Shown here: positions 1-64,000 of the stretch, in pieces
Numbering within the stretch: the first letter of the stretch is position 1
How the letters are laid out: each line of letters begins with the position of its first letter
Sequence record: OU509535.1
Length of the DNA stretch: 64,000 bases
Reading direction: 5' to 3' (one strand)
The notes under the pieces: model-generated
The model's database searches: none
What the model was told of the DNA's origin: nothing
What the model saw: the letters and a program-made list of their open reading frames with translations, nothing else
Position numbers and translations under genes: made by a program

Positions 1-43
1 AGAAATCGAAAAGGAAATCTTTGATAAGAGATATAACCCAGAC

Positions 44-370
44 GTGGAAGTAAAAACTTCAGATATTATCGAATATGTAAAAAACACCGATGAACAAAAT
101 GAAGTCCTGGATAATATTAAACAAGAACAACTTGAAGAAATTCCTGATGATGTAATTGTAATTAAACATACTGCTCCTAACAAAGAAGATTTGGATATCA
201 TCAAAGATGCCCTTCAACAAAAAGAACTCCGTACAATTGCAAAATATGTTAAACACCTGAAAGACACCGTTCCTTCTGCTATTATGTCTGCTGTTGATAG
301 TGTGACTATTAATGACCTAATTAATGCACGAATTGCAGAAGTAAAATCAGCAGAAGAAAAAACTAAATAA
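44..370 (+). CDS. hypothetical protein
   Basis: GTG-start ORF co-directional with the downstream genes; no recognisable motif. Confidence 0.6.
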   Translation: MEVKTSDIIEYVKNTDEQNEVLDNIKQEQLEEIPDDVIVIKHTAPNKEDLDIIKDALQQKELRTIAKYVKHLKDTVPSAIMSAVDSVTINDLINARIAEVKSAEEKTK

Positions 371-401
371 TCCTATAACGAACTTTGATTAAGGGTTTAA
401 T

Positions 402-977
402 ATGGCTCAACAACAAATCGCTTTACAACAAATCAGAACAGGTAAACAGCGTGATTTACCGGATGCGTTGGAAAAAGGACAACTAGGATTCAGTACTGAC
501 GTAGGTCGTATGTTCGTTGGTTTACCATCCTCATCTGATCCTGCAAGTTTAGTAGCAGGTCGTAATTGGGACAATGCACCAAATAGTGGGAAAGAAAATG
601 TAGAAATTATTACGGAGTTTACACCATGGCAGGTTGTTTCTAATATTGTAAACCGACCGTATGTATTCTCTGTACCGAAGGGTGGCAGTACGCAAATTTC
701 AATTCAAAGTGATAATAGAGTGTTTCTTGATTATATGGCATATAACGATACTTCCAGTATTCTGGAAAGTGGTAATGTACAAATGTTGTGTAATGATTCA
801 AAAACACTACTGGCACAATTTAATAATACAACTCAAGAAGAGGGTATCATTTCATTGACTTTCTCGGATGCAACATTCGATGAAAGTACTAAATTGATGG
901 TATTCACTATCACTAATAATGACACGGAAAGTGATTATAGTATAGAATTCGTATATAGAGGCTGGGATAAACCGTAA
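402..977 (+). CDS. putative virion structural protein
   Basis: N-terminal IRTGKQRDLP..LEKGQLGFSTDVGRMFVG resembles the 'IxxGxxxxLPxxLxxGELGxxxDxxxxxIG' motif of phage tail/fibre proteins; TAAATA at 365-370 upstream. Confidence 0.55.
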   Translation: MAQQQIALQQIRTGKQRDLPDALEKGQLGFSTDVGRMFVGLPSSSDPASLVAGRNWDNAPNSGKENVEIITEFTPWQVVSNIVNRPYVFSVPKGGSTQISIQSDNRVFLDYMAYNDTSSILESGNVQMLCNDSKTLLAQFNNTTQEEGIISLTFSDATFDESTKLMVFTITNNDTESDYSIEFVYRGWDKP

Positions 978-996
978 AAGGCTCCCAGCCTTTTTA
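977..996 (+). terminator. intrinsic terminator
   Basis: aaaggct-ccc-agccttt hairpin with T tract. Confidence 0.6.
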
Positions 997-1044
997 TCCC
1001 CTAAAATAATTAAAAACAATAAAAAAAACTTAAAAGGATGTAAA

Positions 1045-3360
1045 ATGATTAACGTTATTAAACGTGATGGATCAAAAGAACCACTCGACCTTGATAAAAT
1101 TCACCAGATTTTATTTTTTGCATGTGAAGGTATTTCTGGTGTGTCTGTGTCCGAAATTGAAATTCGTGCTAAATTGCAATTTCATGAAGGAATTAAAACT
1201 TCTGTAATTCATGATATCCTAATTAAAAGTTCATCAGAGCTTATTTCTGAAGATACTCCAAATTATCAATACGTAGCTGGTCGTCTTTTGAATTATAGTA
1301 TTCGTAAAGAAGTTTATGGTCAGTATGAACCAATTCCTTACGGAGAATATGTAAATAACATGGTTCAAAAAGGTATATACGATCCTATCATTCTGGAAAA
1401 ATATAATTCAGCAGAAATCGAAGAACTCGGGAAATGCATTAAACACAAACGTGATGATAAATTTACTTTTGTTGCAATGAGTCAATGGCAAGGTAAGTAT
1501 CTGTGTAAAAACCGTGTAACTAAAGAAATTTATGAAACACCACAAATGGCTTATATGACTATCGCTGCTACGATTTTCTCTGAATACAGTACTGAAATTC
1601 GTTTGTCATATGTTAAGAAGTTCTATGATGCTATTAGTACTTTTGATATTAGTTTACCAACTCCGATTATGTCCGGTCTTCGCACTAATACACGTCAGTT
1701 CTCAAGTTGTGTAGTACTGAATGTTGGCGATAGTCTTGATAGTATTGGTTCCAGTAATCATGCAATCCTGCGTTATATTTCACGTAAAGCAGGGCTTGGT
1801 GTTAATATGGGACGTATTCGTGCAATTGATTCTGCAATTCGTGATGGCGATGCAGTACATACTGGTGTAGTACCATTCTTATCTGCATTAGCAAAAACTG
1901 TCAAAAGCTGTTCCCAGGGAGGTGTAAGAGGCGGGGCAGCAACCGTACATTTTCCAATGTGGCATTTGGAATTTGAAAATATTGTAGTACTGAAAAATAA
2001 TAAAGGAACTGAATTTAACCGAGTAAGACAACTGGACTATTGCTTCCAAATCAATAAGACATTATATCAACGATTGATTGATGGAAAAGACATTACATTC
2101 TTTAGCCCACATGATGTTCCTGATCTATATGATGCATTTTGTGCTGATCAAGAAGAATTTGAACGTCTGTATATTAAGTATGAACTTGATGAAACTATTC
2201 GTAGGAAAACTATGCCAGCGATTGAAGCATTTAGTCATCTAATACAAGAGCGTGCAGAAACTGGCCGCGTTTATATTCAGAATATTGATAATGCCAATGA
2301 GCATGGTTCATTTATTCCAGAAATTGCACCAATTGAGCAAAGTAATTTGTGTCAGGAAATTGATTTACCATCTGTTCCATTTGAAGATATTAATAATGGT
2401 GAAGGTCTTATTAGCCTATGTACTTTGAGTGCTATTAACTGGGGTAATTTTGACAAACCCGAAGATATGGAAGAAGCGTGTGATTTGGCTGTCCGTGCCC
2501 TGGATGCTATTCTTGATTATCAGGATTATCCAGTACTACATGCTGAACGAGCTACAAAGCTCTACAGACCACTTGGTGTTGGTATTATGAGCCTAGCCTA
2601 TTTCCTGGCTAAACGTGGCTTAAAATACGATACAAACGCATTGAACACTATTAACGAATGGTCAGAAGCGTGGTCTTATTATTTGATTAAAGCATCCGTA
2701 AACCTTGCAAAAGAAAAAGGGCATTGTGATGGATTTAAGAATACTAAGTACTCACTGGGTTTATTCCCACATGACACTTATAAATCAGATTCATATATCA
2801 ATGAAATTGCACCATATGAATTAAAACAAGATTGGGATTCCCTACGTGAAGAAATGATGGTGTATGGTATTCGTAATGCTACATTACATGCAAATATGCC
2901 AGGAGAAACATCATCACAAATCAGTAATAGTACTGCTGGTATTGAAAAGATTCGTTCTCTTGTAACAGTAAAAACTTCTAAAGATGGTGTTCTTAAACAA
3001 GTTGTACCTGAAATTTCAAAATTAAAGAACAAATATGACCTACTATGGGAACAATCTGATAATATTGGTTATCTTCAGGTGTGCGGCGTTATGCAGAAAT
3101 ACATGGATCAAGGTATAAGTACTAATACGAGTTATAATCCTGAAAAGTTCCAAGATGGAAAAGTGCCAATGTCAGTACTGTTAACAGAACTTCTAATGGC
3201 TTATAAACTTAACACAAAACAACTATACTATCATAACGTGTTGGACAATGCTTCTGAAGTTGATATTGACAAATATATGGAAGAAAAAAATAAATTAACA
3301 AAAAATGATATTGTTTTGCCTGAGCTACCAGAAGATGATTGTGAGAGTTGTAAATTGTAA
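1045..3360 (+). CDS. nrdA: ribonucleotide reductase class Ia alpha subunit
   Basis: ATP-cone (VIKRDG), QFSSC, SNLCQEI, RNATLHANMPGETSSQI, LYY and C-terminal CxxC (CESCKL); uninterrupted. Confidence 0.98.
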   Translation: MINVIKRDGSKEPLDLDKIHQILFFACEGISGVSVSEIEIRAKLQFHEGIKTSVIHDILIKSSSELISEDTPNYQYVAGRLLNYSIRKEVYGQYEPIPYGEYVNNMVQKGIYDPIILEKYNSAEIEELGKCIKHKRDDKFTFVAMSQWQGKYLCKNRVTKEIYETPQMAYMTIAATIFSEYSTEIRLSYVKKFYDAISTFDISLPTPIMSGLRTNTRQFSSCVVLNVGDSLDSIGSSNHAILRYISRKAGLGVNMGRIRAIDSAIRDGDAVHTGVVPFLSALAKTVKSCSQGGVRGGAATVHFPMWHLEFENIVVLKNNKGTEFNRVRQLDYCFQINKTLYQRLIDGKDITFFSPHDVPDLYDAFCADQEEFERLYIKYELDETIRRKTMPAIEAFSHLIQERAETGRVYIQNIDNANEHGSFIPEIAPIEQSNLCQEIDLPSVPFEDINNGEGLISLCTLSAINWGNFDKPEDMEEACDLAVRALDAILDYQDYPVLHAERATKLYRPLGVGIMSLAYFLAKRGLKYDTNALNTINEWSEAWSYYLIKASVNLAKEKGHCDGFKNTKYSLGLFPHDTYKSDSYINEIAPYELKQDWDSLREEMMVYGIRNATLHANMPGETSSQISNSTAGIEKIRSLVTVKTSKDGVLKQVVPEISKLKNKYDLLWEQSDNIGYLQVCGVMQKYMDQGISTNTSYNPEKFQDGKVPMSVLLTELLMAYKLNTKQLYYHNVLDNASEVDIDKYMEEKNKLTKNDIVLPELPEDDCESCKL

Positions 3361-3510
3361 TATATTAATTACTAAAAACATCACAAATTAATATCAATAG
3401 TAAAAAGCTAAACACCATATAACGGTTTTTACTTTCGAATACAAATAATAATATAATAAATCCCACAATTAAGTGGGATTTTTATTCTATAAAACAAAGG
3501 AATGTAACAA

Positions 3511-4635
3511 ATGTCAGTGTTTCAAAAAAATACAAAATCACATTTAGAAAAGAATATGTTTTTTGATGAAGCGGTAGATATCCAACGCTTTGAAACTAAC
3601 AAGTATTCTACCATTGAGAAATTAACCGAACAACAAAAAGGATTTTTCTGGAGTCCCGGTGAAGTTGACGTAAATAAAGACAAAATTGATTTTACTAAAT
3701 TATCTGAAGCGGAAAAGCATATTTTCACTTCCAACCTCAAACGTCAGATACTACTTGATTCAGTACAGGGTCGTGGTCCAAACACGGTACTTCTACCACT
3801 GGCTTCGTTGCCGGAAGTAGAAAATTTTATTGAAACTTGGGCGTTCTTTGAAGGTGCAATTCATAGTAAATCATATACTCATATTATTCGTAACATCTAC
3901 ACCAATCCATCTGAAGTATTTGATACTATGCTTGATATTCCTGAAATTCTGGATTGTGCCGTTGACGTATCTAAGTACTATGATGATTTAGAAGAATACG
4001 GTACTTGGTATCGTATGCTTGGTGTTGGCACACATACTATCAATGGTAAAGAACTTGTTATTGACATGTATGAACTGAAAAAGAAACTGTGGTTGTGCTT
4101 AAATTCCATTAACGTATTGGAGGGTATACGATTTTATGTCTCATTCGCTGCATCCTTTGCATTTGGTGAAAATAAAATCATGGAAGGTAATGCCAAGATC
4201 ATTAGACTAATTGCGAGGGATGAGTCTCTCCATTTAGCAGCAACTCAAATGATTCTTCGTTTGTTGAAAAAAGAAGATCCAGACTTTGTTAAAATTTCTG
4301 AAGAATGCTATGATGAAGTCCAGAGTATGTTCCTGGATGCTATTAAGCAAGAAGAAGACTGGGCTGATTATCTATTTAAAGATGGTTCTATTATCGGTCT
4401 TAATGCTGAAATACTAAAACAGTATGTTCGCTGGATTGGATCTAAACGTATGGCAGCAGTTGGAATTAAGTGTCCATATGCTGTAACGAAAAATAGCCCA
4501 CTCCCATGGATGGAACATTGGATTAGTAGTGCGGGTGTGCAGGTTGCACCACAAGAAACTGAAATTAGTTCCTATGTAATTGGTGGTATCAAAGCCGATA
4601 TTACAGAAAACACGTTCAGTACATTTAAACTATAA
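3511..4635 (+). CDS. nrdB: ribonucleotide reductase class Ia beta subunit
   Basis: FFWSPGEVD, QILLDSVQGRGP, HSKSY, LEGIRFYVSFA, IARDESLH, VQVAPQETEISSY. Confidence 0.98.
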   Translation: MSVFQKNTKSHLEKNMFFDEAVDIQRFETNKYSTIEKLTEQQKGFFWSPGEVDVNKDKIDFTKLSEAEKHIFTSNLKRQILLDSVQGRGPNTVLLPLASLPEVENFIETWAFFEGAIHSKSYTHIIRNIYTNPSEVFDTMLDIPEILDCAVDVSKYYDDLEEYGTWYRMLGVGTHTINGKELVIDMYELKKKLWLCLNSINVLEGIRFYVSFAASFAFGENKIMEGNAKIIRLIARDESLHLAATQMILRLLKKEDPDFVKISEECYDEVQSMFLDAIKQEEDWADYLFKDGSIIGLNAEILKQYVRWIGSKRMAAVGIKCPYAVTKNSPLPWMEHWISSAGVQVAPQETEISSYVIGGIKADITENTFSTFKL

Positions 4636-4640
4636 AATAC

Positions 4641-4674
4641 AAAATTCAGTACTTAATCAGTACTGAATTTTTTT
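4641..4674 (+). terminator. intrinsic terminator after nrdB
   Basis: 13-bp hairpin aaaattcagtact/agtactgaatttt with T tract; both arms contain AGTACT. Confidence 0.75.
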
Positions 4675-4688
4675 ATAAGGTATAAATT

Positions 4689-4880
4689 ATGGATGAAATA
4701 AATCATATTACAAAAGATGTTTTTACTATTGATTACGGGGTTGAATACAAATTCGTAATGCAAGGTGGGTTTGAAATTTTAGGCACCGTTGTTGATGTGT
4801 TTGATAACGGGATTGAGCTATCAGATGGCACTCGACTGGTGCAGGAGCATATTCTTTTATTCAAAGCGATGAAACGATAA
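4689..4880 (+). CDS. hypothetical protein
   Basis: short ORF with upstream AAGG; no motif. Confidence 0.6.
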   Translation: MDEINHITKDVFTIDYGVEYKFVMQGGFEILGTVVDVFDNGIELSDGTRLVQEHILLFKAMKR

Positions 4881-4885
4881 AATTT

Positions 4886-4915
4886 TTGAACAGACACAAA
4901 TTCATGTGATATAAT
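4886..4915 (+). promoter_or_regulatory. sigma70-type early promoter
   Basis: TTGAAC-18-TATAAT with extended TGn. Confidence 0.7.
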
Positions 4916-4952
4916 AAACTTGATAAAACACCAACACTAAGGAAACAAACAA

Positions 4953-5195
4953 ATGAACGAACTAAACAAAGAAGCTCTAAATGAAATGGTAGAAAACAAC
5001 ATCGAAGCAGCACAAGAAGAAATTGGTTATGAATTGTCAGAAGAAGATCTGGCGAAATCTCGTGATATCATTGCTCAACTGACTAAGTACTACAACATCA
5101 AAGATCAGAAACAAGAACATAACAAAAAGATCAAAGCACAACGCCGAGCTAAAAATAAAGTACAACGTAATTCTCGTCGTATTAACCGAAAATAA
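4953..5195 (+). CDS. hypothetical protein, basic C-terminus
   Basis: ORF with AAGGA RBS. Confidence 0.75.
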   Translation: MNELNKEALNEMVENNIEAAQEEIGYELSEEDLAKSRDIIAQLTKYYNIKDQKQEHNKKIKAQRRAKNKVQRNSRRINRK

Positions 5196-5210
5196 AAAGA
5201 GGTACCCAAG

Positions 5211-6328
<1,118 letters not shown>

Positions 6329-6356
6329 TAAAAAAAGGAGGACTGTTGTCCTCCTT
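6329..6356. terminator. terminator between convergent genes
   Basis: aaggaggac-tgtt-gtcctcctt with an A tract on the left (T tract on - strand). Confidence 0.7.
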
Positions 6357-6999
6357 ATAGTTTATTTAATTCAGTACCAATAAACTGCATTTGATCTTTG
6401 ATTTTATTGACAAGTAATTCAACTTCGAATTTATTACAAGGTTTATCAACTGTAATCATTGTATATCCTACTATTTCATACCCTTTGGTGTCCAAAATAG
6501 GAATAGTGATAACAGTATCATATGTGACCCTTGTGCTTTTAACATAAGCACATGTGAAGTTTTTCGGATCATAATTTTGACTACATTCGTTGTTTGAAGT
6601 ATAGATATTTTCAAAATGTACTTTGTTTAAAAGTAATTCTTGAAAAGTATTATTTTTCTTGTCAATCAAATACATATAATTACTTATCTTTCTTTCTGGA
6701 TAACGGTTTTTAAATGCTATCCCTTCTTGTGATACTATTATTTTTGTATTTTTATCTTTGTTAAATTTATATACAACTATATATTGTACTGAATCATCAA
6801 GATTTATAATTTCTTGCATATTGGTATCAATCCTGTTGATATGATAACTATATGGAAAAGCATTCTCTTGAATATGCGGAACTATTTGATTAACCAAAAA
6901 ATCAGTTATTGTATCTTTATTGTAAATCATTAAAGAGAGTATAGTAACGAAAAACGCTATAATACAAAGCTTTGATAGACCATGTTTTGTGCTGAGCAT
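6355..6999 (-). CDS. T4 holin T-like membrane protein (N-terminal TM, GAF-like periplasmic domain)
   Basis: single N-terminal TM; YIVVYKF, VITIPILD..IVGYTMI pattern parallels the adjacent paralog and T4 gpT. Confidence 0.45.
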   Translation of the reverse strand: MLSTKHGLSKLCIIAFFVTILSLMIYNKDTITDFLVNQIVPHIQENAFPYSYHINRIDTNMQEIINLDDSVQYIVVYKFNKDKNTKIIVSQEGIAFKNRYPERKISNYMYLIDKKNNTFQELLLNKVHFENIYTSNNECSQNYDPKNFTCAYVKSTRVTYDTVITIPILDTKGYEIVGYTMITVDKPCNKFEVELLVNKIKDQMQFIGTELNKL

Positions 7000-7011
7000 A
7001 AGTTTACCTCC

Positions 7012-7734
7012 TTAATATTCCAAATAATAACCAACATCATTCGCAATATTTTGTGCTATGTTGTTGAATTGCTCAACTTCAGCTTCATCTTTAGGAACTC
7101 TTTTGAAATATACAGCAATATACCCAGTTATTGTTGCAAATTTAACAGGAGCAGAAACAAGATAAACATTTCCATCATTAACTAATGCAGGATAGTTAAT
7201 CTGAGATGTATATTCGTTTCGTGTCTCGTTACTATCTTTCAAATACTCTGTGTATATTTTTTTTATTTCAACATAATATATGTGATTATTCCATAATTTA
7301 TTAGTTTCTGCAAGAAATGAACTTAGTGGCAAGTTATCTAAATGGTAGACACTAATATCGTCTTTATTTGGTGGATTAACCTTATAGGTAACTAAAATAC
7401 GTCTTTCTGAAAATTGTGTATTTTCAGGAACATACTTATAAACTAATATCATAGATATATCATTTGGATAAGCATTGATTGCTTTAGTTAGCCCTTTATC
7501 AATAGTATCTTTATTTTCTTTCTTTATAGTATACTTCGTAGAATTTCCTAGTTCTTCATGTTTATTGGGATTGTTTAATGTATTATTGATATATAATGTC
7601 CAAGAATCTGCTGTACTATATATAATAAAACCAATAACCAAGCAAAAAAACACTGTAATTATTTTAGAAGTCTTCCATTTCGTGATCATATCAAGGAGTT
7701 TATTAATATTTTCACTATCAAAATTGATATTCAT
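7012..7734 (-). CDS. T4 holin T-like protein
   Basis: TM near N-terminus; MILVYKYVPEN ~ gpT FSAVYSFRPKN; YLVSAPV..ITGYIAVYF ~ YMYSCPY..YAGTITMYW (recalled alignment). Confidence 0.55.
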   Translation of the reverse strand: MNINFDSENINKLLDMITKWKTSKIITVFFCLVIGFIIYSTADSWTLYINNTLNNPNKHEELGNSTKYTIKKENKDTIDKGLTKAINAYPNDISMILVYKYVPENTQFSERRILVTYKVNPPNKDDISVYHLDNLPLSSFLAETNKLWNNHIYYVEIKKIYTEYLKDSNETRNEYTSQINYPALVNDGNVYLVSAPVKFATITGYIAVYFKRVPKDEAEVEQFNNIAQNIANDVGYYLEY

Positions 7735-7807
7735 ATCTCAATCCCCATGAGTAGACTATATAGAGTATTTACCCCAAAACTAATTTTACCATGAGATAAT
7801 TCTTAAT

Positions 7808-8164
7808 ATGATAATTTTATACTTTCTATGGATTAATATATTATTAGTACTGATAACTACAGGATTTAGTACTACTGCAATTGTTGTTTATATTTTAAGT
7901 TCAGTGTTTATTATTATGAGATCATTATCTATAATTTTCAGTACTGAATTAGCAAAAAAGAATAATGATTTTTATGTCTTTTTATCGGAACTTAAAGATG
8001 ATAATCCAAAATTAACTAAAAGTAACATCGTGTGTTCCAATTTAATACATTTGATACTAATATTTGTATTTTTGCATAGTTATATTGCATTGGGCTTTGT
8101 ATTATTTAATGTTATTATTAGACTTATCGAATCATATAAAATGGAGAAATTATTTAATGGCTAA
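7808..8164 (+). CDS. membrane protein
   Basis: several hydrophobic helices. Confidence 0.65.
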   Translation: MIILYFLWINILLVLITTGFSTTAIVVYILSSVFIIMRSLSIIFSTELAKKNNDFYVFLSELKDDNPKLTKSNIVCSNLIHLILIFVFLHSYIALGFVLFNVIIRLIESYKMEKLFNG

Positions 8165-8681
8165 AATTATTTTATGTACAGATAAAAATTACGGTATAGG
8201 ATATAAAAATACAATTCCGTGGCATAGCAGCGAAGATTTTAAACACTTCAAAGAAGAAACTTTGAATAAAACTGTTGTGATGGGATATAATACATGGAAA
8301 TCCCTACCAAATAAACCATTGTCAAAAAGACTTAATATTGTACTGGTTAATCGTGAATATGAAGACCGCGATATGTATGATCAAACAAACGTCTTATTTC
8401 TGGATGAAGATAATTTAGAAAGTATTATTCGTAATAATCCAGATTGCGTTATTATTGGTGGTGCATCAATTTATAAAATGAGTTTGCCTCATGTAGATGA
8501 AATCGTACATAGTATAATTCCCAAAGAATTTGTATGTGATTGCTTTTTTGACTTTACTATTGATAAACGTGTGATTATTGAACGCGAAAGTTGTAAAACA
8601 CTTGATGATGGTATTATGGTGGATTATTACAAATGTCAACCAAATCCAGATTATGATGATTATGTGGATTCATATCAATGA
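8157..8681 (+). CDS. frd: dihydrofolate reductase
   Basis: GIGYKNTIPWHSSEDFKHFK, VVMGYNTWKSLP, PLSKRLNIVL, IIGGASIY; ATG 8157 chosen. Confidence 0.95.
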   Translation: MAKIILCTDKNYGIGYKNTIPWHSSEDFKHFKEETLNKTVVMGYNTWKSLPNKPLSKRLNIVLVNREYEDRDMYDQTNVLFLDEDNLESIIRNNPDCVIIGGASIYKMSLPHVDEIVHSIIPKEFVCDCFFDFTIDKRVIIERESCKTLDDGIMVDYYKCQPNPDYDDYVDSYQ

Positions 8682-8824
8682 AGATAAAGTGAAGCTAAAA
8701 CCATTTGCACAAAGATTAAAAGATGCATAGACAGTGGTGATGCTTATTATAGACAAACTGCTGGAAAACATACTTACACTTACAAGTTAAGGAAAACTTA
8801 GTATCATATACTCAAGGAAGAATA

Positions 8825-10183
8825 ATGTCAATAAAAAAAGAAACTACAAAATTAAAACCCACCGCAGATCAGAAAGTTATACTTGATGATTTTTTGGATA
8901 GAGTTGATAATTATCCAGGTAGGACTGAAGCTGTTCTTTCTGCACCTGCTGGTACTGGTAAAACGTTCACCACTGCTGAAATTATTAAATTACTTTATAA
9001 AGATTATAATATTGCAGTAACTTCTCCTACACATAAAGCGAATTCTGTAATTCAAAATATGCTTATCAACCAAGCAGGGATTACAAAAGAAGATGCAAAG
9101 GTAAGTACTATTCATTCTTTTCTTGGGCTTAAATTGGTACAGGAAAAAAATCATCAAGTACTGAAGCACGATCCACATAGTAAATTATCAACAACCAATG
9201 TTGATGTTCTTATCGTGGACGAATGTTCTATGATTTCAGAAGAATTATATTTCCATATACAGAATCAATTACATCGTGTACGAAGGGCAGTGTTATACAT
9301 TGGCGATAAATGTCAGTTACCACCAGTAGAAGCTGAAGTTATTGGTAAAGAAAAATTATCCCCAACCTTTGATGTTTCAGTACAGTATACATTAACTGAA
9401 GTACTACGTCAGGCAATGGACAATCCAGTACTATCAGTCGCTACTGCTATCAGAGAATGCATCGGTACCAATAAAGATCCAATGCATATTATGGTCAATA
9501 ACACAAAAGGTCATGATACTATCACACCCATTGATGATGAAGATTTATTTCTGAATGTATATAAGGATTTTATTATTGAAAACAAAGGTAATAGTAATAA
9601 AATTTTTGATTTCGTGAATGAAAATAAAATCCTTGCATATACGAATATGAGAGTTAATATTGCAAACATGTATATCAGAAATCAATTATATGATGTACTT
9701 GATGAATTCGTAAAAGGGGAACCTATTGTATTTGAGAGTATTACCGAAAATAGTCCATATTCTGTTCAACAAATTATTCAGTGTCCAAGAGTGAGAAAAG
9801 AATCATTTATGGGTATTGATTGTTGGCAGTTTCAGTTACTTAATGGTAGTTTCATTTACGGAGTTGGTCCTTCATCACGTGCGGCAATGGAAGATCATTT
9901 ACAGGATATGGTAAGAAAGATTGAAAAGAAAGTTTTTAATCCATTGACAAAACGACCATATGTATGGCAGGATTATTATATCATTCGCAATAAAATGCAT
10001 ATCATTAATTACCCATACGCAACAACTGTCCACAAATCACAGGGTAGTACATTCGATAATATTTGGTTTGATACTGATTTCATTGAGAGAATCCCAAACA
10101 ATGATATGAAATGTCGAATTCTTTATACTGCAATGACACGTCCCAGATATAGTGTAATGTTAAGACAGAATGATTACTATTAA
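8825..10183 (+). CDS. dda: Dda-like SF1 DNA helicase
   Basis: APAGTGKT, TIHSFL, IVDECSM, IGDKCQLPPV, LTEVLRQ, YATTVHKSQGSTF, LYTAMTR. Confidence 0.9.
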   Translation: MSIKKETTKLKPTADQKVILDDFLDRVDNYPGRTEAVLSAPAGTGKTFTTAEIIKLLYKDYNIAVTSPTHKANSVIQNMLINQAGITKEDAKVSTIHSFLGLKLVQEKNHQVLKHDPHSKLSTTNVDVLIVDECSMISEELYFHIQNQLHRVRRAVLYIGDKCQLPPVEAEVIGKEKLSPTFDVSVQYTLTEVLRQAMDNPVLSVATAIRECIGTNKDPMHIMVNNTKGHDTITPIDDEDLFLNVYKDFIIENKGNSNKIFDFVNENKILAYTNMRVNIANMYIRNQLYDVLDEFVKGEPIVFESITENSPYSVQQIIQCPRVRKESFMGIDCWQFQLLNGSFIYGVGPSSRAAMEDHLQDMVRKIEKKVFNPLTKRPYVWQDYYIIRNKMHIINYPYATTVHKSQGSTFDNIWFDTDFIERIPNNDMKCRILYTAMTRPRYSVMLRQNDYY

Positions 10184-10222
10184 AATAAATAACAAAAAGA
10201 ACTCTATGTTTTGGAGAACAAG

Positions 10223-10783
10223 ATGAACAACCAAATGCATGTTTTTAAAATTACAGTACCAGGTAAAGTACTGGATGATAAACTATATTATCAATATACC
10301 GATTTCGAAGATGTAGTAGGTGATGCTACTAAACCACCAAGTGATGCACAAACTGTTGAGAAAAGTAAGGCGTATGTTCGTATGCGTTATTTCAATATTC
10401 AACTGGCATCTCTAATGATTCCTGTGTATGCTACATTTGAACCAACTACTGCTGGTACTTGTGCTGTTATTCCAGATACACCAGTACTGCACATTGGATA
10501 CGTAAGTTATGAACCGTTCCTTAGTACTCTAAGTGATGCCGCACGTGCAGCCTTGGATACTGAAGACAAACGCACCGCTGCCGCAGCAAGTGTTATTGAA
10601 CAACTTCTAATCGACGCCCTGGCTAAAGATCTGGTTGGTGAACAAGTACAAGTTCAAAAAACCACCAATCGCACTACAAGTCCACTAACAACCACTGAGG
10701 TTGATTATCGTGAAATCAGTATCGTGGAACTTGATGTTCCAGGAAGTGAAGTATTAGTTACTGTAGAATATGTAAAATTATAA
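10223..10783 (+). CDS. hypothetical protein, possibly virion
   Basis: GGAGA RBS before ATG 10223; TAAATA upstream. Confidence 0.7.
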   Translation: MNNQMHVFKITVPGKVLDDKLYYQYTDFEDVVGDATKPPSDAQTVEKSKAYVRMRYFNIQLASLMIPVYATFEPTTAGTCAVIPDTPVLHIGYVSYEPFLSTLSDAARAALDTEDKRTAAAASVIEQLLIDALAKDLVGEQVQVQKTTNRTTSPLTTTEVDYREISIVELDVPGSEVLVTVEYVKL

Positions 10784-10804
10784 TTTTTCAATTGGAGTCT
10801 TGAC

Positions 10805-10993
10805 ATGCAGGATAAAAAATTCTATGATCGCATTATTGAAGATGAACAATTCTTTGATAAAGTAATCTATGATATTGAGCATTTTATTGAAAATGCTCCA
10901 ACGGTGAAAGCACGTCAACTAGGCTATGCAGTAAAACAAGGCTTAGTTGAAATCAAAAAAATTGCATCATACTATTCTGATGCTAAAAAATAA
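10805..10993 (+). CDS. hypothetical protein
   Basis: GGAG RBS. Confidence 0.7.
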   Translation: MQDKKFYDRIIEDEQFFDKVIYDIEHFIENAPTVKARQLGYAVKQGLVEIKKIASYYSDAKK

Positions 10994-11061
10994 TGCTTTA
11001 CTAATGTTTTAAAATAACATATAATACAATCTTACCAATAAAAAACGGAGTAGTATAATAC

Positions 11062-11571
11062 ATGAAAGAAATTATTGCCAATGACAAAATTATTGCTAAA
11101 ACTGTTCGTTTAGTAATGGACGGTTCTAGTGAAGTAATGGCAATTGCTAAAGCACGTCAGGAAGCCGATAATTTGGGTCTTGATATTGTGGTTGTAAATA
11201 ATGGGGATGTACCTGTAGTTAAAATTGTAGACCTTAACAAATACAAATACGAACTCAAACAATCAGAAAAAGCATCTCTGAAAAAACAGCGTCAGAATGT
11301 TATCAGTACTAAGGAGATTCAATTCACTTTCGGTACTCAGGATAATGATTTGATCGTTAAGGCTAAATCTGCTACTAAGTTTTTATCAGAAGGTAAAAAT
11401 GTATTAATTGTTATGAAAACCGTTGGTCGTGGAAATACACCTCAATTAGTTAAACAAAATATTGATGCGATGAATGCTTTTGTGAAACGTCTTGGTGAAG
11501 TAGACTTTATCCAAAAAGTCGAATATCAGGGCAAAAAAGTAACATGCACTGTCAAAAGTACTGTAAAATAA
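11062..11571 (+). CDS. infC: translation initiation factor IF-3
   Basis: IANDKI..VRLV, GLDIVVV..PVVKIVDLNKYKYE, KEIQF, DLIVK..ATKFLSEGKNV; both IF3 domains present. Confidence 0.92.
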   Translation: MKEIIANDKIIAKTVRLVMDGSSEVMAIAKARQEADNLGLDIVVVNNGDVPVVKIVDLNKYKYELKQSEKASLKKQRQNVISTKEIQFTFGTQDNDLIVKAKSATKFLSEGKNVLIVMKTVGRGNTPQLVKQNIDAMNAFVKRLGEVDFIQKVEYQGKKVTCTVKSTVK

Positions 11572-12126
<555 letters not shown>

Positions 12127-12130
12127 TAAT

Positions 12131-12752
<622 letters not shown>

Positions 12753-12764
12753 GGAGTAAATCCA

Positions 12765-13682
12765 ATGCCTAGTAAGAGTCAATCACAAGCACGATTATTT
12801 GCAGCAATGGCACATGATCCAGAAATTGCAAAACAACATGGTGTTTCTATGAGTACAGCAAAAGAATGGAATAAATCAGATGTAGAAATGGGTAATCTAA
12901 ATAAGAGTTCTAAATTACCAAAGCATACAAAGAAAGAAAAGACTGAAGAAAGTTCTACTCGTGATATTCTGGATTATCTCAATAATCTGGAATTACAGGA
13001 CGAAATAGAACAAGAAGAGAAAGCGGTACAGTACAGTACAGAACGCTCTAGAATGCATCAAGAAGGCTGTCAGTGCGACGATTGTTCCAATAATGAGCAC
13101 CACTATTACCCTGATGTACAACACGCCCAGGATTGCTCCTGTGATGATTGTGCTTCACATGTTGAGTTACAGGAAATGCCACAGAGATTTGATGCATTTG
13201 CTGGACAAGACCGAGATGAATTCGTTGATAAAACCGCTGAAATGACAGGCAGACACAACATGGTTCCATTTGCTGAACATGCTGATTATACTGTGTATAA
13301 AAATAAAAACGGTTCAGGGTTTATTGCTTATGGTAAAGATGGTAAACAGCTTGCAGTACTTAGTGGGTATGTGAGTGATAATGCAGTACATGGAGTACCA
13401 AATGTATTTGTTGAAGAAGCAATTGCATCCAAGACTGGTACTAAGGGTGTAATTTATACTATTTTCACTGATCTGTTAAATGCAGGATATAAAATTTTAA
13501 GTGATGAATTACATTCAGATGATGCAATTGCTTTTTGGTCTAAATTGATTTCATCTCATCAAGTATATGTGGTTGGTGACGGCGAAGTACTGGCTCGTGC
13601 TAATACTCAAAAATTACACAAGTATTGGAGTTCAGATGAAACAAGTCCAAGTGCAGAATTACGTTTATTACTAGTAAAATAA
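12765..13682 (+). CDS. putative internal head protein with C-terminal GNAT-like region
   Basis: MPSKSQSQARLFAAMAHDP N-terminus, Glu-rich linker, duplicated CxCDDC, ILSDELHSDDAIAFWSKL. Confidence 0.45.
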   Translation: MPSKSQSQARLFAAMAHDPEIAKQHGVSMSTAKEWNKSDVEMGNLNKSSKLPKHTKKEKTEESSTRDILDYLNNLELQDEIEQEEKAVQYSTERSRMHQEGCQCDDCSNNEHHYYPDVQHAQDCSCDDCASHVELQEMPQRFDAFAGQDRDEFVDKTAEMTGRHNMVPFAEHADYTVYKNKNGSGFIAYGKDGKQLAVLSGYVSDNAVHGVPNVFVEEAIASKTGTKGVIYTIFTDLLNAGYKILSDELHSDDAIAFWSKLISSHQVYVVGDGEVLARANTQKLHKYWSSDETSPSAELRLLLVK

Positions 13683-13779
13683 AAAATGGGAGCTTATGCT
13701 CCCATAAATATTTTTGAACAAAAACATTAAAATCAACTATAATTTATACGTTATAACAAAGATACAAAAGGATTTAATA

Positions 13780-15747
13780 ATGGCTAAGAAACAAGAAAGT
13801 TCAGTACTTCAAGAACATGATGTACAACGCCTTAATGATTATCAACATGCTCGTCTACGCAGTGAAATGTACTTAGGTTCAAGAAGTATCCATGAAAGTC
13901 AAGTTCTCATTTTTGGGGAAAATTCATACCAAGTTACTAACATGGAATGGGTGCCTGCATTACTCACTGCATGTCGTGAATTATGGGATAATTCACTTGA
14001 TGAGTTTAAAAAAGCCGGTACTAAAGAACCGGTACTTAAAATTGAATTTGATGAAAATGAATTAACATTCAGTTGTATTGATAATGGACGCGGTATTCCG
14101 ATTGATTATGTTCCAGATTTCAATACTAATCTCTGTACTATGGTAATGACTGAAACAAAGACTGGCAGAAACTTTGATGATTCAAAGCGTGATGAAACTA
14201 TTGGTCAAAATGGTCTTGGTGGATCCGTGGCAATGCTTGTAAGTTCTAAAGCTGAAATGGAAATACATCGAAAAGGTCGTCCATATAAAACATCAGTGTC
14301 CAATGATTCATATGATGGATTTTATAAATTCAGTCAAAATTTTAAAGAAGGTACTGAATTTATTCCAGAAATTCAAATTTCTGAACCAGTAATTAGAAAA
14401 ATTAGTTCTGATAAAACAGGAACAAGTATTAGACTAACATTTAGTCCTTCTGTATTTCCTAACAGAAAATTACCAATTGAACTGTTGTATAGCATTCTTA
14501 AAGAAATGGCATCAGCAAATCCAACATATAAAATCTTTTTGAATAATAAACGAATTAATGTTAAACCAACTCCAGAAAAAACATTATTTAATGCATCTAA
14601 ACTAATGCAACTAAATGTTAACGATGAATCTTTTAACTTTAACAGTACTTTTTATATTATTCCAAATGCTGTTAATAATATGAATACTAATTTTCATATG
14701 CATGGTTTAGTTAATAATGCACCAGCGTTCGATGGTGGTACTCATCTAGATACATTCAAGAAACATTTTTCACTTGGTATTGCTAATGCTCTTGAAAAAG
14801 AAGCGAAGAAGCGTAAGATGAAGCCAAACCGTTCAGATATTGAAGAAGGGCTTCTGATTTATAATGTAACTACAATGAAAGCACCTTCATTCAATTCACA
14901 AATTAAATCCAAATTAACTAACGAAAATGTAGTTAAACCAATTCAACAAGCAATGAGTACTGAATGGTTCGAAGAATTAGTTAAAAAGAATAAAGATTGG
15001 GTTGATGAAATATTTGAACGTTGTGCTGCACGTACAAATAAAAAAGATGCAGAAGAAGATCGTCGTCTTGCTAAAAAACTTCTTAAAGGTAAAGTTGCCA
15101 AACTACTTGATTCAGTTGGTACTGATCGTTCCAAATGTATTCTAATGTTGGCAGAAGGTGATTCTGCTATTTCTAACATGGCTAGTGCTCGTGATCCTAA
15201 TATTCATGGTATCTTACCTTTACGTGGTAAAATTATGAATGTGAGTGGTGAAGAGAAAACAAAAGAATTAATGGATTCTGATGCATTGCATGATATCATG
15301 GCTAGTATTAACCTAGTTCCAGGTGTGAAGGCAAATCGTGATGAATTGAGTTTTGGTAAATTATACATAGCAACGGATGAAGATACTGACGGCCTTAATA
15401 TAGCCGCATTGATTTGTAATTTTCTTTATAAATTCTGGCCTGAACTATTTCAGGATGCCGATAATCCGTTTGTGTATGTATTCAAAACTCCATTTATTAT
15501 CCTGGAGAAAGGGAAAGAATCAAAATACTTCTATGGTTATAATGTTTCTGAATACAATCCTGAAGATTGGAAGGGTTGGAAAGCCACACGTGCAAAAGGA
15601 TTAGGAACATTGGAAAAGAGTAATTTCAGAGACGCATTCACCAATAGTGTAGCGGTTGCAATTACCGATGATGGTAATTTAGGTGAAACTCTGGATTTGA
15701 TATTCAATAAAAAGAGAGCAGATGATCGCAAAGCATGGATGGCTTAG
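13780..15747 (+). CDS. DNA topoisomerase II ATPase/TOPRIM subunit (gp39+60/GyrB-like)
   Basis: ELWDNSLDE, DNGRGIP, GQNGLGG, LAEGDSA, PLRGKIMN, TDEDTDG, KGLG. Confidence 0.95.
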   Translation: MAKKQESSVLQEHDVQRLNDYQHARLRSEMYLGSRSIHESQVLIFGENSYQVTNMEWVPALLTACRELWDNSLDEFKKAGTKEPVLKIEFDENELTFSCIDNGRGIPIDYVPDFNTNLCTMVMTETKTGRNFDDSKRDETIGQNGLGGSVAMLVSSKAEMEIHRKGRPYKTSVSNDSYDGFYKFSQNFKEGTEFIPEIQISEPVIRKISSDKTGTSIRLTFSPSVFPNRKLPIELLYSILKEMASANPTYKIFLNNKRINVKPTPEKTLFNASKLMQLNVNDESFNFNSTFYIIPNAVNNMNTNFHMHGLVNNAPAFDGGTHLDTFKKHFSLGIANALEKEAKKRKMKPNRSDIEEGLLIYNVTTMKAPSFNSQIKSKLTNENVVKPIQQAMSTEWFEELVKKNKDWVDEIFERCAARTNKKDAEEDRRLAKKLLKGKVAKLLDSVGTDRSKCILMLAEGDSAISNMASARDPNIHGILPLRGKIMNVSGEEKTKELMDSDALHDIMASINLVPGVKANRDELSFGKLYIATDEDTDGLNIAALICNFLYKFWPELFQDADNPFVYVFKTPFIILEKGKESKYFYGYNVSEYNPEDWKGWKATRAKGLGTLEKSNFRDAFTNSVAVAITDDGNLGETLDLIFNKKRADDRKAWMA

Positions 15748-15750
15748 GAT

Positions 15751-17461
15751 ATGAAACATGATGAAGTAGTTAGTATAATTAAAAAATTTGCCAATGAAGT
15801 CAAGTCCAATGGGGAATCAGTACTAAAGCAAATTAAAAAGATGGATAGATATGAAGAAGTTATTTCATATCTAAAAAGCTATTATGGTGACTATGATATT
15901 AAAGTTCTAATTGGTTCAGTACTAAATGATTTAGATACCATTCCCATTGCTGCTTGTGGGAATGTATGTAGATTTGATGGATTAAAATTGAGGTACGTAT
16001 GTACCTCATATAAAATGAACAAAGAAGAAACATGTCCTGAGTGTCATATTAAATTAAAAGAAATAATGAACAACAACAGAATGCAATCTGTGGAAATGAA
16101 GTACGGTACTCCATATATATCTAAAGTTCCAGAATTTAGAGAGAAAGCAAAAAATACAATGTTTAATGAGTATGGTGTATATAATATTTCTAATTTGGAT
16201 TCTGTGAAAAAGAAAAAAAGTGATAATTATCACAATAAAAGTTTAGAAGAAAAAGAACGTATTAAAGAAAAAAATAAGAAAAAAGTAATACAGACATATG
16301 GTGTTGATAACGTATCTAAATCTGAAATTGTAAAACAAAAGAAACTTGGTAATAAAAATCCATTCAATAATAGTACTTTTAAAATTAAAAATATCATTAA
16401 TACAACCAAACGAAGATATAATAGCATAACAGACTATTTAAAAACCAATGATAAACCATATACACTAACTTACATGCCATTTGCATATAAAGATGACCAT
16501 GTATTTCAATGTAAGTGTGGTGAAATTATAAGTTGTAAAATACAATCGTTTGATACAATACGTTGTTATAAATGTTTCCCATTGGAAGTAAGTTCTGGTG
16601 AACTTTGGTTGAGACAAGAAATTGAAAATATTATAAGTAATACATCAACAAGTACTGAAATGTTATTAAATCAAAGGTATGATTTTATTGATAACATAGA
16701 AATTGATATATACTTACCTGAATTGAAAATAGGTTTTGAATTCAATGGTTCGTACTGGCATAATGATGAACACAAAGATAAGTACTATCATCAGAAGAAA
16801 TCGATTTCTGCAAAAAACAATGGTATCAATTTAATACATATCCATGAATCTGATTATAATAAAATAAAAGATAAAATTGTAATGAGATTAAAACATGTAT
16901 TAAACAAAAATGATAAAACAATTTATGCAAGAAAATGTATTGTAAAAGAAGTATCATTTAAAGAAAGTGAAGTATTTTTGGATGAATATCATTTTCAACA
17001 ATCACGTGTATCAGGTATAAGAATTGGATTATATTATGATAATGAATTAGTAGCATTGGCTACGTATGGAAAATCCAGATATGACAAAAAATATGAATAT
17101 GAATTATTGAGATTCTGTACCAAGTATTCGGTACCGGGTGGATTTAGTAAAATAATGAAATACTTTGAGCAAACATACAACCCTAAATCATTGATGACAT
17201 ATGCCGATCTGGACTGGAGTAATGGTAATGTTTATGAAAAAAAATGGGTTTGAGTTTGTGAAATACACCGAACCAAGTTACTTTTACGTGGATAAATATC
17301 AAAATAAAATTTCAAGATATGATTGTCGTAAAACTGAATTATTAAAACTATATGATTGGGCTACCAATGATATGACGGAAACTGAAATCTGTAAAAAATT
17401 AAATTACAATAAAATATATTCATCTGGAAATATAGTTTATCGTAAAATATATAACAAATAA
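15751..17461 (+). pseudogene. freestanding homing-endonuclease-like gene (PD-(D/E)xK nuclease plus GNAT-like domain), split by a 1-nt frameshift
   Basis: repeated KYGxxxxS-type units, EIDIYLPELKIGFEFNGSYWH, ELLRFC..PGGFSK..TYADLDWS; A8 run at 17237-17244; A7 would join the frames as YEKNGFEF. Confidence 0.7.
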
Positions 17462-17476
17462 CAAAGAGGCAATGGA

Positions 17477-18883
17477 ATGGCTAAAAAAGAAAAAACTCAA
17501 GGTATTGATAATGCAACATTAACGCTATTAGATTACAACAGTTCTGAATATTTGAATAGCACTTCACTAGAATATTCAATGTATACATTAGATCGTGCTA
17601 TTCCCGGAATTGATGGTCTAAAGAGTTCACAACGAAAAGCAATTTTTACGCTAAGTAAAATATCAGGTGAAATTAAAACAGTATCATGTGCTGGTCGCAT
17701 GATTAGTGATGGTATCTATTTACATGGTGATTCATCTGCAAGTGGTACACTACAACAACTGGCATCACCTGTAGCAAACAATTATCCACTCATTGGTAAA
17801 CGTGGTGGTTTTGGTACACAGGTAAACAGTACACCAGCATCCCCGCGATACACATATGTGAAGAAGAACAAAAGTACCGAAGAATTAATTCTTCGTGATA
17901 TGGAAATTATTCCAATGCAAGAAAACTATGATGGTACCACTATGGAACCAACACATTTTCTTCCAATCATTCCATTATCGTTGTTTGGTAATGACAGTAT
18001 GTCGGTTGGTTATAAGAGTACAATTCTTCCTTATAAAATTAAAGATATTATTGATAACTGTATCCGTGTTATTGATAAAACTGAACTAAGAGAAATGATC
18101 CCATATTATGTATCAGTTGGTGCAAGCGAAACTGTAACTAAACTTGATGAAAACAAATATGAGTTCTATGGAACAGCAGAAGTTATTGATGCCAGTACCG
18201 TAAAAGTTACTGGATTGCCACCCAACTATAGCGTTGAAAAATTTGTTGAAAAATTAATTAAGATGGGTGATGATGGTGAAATTCGTGATTATGATAATGG
18301 TAGTACTGATACCATTGATATAACGATAAAATTACCACGTGGTACATCAAGCAAATGGACTGAAAAGGATGTGATTGATTATTTTGGTCTATCCAAGAAA
18401 ATTACACAAATTCTTACAGTACTCGATGCGAATGGTCGTGTTCGTGTATATGATAACACTTCTGACCTAATTAAAGATTTCGTCGAATTTCGTTTTGGCT
18501 ATTACATTAAACGTTATGAGAAAAAAGTTAAAGATTGTACTGAAGAAGTTATATATAAAATTCTAATTAAAGAATGCTTTGATAATGATATGATTGGTAA
18601 AGTTAAATCATTTAAGAATCGTGCTGAGTTAGTTGATTTTGTAACTAAACTCAATATTGATATTGGGGCAAGTGAAGATAATATTCAAAGCATAGTTAAT
18701 TATCCTTCTTATCGCTGGACACAAGAAAACTATAATGCAGTATTGAAAGATATTCAGGATAATATGGATTTAATTGATAAGTACAACGATTTACTTAATA
18801 ATAAAAATAAAATTTGGGATATCTACAAAGAAGAACTTAAAGAGCTTCGTAAGATTGATTTTACACCAAAACAAGAAAACTAA
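17477..18883 (+). CDS. DNA topoisomerase II breakage-reunion subunit (gp52/GyrA-like)
   Basis: RAIPGIDGLKSSQRK, YLHGDSS, FGT..PASPRYTY (catalytic Tyr), EP..FLPIIP. Confidence 0.95.
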   Translation: MAKKEKTQGIDNATLTLLDYNSSEYLNSTSLEYSMYTLDRAIPGIDGLKSSQRKAIFTLSKISGEIKTVSCAGRMISDGIYLHGDSSASGTLQQLASPVANNYPLIGKRGGFGTQVNSTPASPRYTYVKKNKSTEELILRDMEIIPMQENYDGTTMEPTHFLPIIPLSLFGNDSMSVGYKSTILPYKIKDIIDNCIRVIDKTELREMIPYYVSVGASETVTKLDENKYEFYGTAEVIDASTVKVTGLPPNYSVEKFVEKLIKMGDDGEIRDYDNGSTDTIDITIKLPRGTSSKWTEKDVIDYFGLSKKITQILTVLDANGRVRVYDNTSDLIKDFVEFRFGYYIKRYEKKVKDCTEEVIYKILIKECFDNDMIGKVKSFKNRAELVDFVTKLNIDIGASEDNIQSIVNYPSYRWTQENYNAVLKDIQDNMDLIDKYNDLLNNKNKIWDIYKEELKELRKIDFTPKQEN

Positions 18884-18892
18884 TAATAAAGA

Positions 18893-18929
18893 CTGGAGCA
18901 CATATAATAGTGCTCCTTTTTAGTAAATA
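18893..18929 (+). terminator. terminator followed by TAAATA (possible late promoter)
   Basis: ggagcac/gtgctcc plus T5; TAAATA 18924-18929 upstream of a virion-like gene. Confidence 0.6.
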
Positions 18930-18956
18930 CCCTATATAAAACGGGAGAAAAGAAGA

Positions 18957-21284
18957 ATGGAAAATTTTACTCCTTTATGGGATATAAAATCGGAATCTGA
19001 ATTTATTCAAGAGAGTGCTGACATATTAGTAACAACAAATATTAATAAAGATCCAGATGATAAAAACACTTCGTATGTTCTCAAGGACGGGGAATATATA
19101 CTAATTCAGTTTCTAATAGAAACAAAAAATAAAGATGATACCAGTTTTGTGGCAGAAGACCATTATACGTTGTATGCCGGTGAAGATGTTAATAATTTGA
19201 AAAACATAACCACTGGTATTACTAAAAATAAATCAATCGCAGGAAATCACTATGCTAAATTAACAAAAGAGCAATTTGATTTAATTGATGAAAATACATC
19301 ACCCATCTGGTATTTCAAATTACATTGTAAAAATAACGGAACATTTGATAGTATTGAAATTACTACATTTACAATAGTGAGTGTAACTCGCGTTTCTCCA
19401 TCTGATAGCATTACCATTGGTACAATTACAACCAGTTCACAATCTATCACTTATAACAGTACTGAATTTTGGGTAACTCCCGGTGTAGTTGTTGGTGATG
19501 ATAACAATAATTATTGTATAGGTGATATTAGTTTCGGTAATGATAGTACTCTGTTTGTACAGGCGTTTGGTCGTAAAGTACCAGGAACCACACCGAGAGT
19601 ATTTTATCCAATTTATCGTTTAATGTCTATTACAGAAGATGAATTACCACAAACTGATATTACTGGAAAGAGAGCAATTCTTTTTCCACAAAAAGAAGAA
19701 TTCCCAATTACTGGCAATAACAAAGAAGTGAAAGTGAACATTCTTGATGAAACAACAAAAACCTATGATACAGGTTTGGTGTTCAATCCAAATGGACAAT
19801 TCTTACAAGCATTTTTATATGATTCATCACCATATGATTTGTATTTTAAAGTTCAAATACAAGATATAGAAAGTTCGTATACTAATGATAGTGAGCGTTA
19901 TGCAATTTCACAAAGTTTTAAATCCGGTCAGATGTTTTTATGTCCAAGTGAATTTGATTTCATTTATTCAAACGATGTTCCAGTCGCTAATCATTTATAT
20001 CAGTTGAAATCTGGTGTTACTTACCCATATGTTGTTGACAGTGATACAGAAGACGGTTTGGAAAAACCCGTATTTAATAGTGATGACTGGGTTGATCTTG
20101 GTTTGTATGATAAAACACTGGGTACAGGGATTATTGGTGAAACAAAAATATTCAGAATGCTTGCAAACTCTGGTACTTCTGGTAAAATTAGTTTTATTAC
20201 TGATAGTGATTTGGGTACTATTCATGTAGGTGAATATTTTGGTCACAGTACTTATCCTGTTATTGAAACAGATTCTGAATTTAACGTATCTTTTAAAATA
20301 GTATCAGGTTCTGATATTACAAAATATGGACTTGAATTAAAACCAAATGGTTATTTATGTGGTACTGCGTATGCTAAAAGTACTGATTTCACTGCAAATG
20401 ATGATATCCCACTCGAATTTGAAGTTGAGGCTTATGATACTTCTGGTCTGAGAAATACAAAAACATTCCAATTAAGAATTATTCGTGGATTTGGAGAAAA
20501 CTATATAAGTTCACATTTAGTACCATCTGTACAATTCGAAAGAGAATGGTTTAAATGTATTAGTTCTACGATATTTGGTAATCAGCAATTATTCAGAATT
20601 TCTGACGAACGATATGGGTTACAAAAAGTTCCGCGTATTCTATTAAAAGAGAATTATGTTTCACAGGATTATAATTATAATACACTAAAAGAACTAAAAA
20701 GAGTACTAAGGAAAAATATTATTGATGAAAATAATATCCCACAAGGTACTTTCAATTTAGTAATGGGTAATTACAAAGTACTATCATGTCTTGACAATTT
20801 AGGAAATTTACAGTACGATTTATTATTCAGAGAAGTACACCCATCTGGTTCTATTATTTCAGTAAGTAATAATCCAAGAAGTTATTCGATTAAAAATTAT
20901 ACTTCTTTGACTGAAGTTTTTGGTTTAAGACAGAATTTGTTCAATGCTATTGGAGAAGACACTACCAATCTCATAACAGATCCAGATGATTTGAATAACA
21001 GGGGGTTATATGTAACGGGTTTGGACAGTTCACAAATGCTCGATACCGTTCCTCGTTTCATGAATCATCCATATGAAGGTGATGGTCTTAGTTCTGAATT
21101 CATGGTATTAATACCGGTTGCTTACTGTTTGCCGGGTAAAGGCGATGATTTGTTCTATAATCTCTATCAAAACAATGAGCACAAACTTATGGTAGGTACT
21201 GAATTTGAAGTTCCAGCAGTTGAATTTATTACTCATGTTGGCTATATGAAGGAAAAATTTCAAATTATTTTACAAAAATCTTAA
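18957..21284 (+). CDS. virion structural protein with Ig-like domain
   Basis: 775 aa, beta-rich; FKIVSGS...GLELKPNGYLCGT resembles putative Ig (He_PIG) repeats. Confidence 0.6.
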   Translation: MENFTPLWDIKSESEFIQESADILVTTNINKDPDDKNTSYVLKDGEYILIQFLIETKNKDDTSFVAEDHYTLYAGEDVNNLKNITTGITKNKSIAGNHYAKLTKEQFDLIDENTSPIWYFKLHCKNNGTFDSIEITTFTIVSVTRVSPSDSITIGTITTSSQSITYNSTEFWVTPGVVVGDDNNNYCIGDISFGNDSTLFVQAFGRKVPGTTPRVFYPIYRLMSITEDELPQTDITGKRAILFPQKEEFPITGNNKEVKVNILDETTKTYDTGLVFNPNGQFLQAFLYDSSPYDLYFKVQIQDIESSYTNDSERYAISQSFKSGQMFLCPSEFDFIYSNDVPVANHLYQLKSGVTYPYVVDSDTEDGLEKPVFNSDDWVDLGLYDKTLGTGIIGETKIFRMLANSGTSGKISFITDSDLGTIHVGEYFGHSTYPVIETDSEFNVSFKIVSGSDITKYGLELKPNGYLCGTAYAKSTDFTANDDIPLEFEVEAYDTSGLRNTKTFQLRIIRGFGENYISSHLVPSVQFEREWFKCISSTIFGNQQLFRISDERYGLQKVPRILLKENYVSQDYNYNTLKELKRVLRKNIIDENNIPQGTFNLVMGNYKVLSCLDNLGNLQYDLLFREVHPSGSIISVSNNPRSYSIKNYTSLTEVFGLRQNLFNAIGEDTTNLITDPDDLNNRGLYVTGLDSSQMLDTVPRFMNHPYEGDGLSSEFMVLIPVAYCLPGKGDDLFYNLYQNNEHKLMVGTEFEVPAVEFITHVGYMKEKFQIILQKS

Positions 21285-21297
21285 AAAGGAGTGTATA

Positions 21298-21606
21298 ATG
21301 TCTCATCCATTATTTGATGCCAGTGAATTTACAGATAAGGAATTATATGCTAAAATTAATGAGCAAATTTTACGTATAGCAAAAGCACGCTCGATTGGTA
21401 TGAGTGAATCAGTAATTAGTCAAATGCAGATGCTTTTGGATTCTTATTATACAGAAATTGAAAACAGATCAACCAAAAAGGTTATAAGTAAAATGGAAGA
21501 TTCAGATCCTTGTGTGTTTGATTTGAGTTCATATCTGGAAGACAACGACGGTGTGAAGAAGAAAAATGAAAGTACAGGGAAACAGATATATAAGTCCCAA
21601 TGGTGA
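21298..21606 (+). CDS. hypothetical protein
   Basis: AGGAG RBS. Confidence 0.8.
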   Translation: MSHPLFDASEFTDKELYAKINEQILRIAKARSIGMSESVISQMQMLLDSYYTEIENRSTKKVISKMEDSDPCVFDLSSYLEDNDGVKKKNESTGKQIYKSQW

Positions 21607-22084
21607 TGTTAAATGTAATCTAAATGCAGTAGTTTATGCCATTAATTGTGGTGCTGATATTCAGTACTTGCAATTAATGGATTTGGATGAAAGAGAAAGA
21701 TTACTTTTCAATGATAACTGTAAGAAGTTTGGTTTAGAACAACGTATGTTGGACTACACAATAGATCATGAACGTAATCATGAATTATGGTGCTATGATC
21801 CATTCTATGATAAAATCAACCTCAAAGAGTTCTTTTTGAGTAAATGTGAAACGCCAGAAGCAAGAGAGCGAGTTCTTTATGAACTGGAATTGTATGAATT
21901 TTACAATATGTCCAAATTACTTCGTTGTATGATTTGGTTGGTTGATTACTTTAAAGAAAATAATATCTTTTGGGGTTTGGGTCGTGGTAGTTCAGTATCA
22001 TCTTATTGTTTATTTTTGATTGGATTACATTTGGTGGATTCGTTGAAATACGATTTAGATGTTAATGAATTTTTGAAATATTGA
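21566..22084 (+). CDS. stand-alone DNA polymerase III alpha (DnaE)-like fragment
   Basis: RVLYELEL..YF..WGLGRGSSVSSYCLFLIGLHLVDSLKYDL matches the DnaE GxGRGS region; ends before the PDxDxD catalytic motif. Confidence 0.75.
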   Translation: MKVQGNRYISPNGDVKCNLNAVVYAINCGADIQYLQLMDLDERERLLFNDNCKKFGLEQRMLDYTIDHERNHELWCYDPFYDKINLKEFFLSKCETPEARERVLYELELYEFYNMSKLLRCMIWLVDYFKENNIFWGLGRGSSVSSYCLFLIGLHLVDSLKYDLDVNEFLKY

Positions 22085-22087
22085 TTT

Positions 22088-22116
22088 TTGAACAAAAATC
22101 ACAAAAATGATATAAT
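22088..22116 (+). promoter_or_regulatory. sigma70-type promoter
   Basis: TTGAAC-17-TATAAT with extended TGn. Confidence 0.75.
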
Positions 22117-22148
22117 AAAGAAAACAGTTAATAAAAAGGATTTTTAAA

Positions 22149-22508
22149 ATGGTAAAGCACGTATCTTATCGTGGTAAAGTTGTTGATATGGAATTACTTA
22201 AATCACAAAACCAATATAAAGCTGCAATTGGTAATGCACAACTAAATGCTCGCGGCGATAAAATTGGTCGAGGTGGTACGGTCATTAAAACGCGTGAACA
22301 ATTGATGCAAGAACGTGAAGCTGCACTACAGGTTCCTGATTTTATTCCAGTACAGAATTCTTCCAGTACTGAATATTCAACTGAATGGGATGATTCACAA
22401 TTTAATGCATTTCCTGACATTACGGAATCACCACAAGAAGCACCAGCAGAAGTTCAGACGAAAAAAGCTGCACCACGTAGGACAAAAAAGGGTTCAAGTA
22501 ATGAGTGA
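22149..22508 (+). CDS. hypothetical protein
   Basis: AAGGA RBS; downstream of promoter. Confidence 0.8.
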   Translation: MVKHVSYRGKVVDMELLKSQNQYKAAIGNAQLNARGDKIGRGGTVIKTREQLMQEREAALQVPDFIPVQNSSSTEYSTEWDDSQFNAFPDITESPQEAPAEVQTKKAAPRRTKKGSSNE

Positions 22509-22833
22509 TAAAGTATTGAAAGCATGTAGAGGTAAAGTACTCGTAACTGATTTGGAAGTAGGTGAGCGAGTAACAAATGGTGGTATTGTTTTAACTAATG
22601 ACAACGGTCGCAGTCGAGGTATTCGTTCCCGATGGGCTAAAGTTTATTCAATTGGTGAAGGTGTAACTGGTATTGAAGAAGGTCAATGGATTTTAATTGA
22701 TCATGGTCGATGGAGCCGCACTATTGAAGTTGACGGTATTAAACTAAATCTAGTTGATTATCCAGCTTCAGTGATGTTAGTGTCAGATGACGACCCACGC
22801 CAGCGTTGCACTTCATTTAGTTATTTTTCTTAA
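22501..22833 (+). CDS. groES: GroES-like co-chaperonin
   Basis: LKACRGKVLV..RVTNGGIVL..AKVYSIGEGV..GQWILI. Confidence 0.85.
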   Translation: MSDKVLKACRGKVLVTDLEVGERVTNGGIVLTNDNGRSRGIRSRWAKVYSIGEGVTGIEEGQWILIDHGRWSRTIEVDGIKLNLVDYPASVMLVSDDDPRQRCTSFSYFS

Positions 22834-22884
22834 TATTATTAAAAGTCCAGAATATTCTGGACTTTATTTTTTAATGAGGAAAAT

Positions 22885-23154
22885 ATGATAACACCAGAAG
22901 GACAATTCAGCTTCAAAGATATTATATTAGTGTCAAAGAATAATAGATTTATGCTGGAAGACAGAAAAAGAAAAAACAAAGTATATGAAGTACAACACGA
23001 TACTTTTAAAACTATGTTAGTACTTGCTGCACAAGCAAAGGGGAGAGGATTTACTAAAAAAGTAAATTCATTTGAGTTTTTATATAACCAATTAGAAGTT
23101 ACAGAAGATTTATTCACTGCATTAATGTATGATTTTACTGATTGGACTAATTAA
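22885..23154 (+). CDS. hypothetical protein
   Basis: GAGG RBS. Confidence 0.75.
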   Translation: MITPEGQFSFKDIILVSKNNRFMLEDRKRKNKVYEVQHDTFKTMLVLAAQAKGRGFTKKVNSFEFLYNQLEVTEDLFTALMYDFTDWTN

Positions 23155-23165
23155 AGGAAAAATAA

Positions 23166-24125
23166 ATGAGTAGTAGTACTTTATGGACAGAAAAATATCG
23201 CCCACTTACTATGGATGATTATGTTTCAAAAAATGACGCCCTTCGTCAAAAGATGGAAGAATGGATCCGTACTGGTGATATTCCCCATATTGGTTTTTTT
23301 GGTCCAGCAGGAACTGGTAAAACGAGTGCGATTGGTGTTTTACTCAATGGGTTGGAACAAAACGGTCACATTGATATGGGTGATGTGACTATTCTCAATA
23401 TGAGTTCAGAAGGTATGGACGCCATTCGTGAAAAAATCGAAAGCACAGCACAGTTATCATGTTATGGAAGATACAGGATTTTTGTTCTCGAAGAGTTTGA
23501 AACTACTTCACAGCGTTCACAAGGTTCAATGAAACGTATTATGGAAGATTATCATGAAACTTCTCGTTTCATCATTACCAGTAATGAACCACATAAAATC
23601 CAAAAACCTATCATCTCCAGATTACAAGTAATTAATATAGAAAAACACGATATTGATCAATTCATGACGCGAGTACTTGATATCCTTATTAAAGAAGGTG
23701 TTGAGCTTGATACAGAAGAAAGTATCAATACAGTACAGGAATACATCAAAGCATCATACCCAGATTTTCGTAAAACACTAAATGTATTGCAACAAAATGT
23801 CATTAATGGTAAACTTGTCCATATGGAAGATAGTATTGAATCTTCTGCAACGTACAGAACCGAGATAGTAGAAGCACTGAAAAACGGTACTATTCGTGTG
23901 ATGCGTGAAAAAATTGTACAAAGTATTCCAGAAGATGAGATGGATGCATTCTTTTCTTATCTGTACCGTAATGCTGAAATGTTCAGTACTGAGCCTGTTA
24001 CTTTGATGAAAATTAAAGTAAAAATTCGTGATGCGGTTGTTAAACAAGCCACAGTATCAGACCGAGAAATGAATCTAAGTGCTCTACTTTGTGAAATAGA
24101 TTTAATCTGTTCAGGAAATATGTAA
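23166..24125 (+). CDS. sliding-clamp loader AAA+ subunit (gp44/RFC-like)
   Basis: LWTEKYRP, GPAGTGKT, LEEFE, ISRLQ, PDFRK. Confidence 0.93.
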   Translation: MSSSTLWTEKYRPLTMDDYVSKNDALRQKMEEWIRTGDIPHIGFFGPAGTGKTSAIGVLLNGLEQNGHIDMGDVTILNMSSEGMDAIREKIESTAQLSCYGRYRIFVLEEFETTSQRSQGSMKRIMEDYHETSRFIITSNEPHKIQKPIISRLQVINIEKHDIDQFMTRVLDILIKEGVELDTEESINTVQEYIKASYPDFRKTLNVLQQNVINGKLVHMEDSIESSATYRTEIVEALKNGTIRVMREKIVQSIPEDEMDAFFSYLYRNAEMFSTEPVTLMKIKVKIRDAVVKQATVSDREMNLSALLCEIDLICSGNM

Positions 24126-24126
24126 A

Positions 24127-24750
24127 ATGAATAAGCAAGATTGTCTTGTATTTGATTGCGATGAAGTTCTTCTTAATCACTTAGGAGCTTTTCGCTCCTT
24201 TGTTTTTGAACATTACAATATCACACCAAATACTGAATACCCCGTTGAATATGATTTGGGATCGTGGTTTGATGTTTCTAACACTGAAATTAACGAAATG
24301 ATCAAACACTTCAATGAACGATCTTATCAATTCGGATTACTCGAACCACTACAGCACAATACTGTAGAAGTAATGCATGAATTGCGAAGAGAATTCCCTA
24401 ATAAAAAAATTGTAGTATTAACTAAATCAGGCACTGGCGGTCATGGTGAAGTACTTAGAAAAGTAAATTTAATTAATGCCTTCGGGTATATATTCGATGA
24501 CATTATTATAATTGAAATGTATGAATCCAAAAAAAGTGCACTATATCAATTACAACAAAAATATAATGTAAAATTTTTGGTTGATGATTATATTAAAAAT
24601 ATCAAGGATGCTATGCAATTGGAAATTCGTGGTATTATGCTTAAATCCACATATAATGAAATTTATAGTACCAGTACTGAATTTGATTATGTAAATAACT
24701 GGAGTGAGCTTAGATTAAAAATATACGAAATTTTGAACAGTAGTAAATAG
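24127..24750 (+). CDS. HAD-family 5'(3')-nucleotidase
   Basis: VFDCDEVL (DxD), LVDDYIKN, YVNNWSE. Confidence 0.75.
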   Translation: MNKQDCLVFDCDEVLLNHLGAFRSFVFEHYNITPNTEYPVEYDLGSWFDVSNTEINEMIKHFNERSYQFGLLEPLQHNTVEVMHELRREFPNKKIVVLTKSGTGGHGEVLRKVNLINAFGYIFDDIIIIEMYESKKSALYQLQQKYNVKFLVDDYIKNIKDAMQLEIRGIMLKSTYNEIYSTSTEFDYVNNWSELRLKIYEILNSSK

Positions 24751-24787
24751 TATATATGATTGTAGATTTATAAAGGAATATAAAATT

Positions 24788-25333
24788 ATGCAAAACCCAC
24801 AATCTACTATACAACAGTTATATGATAATCAGGGGATGTTGGATATTCTTATTGCTATTGAAAAATATTTTGAAGATAATGATTTATATGCATATAAAGA
24901 TATCCAAAGTGGTGAAATCGTTGAAGGCCCAAATATTGAAAAATACTGGGTGGAAATTGTACTTAAATATTATCGTGAAAATTTTCCAGATCCAGCCGCA
25001 TTTAAAATTCTGGAACGTCATGGTACTAAAGTTAAAGTTAAAGGTGATTATGAAATTCACCCAATTGAACACCCACGTTCCCGTAGAGATATGGAGCAAG
25101 TTCCTGCACAAAATGGTACTGTTTCTATGCCTAAAGAAGAACGAGTACCAGTACTTTTAGTTAGAGTTCAAATTCCACGAAGTGTTATTAATCCAGAAAG
25201 CTTTGATGAATACAAACTAAGTATTGCTGAATTAAATAAATCTCAAATTCAGGATGTATCAGAATTTGAATCTGATGTGGAACAAGATGCTCCGGTGTCA
25301 GATGATGAACAATCAAATGCCGGGGGTATGTAA
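24788..25333 (+). CDS. hypothetical protein
   Basis: AAGGA RBS; TAAATA upstream. Confidence 0.8.
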   Translation: MQNPQSTIQQLYDNQGMLDILIAIEKYFEDNDLYAYKDIQSGEIVEGPNIEKYWVEIVLKYYRENFPDPAAFKILERHGTKVKVKGDYEIHPIEHPRSRRDMEQVPAQNGTVSMPKEERVPVLLVRVQIPRSVINPESFDEYKLSIAELNKSQIQDVSEFESDVEQDAPVSDDEQSNAGGM

Positions 25334-26010
25334 TGAAAGAACAACTAAATGAACAAGGACTGCGACCAAATATTCTTCATGATTTGGTATATCCAATTAT
25401 TAGTATAGATGAATATGAACCTAAAATTAATCAAGATAATATCGTGGTTATGTTTCAGGTATTGAATAATTATGATGCAGCATATGATTTATCTTCTTTT
25501 ATTGAGAAGACAAGCAAAAATGCCATTGATACTGAAGCAGCGGAAACACCTAATCTTGATGGTCGTTATACTGTATTTGTCGAGATGCCGAGAAATGTTG
25601 AATTTCCAGAAGCATTGTATGATATGATCGTCAATATTCAAAATCTGTGTCCAGATCCGAGTTGGAAATTACAGTTATATGGGGTTAATGATCCAATTGA
25701 TTTGGATGTAAAGGAAATCACCAAACTGATTAATTTGAGTTCACCTGAGAGTATTAAAGAATTTTTAGATGTAGAAGACGTAAAAATACTAAATGAGGGT
25801 GTTTTACAAATTTCAGTACACAATAAGGATTTGTATTATAGTACTGCATCTGCATTTGGTTCGGAAGATTATGTAAAAAAACTTCTTTCCGAGAATGTTG
25901 ATATTGATAACACACCTTTATCTAATTATCTGAGTACTGATTTTACTGTTGTTAGAAGTAATGACAAGTACATTGTTGAAAAGAATGGGAAATATTTAAT
26001 ACTTAAATAG
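25333..26010 (+). CDS. hypothetical protein
   Basis: translationally coupled (TAATG). Confidence 0.8.
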   Translation: MKEQLNEQGLRPNILHDLVYPIISIDEYEPKINQDNIVVMFQVLNNYDAAYDLSSFIEKTSKNAIDTEAAETPNLDGRYTVFVEMPRNVEFPEALYDMIVNIQNLCPDPSWKLQLYGVNDPIDLDVKEITKLINLSSPESIKEFLDVEDVKILNEGVLQISVHNKDLYYSTASAFGSEDYVKKLLSENVDIDNTPLSNYLSTDFTVVRSNDKYIVEKNGKYLILK

Positions 26011-26021
26011 GGATTTATTGT

Positions 26022-26837
26022 ATGAGAGTATTGAAATATGTACAAGCATTACACCAGAATACTAAAATTGATGAATTCAAAAAAGAAAACGTCAAGAAAC
26101 ATGACAACAAAGATATAGCTATTAGGATGTATCTTCGTCGATTTGAGGTTAATAGAATTGGAAAAAACTGGAGTGGTGAAGTAAGAGAAGATTTAGATAC
26201 TGATGCAATACTAAAATCATATCTAGCCCGAAAAATTTACATCAACGAAAAGAGAATTTATATAGATCACTATCGTGAAATGGAAGAAAAGTTCACCGCT
26301 GGGTTATGGAAAATCTGGAGTATTGAACAATTTGGACACGAAGTACCTGAATTGAATGTACCAACTACATTCGAAGAATTACATAATATTTTAGTTAACA
26401 AAAATATTCATGATAAATTTTCTTTGAAAGATACTATAGATTTAGCATTGACACACAGTATGCTACATGGATACAATGGTTTCTTCGAAACGTTTGATGA
26501 ATTCGATTTACTATGTGCACTACCAGGAGAGAAAAGTTGGACTTTGAGTCAAACATTTTCACAAAAAAGCGATAACCGAAAACTGAGTCCACAACGCTGT
26601 ATTCAAGTTGCTATTGCTATGTATAAACTGGACTATCTGAATTGTTCAGAACCATATCCACACTTCTGGAAGCAAAAAGCAATGGAATGTATGAACTATG
26701 CTTTGTGTAATATGGAAAAAAGTTATGAAATAAAATTCAGGAACGCAACTGTATACGACAATCCTGAAATTTGTGAGAACCCAGACAGATACCCTCCACC
26801 AAAACCAATAGCTGAATACATCAAAAAAAGGACGTGA
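26022..26837 (+). CDS. hypothetical protein
   Basis: long co-directional ORF. Confidence 0.8.
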   Translation: MRVLKYVQALHQNTKIDEFKKENVKKHDNKDIAIRMYLRRFEVNRIGKNWSGEVREDLDTDAILKSYLARKIYINEKRIYIDHYREMEEKFTAGLWKIWSIEQFGHEVPELNVPTTFEELHNILVNKNIHDKFSLKDTIDLALTHSMLHGYNGFFETFDEFDLLCALPGEKSWTLSQTFSQKSDNRKLSPQRCIQVAIAMYKLDYLNCSEPYPHFWKQKAMECMNYALCNMEKSYEIKFRNATVYDNPEICENPDRYPPPKPIAEYIKKRT

Positions 26838-26920
26838 AAACGTCCTTTTTTATTTGACAAATCATTTCAAAAGAGTTATAGTACTGAAAATGTTTAATTG
26901 AATAGGACGGATAAACCCAA

Positions 26921-28036
26921 ATGAAAGGTAAATTTTTCTTCAAAGAAAAAGGTAAAGAAATCGAAATCCAGGAGTTTGATTTCGAATACGTTCTTAATTC
27001 TTTGTGTAAAGAATATAATCGCCATTCCAACAAAGAGTATTGCTATACTGTGATTGTTAGTAGAACTTATAATTCTATTGGGGAACCAGTTTTTGATGTT
27101 CGCACATTAAATTTAAAAGAAATTTATTACGACAATGTTCGTTTGTGTGTATACGATCTCATGATGGACAAAATTGCATTTCGCCGTCCAGAAATCAAAA
27201 ACTTACCAGTTCCTGCATTACAGAAAGAATACCAGGAATGGAAAGAAGGTAAAGTTAAAAAATCGAGTACGCCAGTTGTTGTCGATATTCCTTTTAAAGA
27301 ACTAAAACGTACTGAAATCTCCAGTAACGATCATCGTATTCCAGATATTATGTCACAATTTAATGTGGATAGTTCTAAAGCATTAAAAGTACTGGACTGG
27401 ATTGTTAATCTTCCAGTATGTACACAAGAAGTTACAATTAAAGTTCAAAACATCAGTACAAGACAACTGGAACTCAATGATGCATTACAACAACACAGTG
27501 AATATATTCATAAACTAATGAATAACTTAACATCTGCGTTAGAAACATTATTTCCATTAAAGCCAACATTTACTCAGAAGTTATTTGGTAAACAACCAGT
27601 TATTAAAATAGAACAATCTGATTTAAAAAATGTGATGGATACATTGAAGAAAGCAGTACAGTATGACACCACTAAGTTTAATGGTATTGATACTATGTTT
27701 TCTTCTTTAATTAGTGATATTCGTGCAATGCAGGACGAATTTGGTACAGCAGAAAATGCATGTGATTTTGCTATCAGTACATTAGAAGATAACTTTGAAT
27801 TTGAATTAATGAAAAATCGCATTCTGAAAATGTCGATTACTAATACATCATCAGAAGCTGCACTAATTGGGTTCAATAAGAAATACAGAATAGATGTGGA
27901 TCAAATGGTTGATATTCAAACAACAACGATTCCATGGATTATCATGCGTTTGCAGAATCAGGTAGGACAAACTGTTGATTCTGAAACAGTTGATATTCTT
28001 AAAAATTTGGCATACGGTAAAAAAGATGACAAATAA
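26921..28036 (+). CDS. TelA/KlaA-like coiled-coil protein with N-terminal extension
   Basis: C-terminal helical region (DIQTTTIPWII) parallels neighbouring TelA (DMKTIMIPSW); TTGACA-17-TATAGT upstream. Confidence 0.5.
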   Translation: MKGKFFFKEKGKEIEIQEFDFEYVLNSLCKEYNRHSNKEYCYTVIVSRTYNSIGEPVFDVRTLNLKEIYYDNVRLCVYDLMMDKIAFRRPEIKNLPVPALQKEYQEWKEGKVKKSSTPVVVDIPFKELKRTEISSNDHRIPDIMSQFNVDSSKALKVLDWIVNLPVCTQEVTIKVQNISTRQLELNDALQQHSEYIHKLMNNLTSALETLFPLKPTFTQKLFGKQPVIKIEQSDLKNVMDTLKKAVQYDTTKFNGIDTMFSSLISDIRAMQDEFGTAENACDFAISTLEDNFEFELMKNRILKMSITNTSSEAALIGFNKKYRIDVDQMVDIQTTTIPWIIMRLQNQVGQTVDSETVDILKNLAYGKKDDK

Positions 28037-28039
28037 CGG

Positions 28040-28067
28040 TTGACACAGTAACAGAGTGCTGTATAAT
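28040..28067 (+). promoter_or_regulatory. sigma70 promoter
   Basis: TTGACA-16-TATAAT. Confidence 0.7.
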
Positions 28068-28128
28068 CTTTTATATCGAAACAACATACAGCACTTAAAA
28101 CTTTTAATTCACCGAAGGAAACATTACA

Positions 28129-29256
28129 ATGTCCGAGAAAGAAATTAATCCCACTAAAGCAGCCAAGAAAACTAACACTAAAACACGTAAAGCTCTAGCT
28201 ATGGATGATTCTATCCTGGAAACTCCAAAAAAGAATCTACCGTCAAATGTTGCTTTGCGTGATACAAAAGGTACTCAACTCGCATTAACTATTGAAAACA
28301 TCAATAGCATTGGTACTGTAACTGGTACTAAAGTTGCTGCATTAAGCAATGACATTCTAACTAAAGTCAATGCAAGTGATACCAGTACTGAATTTGGTAA
28401 ATCAGTATCCACTATTCTGAATCTTACTCGTTCAGTTGATATTGAATCACTTGTACAGGATAAAAGCCTTATCGGTTGGTTGCGTTCTAAATTTGTTGAT
28501 GTTAAACAAAAAGTAGGCGACCAGTACAAAAATAGTAAAGAACAAATTGATGAAATTCTTGCAACTATGGAACGCGGTATTATCCGCCAACAAGGTGAGC
28601 AGACGTGGCTTGAAAATTCTTATAATGAAAGTAAGAACTATCTCTTTGAATTACGTGATTCACTTGATAATTTGCTTGAAGTAACTGCTGAACAACAATC
28701 TATTCTTACTGAATACCAGAAAGATGAAAATGTTGATGTATATGTTATCCAAGATCAAAAAGCAATCGTGGATGCATTGGAACGTCAGGTTGATACCGTT
28801 CGTCGACTGATTCTGATGGTGGAAATTAATATTCCACAGATCGCGGCGATGAAGAAAGTGAATCTCAGTACTATCTCAAAATTCCATGATATGAAAACTA
28901 TCATGATTCCGAGTTGGACTACTACTCTTAGTCAGAACTTGATCAGTGATCGCCAGAAAAAAGATCAAGAACTTACTGAATTGTTGGCTAATGAAACAAA
29001 CCGTATGTTGCGTGTGGGAAGTGAAATGGTTGGTAAGAATATGATCGCGGCGGCTAAAGCAGCAGGTCGAGGTGTAGTTGATGTTGAAACTCTTCGTATT
29101 GCACAGAAAAACATTGTCGATGGTATGACTCAAGTTATTCATGAAGAGAAGAAACTGAAAGAAGAACGTGCTAATGCTGCAATTGAAATGAGTAAAATGT
29201 CACTTGAGTTAAAAGAAACTCTTCGTGATATTGCAGAGAAATCCGGTAAAATCTAA
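28129..29256 (+). CDS. toxic anion resistance protein TelA/KlaB family
   Basis: I..IG..VAALSNDIL.KV, LIGWL..K..Y....QIDEI, IPQI..N, IPSW, VVDVETL. Confidence 0.8.
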   Translation: MSEKEINPTKAAKKTNTKTRKALAMDDSILETPKKNLPSNVALRDTKGTQLALTIENINSIGTVTGTKVAALSNDILTKVNASDTSTEFGKSVSTILNLTRSVDIESLVQDKSLIGWLRSKFVDVKQKVGDQYKNSKEQIDEILATMERGIIRQQGEQTWLENSYNESKNYLFELRDSLDNLLEVTAEQQSILTEYQKDENVDVYVIQDQKAIVDALERQVDTVRRLILMVEINIPQIAAMKKVNLSTISKFHDMKTIMIPSWTTTLSQNLISDRQKKDQELTELLANETNRMLRVGSEMVGKNMIAAAKAAGRGVVDVETLRIAQKNIVDGMTQVIHEEKKLKEERANAAIEMSKMSLELKETLRDIAEKSGKI

Positions 29257-29324
29257 TACACAATCATACTCACAGTTAAAAAGGTTCCACTTCTGGAACC
29301 TTTTTTTAATATTGGAGGTTATTA

Positions 29325-30005
29325 ATGACAAAGTTGTTATCACTTGATATTGAATCATTTGGTGTACCTGAACGTTCTGGGTATAATATCGTAGTACCAA
29401 ATTATGCGGTTGTGCTTATCCCAGATAATCCCATGCATTTAATTGAATCTTTTTCGTATGTAAAACTACCATTTCAACCACAAGTAGAAAATGGGTTAAA
29501 AGTTGATGCAGGTTCGATGGATTTTTGGTTCAATGAATGTAGGAAGTATTACCCAAATGCACTAAATGAAGTTACAAGTACGTTCAATTTAAAAGAACCT
29601 GAAGTTTATCAAGTAACAAAATCTTCTAGATTTAAATCCAATGATGTTATTTCTATGTGGAAAGACCTAAGATATAATATCTATGGTGAAGAAGAATCGT
29701 TGGAAATTTGGGGCAATGGTTGTAACTTTGATTGTAGTATTTTACAAGCAAATCATTTACTTCAATTCAATAAAGGTGACTTGTGGAATTATGCTTCACC
29801 ACAAAACGCCCGTTCTTTAAAACGATTGTTAAGTGCTGAAGAGCGTGAAGAAATGGATGAAATTGTTAAAAAACAGTTATTAAAATTCACTGACTTTGCA
29901 GCAGGGCATGGTTTTAACGCACTGGAACTGCATCACCCATTATATGATGCAGCACGAGAAGCCATTCAGATTTCTTATTGCTTGAATAAAAAATCATCAA
30001 AATAA
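29325..30005 (+). CDS. DEDDh 3'-5' exonuclease (DexA/Rv2179c-like)
   Basis: SLDIES, IWGNGCNFD, HHPLYDA. Confidence 0.85.
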   Translation: MTKLLSLDIESFGVPERSGYNIVVPNYAVVLIPDNPMHLIESFSYVKLPFQPQVENGLKVDAGSMDFWFNECRKYYPNALNEVTSTFNLKEPEVYQVTKSSRFKSNDVISMWKDLRYNIYGEEESLEIWGNGCNFDCSILQANHLLQFNKGDLWNYASPQNARSLKRLLSAEEREEMDEIVKKQLLKFTDFAAGHGFNALELHHPLYDAAREAIQISYCLNKKSSK

Positions 30006-30070
30006 AAGTTGAAAAAAATTTGAATACAGGATATACTAGTTATATCCTTTTTAATTTAAGAGATGATCAA

Positions 30071-31168
30071 ATGTTAAGTTATGTCATTTTGTTACTACCT
30101 GCACTTATTGTTATGTTTGTGATGAAATACATTTATAACAAAGAAATTAGTACTAAAGAATTTTTGATTCATGGGGCTATTTGTATTATTAGTGCAACTG
30201 TTGTATTGGCACTTTCTTATGCAATAAATTACGCTTCATTGACTGATACCCAGATTTTAAATGGTAAAGTACTAAGTAAGAACAAACACGTTGAGACTTG
30301 TACTCAATATAGCTCGTGTGAGCATTATTATGTAAAAGAAAAATGTCATTATTACACAGATAGTAAAGGAAAACGTCACAAAAGTTGTGAAACATATAAA
30401 GTGTTTGATTATCCGTATGAAGTTGACTGGTATGTCAATACCAGTGTGGGTGACTTCAAAATTAAACGAGTCAACCGACAAGGTACTACAACACCAAATA
30501 GATGGTCGGTTGTTAAAATAAATGATTATGCAAGTAATACTTCATATTATATAAATTATCTTCTTTCTGATAAAAATTCATTATTCAGTACTGAAAATGA
30601 TATCAAAAATTACAGCGAAAAATATTTGAATTCTCTACCAGAATATCCTGAAATTTTTGATTATTATCATACTGAACATGTAATCAATACAACAAAAGCA
30701 GATGTTTCTGGTTTTGATGAATACATTAAAGATGAACTGAAAGATTTGGGATCATCTAAACAAGTAAACATTGAAATATTAATTTATGATTACAAAGATG
30801 TTGACTTTGTTGATGCAGTATTGTTAAAATGGAAGGGTGGTAAGAAAAATGATGTTATCATGTTCTTTGGTATTGATGAAAATTCAATTGTAAAATCTTT
30901 CGTAAGTACATCTTTCGCCAAAGGAGTTGGTAATGAAGAATTACATTCCAAAATGAGAATTGATGCATTACAAGAGAAATTAAATCTTGACTTAATCAAA
31001 AAGGAAGTACATAATATCAGTACAAAGTTCGTAAGACAACCAAATGAAAACTTTTCTTATCTAGCAACAAAACTGGAACCAAGAAAAGATGTGATGATTT
31101 TGGTGTCTATTCTACTGTTAATTCTGTCCTATTTCGTTGGACTATATATGAGAGATAATGAAGTATGA
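30071..31168 (+). CDS. membrane protein with large extracytoplasmic domain
   Basis: N- and C-terminal TMs; WKGGKKNDVIMFFG. Confidence 0.7.
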   Translation: MLSYVILLLPALIVMFVMKYIYNKEISTKEFLIHGAICIISATVVLALSYAINYASLTDTQILNGKVLSKNKHVETCTQYSSCEHYYVKEKCHYYTDSKGKRHKSCETYKVFDYPYEVDWYVNTSVGDFKIKRVNRQGTTTPNRWSVVKINDYASNTSYYINYLLSDKNSLFSTENDIKNYSEKYLNSLPEYPEIFDYYHTEHVINTTKADVSGFDEYIKDELKDLGSSKQVNIEILIYDYKDVDFVDAVLLKWKGGKKNDVIMFFGIDENSIVKSFVSTSFAKGVGNEELHSKMRIDALQEKLNLDLIKKEVHNISTKFVRQPNENFSYLATKLEPRKDVMILVSILLLILSYFVGLYMRDNEV

Positions 31169-31719
31169 ATAAAAATCTAATTGCTGTTTGTGCTGGACTG
31201 GTTTTAATCTTTTTGTGTGCAGTAGGTTATGTATCGATGTATAGTTCTGCTCATGATACTGCTGTGTCATTTGAAGAGAATATTAAAAAGTACTACGATG
31301 CTAGTGAATCGCAATTGAGTACATATACACTGACTATTCAGGAAAAAGTGCAAATTTCCGACAAATATAAAGATGGCCTGAAAGAAGTAATTGAATCATA
31401 TTTCAAAGGTCGTGAAGGTGCAGATCAAAATTTTGTAATGTCCTATGTTCAACAGCATGTACCAAATCTTGATCCTAAAATGTATCAAGAACTAATGGTG
31501 ACGATTGATTCAGGGCGAGAGAAGTTTAACAATCTTCAGAAAATGAAAATTGAACAATGTACTGAATATGGTAAATTCAGAAAAGGATTCTGGAATTCCA
31601 AAATTCTGGATAAGGATGTATTCCCAGGTAAAGATATTGAACATTACTGTGCAGTGGTATCCGATACACGTACTAAGAATGCAATGAAAACTGGAGTACA
31701 AGAAGTTATTAAATTATAA
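31165..31719 (+). CDS. LemA-like membrane-anchored protein
   Basis: N-terminal TM then helical bundle (PNLD..MYQEL..I.SGR.KF..LQ); coupled to the upstream membrane gene. Confidence 0.5.
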   Translation: MNKNLIAVCAGLVLIFLCAVGYVSMYSSAHDTAVSFEENIKKYYDASESQLSTYTLTIQEKVQISDKYKDGLKEVIESYFKGREGADQNFVMSYVQQHVPNLDPKMYQELMVTIDSGREKFNNLQKMKIEQCTEYGKFRKGFWNSKILDKDVFPGKDIEHYCAVVSDTRTKNAMKTGVQEVIKL

Positions 31720-31765
31720 TTTGAAGGGGAGACGAAAGTCTTCCCTTTTCTTGTTAGGTGAATAT

Positions 31766-32356
31766 ATGTATCACAATGAAACAATAGAGTTATTTGAAAT
31801 AATAAATTCATTTGAACCGGAGATGTTAAAAATACTACCCAGTTATGATGTACAACACAACGGACGTTCTTTCAGCTATATTTCAACATATGCAGAATCA
31901 GAACATCCAATGAAATACAACGAATTTACGGTTAAATGGGTAACAGAAAGGGAAGATGAAGTTGTACCAACTATTTCAGTTGGTTCTTCAACTTTAACAT
32001 CATTGACTCGTACTTACAATAATGTCAGTACTGATTTATTGAATACTTGTACAGTACTTGTATCAAGTGATTTATCCAGATTGATTTCAGTACAATGGGA
32101 AATGGGCTTGAATAGCAATATGATTTACCCACAGGCTATGATTAGTTCTACAATTATTAAAAAAACAACATCTGAAATGAAATTGATGAATGCGTTGTAT
32201 TTGCGAAATGAAAGTGTATTAATTAATGGTGTACTTTATGATTTAAATGCAAATGCAAATGCATTCACTGAAGATATTAGTGATGATAAATCACATTTTT
32301 CTATACTAAACGTCATTAATTTAAGGAACATTTTTAATGAATTACGATTGGCTTGA
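31766..32356 (+). CDS. hypothetical protein
   Basis: AGGTG RBS. Confidence 0.75.
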   Translation: MYHNETIELFEIINSFEPEMLKILPSYDVQHNGRSFSYISTYAESEHPMKYNEFTVKWVTEREDEVVPTISVGSSTLTSLTRTYNNVSTDLLNTCTVLVSSDLSRLISVQWEMGLNSNMIYPQAMISSTIIKKTTSEMKLMNALYLRNESVLINGVLYDLNANANAFTEDISDDKSHFSILNVINLRNIFNELRLA

Positions 32357-32882
32357 AACCCTTATTAACGAATCATGTAATGCACTAAAAGAATATGATA
32401 TTTCAGTGTTTTTCAATCCACTATTCAATGATCACAAATTTGAATCATTTGATATAGAAAAAAGAGATAATTTTATTATCTTAAAAAATGGTATTAGTCA
32501 GAAAGAAGTCGTGACATATAAAAAGAATTCAAGTCCTTATAATATTAGTACTGCGATAGTTGGTAATACTAATGTTTATAACAAAAATCCATTTCATGAT
32601 GAATTACCTGATTATCACAGCATTGATTATGTAAATTACACTTATTCATTTGTTTTCAGGCAAGATGGTTTTATCGGGTTTGATGTAAAGAGAAAAAACG
32701 AAACTTTATTGAATATTATTGTTGGAAATAGCGATATTTTGATATACAATGAAAATGGTTATAACTGGTACAACAAAGAAACATTTGAAGAATTTTCATT
32801 TCAAAATTCATTAATTGAACCAAGAAAAAATTTTGATTTATTTTATATTAATTCTGTACTTAAAAATTTTAAATTAGTTTAA
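32337..32882 (+). CDS. FQxS-motif paralog family protein
   Basis: C-terminal EEFSFQNSLIE. Confidence 0.7.
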   Translation: MNYDWLETLINESCNALKEYDISVFFNPLFNDHKFESFDIEKRDNFIILKNGISQKEVVTYKKNSSPYNISTAIVGNTNVYNKNPFHDELPDYHSIDYVNYTYSFVFRQDGFIGFDVKRKNETLLNIIVGNSDILIYNENGYNWYNKETFEEFSFQNSLIEPRKNFDLFYINSVLKNFKLV

Positions 32883-32892
32883 GGATAATAAA

Positions 32893-33255
32893 ATGTGGTA
32901 TATTATTAGTGTAGTAGTACTTTCTGTTTTGGTTGGTATTGTATTACTGAAAGGTGTAACGTATACAATGTCTAAAATAGACAAGTACCAGGAAAATTCA
33001 GTAATCGATTTGTTTATTGATTACCCAAAAAGCATCATTACTTTTCTGTTTGTTATGGTACTGATTGGTTTTTATATGGTATCTCATCAAATTGGAGAAA
33101 TGTACACTTGTGCCATCCGAAGTAGTTCACAGAATGTAGAAACCGAATATAGTTGGTATTTTGATAAATGTCGCTTCAAAAATAAAGATGGTGCATGGGT
33201 AGATATTGATCGTTTATTGGGTATGCCTGATGGCAAAGAACATGAACAACAATGA
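32893..33255 (+). CDS. membrane protein
   Basis: two TM helices. Confidence 0.75.
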   Translation: MWYIISVVVLSVLVGIVLLKGVTYTMSKIDKYQENSVIDLFIDYPKSIITFLFVMVLIGFYMVSHQIGEMYTCAIRSSSQNVETEYSWYFDKCRFKNKDGAWVDIDRLLGMPDGKEHEQQ

Positions 33256-33766
33256 ACATAAATTCTTCATAGAGCCAGAAGATGAAATAGACTATTTTGA
33301 TGCAATAGACAGTACTGAAGATGGATATACACATATCAATATATATAGTAAAGGTAAAACTAAATTAGGACGCGATTTATCTAATTTTAGTCCCTATAGT
33401 TTTACGCTTGAACCATATGGATGGTTTCCATCAGTAGAGTCATTTTATTTCTGGTTTTTAACTGGACAAAAACACCATGAGCTACGTAAGCTCTCTGGGG
33501 CGGCAGCTAAGGCTGCTGCGGAAAAGTATACCCATGATAGGCTTGAGATGACCGATGAGCGTCTTGGTGTGATACAGGCCGCTATTTGTGCCAAGATAGC
33601 ACAGAACCCCGACTTAGCAGAGCGTTTAAAGAAAAGTACATTAGCTTTTAAGCATTATTATTGCTATGGTACTAAAGTAATAAACGTGGAAGATGAGCAT
33701 GGGTGGTTTGTTCAAACAATCGAAGATATAAGGACTGCATTAAAAGAAGGAGATGAACATGAATAA
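33230..33766 (+). CDS. NADAR-family protein (T4 gp30.3-like)
   Basis: LSNFSPYSF, FPSVESF, LSGAAAK, KIAQNPDL, FKHY parallel gp30.3 LSNFAQWPF, FGGLEGF, LSGLAAQ, LKHS (recalled). Confidence 0.65.
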   Translation: MAKNMNNNEHKFFIEPEDEIDYFDAIDSTEDGYTHINIYSKGKTKLGRDLSNFSPYSFTLEPYGWFPSVESFYFWFLTGQKHHELRKLSGAAAKAAAEKYTHDRLEMTDERLGVIQAAICAKIAQNPDLAERLKKSTLAFKHYYCYGTKVINVEDEHGWFVQTIEDIRTALKEGDEHE

Positions 33767-33992
33767 TACACAGTTTGAATCATTTGATATAGAGAGTATA
33801 TTAAAACCAACTGATAACTGTACTGTACTTATGAATATGTACTGGATAGTCAAAGATGAAAAAGTCTTTAGATCATTACGAACTAAAGTATGGCAATGCA
33901 ATAAATTTGAGAGTGTAGTTAAACATGTAATCGAATCTTATCCTGGTTGTGAGGTTCGTTTTCTTGAATATGCTTATGTAAAGAAGGATTGA
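33753..33992 (+). CDS. hypothetical protein
   Basis: packed ORF with RBS. Confidence 0.7.
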   Translation: MNMNNTQFESFDIESILKPTDNCTVLMNMYWIVKDEKVFRSLRTKVWQCNKFESVVKHVIESYPGCEVRFLEYAYVKKD

Positions 33993-34435
33993 TTATGAAA
34001 TATTATATGGTAACGGAAGGTGATTCGAGTGGTATTCATTTTTTATGGTCTTATTATGAATTGCTTGACTGTTGCACCGTAGAAGATGCAGAAGATTTAT
34101 ACAGAGAAGAAAATGGATATTCACTGGATGCACCTTATGGATTGAGAATTTATAGTAAAGAAATTACAGAAAAAGAATATCATGATGGATTGCATTTTAA
34201 CGATTATTATGGTGTTAGAACGCTAATTACCGAATTGATGTTTAAAAATAACATTTTCCCACTAAAAAGTTGGGCTTTAATGTTTGCAAATCCAAAAAAA
34301 CCTGTTAGAATAGGGTTTCCTGGTTCACATCTAGTCTATCGTATGAATGATAAACGAGAGCTTAGCTACCAGTATGATTATGATTCACATAAGTTTGGTC
34401 TTCTACCAGCATTTAAAGGTTTGACAAATGAGTAA
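33989..34435 (+). CDS. hypothetical protein
   Basis: packed ORF. Confidence 0.7.
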   Translation: MIMKYYMVTEGDSSGIHFLWSYYELLDCCTVEDAEDLYREENGYSLDAPYGLRIYSKEITEKEYHDGLHFNDYYGVRTLITELMFKNNIFPLKSWALMFANPKKPVRIGFPGSHLVYRMNDKRELSYQYDYDSHKFGLLPAFKGLTNE

Positions 34436-34763
34436 AGATTCATTAGAATTTATTTTACGTTGTGATTGTGGTGAAAAATCAGATCATGTAATTCACATTG
34501 CACAGTACGATCTAGACGAAGAGTACGGTGATAATAAACTTGGCACTTGTTTAATCAGTGCTCGTTTAGAACCATGTAAAACATGGTATGAACGTATTTG
34601 GATTGGTATCAAATACATCTTTGGTCACAATAGTTATCAGTATATGGATACAATGGTTGATGTTGATATCCTACGTGAAGTAGTACAGCAGTTAAAAGAT
34701 GAACGTTCAGAAGAAGATAAAAAGGCTTCACGTGAAAAACGCTCAGAGGTTAAGGTTCTATGA
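34428..34763 (+). CDS. hypothetical protein
   Basis: packed ORF, CDC and WYERIWIGIKYIFG. Confidence 0.75.
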   Translation: MSKDSLEFILRCDCGEKSDHVIHIAQYDLDEEYGDNKLGTCLISARLEPCKTWYERIWIGIKYIFGHNSYQYMDTMVDVDILREVVQQLKDERSEEDKKASREKRSEVKVL

Positions 34764-34954
34764 GTGTGTTATTTGAAAAGAAATATTGTACTAAATGCTT
34801 GACAGCTTATACAATTCAGGGTATGATTTGTTGCTCAAACTGTCAAAGCACAGATGCTCAAACGTTTTTGGTTGATGATCGTTACACCGATTTAATTCAA
34901 TTCAAAGCGAATCGAAATTTAAAACATTTTAGTGCTTTACACGACAAAGATTGA
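34760..34954 (+). CDS. small Zn-ribbon protein
   Basis: CxxC...CxxC. Confidence 0.65.
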   Translation: MSVLFEKKYCTKCLTAYTIQGMICCSNCQSTDAQTFLVDDRYTDLIQFKANRNLKHFSALHDKD

Positions 34955-34999
34955 ATGCTATAATCATCTTAACTTAAACAAAAACAGGAATTACTTTAT

Positions 35000-35491
35000 A
35001 TGACTAACGTTAATACCAATTTAGTAACTGATATCAAAAAAGTTATTACTTCTCATCATTTCTTTGCACCAGAAAAACAACGAGTCATCTCTGATATCAA
35101 AGAAGATGAACTTAGTATTATTATTCGTTTTAAAGAACCTGGTGATGAAATTTCATCACAGTTCACTGTACTTCGTGGTAAATTCCGCGAAGAAGGCGTT
35201 GACAAGATCCCAGCTTACATTCTTTTTATTACACTTGGTAGTGTAATTAAGCTGGAAATTGATGAAAATCTGGAGCGTTCATATAAATTTATGCTTGCAC
35301 CAGTTACAGATGATGATAACGTTGAACTGGATTTCAAGAATGATTTCACTGAAGAAGAATTCTTTCAGCAAAGTACAATCCATGATTTCCGTTCAGTAAC
35401 TTATGAACACGTCGAACTTATCAAAGATATGATTGAACCAGTTACCAGTTACGAGAAATACCTCGATGGTCAAGCTGAAGGCAACGAATAA
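35000..35491 (+). CDS. FQxS-motif paralog family protein
   Basis: FTEEEFFQQSTIHDF. Confidence 0.8.
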   Translation: MTNVNTNLVTDIKKVITSHHFFAPEKQRVISDIKEDELSIIIRFKEPGDEISSQFTVLRGKFREEGVDKIPAYILFITLGSVIKLEIDENLERSYKFMLAPVTDDDNVELDFKNDFTEEEFFQQSTIHDFRSVTYEHVELIKDMIEPVTSYEKYLDGQAEGNE

Positions 35492-35541
35492 AAATAAATA
35501 ACCCACTTCGGTGGGTTATTTTCTATATAAGGATATAAATT

Positions 35542-36087
35542 ATGTTAAAAGAAATTCAAAAATTAACTAATTCAATTGTAGATTTTCTTAAAGATAAAAA
35601 TGGGTTTAGTACTGAAGTATCAAAACAGGGTGTTCAGCTAATAGTTAAAAATCCTAATGGTACTGAAACTTTGTATGATGTTTATGAATTGCTTTTATAT
35701 AAACTTAGTGCTAATAAACTAGGCGGTGATATTCAGTTAAATATTAATGATAGTACTGAGGGTAAGATTTTTGCAATTAACACGAATGTAAATTTTGATA
35801 TTCATTCTAAAATCCTCGAAATTAATAATTCATTTGATGATTTCAAACACGACACCATTCGTGGTGTTTTTGTTAGTACTCAATTGTCTGAAAGTACAAA
35901 TCCGTTTTCGGTACTAACCATGTATAAAAATGGTACATGGGTTCGTTACGATTTAACACTGTCGGAATTACTGTACGCTTGTGTAAATGGGTATAAATTA
36001 CAATTGAACGATTCAGGTTTTGTATACAATGAATTACGTGAATTGTGTGAACATGTAAAAAAAGAAATGAAACAAGAAGAAAAATAA
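35542..36087 (+). CDS. hypothetical protein
   Basis: AAGGA RBS. Confidence 0.75.
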   Translation: MLKEIQKLTNSIVDFLKDKNGFSTEVSKQGVQLIVKNPNGTETLYDVYELLLYKLSANKLGGDIQLNINDSTEGKIFAINTNVNFDIHSKILEINNSFDDFKHDTIRGVFVSTQLSESTNPFSVLTMYKNGTWVRYDLTLSELLYACVNGYKLQLNDSGFVYNELRELCEHVKKEMKQEEK

Positions 36088-36118
36088 AATATCCAAATAA
36101 TGAGAGGTAGTTCTCTGT

Positions 36119-36541
36119 ATGACATTACATGAAGTACTGAATAGTTTCTTTGAATTGAATATTTCAGAAATGAAAACCAAACAAAATAGACACCAACATA
36201 GTGTTTGGTATGATGCCCAACCACAACCGTTTTTAATCAATTTTAAAGAAACAGAAACATACACAATAATGAGATTTCATCATTTTGATGGTGAAAATAA
36301 TTACAGGGTATCATATGATGAAGGAACTGATCGACTGATTTACACAGTAATGGGTACAATTTCAACAACAATCACTATTAAGAACTTCTCTTCCTATAAA
36401 TCAGAAGATAATTTTTTTCAGGATTCACTGATTAACGATTACAATGATTTATCATTCGAAGATATTGACAAAATGATGAATATGTTCTATAATGTAAAAA
36501 ATACAAGTTTATCCCTATTTGGTGAAGATGATGAAATTTGA
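36119..36541 (+). CDS. FQxS-motif paralog family protein
   Basis: SEDNFFQDSLINDY. Confidence 0.8.
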   Translation: MTLHEVLNSFFELNISEMKTKQNRHQHSVWYDAQPQPFLINFKETETYTIMRFHHFDGENNYRVSYDEGTDRLIYTVMGTISTTITIKNFSSYKSEDNFFQDSLINDYNDLSFEDIDKMMNMFYNVKNTSLSLFGEDDEI

Positions 36542-36968
36542 TTTAGAAAAATTTCTGGATTTGGATTTAGATTCATTTTATATCAGAAAGTTTATTTTTA
36601 AACCACACACAAATGTGGTTGATTATGCTGTGATTGAACTACATGAATCAGACTATACAATTTGGTACGATGTTGATGATTGTATTCAACTAAAGGAATG
36701 TGATGAATGTAAAGGTTATGTTCTGTTGTATGACCTCAATACAAATGAAATTACATTAAAAACTTCACATTATGATGAATACGGTATTATAACAAGACGT
36801 GAATGTGTTGCATTTTCACATGATGATTACACAGAAGAATCATTTTTTATGATTAGTACCTTACATGATGTTGGGGAATTTACATTTGAAACTTTCGATA
36901 AATTTAATAAAATTTTGAAAAAGATTAAATCAATGATCAAGGAAATTGAAAATGAACAGTCCAAGTAA
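36519..36968 (+). CDS. FQxS-motif paralog family protein
   Basis: TEESFFMISTLHDV. Confidence 0.8.
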   Translation: MVKMMKFDLEKFLDLDLDSFYIRKFIFKPHTNVVDYAVIELHESDYTIWYDVDDCIQLKECDECKGYVLLYDLNTNEITLKTSHYDEYGIITRRECVAFSHDDYTEESFFMISTLHDVGEFTFETFDKFNKILKKIKSMIKEIENEQSK

Positions 36969-37365
36969 ATGTTATATTGTTATTCGTAATGATTTGGATA
37001 TGCCAGAAGGTAAATTTGGTGCACAAATCGGTCATGGCATCGACGCAGTATGGAAAGAGGTTTTGGTAGCCGGTACAATGGTGCGTGCTGCAAATATAGC
37101 CAATGAACAACCAAAAGAGCGTGATATCAAAATACAGGATGAAATTTCTAAATGGGTGAGTGACGGTAGTAGAAAGATTATTCTAAAAACAAAATCAGAA
37201 GACGAATTACTGAAAATTTATAAAAAGGTATTGTCTGAAGGTTGTATTTGTACTAAAATTTATGATTATGGATTTAATTTTTTTGATGGTTTAACTTTAA
37301 CTGGTATTGTTGTACATCCATGTTCAGAAGAAATTAAAACATTAAAACGAGTACGCTTATGGTAA
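36946..37365 (+). CDS. peptidyl-tRNA hydrolase, PTH2 family
   Basis: YIVIRNDLDMPEGKFGAQIGHG, KIILK..SEDELL, DYG, LKRVRLW. Confidence 0.8.
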   Translation: MKMNSPSKCYIVIRNDLDMPEGKFGAQIGHGIDAVWKEVLVAGTMVRAANIANEQPKERDIKIQDEISKWVSDGSRKIILKTKSEDELLKIYKKVLSEGCICTKIYDYGFNFFDGLTLTGIVVHPCSEEIKTLKRVRLW

Positions 37366-37733
37366 ATGAACATTTAAAAGAATTATGTTCTTTATGGAAA
37401 TCATCTGATGTAAGATTTGAACCTGTACCCAAAAATAAAGATAACTGGCATAATTCTATTGTTATGGGGACTGGTGGTTTTTTTCTTTTACCTATGGTAC
37501 TAAAAGATAAAAAAATAGGTATTGTTGTTTTATACAATGATCTTATATATTATTTTTTGTACGAAGATGAAATTCAGTACGTACATAATAATATGACACA
37601 TACATACAAAAGAGATACCACACATGAAGAACTATTCCAACTAAGTACTTTATACGATGGAGTAATTCAGTACGAAAACTTAATAGAAGTTTTTAACTTA
37701 TATGATTCCGTAATGGAGGTAATTGAAAGATGA
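37359..37733 (+). CDS. FQxS-motif paralog family protein
   Basis: THEELFQLSTLYDG. Confidence 0.8.
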   Translation: MVNEHLKELCSLWKSSDVRFEPVPKNKDNWHNSIVMGTGGFFLLPMVLKDKKIGIVVLYNDLIYYFLYEDEIQYVHNNMTHTYKRDTTHEELFQLSTLYDGVIQYENLIEVFNLYDSVMEVIER

Positions 37734-38071
37734 TGAGTCATTGTAAATTCTGGCTTCCTGTTATGGTTGTTCTGTTTATTATTTTTACAGTAGTAAACTA
37801 TAAAATCCACAATTCTATCCCAAGACAGCCTACAGCAGAAGAATTAGCTATTCATCAAAATAGTGGTTTATATGCTGAAGTACTCAATAAAATCAAAAAC
37901 AAATGTACTGGTATCAGTGATAATGAAAAGAATACATTTTATACATGTGAAGATGGTTCTAAAGTATCAGTGATTTACTGGAAACGTCAAGAAAGAACTG
38001 GGTATGTCACTCGTGATTTTGATAAAAATGGTAAATTAATTTCGATTTATGGACACCCAGATGATATCTAA
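37730..38071 (+). CDS. membrane-anchored hypothetical protein
   Basis: N-terminal TM. Confidence 0.7.
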   Translation: MMSHCKFWLPVMVVLFIIFTVVNYKIHNSIPRQPTAEELAIHQNSGLYAEVLNKIKNKCTGISDNEKNTFYTCEDGSKVSVIYWKRQERTGYVTRDFDKNGKLISIYGHPDDI

Positions 38072-38513
38072 AGAACAACATAAATTTTTATTCAAAATAT
38101 TGAATTCTTATAAAGTTAATAAGTTCAGTACTAAACACGTTCACAATCCAAAAATTGTTATTAGCACAAGGCGATATATAGGAAATAACAATTTTGAAAT
38201 ATACTTATATAAAGGAACTATTTCATTAGAAATTCAAAGATATGGTATTATTTTATTATTAATTGAGTATAATCCAATTTCTGACAACATGACGTTATTA
38301 TTCAATGATAATGAACATTGTTCTGAAATCGTTTATCGTATAAACGATGTGTCGGAAATTCTTGAAGAAGATGGTTATTTTCAACAAAGTCTTGTACAAA
38401 ATCTTCCATTGGAATATAATGATTTTTGCAAAATGATGGATGATATCACAACCATCAAAAATTCAATGCTGGAACGTTTTGAGTTAACTGAACAAGAGCA
38501 CGACAATGACTAA
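38049..38513 (+). CDS. FQxS-motif paralog family protein
   Basis: LEEDGYFQQSLVQN. Confidence 0.75.
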   Translation: MDTQMISKEQHKFLFKILNSYKVNKFSTKHVHNPKIVISTRRYIGNNNFEIYLYKGTISLEIQRYGIILLLIEYNPISDNMTLLFNDNEHCSEIVYRINDVSEILEEDGYFQQSLVQNLPLEYNDFCKMMDDITTIKNSMLERFELTEQEHDND

Positions 38514-38760
38514 AGTAGTTCGAAAGCGTAGAGTACTTGATAATGATGAATTCAAATCATTAGAGATTCATCGTCAATTGTTTCACCGTCTTTGTGCTGG
38601 TGAGAAACAAATTGTAGTTACTGAAACATATGAAGAACCAGAAAATATTTTCGGTAACTATTTCCCTGTATTCAATTTGTATATTAAACGCGGTCTATTG
38701 GAAGTAATTACAATAGATCAGTTACCGGAAGATGAACATGAATTTACTGTTATCAAATAA
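38506..38760 (+). CDS. hypothetical protein
   Basis: packed ORF. Confidence 0.7.
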   Translation: MTKVVRKRRVLDNDEFKSLEIHRQLFHRLCAGEKQIVVTETYEEPENIFGNYFPVFNLYIKRGLLEVITIDQLPEDEHEFTVIK

Positions 38761-38821
38761 AGAACCATTAGATCGTGATGATGATTTTTATGATGAACGT
38801 TATGGTGAATCGGAGGAATAA

Positions 38822-39376
38822 ATGGGATTAGATATCTATAAATGTAAAATTAGTTCTACTAAACAAGAACATGGTTTTATTACATGTTCACAAGAAGAGA
38901 TTGATTCAAATAAATCAATTAAAGAACTATTCCAGAAATATAAAAATTATATCAATATCGGCACTGAAGAATACATTGATATTGAACAAAGTTTAATCAA
39001 ATTTAATCTTTCTGATGAATGGTTTTTATCTGGATATGAGTTCAATGAAGATGAGGATTCATATTATGCAGTATTTGATTGTACTCTACCATTGTTCGAT
39101 TCCGTAAAAGTATTATATAATGAACTCATCACAAAAGATGAAAAAGTTTATACATTATATTACACAGAAATTGGCTATCAACGTAGAGATTATAAACCTG
39201 GAATCTATGCTGATCTTTGGGGATGTGACCAGGACGATCATGACGGATATTACAGCTTAAATGTAGTAACAGATAATTCAGTACTTGAACTTGTTAAAAT
39301 GTATGCGAATGAAAATTCTCCACTTAGTCAATGGGTACTAAACGATAATGATGAATTTATTATCTTCGATTATTGA
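38822..39376 (+). CDS. hypothetical protein
   Basis: GGAGG RBS; MGLDIY start. Confidence 0.8.
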   Translation: MGLDIYKCKISSTKQEHGFITCSQEEIDSNKSIKELFQKYKNYINIGTEEYIDIEQSLIKFNLSDEWFLSGYEFNEDEDSYYAVFDCTLPLFDSVKVLYNELITKDEKVYTLYYTEIGYQRRDYKPGIYADLWGCDQDDHDGYYSLNVVTDNSVLELVKMYANENSPLSQWVLNDNDEFIIFDY

Positions 39377-39406
39377 GATTTCTAAATAAAATAAAACATA
39401 ACAAGG

Positions 39407-40300
39407 ATGTTTATGAAACCTATTACAGTACTGTCATTATTCAATGGGATGAGTGTTGGGTATATGGCACTAAAGAATGCTGGAATTCCAGTACAGAAAT
39501 ATTACTCATCAGAAATTGATAAATTTGCTATTGCTGAATCACAAGCCAACTACCCTGATATTATTCAGTTAGGTGATATAACTAAATGGGAAGATTGGGA
39601 TATCGACTGGGGTAGTATTGACCTACTTATTGGTGGAAGTCCTTGTACTGATGTAAGTTTTGCGGGAAAACAAGAGGGGTTAGTGAAACCAGATGAAAAC
39701 GGTGATGGTGGAACACGAAGTGGTTTATTTTATATAATGATTGACATATTCAATCATATTAAATCGATAAATCCAGATTTAAATTTTTTATTTGAAAATG
39801 TCAAGATGAAAAAAGAACATCTTGAAGAATTTAATAATAATATAGGGGTTGATCCTGTTCTAATCAATTCTGAATTATATACTGCTCATTACAGACAGAG
39901 ATATTACTGGATTAGCTCAAATAAGCTAATTCTCAATCCCACCTACAAAGCCCCCGTACTTCAAGATATTATTGTTAATGCATATACTGACAGGAATAAA
40001 TCATATTGCATTGATGCCAATTACTGGAAAAAGGGGAACATTAAACAGTACTTACACAAATCAAGAAGACAGATTGTTTATCTAAGAGACGATCATGATT
40101 TATTCAGTACTGAAGAAAAAATTAACACATTTAAACTTAATGTTGATTATCGACATTTAACAGTAGATGAAGTATGTTTATTACAGGGTGTACCTGTTGG
40201 ATTTTTTAAAGTAAGTAGTACAACACAAGCATACAAAATGCTAGGTAATGGATGGACATGTCCAGTTATTGAACATCTATTAAAGGAAATTTTCTTTTAA
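39407..40300 (+). CDS. DNA (cytosine-5) methyltransferase, orphan
   Basis: motif I LFNG, IV GGSPC, VI FENV, VIII RQRYYW, X LGNGW. Confidence 0.92.
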   Translation: MFMKPITVLSLFNGMSVGYMALKNAGIPVQKYYSSEIDKFAIAESQANYPDIIQLGDITKWEDWDIDWGSIDLLIGGSPCTDVSFAGKQEGLVKPDENGDGGTRSGLFYIMIDIFNHIKSINPDLNFLFENVKMKKEHLEEFNNNIGVDPVLINSELYTAHYRQRYYWISSNKLILNPTYKAPVLQDIIVNAYTDRNKSYCIDANYWKKGNIKQYLHKSRRQIVYLRDDHDLFSTEEKINTFKLNVDYRHLTVDEVCLLQGVPVGFFKVSSTTQAYKMLGNGWTCPVIEHLLKEIFF

Positions 40301-40329
40301 TTAATAATTTAAAATGGAAAATAATATCA

Positions 40330-40539
40330 ATGATTAGTAAAGTATACCTTGATGAAAATATTTCTAACGAAAAGACACAATATGCAGTTTATGATTCCTT
40401 GACTGATAAAGTACTAACAGAGAGTATTCATTCTTATAAAGCAGATGTTGAAGATTTTATGACACACAAATATGGTGCTGACTGGCGTACAACACATGCA
40501 TTATATAGTATTCGTGAAATTAAAATCGTAGTGTTATAA
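40330..40539 (+). CDS. hypothetical protein
   Basis: short co-directional ORF. Confidence 0.65.
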   Translation: MISKVYLDENISNEKTQYAVYDSLTDKVLTESIHSYKADVEDFMTHKYGADWRTTHALYSIREIKIVVL

Positions 40540-40558
40540 ACAAAAAAATCCACCACAT

Positions 40559-41029
40559 GTGGATTTTTTTCTATTTGAGATTAAATTAAACATGCATAAT
40601 GAAGAAATAATTCATTTTCTTAAATTTTATTTAAAATGTATGAATGCTGTTCAAAAATTAATGGAATGTGAAATGATTAATGATTTCAATGATCATTTTG
40701 GATATATAAGTACAGATTTATATCCCGTCCCTGTTCGTGCAAAATGGAATTATGATCAAGATGCATATGCAATGCAACTGGATTTTGATTTATTCGGACT
40801 TCCATCTAAATTTAATATAGGAACTATTTGTTTTGATAAAAATGATGGTTTGATTTTAATTTGTTATAACAATAAAACAGAAGTTGATTTAAAATACAGA
40901 GAATGGTTAACCGAAGAATCGTTTTTTCAGTCCTCGTTAATATATGATTTTGGTAGTACTGATTTACAGTACTGGAAAAAATGCATTGATTTATTTGAAA
41001 AGATTGAAGGAGTAATGACAGGTGTTTAA
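40559..41029 (+). CDS. FQxS-motif paralog family protein
   Basis: WLTEESFFQSSLIYDF; true start uncertain. Confidence 0.8.
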   Translation: MDFFLFEIKLNMHNEEIIHFLKFYLKCMNAVQKLMECEMINDFNDHFGYISTDLYPVPVRAKWNYDQDAYAMQLDFDLFGLPSKFNIGTICFDKNDGLILICYNNKTEVDLKYREWLTEESFFQSSLIYDFGSTDLQYWKKCIDLFEKIEGVMTGV

Positions 41030-41417
41030 AATAAAACTAATTTATACCACTGGTAATACATTCGAAACATGTGAAGTAGAAAGATTTATTAATTGCGAAT
41101 GGGATACAGAAGAGAAAGCTATTCATGAAATGAATAAAATCCGAGAGCACTGGATTTTCAATAAAAAAATTAGTTCTACTCGTGATAAAGACACAAAGAA
41201 GAAATTGGTATCACAAGCTATTATGCAATCATGGTATAAACCTGGTAATTCTGAATATACTATGTTGCTAGTTGATAATGATGGAAATTCTTTTGAAATG
41301 TATGCTGCATGGTTAGGGTATTTTGAAATTCTTCACAGTACTGAAGTAGTCAATGCAAACCAATTAGACAACTATATTGATTTCGATGAATTAAGATCAA
41401 ATATGGGATTGTGGTAA
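41022..41417 (+). CDS. hypothetical protein
   Basis: packed ORF. Confidence 0.7.
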   Translation: MFKIKLIYTTGNTFETCEVERFINCEWDTEEKAIHEMNKIREHWIFNKKISSTRDKDTKKKLVSQAIMQSWYKPGNSEYTMLLVDNDGNSFEMYAAWLGYFEILHSTEVVNANQLDNYIDFDELRSNMGLW

Positions 41418-41851
41418 TGGATGGTCCAACTGTACTAAAAATCCTTCGTAAATTTAAACACCCAATGTTGTTCGGACGTTGGAAATCGTTAAAAGAAAAT
41501 AAAAATACCGACGATCAAAAAAATATCAATTATAGATGGTATTGGGATTATTCAAAAGATTATGGTGATTCACTTTGTATAAAAATTAAATTCAATAATT
41601 ATAATAAATGGTCTAGAGATAAAAAATATATATATTCATATGATATTCACTTATCAAAGGAACATGTATTTATTTTTCATAGAAGTTACAACAAATTTTC
41701 ATTGAAACATGATGTACTATTTTCTATAAATGAATTATATGAAGATTTAGAAAGTGTATTATTTCAGCAATCATTATTGACTTCTACTGGTATGGTGAGT
41801 ACTCAAGAAATTGAAGTACTTAAAGAATTAAAAGATATGTATTTTCCATAA
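41411..41851 (+). CDS. FQxS-motif paralog family protein
   Basis: LESVLFQQSLLTS. Confidence 0.7.
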   Translation: MVMDGPTVLKILRKFKHPMLFGRWKSLKENKNTDDQKNINYRWYWDYSKDYGDSLCIKIKFNNYNKWSRDKKYIYSYDIHLSKEHVFIFHRSYNKFSLKHDVLFSINELYEDLESVLFQQSLLTSTGMVSTQEIEVLKELKDMYFP

Positions 41852-41872
41852 TACAAATTGAGGATATAATAA

Positions 41873-42400
41873 ATGTTTGGTATATTATATAAATGTAATG
41901 ATGGTAGAGACTATTATTGTACTTCTTCGAGATTTGCACATTTCTCAGAAGATATTGAATCGATTGCTGAATTTGCACAACAAAAAACTGCTGAAAAAAT
42001 TGCAAACCATTTTACCAAAACAAATGATTTTGAAGAATTATATGGTACTGGTAAATTGTTAGTGATTAAAGTAGTTAAAGTTCCTTTAAGTCTAAAGGAA
42101 ATTCCATTGATTAAACTAAAATCTGGATACCGAATTTATTCAGAAGAAAATGATGAATATTATAGTGGTAATAAAAATCCAAAAAGTTTCAATCATTTAA
42201 ATCTTGATGATTTACATTGTAGTACTGTTTATAAGTCAGAAAAAGAAGCACAAAAAACGATTGATGCTATGATTAAAGAATTTTATGATTATGCATTCAA
42301 CACTTATGAACCAGGTCATAATCGTTATGAATATCATGTAAAGATGTATGAAACAGATTACATCATTGCTTCTAAATTAAAAATTGTTTATATTGAATAA
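41873..42400 (+). CDS. hypothetical protein
   Basis: GAGG RBS. Confidence 0.75.
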   Translation: MFGILYKCNDGRDYYCTSSRFAHFSEDIESIAEFAQQKTAEKIANHFTKTNDFEELYGTGKLLVIKVVKVPLSLKEIPLIKLKSGYRIYSEENDEYYSGNKNPKSFNHLNLDDLHCSTVYKSEKEAQKTIDAMIKEFYDYAFNTYEPGHNRYEYHVKMYETDYIIASKLKIVYIE

Positions 42401-42466
42401 AAAAAAGCTTGACATATAAATTGACAATGATATAATAATTGCAAATAAACCAAAGAGTAAATTTGT

Positions 42467-42706
42467 ATGAAATATTATAATGGCTTTAGTGATATTGGTG
42501 TAAAGTTTGAAAATGGTAAAGGATACTATTTCCATGGTATGTCACCGTGGATTGAAACCAATGTATCTGAGGGATTGATTAAGTCTCTTACATACTACAA
42601 AAAACTCAATGAATATGATATTCCTATGCGTGAAAAATTATTATTCAGTACTTCAATCGTTGATAACAAAGATCTTCTTATGGAGAAATTTAATGCCTTA
42701 TCGTAA
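42467..42706 (+). CDS. hypothetical protein
   Basis: follows a TTGACA..TGATATAAT promoter. Confidence 0.7.
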   Translation: MKYYNGFSDIGVKFENGKGYYFHGMSPWIETNVSEGLIKSLTYYKKLNEYDIPMREKLLFSTSIVDNKDLLMEKFNALS

Positions 42707-42851
42707 AAGTCGCGGTAAAATGAATCCTGAAACAAAAGCTGCATTAATTAATACGATGCTGATCGGAACAAATTATCATTGCATTGTTGTTAATGGTGAA
42801 GTACATAAAATTAATGTCAAAGAAATCCTTGACGAGCGTCCTGATCTTTGA
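42693..42851 (+). CDS. small hypothetical protein
   Basis: GGAG RBS before MPYRKSRGK. Confidence 0.55.
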   Translation: MPYRKSRGKMNPETKAALINTMLIGTNYHCIVVNGEVHKINVKEILDERPDL

Positions 42852-42898
42852 TATAATCGTTTACACCATATACTGATACTATTAATAAAGGAAATACC

Positions 42899-43330
42899 AT
42901 GAAATCTAAAATTCAGATGCGTCGTGCCAAACATATGATTGCTATTTGGTTAAAACCAGGTGATAAAGAATCATTAAAAGATGCATTTGATACTGCTAAA
43001 CGTTGCTGGAATCGTTCTTCACAGCGTGTATTGAAAACATGGGCTAAGGAACTCTATAAGAATCCCGAACGTTATGAATTCACTGGTATGGCACATAAAG
43101 AGTTGAAATTGGAAGATTTCTTCACTGAAGATGATTGTCAATATGTACTTGATACGGTACAAGAACACGTATCAAGTAGTGACAAACATTATGCTATTCG
43201 TAGTATTATCCAGCACAAATGGGTTTATGGACTAAGCACTGATTACGCTATCCAATATGGATTAGAAGCATACTTTGGTAAAGGTTTGAAATTTCGTCCT
43301 AAACGTCCAGTACTGAAAGGTATCAAATAA
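42899..43330 (+). CDS. hypothetical protein
   Basis: AAGGA RBS. Confidence 0.8.
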   Translation: MKSKIQMRRAKHMIAIWLKPGDKESLKDAFDTAKRCWNRSSQRVLKTWAKELYKNPERYEFTGMAHKELKLEDFFTEDDCQYVLDTVQEHVSSSDKHYAIRSIIQHKWVYGLSTDYAIQYGLEAYFGKGLKFRPKRPVLKGIK

Positions 43331-43686
43331 TGAAACAATATGCTATCAAATATAAACCCAATGGAAAAATCATTTCTTTGTATAATACAAAAGAAGCTGC
43401 ATTGGATCGTTGTAAGTTTATTGGTGGTGATTCTAATGTATTTGGTGTATTTGAAGTATTTGTATATTTCGACCGTTATGATTCATCGTATGAATGGATT
43501 GGTGTAGTACTGAAATCTAATAATACTGTATTGAATATCTTTGCTGATACTGGTGAAATTTCTAATAGTTGCCAATACTTAATTAAAAACAAGCATTGCT
43601 ATACCAAAAAAGTACAGATCCGTACTAATGGAAAAGAAATCAAAGCACCAAAAGTCAAAAAAGATGAGTTTTCATTTGAGGATTAA
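43330..43686 (+). CDS. hypothetical protein
   Basis: coupled TAATG. Confidence 0.75.
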   Translation: MKQYAIKYKPNGKIISLYNTKEAALDRCKFIGGDSNVFGVFEVFVYFDRYDSSYEWIGVVLKSNNTVLNIFADTGEISNSCQYLIKNKHCYTKKVQIRTNGKEIKAPKVKKDEFSFED

Positions 43687-43689
43687 ATA

Positions 43690-44232
43690 ATGGCTGGTAT
43701 TGAAAAAGTTTGTGAATATAGTGGTGAATATCCGGGCGGTTTAATGTATGGATATAAGCGTAATCATATTCAGGTTATTCCAAAATATCGCAAAGAATTT
43801 CGTGGTAAGAAAGCAACACTGCATGTATTTAAAAATGGTTTAAAAGAAGTATATAAATGTGGTGCAAAAAGTGATGCAGAACTCCAATGCATTAATCCTA
43901 ATCCATCTGAAGAGAATTGGGATAATCATGAGTACTATCGAATGGGTAAACGTACTCCCTGGGGAAAACCAGAAGTTTATGGTGTGTTTTTTGAAAATAT
44001 CAAAGAATATAAAAATGCATTGAAGCAATATCATCAACGCCTTCTAATGGAATATGCTTATATTCTTGAAGTTCCAGAAGTTCAAGGCGAAGTCAATGGT
44101 TTGTACAGTAATTACAGCACAGATCTGACTTCGGTAAAACGCCGTATGCGTCGTTTGGTTGGACGAAAAAACTTGACAATCATTTATCATGATTGTACAA
44201 TGTACGAATTCTATGAATCATTGGGGTATTAA
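43690..44232 (+). CDS. hypothetical protein
   Basis: GAGG RBS. Confidence 0.8.
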   Translation: MAGIEKVCEYSGEYPGGLMYGYKRNHIQVIPKYRKEFRGKKATLHVFKNGLKEVYKCGAKSDAELQCINPNPSEENWDNHEYYRMGKRTPWGKPEVYGVFFENIKEYKNALKQYHQRLLMEYAYILEVPEVQGEVNGLYSNYSTDLTSVKRRMRRLVGRKNLTIIYHDCTMYEFYESLGY

Positions 44233-44233
44233 T

Positions 44234-44500
44234 ATGAAAAAGATTATCATTGCAGCATTGCTCTGTACTATAACTGGAGTAGTATCCAGTACAGCAAATG
44301 CTTCTCTTCTTGGTAATAACAACAATAAAGAAGAACAAAAAGGAAAATACCATATTACATGTTGGCATCCAAATGGTAGTGAATACGTCAATCGTGATAT
44401 TAAAGACTTTTATTCTTATAATTCTTTACTATTGAAGATTATCAATTTAAATGATAGTGTTGACTATGTTAATAGTGAATGTTATATTGAAAAATATTAA
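44234..44500 (+). CDS. exported protein
   Basis: signal peptide MKKIIIAALL..ANA. Confidence 0.7.
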   Translation: MKKIIIAALLCTITGVVSSTANASLLGNNNNKEEQKGKYHITCWHPNGSEYVNRDIKDFYSYNSLLLKIINLNDSVDYVNSECYIEKY

Positions 44501-44691
44501 TTCTATTTCGAGAAATATGGTTTGGTTAATACAATCGATATTTCTTACTATATTGACATTGTTGATTTTATTTACGCCATCCATGATATATGTATATTTT
44601 GGTGGTAGTGATCCAAATATTGAATTTTCATGCAGAGTATTGGGATTTATTATTTGGTTGACCATTCTTTTATATATAATGAGAAAATAAT

Positions 44692-45521
<830 letters not shown>

Positions 45522-45525
<4 letters not shown>

Positions 45526-45794
45526 AAATTTTAAAACTTCGTGTATCTGATTTTAGTTCAGAAATTTATGTTGGTAACGATTTTAGCCCAGATCCTCTCG
45601 AAATGCTTGAAAAGATTCGCACTGCTGGTGCTATTGGGACTGAAACAGATCGTACAATGCATTTTCTTACTGAATCTAAAGATAAATTCGAAAAAGCACA
45701 AGAAGATGTAAAAAAGCTCTTGACAAAGAATGGTTATGTACTATATAATCCATGTACTGTCCTGATTGATTGTAAGACTGAGAAGAGAAAATAA
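45522..45794 (+). CDS. hypothetical protein
   Basis: coupled ATGA. Confidence 0.7.
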
Positions 45795-45795
45795 T

Positions 45796-46092
45796 ATGTC
45801 AGAATTGCAAGAAAAATATATCTCTCTTAAAAAAGAACTCAACACTACTAAAGAGCAGAAAGAAAAATTACTACCGCGTTATAAAGAACTCAATGAACTA
45901 GATAACAACGGGTATAGTGTTGCACTAAATGACTTAGTAAATAAACGTACCAAAGCAGAAGAACGTGAGTTCAATAACCTAAGCAAAAATATTAGTGCAT
46001 TAAATAGTAAAATCACTGGATTGCAGAAAACGATCATCAAACTCGGTTCTGAAATCCTTGAAGAAATCGCTAAAAAAGCTGAACAAAATTAA
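45796..46092 (+). CDS. coiled-coil hypothetical protein
   Basis: heptad pattern. Confidence 0.7.
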   Translation: MSELQEKYISLKKELNTTKEQKEKLLPRYKELNELDNNGYSVALNDLVNKRTKAEEREFNNLSKNISALNSKITGLQKTIIKLGSEILEEIAKKAEQN

Positions 46093-46191
46093 TTTTTAGT
46101 GATATAATATAAACATCAGTAAAAAGCTGATAAACATGGCGTCTCAATGAAGAGACATTCTATAAAAGAAACAAAAAAGGGTTATACAACA

Positions 46192-46392
46192 ATGGCTAAT
46201 GAAGTAAACAACAACGAACTAATCGATATCACCGATGTTGAACGTACTGAAAACTACATTCAGTTCCAAATCTCTCAAGCAGAATCGATGTTGGAAGAAC
46301 ATCATCGCGTTGGTTCCAGGCCATTTATTTTCCACCACATTGTGACGTGGAAGAAAAATCTTCAATCTGAGCTTGATGCTCTTCGTAAGTAA
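46192..46392 (+). CDS. hypothetical protein
   Basis: ORF followed by a hairpin. Confidence 0.65.
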   Translation: MANEVNNNELIDITDVERTENYIQFQISQAESMLEEHHRVGSRPFIFHHIVTWKKNLQSELDALRK

Positions 46393-46471
46393 TATCAAAT
46401 CCAGCCACTACATATATGTAGTGGCTATTATTTTAAGTACATGTTTAAGTACATTACAAAGGTGAATTATC

Positions 46472-46975
<504 letters not shown>

Positions 46976-47200
46976 CTGGAGTTTATATTGACGGATAAAT
47001 TCGTAAAACTAAATTCATTACTGAATGAAATTAATGCATTGAGTGCAGATATGGATGAAAAACATCGTGAAATTGTTGATGAATTGTGTTCTTCAATTTT
47101 CACAGTCTTCACCGATTCAGTCTATGTTCCAATGCACGAAACTAAAATTGACAACGAATAAAAATACAAAAGGAGACTAATATTATCGTCTCCTTTATTT

Positions 47201-48099
<899 letters not shown>

Positions 48100-48101
48100 A
48101 T

Positions 48102-48311
48102 ATGCATGTAAAAATTAACCCAGAAAAGAACTTTTATAATGAAGTATTCGGTGCTGAAGATTTAGTACGTCATTTTCCTGAATTAGAAACAACTGGCGTC
48201 GAAGTTTATTATGATGGTGACTTGTATCATATCATTAAAGATGGTAAACTTTTAGGTGATTGCTGTTTCTTCAGTTCTGACGAATTTGAACATTTGATGA
48301 TTGTTAAATAA
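48102..48311 (+). CDS. hypothetical protein
   Basis: AGGA RBS. Confidence 0.7.
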   Translation: MHVKINPEKNFYNEVFGAEDLVRHFPELETTGVEVYYDGDLYHIIKDGKLLGDCCFFSSDEFEHLMIVK

Positions 48312-48728
48312 AAAAAAAAGAGATGGATGTATTCAGTACTGAATCAATTGATCGTTGCGTAATCAGATTCAGTTAGCGTAGTATTAGCTGTCACATATAC
48401 TTGTGAGCCGCAACCACTAAGTATTTAAAACCCAACGCGTGGGATGTAAGCATTCTGTACTGAATAGCAGAAGGGCTACAAAAACTTATACTTCAAAAAG
48501 GTTCGGTAAGTATTCGTAATAAACCGTTTAATCGTCTTATCAGTACTATGAACAACCAATATATTTGTGGTGGATATTATTGGACTCAAGTAGATGATGT
48601 TATCTTTGTACGCTTTCTAACCAAAAGGTCAGATAATAAAAATGTAAGAAAATTTCAGTACTGATAGCTGGAACCTTACTATAGTAAAAGACCTGATATG
48701 ACTCGCTTAGGTCTTTAAATTATATAAT

Positions 48729-48804
48729 GCGAGGGACGCTACGCCTTAGTTTAGGGCTAAAATCGTAAGGATTGCGTACTAAACCGCCTTGAGAGTCCCA
48801 AGGC
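48729..48804 (+). ncRNA. candidate pseudoknotted small RNA
   Basis: gggac/gtccc, tacgc/gcgta, gcctt/aaggc, gtttag/ctaaac; GC-rich with no ORF. Confidence 0.45.
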
Positions 48805-48920
48805 AACTTTTAATTTAAATAAATTTGTACAAAACACAAAAAGGTGATATAATGATTCTATCTGAAGAAGATTGGGGTGTTTATCCCAAAGACGAATTTG
48901 ATGGATTTTAATAAAAAATC

Positions 48921-48950
48921 TTGAACAAAAACAAAATAATGTGATATAAT
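48921..48950 (+). promoter_or_regulatory. sigma70-type promoter
   Basis: TTGAAC-18-TATAAT, TGn. Confidence 0.7.
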
Positions 48951-49103
48951 ATTAGTACTGAATGAGGATAGGTGCAGTTGGTGAGATACCGCATGAGAAA
49001 TCATAGACACCGTAGAAAGCGAAGGGCTTGGTGAGCGACGGCAATAGACAAGCATAGTAGAGGCTTGAAGAACTCATTTAGTACATTTTAATTTAAGAAT
49101 TAA

Positions 49104-49191
49104 GGCCGTATGTCCAAATTGGTAAAGGAGACAGACTTAAAATCTGTTGGTGATATTCACCTTCTCGATTCGAGTTCGAGTGCGGCTACCA
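49104..49191 (+). tRNA. tRNA-Leu(UAA)
   Basis: cloverleaf, long variable arm, acaga-CT-TAA-AA-tctgt, encoded CCA. Confidence 0.95.
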
Positions 49192-49220
49192 AATTTATAG
49201 TACTTCATTAGGTAAACAAT

Positions 49221-49544
49221 ATGTGTACTGAAGCAAGAAGATATGTTTATATTTTGGTTCGCAAAGATTTAGAACTAAAGGATATTATTGTTCAAACTGC
49301 TCATGCTTCATATGAAAGTGCAAAAGAATTCAAAAATAATGCTGATAGAACATCTATTATAGTTTTAGAAGTCAAGGACTTATACAAACTAAATGATGCT
49401 AAAAGTTATTTAAATTCTAATGGTATTAATTGGACTGTGTATACTGAAAAATCTTTAGGATTTGGAGAAACTGCTATCAGTACTGAAGCACTCAATAACG
49501 AACAACGAAAAATTATGCGTAAGTTCCAATTATTGAAAATATAA
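49221..49544 (+). CDS. second PTH2-fold protein
   Basis: YILVRKDL..VQTAHA, IIVLEV, TAIST, FQLL. Confidence 0.7.
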   Translation: MCTEARRYVYILVRKDLELKDIIVQTAHASYESAKEFKNNADRTSIIVLEVKDLYKLNDAKSYLNSNGINWTVYTEKSLGFGETAISTEALNNEQRKIMRKFQLLKI

Positions 49545-49557
49545 ATATAATAACAAA

Positions 49558-49633
<76 letters not shown>

Positions 49634-49638
49634 AATTC

Positions 49639-49734
49639 AACAGGTAGTAACGCTCTTAGGTGTACATTAATATAGGAATAAGGGTTAACAGTACTGTACA
49701 CAAACGAGTAACCCCGAAAGACCCGAAACCTGTT
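49639..49734 (+). ncRNA. candidate pseudoknotted RNA
   Basis: aacaggt/acctgtt, gtgtaca/tgtacac, gggtta/taaccc. Confidence 0.5.
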
Positions 49735-49744
49735 AAAGTTTTAC

Positions 49745-49794
49745 GGATGATTATAAATCTGAATTGACAGAAACAGCTAAAACTGTTATTATCC
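49745..49794 (+). ncRNA. 50-nt tRNA-like repeat, copy 1
   Basis: 7-bp closing stem plus two hairpins; covaries with copies 2 and 3. Confidence 0.7.
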
Positions 49795-49802
49795 TATTTT
49801 AT

Positions 49803-49990
49803 TCCACAATCAGACGTATATGGTGTAAGTTACGTCGATGAAATCCAGAACAAGATCTCTGGTACTCTAGGAAGTGGTGAATGTTAACCTAGACGGGTTT
49901 GTTAATTGGACGATAAGCAATTAATACTTGACTAGCAGGTTTAAACTAGAGGTGACTGTCCTTCACTATACTGGAAAACCGGATGGATTT
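49803..49990 (+). ncRNA. candidate multi-hairpin RNA
   Basis: gacgta/tacgtc, ctagg/cctag, ttaattg/caattaa, aaatcca/tggattt; no ORF. Confidence 0.4.
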
Positions 49991-50005
49991 TTAATTAAAA
50001 AAGTG

Positions 50006-50034
50006 TTGAACAAAATGTTCAATAATGATATAAT
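50006..50034 (+). promoter_or_regulatory. promoter with TTGAAC-N5-GTTCAA inverted repeat
   Basis: TTGAAC-17-TATAAT. Confidence 0.8.
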
Positions 50035-50125
50035 AATTATCAATGTAAGGCGTGGAACAATGTTTACAGAAGTTACTTAGTAGCCTGTACGCCCCACGTC
50101 AAGGTAGCCGAAAGGCAAGTTTAAT

Positions 50126-50175
50126 GGGTGGTTATAAATCTGAATTGACAGAGACTATTAAAACAGTCACCATCC
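50126..50175 (+). ncRNA. 50-nt tRNA-like repeat, copy 2
   Basis: gggtggt/accatcc closing stem; same layout as copy 1. Confidence 0.7.
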
Positions 50176-50363
50176 AAATTTTAATTTAATAGTTTAGTAT
50201 GAATAAAAAACAAATACATAAACATTATGATGAAATTGCAGTGAAGGTTTTTCGTGGTGAATTAGGTTATAAACCATCTGTTAAATCTAAATATTCAAAA
50301 TCTTCTTCAATAAAGTTCAATCATAAAATAGAGTTTAAATAATACTGGACAAGAATACATAAA

Positions 50364-50873
50364 ATGAATATCACTAATGTAAAAGATTTTTTAGAATATT
50401 TTATTAAGAATACTCGTGCCCGTGATGAATTAGAAAAAAATGGATTCGTTGATGGTTACGATTGCACTAATTTCTTTTATACTATTGATAAACATGAATA
50501 TTATGTCGATGCAACTTTAAGTGATGATCCATATTATATAAAAGATGGGTATTGCATTGGATTTACGTTCGAAGATAAATCACTAGATGCACCAATAAAC
50601 TTTTATACATTATATTATAATAAAAAAGATAATATTTTGAAATTAGGATTTACTTGGGATGATGAAGAAGATGTTGTATTCAATTGTAATACATGGTTAG
50701 AACATGATTCATTCTTTCAAAGTACATTAATTCATGACTTTATGACAACAGATTTAGAGTACTGGAAAAACTGCATAGAATTACTTAATGTAATTTATAA
50801 TGAACAAGTTAAAAAATTTGACAATAGTTTACACAATGATGACATTTATAATAAAAACTTTATGGGACGATAA
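50364..50873 (+). CDS. FQxS-motif paralog family protein
   Basis: WLEHDSFFQSTLIHDF. Confidence 0.8.
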   Translation: MNITNVKDFLEYFIKNTRARDELEKNGFVDGYDCTNFFYTIDKHEYYVDATLSDDPYYIKDGYCIGFTFEDKSLDAPINFYTLYYNKKDNILKLGFTWDDEEDVVFNCNTWLEHDSFFQSTLIHDFMTTDLEYWKNCIELLNVIYNEQVKKFDNSLHNDDIYNKNFMGR

Positions 50874-50951
50874 TCGTAGGACGGGTCAGCATTTGGTAGT
50901 ATGTTCGGCTGAATAAAGTATAAACGTCATCACCAAATTTAAAAAAAAGTG

Positions 50952-50980
50952 TTGAACAAAATCATCAATACTGATATAAT
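50952..50980 (+). promoter_or_regulatory. sigma70-type promoter
   Basis: TTGAAC-17-TATAAT, TGn. Confidence 0.75.
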
Positions 50981-51007
50981 AAAAGAAATTTTTTAAGGTC
51001 AAATGAT

Positions 51008-51217
51008 ATGTTGACAGATACTAATAAAAAGATGTTTATTCAAATAGGTTTTTTTACTCTTCAAGATATCATTGATAAGGCACATGAAAAATGGCCTAAT
51101 GTAAAACTTGAAGATATTCATATTGAAATAGAATGTATAGAAGAAAATAATACTTCATATCATGGTTTGAAAAACGTAAAAGTTTGCACTGAATATTACG
51201 TATTAAGTATTGAATAA
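51008..51217 (+). CDS. hypothetical protein
   Basis: AAGGT RBS, follows promoter. Confidence 0.65.
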   Translation: MLTDTNKKMFIQIGFFTLQDIIDKAHEKWPNVKLEDIHIEIECIEENNTSYHGLKNVKVCTEYYVLSIE

Positions 51218-51244
51218 TTCAGTACTATATAATTGACTTACTAC

Positions 51245-51318
51245 GTCCCCTTAGTTCAGTTGGATAGAACAACTGCCTTCTAAGCAGTAGGTCACTGGTT
51301 CGAGTCCAGTAGGGGATA
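51245..51318 (+). tRNA. tRNA-Arg(UCU)
   Basis: cloverleaf, actgc-CT-TCT-AA-gcagt; CCA not directly encoded. Confidence 0.93.
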
Positions 51319-51373
51319 TACCATACAATATGGGAATAGTTAGAAGATATTCCCAATTTTAATTTAAAAAGTG

Positions 51374-51402
51374 TTGAACAAAAAGTTCAATAATGATATA
51401 AT
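51374..51402 (+). promoter_or_regulatory. promoter with TTGAAC-N5-GTTCAA inverted repeat
   Basis: TTGAAC-17-TATAAT. Confidence 0.8.
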
Positions 51403-51465
51403 GGTATTATAAAAGGTTGTAATACTTAATATTAACTTTTAAGAAGATAATTAGTATCATACACA

Positions 51466-51557
<92 letters not shown>

Positions 51558-51578
51558 TAAAATTCAATTAAAAAAGTG

Positions 51579-51607
51579 TTGAACAAAAAGTTCAATGCTG
51601 ATATAAT
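51579..51607 (+). promoter_or_regulatory. promoter with TTGAAC-N5-GTTCAA inverted repeat
   Basis: TTGAAC-17-TATAAT. Confidence 0.8.
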
Positions 51608-51615
51608 AAAAGAAT

Positions 51616-51706
<91 letters not shown>

Positions 51707-51714
51707 GATTTTAT

Positions 51715-51764
51715 GGATAGTTATAAAGTTGAATTAACAGCGACACTTAAAATTGTCACTATCC
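51715..51764 (+). ncRNA. 50-nt tRNA-like repeat, copy 3
   Basis: ggatagt/actatcc closing stem; same layout as copies 1 and 2. Confidence 0.7.
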
Positions 51765-51785
51765 AAATTTTAATTTAAATAGTAC

Positions 51786-51814
51786 TTGACAAAAATGTTC
51801 AGTACTTATATAAT
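51786..51814 (+). promoter_or_regulatory. sigma70 promoter for the intron-containing tRNA
   Basis: TTGACA-17-TATAAT with AGTACT at 51781 and 51801. Confidence 0.8.
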
Positions 51815-51829
51815 GTAGAAAAGAACATC

Positions 51830-52130
51830 GGGACTGTAGCTCAGGGGTGAGAGCAACCGACTCATGGTTATCGTGACTTTCACAAGCAATTGTGATTGAA
51901 AAACTGGATGAATTCAGGGAAACCTTAACACGTAATGGTGATGGCAATCCTGAGCCAAGCCCAATAAGCGTATTGGGAAGGTGCAGAGACTAGGTGGTTC
52001 AGCACGATCTTGCTGTGTAATACACCAATAGCGTCCGGCATCCTTATGGGATGATGATATAGTCCGTGCCTTTACGAAAGTATTGGATAAACGAATCGGC
52101 AGGTCGTTGGTTCAAAACCAACCAGTCCCA
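51830..52130 (+). tRNA. tRNA-CAU (probably Ile2, possibly elongator Met) split by a group I intron; exons 51830-51865 and 52094-52130
   Basis: joined exons give a cloverleaf with loop CT-CAT-AA; lacks initiator features. Confidence 0.88.
51866..52093 (+). mobile_element. group I intron (IC3, tRNA-intron type), 228 nt, no internal ORF
   Basis: P AATTCAGGGAAAC, Q AATCCTGAGCC, R GGTGCAGAGACT, S GATATAGTCC; U-G at the 5' splice site (tcat/gtga), P10 ggtt/aatc, terminal G. Confidence 0.92.
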
Positions 52131-52148
52131 CTTATTAAAGAAAATACA

Positions 52149-52574
52149 ATGGAATGGCGTAAATTATATCTAAAGGAATTAGATATCTATATAAATGTAT
52201 CAGATGAAGGTAATCTTCAAACATTCGATAGATATGTAACACAAACATCAATAAAAGGCAATGAATATACTAGACTAGTTGAAGGAAAAGAACTTTGTCC
52301 ATACATTAATGGTAAAGCTGGATATAGTCAAATTGGTATTCATTCTGGTGGTATACAGAAAAAATACTATGTTCATCGTCTTGTGTGGATAGCTTTCAAT
52401 GGTGAAATACCAGAAGGTTATGAAATTGATCATGATGATAATGATAAAAGTAATAATGCATTGAGCAATTTAAATCTTAAAACAAGAAAAGAAAATATGG
52501 ATAAAATGCTCATACATAGACCGTATATAAAAGAAAATTTCATTAAGAACTTTGCTCAAAAGAAAAACAAATAA
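52149..52574 (+). CDS. freestanding HNH homing endonuclease (NUMOD4-like + HNH)
   Basis: VSDEGN, VHRLVWIAFNGEIPEGYEIDHDDNDKSNNALSNL. Confidence 0.92.
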   Translation: MEWRKLYLKELDIYINVSDEGNLQTFDRYVTQTSIKGNEYTRLVEGKELCPYINGKAGYSQIGIHSGGIQKKYYVHRLVWIAFNGEIPEGYEIDHDDNDKSNNALSNLNLKTRKENMDKMLIHRPYIKENFIKNFAQKKNK

Positions 52575-52575
52575 T

Positions 52576-52648
52576 GACTCTGTAGCACAATCGGTGGTGC
52601 GATTGACTGTTAATCAATTGGTTGGGGATTCGAGTTCCTCCAGAGTCG
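52576..52648 (+). tRNA. tRNA-Asn(GUU)
   Basis: cloverleaf, attga-CT-GTT-AA-tcaat; no encoded CCA. Confidence 0.9.
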
Positions 52649-52667
52649 CTTAACAAACCAAAGAATT

Positions 52668-52814
52668 GTACCTAAATAACGAGTATATGGATTCTCTATG
52701 ATTGTCCCTGTATGAGTTAGAGAGATTATTCATAAGAAGTCGAGTGTATAGATTCTCAAAGAAATGATTGTTTATACATGAGTTATCTTAAAACGAATAT
52801 CTCAAGGTACACCA
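52668..52814 (+). ncRNA. candidate ~147-nt ACCA-ended stable RNA
   Basis: gtacct/aggtac closing stem followed by ACCA; no ORF. Confidence 0.4.
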
Positions 52815-52821
52815 AACAATT

Positions 52822-52870
52822 GACTCTGTAGTTCAGTTGGTAGATCTTATATAGTTACCAACCAGAGTCG
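52822..52870 (+). pseudogene. internally deleted tRNA-Asn-like element (mini-tRNA)
   Basis: acceptor gactctg/cagagtc+G identical to tRNA-Asn; no anticodon arm; gttggta/taccaac hairpin. Confidence 0.7.
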
Positions 52871-52878
52871 CTTACAAT

Positions 52879-52943
52879 GGAAGGTGGTAATACATCAGTA
52901 TTACCTTTTAAGACCGAAGATATGAGTATCTTCCCTTCCACCA
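52879..52943 (+). ncRNA. 65-nt three-way-junction RNA ending in ACCA
   Basis: ggaagg/ccttcc+ACCA, ggtaatac/gtattacc, gaagata/tatcttc. Confidence 0.6.
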
Positions 52944-53034
52944 CACATTGTACTCTTCTCCCGTAAGGAGAATGACAAAAAAACTATCCGAAAGATAGAA
53001 AGCCTGAAATAACAGGGTGCAATTAAATTACAAT

Positions 53035-53099
53035 GGGACATGTAGACGATAACACCAATATACTTCCAAAGGGTTGTGAGGTGCGTAATATTCCCACCA
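53035..53099 (+). pseudogene. degenerate tRNA-like element ending in ACCA
   Basis: ggga/tccc+ACCA; internal arms poorly paired. Confidence 0.35.
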
Positions 53100-53101
53100 A
53101 T

Positions 53102-53231
53102 TTTGGACAAATCGTACTGAATTAGTACTGTAATAATAGACACTTATTGCTGTAAACTGGAATGCGGTATACATTCCTTCAGATACAGAGTGTGACAATA
53201 CGATGTTAAAGGTATCCTTTGACTGTCCAAA
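53102..53231 (+). ncRNA. candidate 130-nt multibranch RNA
   Basis: tttggaca/tgtccaaa closing; nested acact/agtgt, ctgta/tacag, ggaatg/cattcc. Confidence 0.5.
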
Positions 53232-53255
53232 TTAATTTAAATGGAGTACTGAATA

Positions 53256-53456
53256 ATGTCCAAATATGTTAATCGTCAAAAACGAAAAGCACGTACTAAG
53301 GACGAAATTCTACAGTTGATACAAAAAAATCAAAAAGATGTAGTTATTGAAGAATATATTTTTCAGTACGGTAATCAACAATCAATGGTACAAGAAAGTA
53401 ATGGTAAGTATCATTCTGAGCATTACGATCTCATTAAACGAATTCTTTTGAAATAA
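53256..53456 (+). CDS. hypothetical protein
   Basis: GGAG RBS. Confidence 0.65.
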   Translation: MSKYVNRQKRKARTKDEILQLIQKNQKDVVIEEYIFQYGNQQSMVQESNGKYHSEHYDLIKRILLK

Positions 53457-53611
53457 ACAATAATACTCATCATCTAATATCAGTACTGATGCGTATCAGC
53501 AGGTGGCTTGATGGGCAGTACTGACAGGATACATCGTTCTCCGGTGGCGGGTTCGGTGGATATACGTAAAGTCGTATTGGGTATACCAAATATAATAATA
53601 AAAATATGTAA

Positions 53612-53687
53612 TAATGTGATAGCTCAAATAGGTAGAGCGGGAGGCCAAAGTGCTGACTGGTTTGTGAGTTCGATTCTCACCCATTAT
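53612..53687 (+). pseudogene. tRNA pseudogene
   Basis: intact D arm (gctc/gagc) and T arm (gtgag-TTCGATT-ctcac); decayed acceptor and anticodon arms. Confidence 0.7.
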
Positions 53688-53752
53688 TAATAAAATTGTA
53701 AGCTACCCTGTTATTTGGGTAGCTTTTTCTTTTTATATAACAAGAGATTATT

Positions 53753-54169
53753 ATGAGTAAATTAACTTTACTGAATATTTTACAAGAATGCTATGAAAAA
53801 CTTGAAAATTCCAATCCAAGTGTCATATTCAACTCATCATTTGATAATTATTCTACTATAAATTATAGAGTAAAAATTTTAGTATATAATCACTTTGATT
53901 TATCATCATTGAATGAATGTAGTAACATTTACTTGCACATTAGTGATTATGATGATGTGGGTGAATATACTATGTCGATTGATATTTACAAAGGATATTT
54001 TTATTATAAAAATAAAAAATTTGACAATTTTGAAAATTTATTCCCATTGACTGAAGATACAATGTTTCAGTACTCAACACTTTATGACACATCATCCTTG
54101 ACAATGGATGAGTTAAATTTTATAATGTCTATTAGTTTGGATATTCCAATTTATGAAGCAGCATTATAA
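53753..54169 (+). CDS. FQxS-motif paralog family protein
   Basis: LTEDTMFQYSTLYDT. Confidence 0.8.
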   Translation: MSKLTLLNILQECYEKLENSNPSVIFNSSFDNYSTINYRVKILVYNHFDLSSLNECSNIYLHISDYDDVGEYTMSIDIYKGYFYYKNKKFDNFENLFPLTEDTMFQYSTLYDTSSLTMDELNFIMSISLDIPIYEAAL

Positions 54170-54186
54170 AATCTAGGAGCATTTTT

Positions 54187-54345
54187 ATGAAAATTAAGTG
54201 TTGTGTATGTGATTGTGAAATTGATGAAAAGCATGTATATGGCGAATGGGATGATTACTGCTCTGATTGCTGGGAATCTGAAGGACGTGATGCAGAACGA
54301 TGGGAAGATGAGAGCGAGTGGGAGTGGGATGAGGATGAAGAATAA
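54187..54345 (+). CDS. 52-aa acidic Cys-rich microprotein (not in ORF track)
   Basis: GGAG RBS; MKIKCCVCDCEIDEKHVYGEWDDYCSDCWESEGRDAERWEDESEWEWDEDEE. Confidence 0.7.
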   Translation: MKIKCCVCDCEIDEKHVYGEWDDYCSDCWESEGRDAERWEDESEWEWDEDEE

Positions 54346-54441
54346 ACGTATGTTTAAAGTACTGTTTCTTCATGCGTTTTAATTTATAGAGGCTGATTCA
54401 TTGAATCGGCCATTTTCTTTGTTAAAAAAAGAGATAAAAAT

Positions 54442-54849
54442 ATGAAAAAATTTCTTTCAAAAGAACACGAAGAAAATATTCTTAATGCATTGAGTGTATT
54501 TCCAGAGAGTGTTATAAGTAATAATAAGAATTCTACATATTATTATGGTAAAGGTAATTGGTTTTATTTTAGCGACAGTTCATATATGTGTGTATTAAAT
54601 CTATGTACTGAAGAATATTCTTATTGTTTAAGGATCGATCCTCGTTATAAATTAATCCTACTATGCGAAAAGAATGATGAATTTTATGAAAGTGAGATAG
54701 ATGATACCGATTCATATATTAGTAATTTTTATCTCGAAGAAGATGTTTATTTTATGGATAGTACTGTGAATGAAATTACCATTCCTTTTAGTATAATGAA
54801 ACGTTCATATGAATTTCTAAAATACAGCAGAGAAAAATTTCATGACTGA
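54442..54849 (+). CDS. FQxS-motif paralog family protein
   Basis: LEEDVYFMDSTVNE. Confidence 0.75.
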   Translation: MKKFLSKEHEENILNALSVFPESVISNNKNSTYYYGKGNWFYFSDSSYMCVLNLCTEEYSYCLRIDPRYKLILLCEKNDEFYESEIDDTDSYISNFYLEEDVYFMDSTVNEITIPFSIMKRSYEFLKYSREKFHD

Positions 54850-55213
54850 TATAAATGAAGTTATAGAGCATTTTTATAATTGGGTACTAACGGATCCAAT
54901 AAAAACTGGATTAATTGAAAAATATAACTGCTCTATGTATTCTTATTGTTCAAATAAAGCTACGATGTATAGTAAGGATGTTGATAATTATTTACTAATC
55001 ACTGACGATGTAGTTTATGATGTATTTGACAATGAAATTGTCATTGATGGCAGTGATGTTGATATTGTAAAATTACATGATATGGATTTCTCATGTACTG
55101 AATCATCGGCGTTTCAATTAAGCACATTATATGATTTCCGATGCAGTACTGAAAGTATTGTATTATTATTGAAAATAGTACAAATTTTAAGAAAAAAGAG
55201 AATGGTATTATAA
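54842..55213 (+). CDS. FQxS-motif paralog family protein
   Basis: TESSAFQLSTLYDF. Confidence 0.8.
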   Translation: MTDINEVIEHFYNWVLTDPIKTGLIEKYNCSMYSYCSNKATMYSKDVDNYLLITDDVVYDVFDNEIVIDGSDVDIVKLHDMDFSCTESSAFQLSTLYDFRCSTESIVLLLKIVQILRKKRMVL

Positions 55214-55629
55214 TGGTGGAATTTAATGTTCAAGATTTTTATGATTTTGTAATGAAAGCCGAAAAGAATAATCGTACATATATTAAAACAATTGGGGATA
55301 ATATACATGAACACTTCTGTTATTCTTTAACGGAGGGAATGTCTGCATTTACAAATTCAACTATGGATAATGTATTATATAATTTATTAATGCATAATTG
55401 TCAGTATGTATTTGATATTTACAGTGATCAAATAATTTATAAAATTATATTTTTTGATAAAAAACAAATTGAAAATACAATTAATTTGGATTGTTATGAT
55501 TCTGAATCAAAAGAAGGATTTGCTTTTCAGTTATCAGTTTCATATGATTTCCCATTTAGTACTGAAGATTATATTTTAATGTTAAAGATTGTTGATAAAT
55601 TAAGACTAAACGAAAGGAATTTCAAATGA
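55213..55629 (+). CDS. FQxS-motif paralog family protein
   Basis: KEGFAFQLSVSYDF. Confidence 0.8.
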   Translation: MVEFNVQDFYDFVMKAEKNNRTYIKTIGDNIHEHFCYSLTEGMSAFTNSTMDNVLYNLLMHNCQYVFDIYSDQIIYKIIFFDKKQIENTINLDCYDSESKEGFAFQLSVSYDFPFSTEDYILMLKIVDKLRLNERNFK

Positions 55630-56072
55630 ACATTACTAGTGTTAAACTAATTTTTGAAAACTGTGAAGCAATAGACATTCCTTTTAATGATATATTGTTT
55701 TTGCATATAGGGAAAGAATACAAAAAAACACATAGAACTTTTAATTCTTTGTCTATAGAAACAGTTTTAAAAGAATTTGCTATTGCACTGAATAAGGATA
55801 TTGAATGTAATTTCTGGAATAACCAGAGCATCGAAGAAAGACTTGCTATGCGTGATATAACATGGGTAGAACTGTGCAATAATAATGAGAAAGTATCATA
55901 TTATATTGAATGGCCTGAATACGATGAACATTATAGTACTGCACAACGTTTGCAGTACACACCAGATGGTAATTTAATTTTTACCAGTTCCACACAATCA
56001 TTCATCAAAATCGAAACTGATGATATTGATCATATGGCTAAATCAATTGGGATATACGGACATGAAAAATGA
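55626..56072 (+). CDS. hypothetical protein
   Basis: coupled ATGA. Confidence 0.75.
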   Translation: MNITSVKLIFENCEAIDIPFNDILFLHIGKEYKKTHRTFNSLSIETVLKEFAIALNKDIECNFWNNQSIEERLAMRDITWVELCNNNEKVSYYIEWPEYDEHYSTAQRLQYTPDGNLIFTSSTQSFIKIETDDIDHMAKSIGIYGHEK

Positions 56073-56505
56073 TAACGATGGGGATTTTATAAAAATTCAT
56101 TTAAAAAGAACCTGGACAGATGTTGAATCAGGTGATATAATGAACGTAGAATATAGCACAGAAAAGATTTTAGTTAAAAACCAACTTAATGCAAATGATG
56201 AAGCAAATGATTTCATTGAAAAAAATGTCGGCGTTTATGTTCTTGATGGAATAGAATATAAAACTGAACTCATCGAGAAGGATGTTATGAAAGATAAACA
56301 GGTATTTTTAACTAAAGAACAAATGTTCGATTTTATTCTCAATAATATTGTGACAATCATTCCAGATAACACCATCTGGACTGATGAAAATGGTAATAAA
56401 GTCAAAAAGAAATATACGGTATCGATTAATTCAACATCAATGTGTGGGTTTGACTTAGAAGATGCTATTAATTACTACGTAAACAATAGGAGTTCAATGA
56501 AATGA
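56062..56505 (+). CDS. hypothetical protein
   Basis: packed ORF. Confidence 0.7.
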   Translation: MKNDNDGDFIKIHLKRTWTDVESGDIMNVEYSTEKILVKNQLNANDEANDFIEKNVGVYVLDGIEYKTELIEKDVMKDKQVFLTKEQMFDFILNNIVTIIPDNTIWTDENGNKVKKKYTVSINSTSMCGFDLEDAINYYVNNRSSMK

Positions 56506-56831
56506 TATTCATCATTGTAGCAGTTATTTGTTGTGTTACGGTTATTATCTGTAAATCAATTCAGGTAAAAAGTTATCATAAAGCACTGGAGATGGAAAAG
56601 AATTTATATAGTACTGAAATTCTTTGTGAAGACCCTAATGCGAAAAAATCACCATATTCACTAACAAGAGAACTCCATGTAGAATCAGAAACATGGGGAT
56701 GGACTGTAAACAGAAATGGTGAAAAAGTCAAAAGTTCAAATGGTTATTATCAAATTCTCAACTTAGATAAAGCACAAGAACTGATGAATACTATGGAAAA
56801 AATTGATGGATACAAAATAACCAAATTTTAA
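56502..56831 (+). CDS. membrane-anchored hypothetical protein
   Basis: N-terminal TM. Confidence 0.75.
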   Translation: MIFIIVAVICCVTVIICKSIQVKSYHKALEMEKNLYSTEILCEDPNAKKSPYSLTRELHVESETWGWTVNRNGEKVKSSNGYYQILNLDKAQELMNTMEKIDGYKITKF

Positions 56832-56847
56832 TCCAGGAGAAACATAT

Positions 56848-57186
56848 ATGGATATTAGTAGTACTATAAAATTCTTGGCAGAGAATTTTGAAAAGATTAT
56901 CACAAGGGGTGGTTTAATAGTTCACCCCAATACGAATATTATGTATCAAATTAGGTTTGACACTCAGTCTTACGATCAAGTACTTGTATTTTCCAAGTTC
57001 AATGATTATAAAGAAGTAGTGATGTTTTGTTGTACAGAATTTGGTGTATATATCAAAGATACTGAAACTCAAACAATTTCCCATTACTTTTACCATACAT
57101 TAATGGGCACTGATTTATTTGGTCTTAAATTTAATGATTTGGCTAATTTGCATTACATGTTCAAACACTATCCACACACTAACTAA
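56848..57186 (+). CDS. hypothetical protein
   Basis: AGGAG RBS. Confidence 0.75.
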   Translation: MDISSTIKFLAENFEKIITRGGLIVHPNTNIMYQIRFDTQSYDQVLVFSKFNDYKEVVMFCCTEFGVYIKDTETQTISHYFYHTLMGTDLFGLKFNDLANLHYMFKHYPHTN

Positions 57187-57195
57187 GGAAGTACA

Positions 57196-58023
57196 ATGAA
57201 AAATATTATTTTTAAAAACGTTGCGTTTGTAAAAGATCTATACACTGGTGCATATGTATCTGGTAATAAACTAATTATCTCTGCTGGTAATGAATATGAA
57301 GTGCAATTTGAGTCCAGTGATAAGGCATTTGAAGGTTTAACTGAACTAGATAGTCTGTTGAATGCAGAAGAACATACCAAATCACCAAAAGCAAGTACTG
57401 TTTCTGATGAAATTACTTCTCTTTTGAACGGTATTAAAAACGGTTCAGTACTGAATACTATTAACGGCATTAATGATAAACTTCGTAATAAAGTAAGTTC
57501 ATTTAAAAACGATGCACAAGAAAAAGCAATGGAAATCGCATTTGAAAAACTATTTAAAGAAGGTTCACTTGCTATCGATAAAGCTATTTCTGATCTGGAC
57601 AACGCTTTCAACGTTCTGTTCCCTGAAGATGAAACAGAAACACCAAAACAACCAAATACAACTAGCACAAAAACCACTGAAAGCACAGAAAATGTTAAAT
57701 CCAAAAAATTTAACATTGATGATATTTTTAGTACTCTAAATGTTGGTCAGGATCAAAGTGTACTAACTTTTGATAAAATCATGGCTTCTGATAAGATCAT
57801 TGATGATATGACAAGTACTGAACTTCGTCGTATTATTGAGATTTTCATTGATGAAATTGTGAATTCCGAAAAAGGTAAAGAGATGATTGATTCAATCAAA
57901 ACCAATTTTGGTACAGCAGAAGTTGATGCCGCGATCCAGAAAATCAAAGATACTGCATATCAGGTTTGTATTGAAAATTCAAAACTAACATTTGCTGATG
58001 TGATGCAAAAATATTTCTTTTAA
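57196..58023 (+). CDS. hypothetical protein
   Basis: AAGGA RBS; followed by a terminator. Confidence 0.8.
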   Translation: MKNIIFKNVAFVKDLYTGAYVSGNKLIISAGNEYEVQFESSDKAFEGLTELDSLLNAEEHTKSPKASTVSDEITSLLNGIKNGSVLNTINGINDKLRNKVSSFKNDAQEKAMEIAFEKLFKEGSLAIDKAISDLDNAFNVLFPEDETETPKQPNTTSTKTTESTENVKSKKFNIDDIFSTLNVGQDQSVLTFDKIMASDKIIDDMTSTELRRIIEIFIDEIVNSEKGKEMIDSIKTNFGTAEVDAAIQKIKDTAYQVCIENSKLTFADVMQKYFF

Positions 58024-58161
58024 TGTATAAAATTTGATATAATAAAAGCCTCCCTTCGTGGAGGCTTTTTTCGTTCTTTTTTAATTTAAATTGAGTCTTG
58101 ACAAATAATACATTTTTATGTATAATAATCCTAATAATTAGAAAAGTATCAGGTGTGATTT

Positions 58162-58746
58162 ATGTTAAGTACTTTTAAGCGAGTTTATTTAAGAAACAAC
58201 AAAATGCAAGTTCGTTTACACAAAGACGAAGCTGATTCGTTTATGGCTAAAGCTATTGTTAAATCTGAATTGTACAAACGCCTTTCACCAAAAGAAAGCT
58301 CGCCATATGGATTTAATCACCCGCACAGCCATTATGTTGGATTGGTGTGTGAACACGCTGCTTATGTGTTGTTCACGGAACTGGAAGAAATGACTGGCAT
58401 CAAATACGATATCGATCCAGCATTCCAGAATAGTAAAAGAGATGGTGAATGTGATTTAATTGTTAACAACCTACGTATAGAAGTGAAGGGTATTAAGTAC
58501 AAATCATGGACTAATTATGGTCCGTGTATCAGTACAAGACAATTGAAGAATATTGAGAAAAAAGCAGATATCATTCTGTGGGTTTTGTATAATGAAAAAC
58601 GTCATGAATTTTCGTTTGAAGGTTTTAATTATGTAAAAGATGTACATACTGTACCAGTTAAAATTACTGGTGCTAAAGGTAAACCACAAATTAAAAATCA
58701 TCCAGTTATTGATATTATTAAACCATTACAGGAATTACCAATATGA
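58162..58746 (+). CDS. putative PD-(D/E)xK nuclease-fold protein
   Basis: GLVCE...DGECDLIVNNLRIEVKG (E..D..ExK). Confidence 0.55.
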   Translation: MLSTFKRVYLRNNKMQVRLHKDEADSFMAKAIVKSELYKRLSPKESSPYGFNHPHSHYVGLVCEHAAYVLFTELEEMTGIKYDIDPAFQNSKRDGECDLIVNNLRIEVKGIKYKSWTNYGPCISTRQLKNIEKKADIILWVLYNEKRHEFSFEGFNYVKDVHTVPVKITGAKGKPQIKNHPVIDIIKPLQELPI

Positions 58747-59000
58747 TCAAATGTAATATCGTAGTGTATAATTATGAGATTAATTCACGCGATGGAAGTG
58801 AAGAATTAGTGAATTCATATTTAGAATATGTAGTTAATTTTCCAGTACTGCCAGCGATTGGTTCTGAATTGAAAATTTATACATACAATGAAAAAGTATA
58901 TGTAGTACTGGATATTGAATACAGAACACGTATTATGGACTGTCATAATGTTGACAATCCAAGTACTATGGAAATTAATATCATTGTTAAGGAAGTATAA
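58743..59000 (+). CDS. hypothetical protein (paralog of next gene)
   Basis: LPAIGSEL..YVVLDIEY. Confidence 0.7.
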   Translation: MIKCNIVVYNYEINSRDGSEELVNSYLEYVVNFPVLPAIGSELKIYTYNEKVYVVLDIEYRTRIMDCHNVDNPSTMEINIIVKEV

Positions 59001-59242
59001 TGAACCAACAATACATGATTAAAGTGGTTTTGTACAAAAATGATAGTCAGAGAACTAAAATCTGTTCTTCTTATGTTCAGTCATTACCAAGAACCGGAGA
59101 ACTTATTACAGTACTTAATGATAAATTCATTGTTGAACAGATTGAACACACACTGTATCCAATTAGTACAACCGATACTGTTTCGTGGAATATGAATCAA
59201 CATTCTGAATCTGGTATTGCTATTATTTGTACAAAAACATAA
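59000..59242 (+). CDS. hypothetical protein (paralog of previous gene)
   Basis: LPRTGELI..FIVEQIEH. Confidence 0.7.
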   Translation: MNQQYMIKVVLYKNDSQRTKICSSYVQSLPRTGELITVLNDKFIVEQIEHTLYPISTTDTVSWNMNQHSESGIAIICTKT

Positions 59243-59702
59243 GGTACCACAATATATGATGTATTTTATATTTCTGTACTTAATATGTCACCTTGTTATT
59301 GTTACTATTATGGACAGACATTCACACTTTGGATATAGTTATAAAGTTGCTAAGATTTATGGTTTTAAATCTTATTTTGTTGCACTATTTTATAGTTATA
59401 TACTCGATCCAAAGTATATGATATTGTCTCTTATACTACAAAAAGAAGCAAACATTGATACTATTTCTAAAATAGAATTCGTATGTAGGCGATTTCTTAA
59501 TTCGGATGATAAATGTTCAGTTGAATTTCATTCGGATAAAGTTATTTTTGTATATAACAACGTATTCACTTGTGGTATTGAATTAAATCAGGTATTAGGC
59601 ATAGTTGATATTTCATGGAATCATAACGTCATTATGCATCCAAGAACTATCAAGCTAATAGAAGCATGTAAAATAAAAGTTGACAGCGACACAAAGAGAT
59701 GA
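59217..59702 (+). CDS. membrane protein
   Basis: hydrophobic N-terminal half; start uncertain. Confidence 0.6.
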   Translation: MLLFVQKHKVPQYMMYFIFLYLICHLVIVTIMDRHSHFGYSYKVAKIYGFKSYFVALFYSYILDPKYMILSLILQKEANIDTISKIEFVCRRFLNSDDKCSVEFHSDKVIFVYNNVFTCGIELNQVLGIVDISWNHNVIMHPRTIKLIEACKIKVDSDTKR

Positions 59703-59730
59703 TATTATATAGAATAAACATATTAAAGAG

Positions 59731-60204
59731 GTGTATATGGATGCTTTAGCTACTCTATTCAAACTGAATACTTCAGAAAAAGAAGGTTATTTGAGTATCA
59801 GTGATCTTGAAAATACAAGTGAATATATTTTCAAAAATACAATCAAAATTAAAGCGAATAAGGATAAAAGCAATACACATTTCACAAAATGGATTGCTTA
59901 TTGGGAGGGTGTTAATTTCGCAGTTGAAATGACAGTTCTACCAAAAGTATTAAGTACCGGATTTGTTAAAGTTGTTATTATTGATAAAAATCTTCGACCA
60001 ATTTCAGAAATTGGTGAATACCCGGTTAAGGGTACTAAAGTTTTTGGTACCATGATCAATAATAAGTTCATGATCGAAAAAACAAAAACTCAATACATCA
60101 ATCAGGTTATTTCTGAATTCGAGAACAAACCTAAACCAAAAACTAAAACTGAAACCAATGAAGAATATGTTAATAAAATTAAAGAAGCATGGGGATTGAA
60201 ATAA
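59731..60204 (+). CDS. hypothetical protein
   Basis: GAGG RBS, promoter upstream. Confidence 0.75.
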   Translation: MYMDALATLFKLNTSEKEGYLSISDLENTSEYIFKNTIKIKANKDKSNTHFTKWIAYWEGVNFAVEMTVLPKVLSTGFVKVVIIDKNLRPISEIGEYPVKGTKVFGTMINNKFMIEKTKTQYINQVISEFENKPKPKTKTETNEEYVNKIKEAWGLK

Positions 60205-60653
60205 TGTTAACTTTAAAAAATCTAAAGCACTTAATTATGATTAGTATTATCCTATTCATCTCCAATGTACCTATGGATATTTTTAAATTTGGTGACACAC
60301 GATTGGGTGCATTCATTGGTGTATATAGTTTAATATTCTGCATCATAACATTTGTGGTTGCGTTTGTTATGTTCATTGAAGATATGTATGATGATAAAGA
60401 CTTTTATTTCGAATTTCTCGGAAAAGATAGTTATTCATTTATCTGGACATTCTCTATTTTACCAGCATTAATTTATGCATTCTTTATCGCAGAGGGTGGT
60501 ATCGCCTATGGAGTTATGGGTATCTTCTTATTTCTTTTCTGGGAAAGAATCAGAACTATTCAAAACCGATATGCTCAAGAATATCGTGATGAAGAACTAA
60601 AAAATGAAGCAATGCGTAAGAATTATCCACCAGAAGAGGTAGAAATTAAATGA
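60189..60653 (+). CDS. multi-TM membrane protein
   Basis: about 4 hydrophobic helices. Confidence 0.75.
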   Translation: MGIEIMLTLKNLKHLIMISIILFISNVPMDIFKFGDTRLGAFIGVYSLIFCIITFVVAFVMFIEDMYDDKDFYFEFLGKDSYSFIWTFSILPALIYAFFIAEGGIAYGVMGIFLFLFWERIRTIQNRYAQEYRDEELKNEAMRKNYPPEEVEIK

Positions 60654-61078
60654 GTACTTATTTGAAAATAACACTATTTGCTTTTATTGTATTTCTTATT
60701 CAGTTATATGGTATTCTTGTACATAACTACAATTTACCTTCATTTCTGAATGAATCTTGGTATATTGGTTCTTTTTGGGTTACTGGAGCATTGGGTGTAC
60801 TTGGGGTAATTCTGTCAATTGCAATAATCATTATTACAGCCGACGATGCAGACAAAGAAACTACTATTAAAATGTTTGGATTTGATGAACTTAGTCCGTG
60901 GATTTATAGTAGACCATTCCTTTTATTGGCTATTGTATTTGTACAACTAGGTTCTCTATGGGTTGCTGCTTTCTGTTTTAGTGTGTGGTCTTACCAAACT
61001 CTTCAGATTAGTGAACACCGTGACTATTTGATTGAAAAGCTAACAAAAGAGGCAGAAAAAGGCACCAAAAATCATTAA
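60650..61078 (+). CDS. multi-TM membrane protein (probable paralog of previous)
   Basis: same TM layout, FLGKDSYSFIW ~ MFGFDELSPWIY. Confidence 0.75.
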   Translation: MSTYLKITLFAFIVFLIQLYGILVHNYNLPSFLNESWYIGSFWVTGALGVLGVILSIAIIIITADDADKETTIKMFGFDELSPWIYSRPFLLLAIVFVQLGSLWVAAFCFSVWSYQTLQISEHRDYLIEKLTKEAEKGTKNH

Positions 61079-61148
61079 TCATTGACAAATGTTCTTCACA
61101 TGAGGTAATATCATTACCTCATTTTAATTCAAAAGAAGGAATGCAACC

Positions 61149-61451
61149 ATGAAAGATATTCTCATTGCAGTTGATGGTAGTGCTAAAACAATATCAAAAG
61201 GTATGCGTCTCTCCGTAGCCAAAACCCTTAGTAATGTATGCCCTGATTCTAAAATTTTATTTTGTCAAATTACAGACAAAAATATTATAGAATTAGATAT
61301 TGATTTATTCTTTAAGTATGATCATCTTTTGTGTGGCACAAAAGCAAATATTGATCTGATATATTTAATTGATGATTTTGATCATAAATTCCTTATCACA
61401 GATAACAGTAATATTGAAAGTTCTGAAAACTTCAATGTAGTACTTTACTAA
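61149..61451 (+). CDS. hypothetical protein
   Basis: AAGGA RBS. Confidence 0.7.
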   Translation: MKDILIAVDGSAKTISKGMRLSVAKTLSNVCPDSKILFCQITDKNIIELDIDLFFKYDHLLCGTKANIDLIYLIDDFDHKFLITDNSNIESSENFNVVLY

Positions 61452-61471
61452 CCAACTGGAGATGTATTATA

Positions 61472-61927
61472 ATGCAAAAACTCAATGCATGGGTAGAGAA
61501 TACCAGAATTTATCCACCTTCTGAAATGTTTTATCAGGCTGACTCAAAACAAGCAAAGGCCGAGAAACGCATTGTAAGCATCTGTGAAGAGCTTTATGTT
61601 TTTACCTGTACTACCCTAAGCGATATGAGAGCGGCCTACACAGAGCTTTCTATGGCGGTTAGAATGGGTATTTCGGATATGCGTCAGGTTTATGTAGAAG
61701 AAATTTGTGGAAAGACTGCATTTCATATTGATAATGCAGTAAAAGCATTAGACACTATGCATAAGCGAGATCCACTTCTACAGGCTTATTATAAAGAATG
61801 GTCATGTAAATCAAAGGATTTAAAAGATGAAATTAAATCTACACTGATCAATGCTTTTCCGGGTGTTGATAAATCCGTACTTTTATCAAACCTACAGTAC
61901 TGGTACGATAAAGAGAGTGAAAAATGA
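61472..61927 (+). CDS. hypothetical protein
   Basis: GGAG RBS. Confidence 0.75.
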   Translation: MQKLNAWVENTRIYPPSEMFYQADSKQAKAEKRIVSICEELYVFTCTTLSDMRAAYTELSMAVRMGISDMRQVYVEEICGKTAFHIDNAVKALDTMHKRDPLLQAYYKEWSCKSKDLKDEIKSTLINAFPGVDKSVLLSNLQYWYDKESEK

Positions 61928-62436
61928 CAACTGTTTACATCGATAAACGTTGTGGATTGGCAATGACTGATTCGAGAGTTACATCTACAATAGAACGTGC
62001 TTTTCTTGGTATCTTTCCATTGCAATCAAAAAATCAATACAGTAAAGTACTACAAAAATCAATGTACATCCACGACCGATTATTTCTAAGTTGTGGTACT
62101 GTATCTGAGATTAACAAGGTACTAAGGTATTTGGTTGAACAAAAACCAATAGTACCAAGTAGAAAAGATGGATGCCACTGTCTTTTACTTGATAAAGAGT
62201 ATTGTATTAATTTTGTAATTCACAATGGTGTACTGAAAAAGTTTGTGCAATTCATTGATAAAAATTATGTATTCAGTATGGGTAGTGGTTCTTCTCATAT
62301 GAAAAATGCTTTTCATGGCGTTGGTTCATTGATATTAGATAATACGTCATTATCAGAATACGTTATTTCTGAATTCAGTAAAGTATCAGAAAAAGATATA
62401 TATACTGATAATAATATTAATTTATACAAAATTTGA
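61924..62436 (+). CDS. HslV/proteasome-beta-like Ntn peptidase
   Basis: M-T-T start, AMTDSRVT, SMGSGS. Confidence 0.7.
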   Translation: MTTVYIDKRCGLAMTDSRVTSTIERAFLGIFPLQSKNQYSKVLQKSMYIHDRLFLSCGTVSEINKVLRYLVEQKPIVPSRKDGCHCLLLDKEYCINFVIHNGVLKKFVQFIDKNYVFSMGSGSSHMKNAFHGVGSLILDNTSLSEYVISEFSKVSEKDIYTDNNINLYKI

Positions 62437-62499
62437 TTAATTTAAAGACCAAATTGAATTTGGTCTTTTTTGTTTTATTACATATAAAAAGGATGAATA

Positions 62500-63396
62500 A
62501 TGAAAGAAGTTGATCTAAATGAACTAAGTACTGAAATCATGGAAACATTATTTGATGAATCTGATGTTGAGCAATCAAAAAATATTAAGAGTATAAAAGA
62601 TAATATTAGTCTCAAACATCCAACTGGTGTTACAAATGAAATGCTGTTAAATGAAATACATAATGGTATTAATGTAAAACAAAATCGTGAATTACTTATC
62701 CGTTATAATTATCCACTAGCAGTCAGTATTGCTAAACGTTGTAAATGTTATATTCCAGAAGAAGATAAAATTTCTTATGCAGTAGAGGGTCTTTTGAATT
62801 CAATTCATAATTTTGATGTTACAAAAGGTGTATTATTCAGTACTTATGCCAGTGCTTCCATTTACATGACAGTGATGAACATGAGTAATGAACATAATAA
62901 TTTAGTTTATATCCCCCGCCATGTAAGTGTACATAATGTTAATATTCGTAAATTTGCAAATGACTACGAAAAGAAACACGGCAAAAAATGCAAACCTGAA
63001 CTTATTTCAAAAGAACTCGGAATTAATGTTGATACTGTTGAGTTGTGTTTGTCTTTCCAGGAAACCACATCTCTTGATACTCCAACTTCTGATGATAGTA
63101 CTGCATTAATTGATACCATTGCCAGTGATTGTAATGTAGAACAAAATGACGTTGATAGTATTGTTCTGGAATTGATGAATGAACTAGAACCAAAAGAAAA
63201 GGAAATCCTTTCCAGAATTTATGGTTTAAATGGATATGCACCTGAAACCTATGATAGCTTGATCAGTACTGGATTTTATGATAAAAAGGGTAAACGTATT
63301 ACTGTTCGCGGAACTTTACACTACAAATTTAGTACTGCACTTGAGAAACTAAAGCGTTTGGTTCGTCTAAAAGGATTAACTGCCAAAGATGTTTAA
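62500..63396 (+). CDS. sigma70-family RNA polymerase sigma factor
   Basis: region 2 (NYPLAVSIAK, EGLL..FDVTKG.LFSTYA, VYIP), region 3 (SLDTP), region 4 (LEPKEKEIL..YGL). Confidence 0.9.
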   Translation: MKEVDLNELSTEIMETLFDESDVEQSKNIKSIKDNISLKHPTGVTNEMLLNEIHNGINVKQNRELLIRYNYPLAVSIAKRCKCYIPEEDKISYAVEGLLNSIHNFDVTKGVLFSTYASASIYMTVMNMSNEHNNLVYIPRHVSVHNVNIRKFANDYEKKHGKKCKPELISKELGINVDTVELCLSFQETTSLDTPTSDDSTALIDTIASDCNVEQNDVDSIVLELMNELEPKEKEILSRIYGLNGYAPETYDSLISTGFYDKKGKRITVRGTLHYKFSTALEKLKRLVRLKGLTAKDV

Positions 63397-63422
63397 ATTG
63401 ATATTTTTTCTTTATTAAATAC

Positions 63423-63451
63423 TTGAACAAAATTTTTTACAGTGATATAAT
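63423..63451 (+). promoter_or_regulatory. sigma70-type promoter
   Basis: TTGAAC-17-TATAAT, TGn. Confidence 0.8.
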
Positions 63452-63456
63452 GTTTG

Positions 63457-64000
63457 TAATACATGGATGTTGGACATTCTTTTTGAAAAGAACGTATGGA
63501 TAAAAACCCGATTAGCCGAAAATGTAACGCTACGGATGAGTATAACCAACATATACGAGATGCAGAGGATACCCGAAAGGCGAGACGGCATCTAAAAGGA
63601 TAGGAAATAGCACTGCCTATCCCAAGCTTACATTAGGCTTGATAGATCGCAAATCTGGTTGAGTCCAGACAAATAAAGAGTGTAAGGGAGATTATTTTCT
63701 TTTAGATATTTTGGAAATAATCACGGTACTGAATTGCTTGAATAGTTCGGTACTGAAGTGCAAGTATGTTTAAACTTGTGACCGTTGCATGTGACTGCGA
63801 TAGGACGAAACAGGGCAACCCGCGTTCGTGTACCGAAAGGTATAATTCGCAATTCAAGGAATTTCGACAGCTACGAGCTTCAAGGCTTAGCTTTTTATTT
63901 CTCTTCCCCTCCCTGTGGGGGGATGAAAATATCTCGTGCAAACGCCTTCAAGTATTGAAATTCACGAAGTGAATTGAAATTACTTGTTCTGTAGTCGAAC
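63457..64000 (+). ncRNA. candidate large structured ncRNA (runs off window)
   Basis: no credible CDS; GC-richer than flanks; many helices (agatgc/gcatct, ggatagg/cctatcc, gaattgc/gcaattc, aattcac/gtgaatt). Confidence 0.6.

Follow-up and report, generated by a model that had tools for sequence, protein, structure and literature searches.

Large, elaborately folded RNAs of bacteria and phages are, to our knowledge, rare, and every such class that we know of so far (RNase P RNA, group I and II introns, OLE, GOLLD and ROOL) is a ribozyme, the core of a ribonucleoprotein or an RNA-only assembly. ROOL, an RNA of ~659 nt that phages and prophages carry, in many cases close to tRNA islands, forms multiple pseudoknots without a protein partner, and one of its contacts that was first called tertiary from covariation is in fact a quaternary kissing loop (PMC12286853). 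GOLLD is likewise a large RNA of phages and prophages, located near tRNAs, and its expression rises during lysis (PMC12286853). In the related jumbo phage PA5oct, RNA-seq defined the ORF-free long non-coding RNAs ncRNA001-004 of 236-619 nt, two of which are highly transcribed throughout infection (PMC7318152).

Here we analyse a window of 64,000 nt from sequence record OU509535.1, a RaK2-like Klebsiella jumbo phage, at the end of which a promoter-driven, large structured non-coding RNA had been predicted from the letters alone. As far as sequence can tell, that prediction is borne out, the promoter being conserved and the fold covarying, with no coding signal. The RNA is undescribed in the literature that we searched (the papers on RaK2, CBB and PA5oct, a catalogue of structured viral RNAs from 2023, a preprint of 2026 on intergenic mapping, and keyword searches).

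Extent of the RNA gene and its promoter

The record is linearised inside the RNA gene, which is hence cut at the window end, and positions 63458..64000 (+ strand, as for all features below) hold the first 543 nt (~85-90%) of a unit of about 610-650 nt that the nhmmer profile spans as a whole. Its start at 63458 is inferred as lying ~7 nt 3' of the -10 element. Relatives extend ~60-115 nt past the cut (in RaK2, locus L001, to ~7664-7715), so that the RNA does run off the window as had been proposed. The window copy (copy A) sits between tRNA clusters. A further copy (copy B) is found at ~85 kb of the record, and no second copy was found within the 64-kb window itself.

Upstream of the gene lie a -35-like hexamer TTGAAC (63423..63428) and an extended -10 element TGaTATAAT (63443..63451, with TG at 63443-63444 and TATAAT at 63446-63451), the promoter spacer being 17 nt (TTGAAC-17-TGaTATAAT). 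A single site of this kind is not above chance, since shuffled sequence would be expected to yield 14.2 promoter-like sites and 12 were found, and support for the consensus promoter named in the original prediction comes instead from its conservation. All 45 non-redundant homologues carry, upstream of the RNA, a -35-like TGAAAC, TGGGACA or TTGAAC, ~17 nt and an extended -10; the equivalent of the hexamer, TG(A/G)(A/G)AC(A/G), is at an equal distance upstream in 45/45, and TGnTATAAT or TGnTATACT is kept in all copies. The predicted promoter is thus of a conserved sigma-70 type with an extended -10. A 'divergent RpoD-like' TGAAACG promoter class, tied to DNA-synthesis genes, has been described in phage CBB (PMC5259590), and the -35-like element of the RNA gene resembles this class.

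Coding potential, composition and strand

The longest + strand ORF in the RNA region is 68 aa. Across the 45 homologues its length modulo 3 is split 14/15/16, in-frame stops occur in 43/45, and the three codon positions have column entropies of 0.77/0.61/0.64, the third not being the most variable. Neither a conserved frame nor a codon-position bias was found across these homologues, in keeping with the earlier reading that there is no credible CDS. The protein-coding annotations on record (RaK2 ORF245, Muenster gene 491 and K64-1 hypothetical proteins) were rejected, the homologues giving no coding signal, as was a small ORF after GGGGGGAUG, where 1-nt indels change the frame while the nucleotides stay conserved. 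The Muenster annotation at the RNA site is a shorter ORF.

GC content is raised, as had been observed, at 0.41 over 63500-63999 versus 0.27-0.37 across the 5.5 kb upstream. The minimum free energy of the RNA region is -155.4 kcal/mol (z = -4.4; equalled by 0/100 shuffles) and that of the complement strand -135.7, the + strand being ~20 kcal/mol more stable. In paired positions G.U outnumbers A.C by 112:3, and we therefore take the + strand to be the RNA. Wastewater runs labelled RNA-Seq contain 0.77-0.78 of the query's sampled words; they were rejected as transcript evidence, since depth is flat and DNA-like and doubles only over the copy A/B repeat, at which contigs from these runs also break. 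Because the runs behave as DNA, the ends of the RNA were derived from promoter and conservation.

Distribution in jumbo phages and chromosomal islands

The family comprises 94 copies, 81 of them unique and 45 below 96% identity (the non-redundant set), with the whole ~600-nt unit spanned. It is present in 71 of 50,697 phage records, all of them jumbo phages, at up to five places per record, and the RaK2-like jumbo phages of Enterobacterales carry 1-5 dispersed copies per genome (at ~42, 188, 269 and 332 kb on one 366-kb contig). Since paralogue clades are common to different phages, the jumbo-phage copies are, on their sequences, ancient dispersed paralogues that are stably placed. No copy was found in the plasmids searched. 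The genes flanking the RNA differ between paralogues, and clustering of flanking ORFs gave no protein partner shared across contexts. In RaK2 the genes downstream are on the same strand as the RNA, whereas the two neighbours in 121Q lie on the other strand; the differing neighbours, together with those on the opposite strand in 121Q, argue for an RNA that acts in trans.

The RNA also occurs in compact integrase-bearing islands of enterobacterial chromosomes, where it adjoins the integrase in the gene order integrase, RNA, CI-like repressor, Cro-like protein, ORF286, LprI-like protein, invertase. Of 5,426 complete E. coli genomes, only 2 contain the RNA. The island copies keep the phage form of the promoter. 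PADLOC matches genes of the islands to the defence families PDC-M45A (1e-58), PDC-S73 and PDC-M01B, the 'PDC' families being candidates only. The islands are without a recognisable replication gene. Transfer is implied by the position of the island clade, which nests next to one of the paralogue classes of the jumbo phages.

Predicted fold

The predicted fold consists of a 5' domain (P2-P4 with conserved loops), a core in which two long-range helices stack and a hairpin loop contacts a distant strand, and a 3' domain. In the core (alignment A4), 91.0% of cells are paired versus 74.2% in shuffles and 37-44% with slid partners, the latter control addressing the phylogenetic signal that shuffles keep. 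Double-change cells number 348 versus 119 in shuffles, the covariation score is 0.481 versus 0.182, and 0/500 shuffles match the observed values on all five measures, so that the covariation check proposed with the original prediction gave a strong result. RNAalifold (23 sequences) returned 57 pairs, with compensatory change in 34, and an unbiased all-against-all scan found the same helices. Covariation is present in the 5' and 3' domains too; the MAFFT alignments align variable hairpins only approximately. Three conserved candidate pairings (GUUGC/GCAAC, CCCC/GGGG and GAUGA/UCGUC) are invariant, leaving no variation from which covariation could be read. Of the helices named beforehand, three local ones stand, whilst a fourth local one, aattcac/gtgaatt, and all four long-range ones do not.

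In the 5' domain, hairpin P2 (CCG..UAGC/GCUA..CGG, 63508..63535) has RNAalifold pairs kept at 91-100%, single pairs showing as many as 15 double changes, and a conserved loop CGAAAAYGUA. An invariant GAUGAG lies just 5' of hairpin P3 (GUAUA/UAUAC, 63540..63556), which is 100% paired with 12-14 double changes per pair. Helix P4 (gatgc/gcatc, 63559..63592, strands 63559-63563 and 63588-63592) encloses GAAGAAACCCG and a small GAAA-capped hairpin; its five pairs, 98-100% paired with 40 double-change cells, are the inner part of the agatgc/gcatct helix seen earlier. Three lineage-variable hairpins follow at 63598..63669 (ggatagg/cctatcc, aagcuu/aggcuu and ucugg/ccaga), all compensated between RaK2 copies A and B, with a conserved GAUAGA between them and the invariant UAAGGGAG (63684-63691) on their 3' side; other phages have equivalent variable hairpins of different sequence. 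The first of them, ggatagg/cctatcc (63598-63604/63616-63622), had been picked out correctly, copy B compensating as gggcaa/ttgccc. The long-range pairing tggac/gtcca fails, its gtcca being part of the local hairpin tctgg/ccaga, which copy B compensates as tccag/ctgga; ttcgac/gtcgaa is paired in 54% of cells and clashes with a local hairpin, and the suggested aatgtaa/ttacatt pseudoknot is 39% paired and missing from copy B.

The core (63721..63886) is the most conserved part, and its match to our covariance model R1 (130 bits, E = 3e-34) is the only credible one in the 64-kb window. It contains the invariant blocks GACCGUUGCA (63781-63790) and GCAACCCGC (63815-63823). The 12-bp hairpin P_A (cggtactgaatt/agttcggtactg, 63724..63755) shows double changes at all 12 pairs, and the window differs from RaK2 at two of its positions with pairing retained at both. 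Within the P_A loop, ttgaat (63738..63743) pairs with attcaa (63852-63857) in the top-scoring helix of the unbiased scan: it is 100% paired, with changes on both sides at 6/6 pairs and none one-sided or broken, and brings the loop into a pseudoknot-type contact with a strand ~110 nt downstream. This 3' strand and that of a second long-range helix, tgcga (63796-63800) with tcgca (63847-63851; 99% paired), lie side by side at 63847..63857, and the two helices are stacked. These are the actual long-range contacts near the proposed gaattgc/gcaattc, which found the right neighbourhood and fails by its register, being paired at the shuffle level of 61%. The hairpin ggacg/cgttc (63803..63827) is 100% paired with double changes at three pairs, and GCAAC in its invariant loop has a possible partner in GUUGC (63784-63788), a candidate contact only, since neither strand varies. 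The hairpin guacc-GAAA-gguau (63830..63843; 85% paired, double changes at four pairs) is variable, with a 30-45-nt insertion in many relatives; the previously noted tacc-GAAA-ggta (63831-63834/63839-63842) is the base of this covarying hairpin.

A linker that is U-rich in all copies contains, in the window, a weak terminator-like hairpin (aaggc-tta-gcttt then U-rich, 63882..63900) of 5 bp with two G-C pairs. At this alignment position 24/45 copies, those of CBB and 121Q among them, have a strong hairpin followed by U6-7, which is absent in 21/45, including all island copies. The 3' domain starts at 63903 (63903..64000, cut by the window end) and is present in every copy; ~200 nt of conserved structured RNA lie 3' of the internal hairpin. 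It comprises, in order, an invariant C-run/G-run hairpin (63906-63922), GAUGAAAAU, CAAAYSYCDUCA and lineage-specific hairpins; those further down covary, with 15/14/3/9 and 7/14/20/4/6 double changes. The proposed helix aattcac/gtgaatt (63960-63976) is there in sequence but lacks comparative support (26% paired). No 3' terminator consistent across copies was found.

Comparison with known RNA families

Rfam 15 was scanned at the gathering score with the window and seven island loci, and with lax filters (E<=10 or E<=5) using the cut copy, the full copy of RaK2 and the E. coli island copy. Nothing reached the gathering score and nothing with E<=10 was credible, GOLLD, ROOL, RNase P, tmRNA and introns included. 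Chance-level matches were to CRISPR-DR37, Gut-1, mt-tmRNA (18 bits, the gathering score being 65) and IS102. The RNA family is thus new in that it is absent from Rfam 15, and the scan suggested with the original prediction allows assignment to neither GOLLD nor ROOL. ARAGORN found no tmRNA or tRNA-like gene in RaK2 locus L001 at 6900-7900. No group I or II intron was found at 63300-64000, the only intron match of the window being at 51778-52086, 11 kb away. The stretch ACGACCGUUGCA...GCAACCCGC presumably bears a faint resemblance to part of E. coli M1 RNA; an RNase P-like reading was rejected since the block order is not collinear and the RNase P RNA models (RF00010, RF00011 and RF00373) give no match at E<=10. 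A hammerhead-like reading of CAGAUGAG...GAA was likewise rejected on inspection, as core positions vary (the invariant A6 is A or U here, and U4 is A, G or C) and Rfam ribozymes give no match. The phi29 pRNA (RF00044), a structured phage RNA of 174 nt that is confined to phi29-like phages, acts at the portal and oligomerises through intermolecular loop-loop pairing, differs in that the RNA studied here has no Rfam match; jumbo myoviruses package their DNA by terminase.

The RNA is like ROOL in size (~610-770 nt), in its occurrence in phages and integrative islands, in the place of copy A between tRNA clusters, in a covarying loop-distal helix and in the lack of a shared neighbour gene. It is unlike ROOL in that the ROOL covariance model (RF03087) matches neither the window, the full RaK2 copy nor the island copies, in its hosts, which are Enterobacterales and their jumbo phages in place of Firmicutes or rumen organisms, in having 1-5 ancient paralogues per genome and in a dedicated conserved promoter within the unit. 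It resembles GOLLD, which has domains and a variable linker, in that its peripheral hairpins vary around a conserved core and a U-rich linker is present; GOLLD is larger (>800 nt) and has a universally conserved 3' region, whereas conserved blocks are found here throughout all three domains, and its model (RF01998) gave no match in the same scans of the window, RaK2 and the island copies. The PA5oct RNAs are likewise non-coding and from a jumbo phage of the same broad clade but not homologous, neither nhmmer nor model R1 giving homology at any of the four loci.

Interpretation and alternative explanations

We lean towards, and consider on balance just probable, a new family of phage RNAs that are large, fold compactly, act in trans and are analogous, not homologous, to ROOL and GOLLD. 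Such an RNA would be an abundant trans-acting molecule with a compact fold, neither leader nor antisense RNA nor mRNA, and by analogy with ROOL and GOLLD would probably work as an RNA-only or RNA-centred particle. The invariant single-stranded blocks (CGAAAAYGUA, GAUAGA, UAAGGGAG, GACCGUUGCA, GCAACCCGC and GGGGGGAUGAAAAU) would form its tertiary or binding core. The loop-to-distal helix could be the intermolecular contact that builds an oligomer, as in the kissing-loop homo-oligomeric nanocage of ROOL, its 6/6 covariation reading the same for pairing within or between molecules.

That the RNA belongs to a family already catalogued (ROOL, GOLLD, RNase P RNA, tmRNA, group I/II intron, 6S or pRNA) and has diverged so far that covariance models miss it seems to us extremely improbable: size and lifestyle are similar to those of ROOL and GOLLD, and the presumed faint likeness of ACGACCGUUGCA...GCAACCCGC to M1 RNA points the same way, but the lax-filter scans of the cut, full RaK2 and island copies, ARAGORN and the non-collinear blocks all speak against it. 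No more credible is a cis-regulatory leader (riboswitch, attenuator or thermosensor) controlling downstream genes, as might be read from a terminator-like hairpin after a large folded domain in about half of the copies and from the same-strand genes downstream in RaK2. A conserved downstream gene was sought across the paralogues and not found, the downstream genes being unrelated between paralogues and contexts and on the opposite strand in 121Q; ~200 nt of conserved structured RNA continue past the hairpin, and riboswitch families give no match. The same hairpin bears on the alternative of two products, a ~430-450-nt RNA ending at the internal hairpin and its U-run, with the remaining ~170-220 nt separate or made by read-through only. 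Its shared alignment position in 24/45 copies and the U-rich linker in every copy favour this, but no second promoter lies between the parts, the parts never separate in 94 copies, the hairpin is missing in 21/45 (all island copies among them) and weak in the window, and the downstream part has covarying helices of its own and must therefore be transcribed. Two products are thus unlikely, although the main RNA species could be shorter in the phages with the internal terminator-like hairpin; where the original prediction offered a new class or two RNAs, the new class stands and the two RNAs survive weakly.

Another alternative is a replication-origin primer, that is, a transcript that forms a persistent R-loop and primes leading-strand synthesis. 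ColE1 RNA II and the T4 oriF, oriG and oriE transcripts are promoter-driven, non-coding and several hundred nucleotides long, the former with a defined fold and G-rich and C-rich elements, the latter from several dispersed origins. Several copies would then be several origins for a 350-kb genome, and an infecting jumbo phage could replicate islands that carry a copy. The conserved promoter, of the CBB class linked to DNA-synthesis genes, and the missing coding signal do point to a promoter-driven non-coding transcript, and the 1-5 dispersed, ancient and stably placed copies, the invariant C-run/G-run followed by A/U-rich sequence, the lack of a shared protein partner and islands without a recognisable replication gene are all consistent with it. 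The fold constraint, however, covers all 600 nt, with long-range helices and tertiary-type contacts such as the loop-strand contact, unlike in these transcripts, to which the RNA is likened without homology, and a compact free RNA fits this better; island copies are chromosomal behind a sigma-70-competent-looking promoter, where firing would be harmful, and neither iterons nor an origin-binding protein gene are consistently adjacent. We regard an origin primer as distinctly unlikely, and rate no higher the alternative of a conflict RNA, in which phage copies serve the phage and island copies are captured decoys or interferers, or in which the RNA is an exclusion factor against other phages, the target being an infection factor. 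In its favour, the compact islands are of the int/cI/cro kind and carry defence-candidate genes, the RNA directly after the integrase is in a typical cargo position, the island clade beside a phage paralogue class implies transfer and the promoter form is the same; against it, the case is wholly inferential, the PDC families are candidates only, and the jumbo-phage copies behave like a stable core element rather than like mobile accessory genes.

Implications

Returning to the preferred reading of a trans-acting, compactly folded RNA, its occurrence both in jumbo phages that are lytic and in islands of the defence type suggests that it takes part in conflict or takeover during infection. In a more specific version, which we offer as a speculation and consider unlikely, the ornate RNA, a new class, forms an RNA-only or RNA-centred particle via the loop-strand contact and is used on both sides of a conflict: phages would need it in infection, whilst the captured copy of the islands, behind its phage-type promoter, would be switched on by an infecting jumbo phage as a decoy or interferer. 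If true, this would be an RNA-based anti-phage or satellite strategy.

Current annotations put spurious 'hypothetical proteins' over the RNA, several of these phages being phage-therapy candidates, and its exact repeat breaks phage assemblies. The RNA occurs in cultivable phages (RaK2, K64-1, 121Q, PBECO4, CBB and others) with tractable hosts (E. coli, Klebsiella and Salmonella), and its function is therefore directly testable, something that has been difficult with ROOL and GOLLD. Its long-standing multi-copy state in jumbo phages, and the fact that defence-type islands carry it too, hint at a part in conflict between phage and host or between phages.

Locus and family of the RNA gene

The RNA gene is predicted to begin at window position 63458 on the + strand and is cut by the end of the record, in agreement with the original prediction that it runs off the window. 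Over its last 1.6 kb the window matches OU509535.1, a 347.5-kb Klebsiella phage whose record stops at the same point, with 100% identity; identity to RaK2, K64-1, KP13-7, RCIP0023, phiKp_21 and Muenster (all Alcyoneusvirus) is 97.6-99.4%. In the RaK2 locus (L001, whose coordinates plus 56399 give those of the window) the sigma-factor gene stops at 6997 and the next solid gene runs from 7742, leaving a 745-nt gap whose sole ORF is a doubtful one of 68 aa, given a different length in the Muenster annotation; by this layout the region originally noted is the first ~543 nt of the gap content. Window position 64000 is an assembly break at a repeat and not a genome end; contigs from other samples also stop at the limits of this repeat (L019 positions 1969 and 2399), where depth doubles. 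OU509535.1 is linearised inside the RNA gene, at a ~430-nt stretch identical between the two copies of this phage: copy A, at the window end, and copy B, at record ~85.0-85.6 kb. The gene just upstream (62500-63396) encodes an RpoD-like sigma factor of 298 aa, annotated thus in RaK2, KP13-7 and Muenster, and the stretch from there to the RNA promoter showed no terminator. Two RaK2 'tRNA-OTHER' pseudo-features (L001 10382-10468 and 11274-11349) lie downstream, 2.7-3.6 kb past the window end, which leaves copy A flanked by tRNA-bearing stretches, a setting also frequent for ROOL and GOLLD.

With the RaK2 gap as query, sensitive BLAST retrieved 62 phage records, all ~350-kb jumbo phages (hosts Escherichia, Klebsiella, Salmonella, Yersinia, Pectobacterium, Erwinia and Xanthomonas), most of them matching in at least two places per genome. 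The second RaK2 copy occupies another gene-free gap, of 740 nt, 88 kb away; the two have an identical 3' part of ~430 nt and differ in the 5' 240 nt, where the changes from copy A to copy B keep hairpins paired (ggatagg/cctatcc to gggcaa/ttgccc, tctgg/ccaga to tccag/ctgga, aagcuu/aggcuu to aaucuc/gagauu). In 121Q, CBB, fHe-Yen9-04, XbC2, Hallingskeid and EJP2 the match again falls in a 740-830-nt gap, and these gaps align end to end. A core-pattern search of IMG/VR, bacterial assemblies and metagenomes yielded 26, 7 and 50 loci respectively, whilst an nhmmer profile gave 94 copies, almost every one covering the ~600-nt profile in full; 81 of these are unique and 45 are below 96% identity. In a set of 50,697 phage records the carriers were jumbo phages only (71 records, up to 5 places), and no plasmid was found with the RNA. 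Copies lie far apart, as on one 366-kb contig that has them at ~42, 188, 269 and 332 kb, and in the tree those from one genome fall in different clades, each common to other phages, so the paralogues are old and separately kept. The two RaK2 copies alone group together, as expected from their identical 3' part. Clustering of all flanking ORFs found no protein that recurs from one context to another.

The predicted promoter is present, with a -35-like TTGAAC (63423-63428) separated by 17 nt from an extended -10 (TG 63443-63444, TATAAT 63446-63451). Since promoter-like sites are no more numerous than in shuffles, a single site means little; the weight lies in the same arrangement standing directly upstream in all 45 non-redundant homologues. 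Their -35-like forms (TGAAACG, TGAAACA, TGGGACA or TTGAACA) match a class described in phage CBB as 'divergent RpoD-like' (PMC5259590). TGAAAC(G/A) with an extended -10 was seen upstream of all RNA copies, for instance at ~1180-1215 in L006 and ~2700-2740 in L040, and this form matches the class as reported also for GAP32.

A constrained, pseudoknotted fold

The + strand folds at -155.4 kcal/mol (z = -4.4), the complement being 20 kcal/mol worse, and GC is raised as predicted (0.41, vs 0.27-0.37 upstream). RNAalifold on 23 copies gave 57 pairs, 34 of them with compensatory change. An all-against-all helix scan of the 45-sequence alignment, with no structure assumed, ranked highest 63738-63743 with 63852-63857 (6/6 pairs covarying, 74 double-change cells, 100% canonical), followed in order by 63731-63735/63744-63748, 63796-63800/63847-63851, 63559-63563/63588-63592 and 63803-63807/63823-63827. 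The top helix links the loop of the 12-bp hairpin to a strand ~110 nt downstream, which makes it a pseudoknot or kissing-type contact, and stacks on 63796-63800/63847-63851. In the formal count, made on alignment A4, 91.0% of cells were paired, against 74.2% in shuffles and 37-44% with partners slid; double-change cells numbered 348 vs 119 and the covariation score was 0.481 vs 0.182, with 0 of 500 shuffles reaching the observed values in any of the five measures. In the 5' domain, pairing in helices P2, P3, P4 and P4a is 95% or higher and double changes are numerous, and the 3' domain holds two covarying hairpins, one with a conserved GAACGA...AGUGA loop cap, and an invariant C-run/G-run hairpin. 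G.U exceeds A.C by 112 to 3 in the supported helices, which places the constraint on the + strand RNA and not on DNA. A covariance model of the core found one credible copy in the window, at 63721-63886 (130 bits, E = 3e-34).

Most of the local helices first proposed, namely (a)gatgc/gcatc(t), ggatagg/cctatcc and tacc-GAAA-ggta, stand on comparison, whilst aattcac/gtgaatt exists in this lineage but is confined to it. None of the four long-range pairs is supported: tggac/gtcca, ttcgac/gtcgaa and the possible pseudoknot aatgtaa/ttacatt failed on comparison, and gaattgc/gcaattc stayed at shuffle level (61% vs 60%), the true partners being shifted by a few bases.

Whether the region holds one RNA or two had been left open. 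In 24 of 45 copies the U-rich linker that leads into the 3' domain contains, at one alignment position, a hairpin with U6-7 after it; this hairpin is weak in the window copy and absent from all island copies, and no consistent terminator was found 3' of the unit among the copies. The 3' domain is never separate from the rest and carries covarying helices, and the unit is therefore read as one gene, from which a shorter isoform may arise in some phages. Sequence of the gene is contained in wastewater runs X1-X14, labelled 'METAGENOMIC RNA-Seq'. These libraries behave as total nucleic acid/DNA and are unusable as transcription evidence: phage depth is even both within genes and between them, reaching ~165x word depth in X1, and doubles over the 430 nt common to copies A and B, where contigs break.

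Coding potential and known RNA families

That the region is a coding one is unlikely. As predicted, there is no credible CDS: homologues lack a coding signal for the annotated ORF, which has in-frame stops in 43 of 45 homologues, lengths spread evenly modulo 3 and variability that does not peak at third-codon positions. A short ORF after GGGGGGAUG was rejected, its frame being shifted by 1-nt indels with the nucleotides conserved. Public annotations put 'hypothetical protein' genes over the RNA, at window 63766-63972 and its equivalents in RaK2 (ORF245 of 68 aa), Muenster (gene 491 of 43 aa) and K64-1, with five in NC_027399; these calls look spurious because the frames are not conserved. Equally unlikely is a divergent member of a known RNA family. 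Rfam 15 at gathering score found in the whole window only six tRNAs and one group I intron, the latter 11 kb from the RNA; lax filters (E<=10) gave nothing above chance in the cut copy or the full RaK2 copy, the chromosomal versions had no match, and ARAGORN found no tRNA or tmRNA at the locus. The RNA could originally not be assigned to GOLLD or ROOL, and this holds: neither of them, nor RNase P, tmRNA or introns, gave a match, and the family is not catalogued in Rfam 15. No description was found in the literature searched, which included the RaK2, CBB and PA5oct papers, a 2023 viral structured RNA catalogue and a 2026 intergenic-mapping preprint, and the ncRNAs that RNA-seq defined in PA5oct, a related phage, are not homologues.

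The intron belongs to a split tRNA(CAU) gene (51787-52131) missed by ARAGORN, with a consensus TTGACA-17-TATAAT promoter (51787-51815), a 5' exon (~51830-51856) ending in the anticodon loop at CTCAT, the group I intron, which scores 89.9 bits with Rfam, and a 3' exon (~52094-52131), the exon ends being read by eye. The Rfam intron alignment begins too early (51778), counting the 5' exon as an insertion.

Chromosomal islands

Matches in bacterial assemblies were unexpected, being chromosomal. Enterobacter chinensis has, in order, a chromosomal ATPase gene, serine recombinase, RNA and divergent CI-like repressor, and strain RIT714 has suhB, corC, tyrosine integrase and RNA. About 10-12 loci have a common layout of integrase (tyrosine or serine type), RNA, CI-like (S24) repressor, Cro-like (wHTH) protein, a 286-aa unknown, LprI-like protein and DNA invertase, as on the bacterial contigs L040, L042, L043 and L046. 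Among complete E. coli genomes 2 of 5,426 carry the RNA, in a ~10-kb island beside ffs (in LR-29-1, L097 4959-15303) in a stretch unannotated by PGAP, with additional DUF4326, DUF488 and dual-OB genes matching the PADLOC candidate PDC-M45A; island proteins match PADLOC defence-candidate families, PDC-M45A at 1e-58. As no structural or recognisable replication genes were found in them, these compact integrative islands could be satellites or defence islands. Their RNA copies form one clade adjoining a jumbo-phage paralogue class and keep the promoter form of the phage copies, which raises the question of recognition by a jumbo-phage factor.

Interpretation

Our analysis shows that the locus is a self-contained gene encoding a large RNA whose pseudoknotted fold is under strong constraint, and confidence in gene and fold is high; in mechanism it is low. 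The putative transcript would act in trans as an abundant folded RNA. Its neighbours in jumbo phages vary between paralogues, and in 121Q both lie on the opposite strand; a cis-regulatory leader is unlikely. Second-ranked is a replication-origin primer transcript, which the dispersal of copies, the dedicated promoter and the G/C runs would suit, but which sits poorly with a fold constrained over the whole molecule and with chromosomal copies. Presence in islands suggests that the molecule may be a 'conflict RNA'.

ROOL and GOLLD are the nearest analogues of such a trans-acting folded RNA; they are ornate phage- or prophage-borne RNAs of 600-800+ nt, often near tRNA clusters, with no partner protein and no known function, both of which form RNA-only cages (PMC12286853). 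A ROOL contact first read as tertiary from covariation proved intermolecular (PMC12286853), and by analogy the loop-to-distal helix could be an intermolecular contact. The original suggestion of a new class is borne out: this is a new large structured RNA family, absent from Rfam 15 and strongly constrained in its fold, for which tractable phage-host pairs exist.
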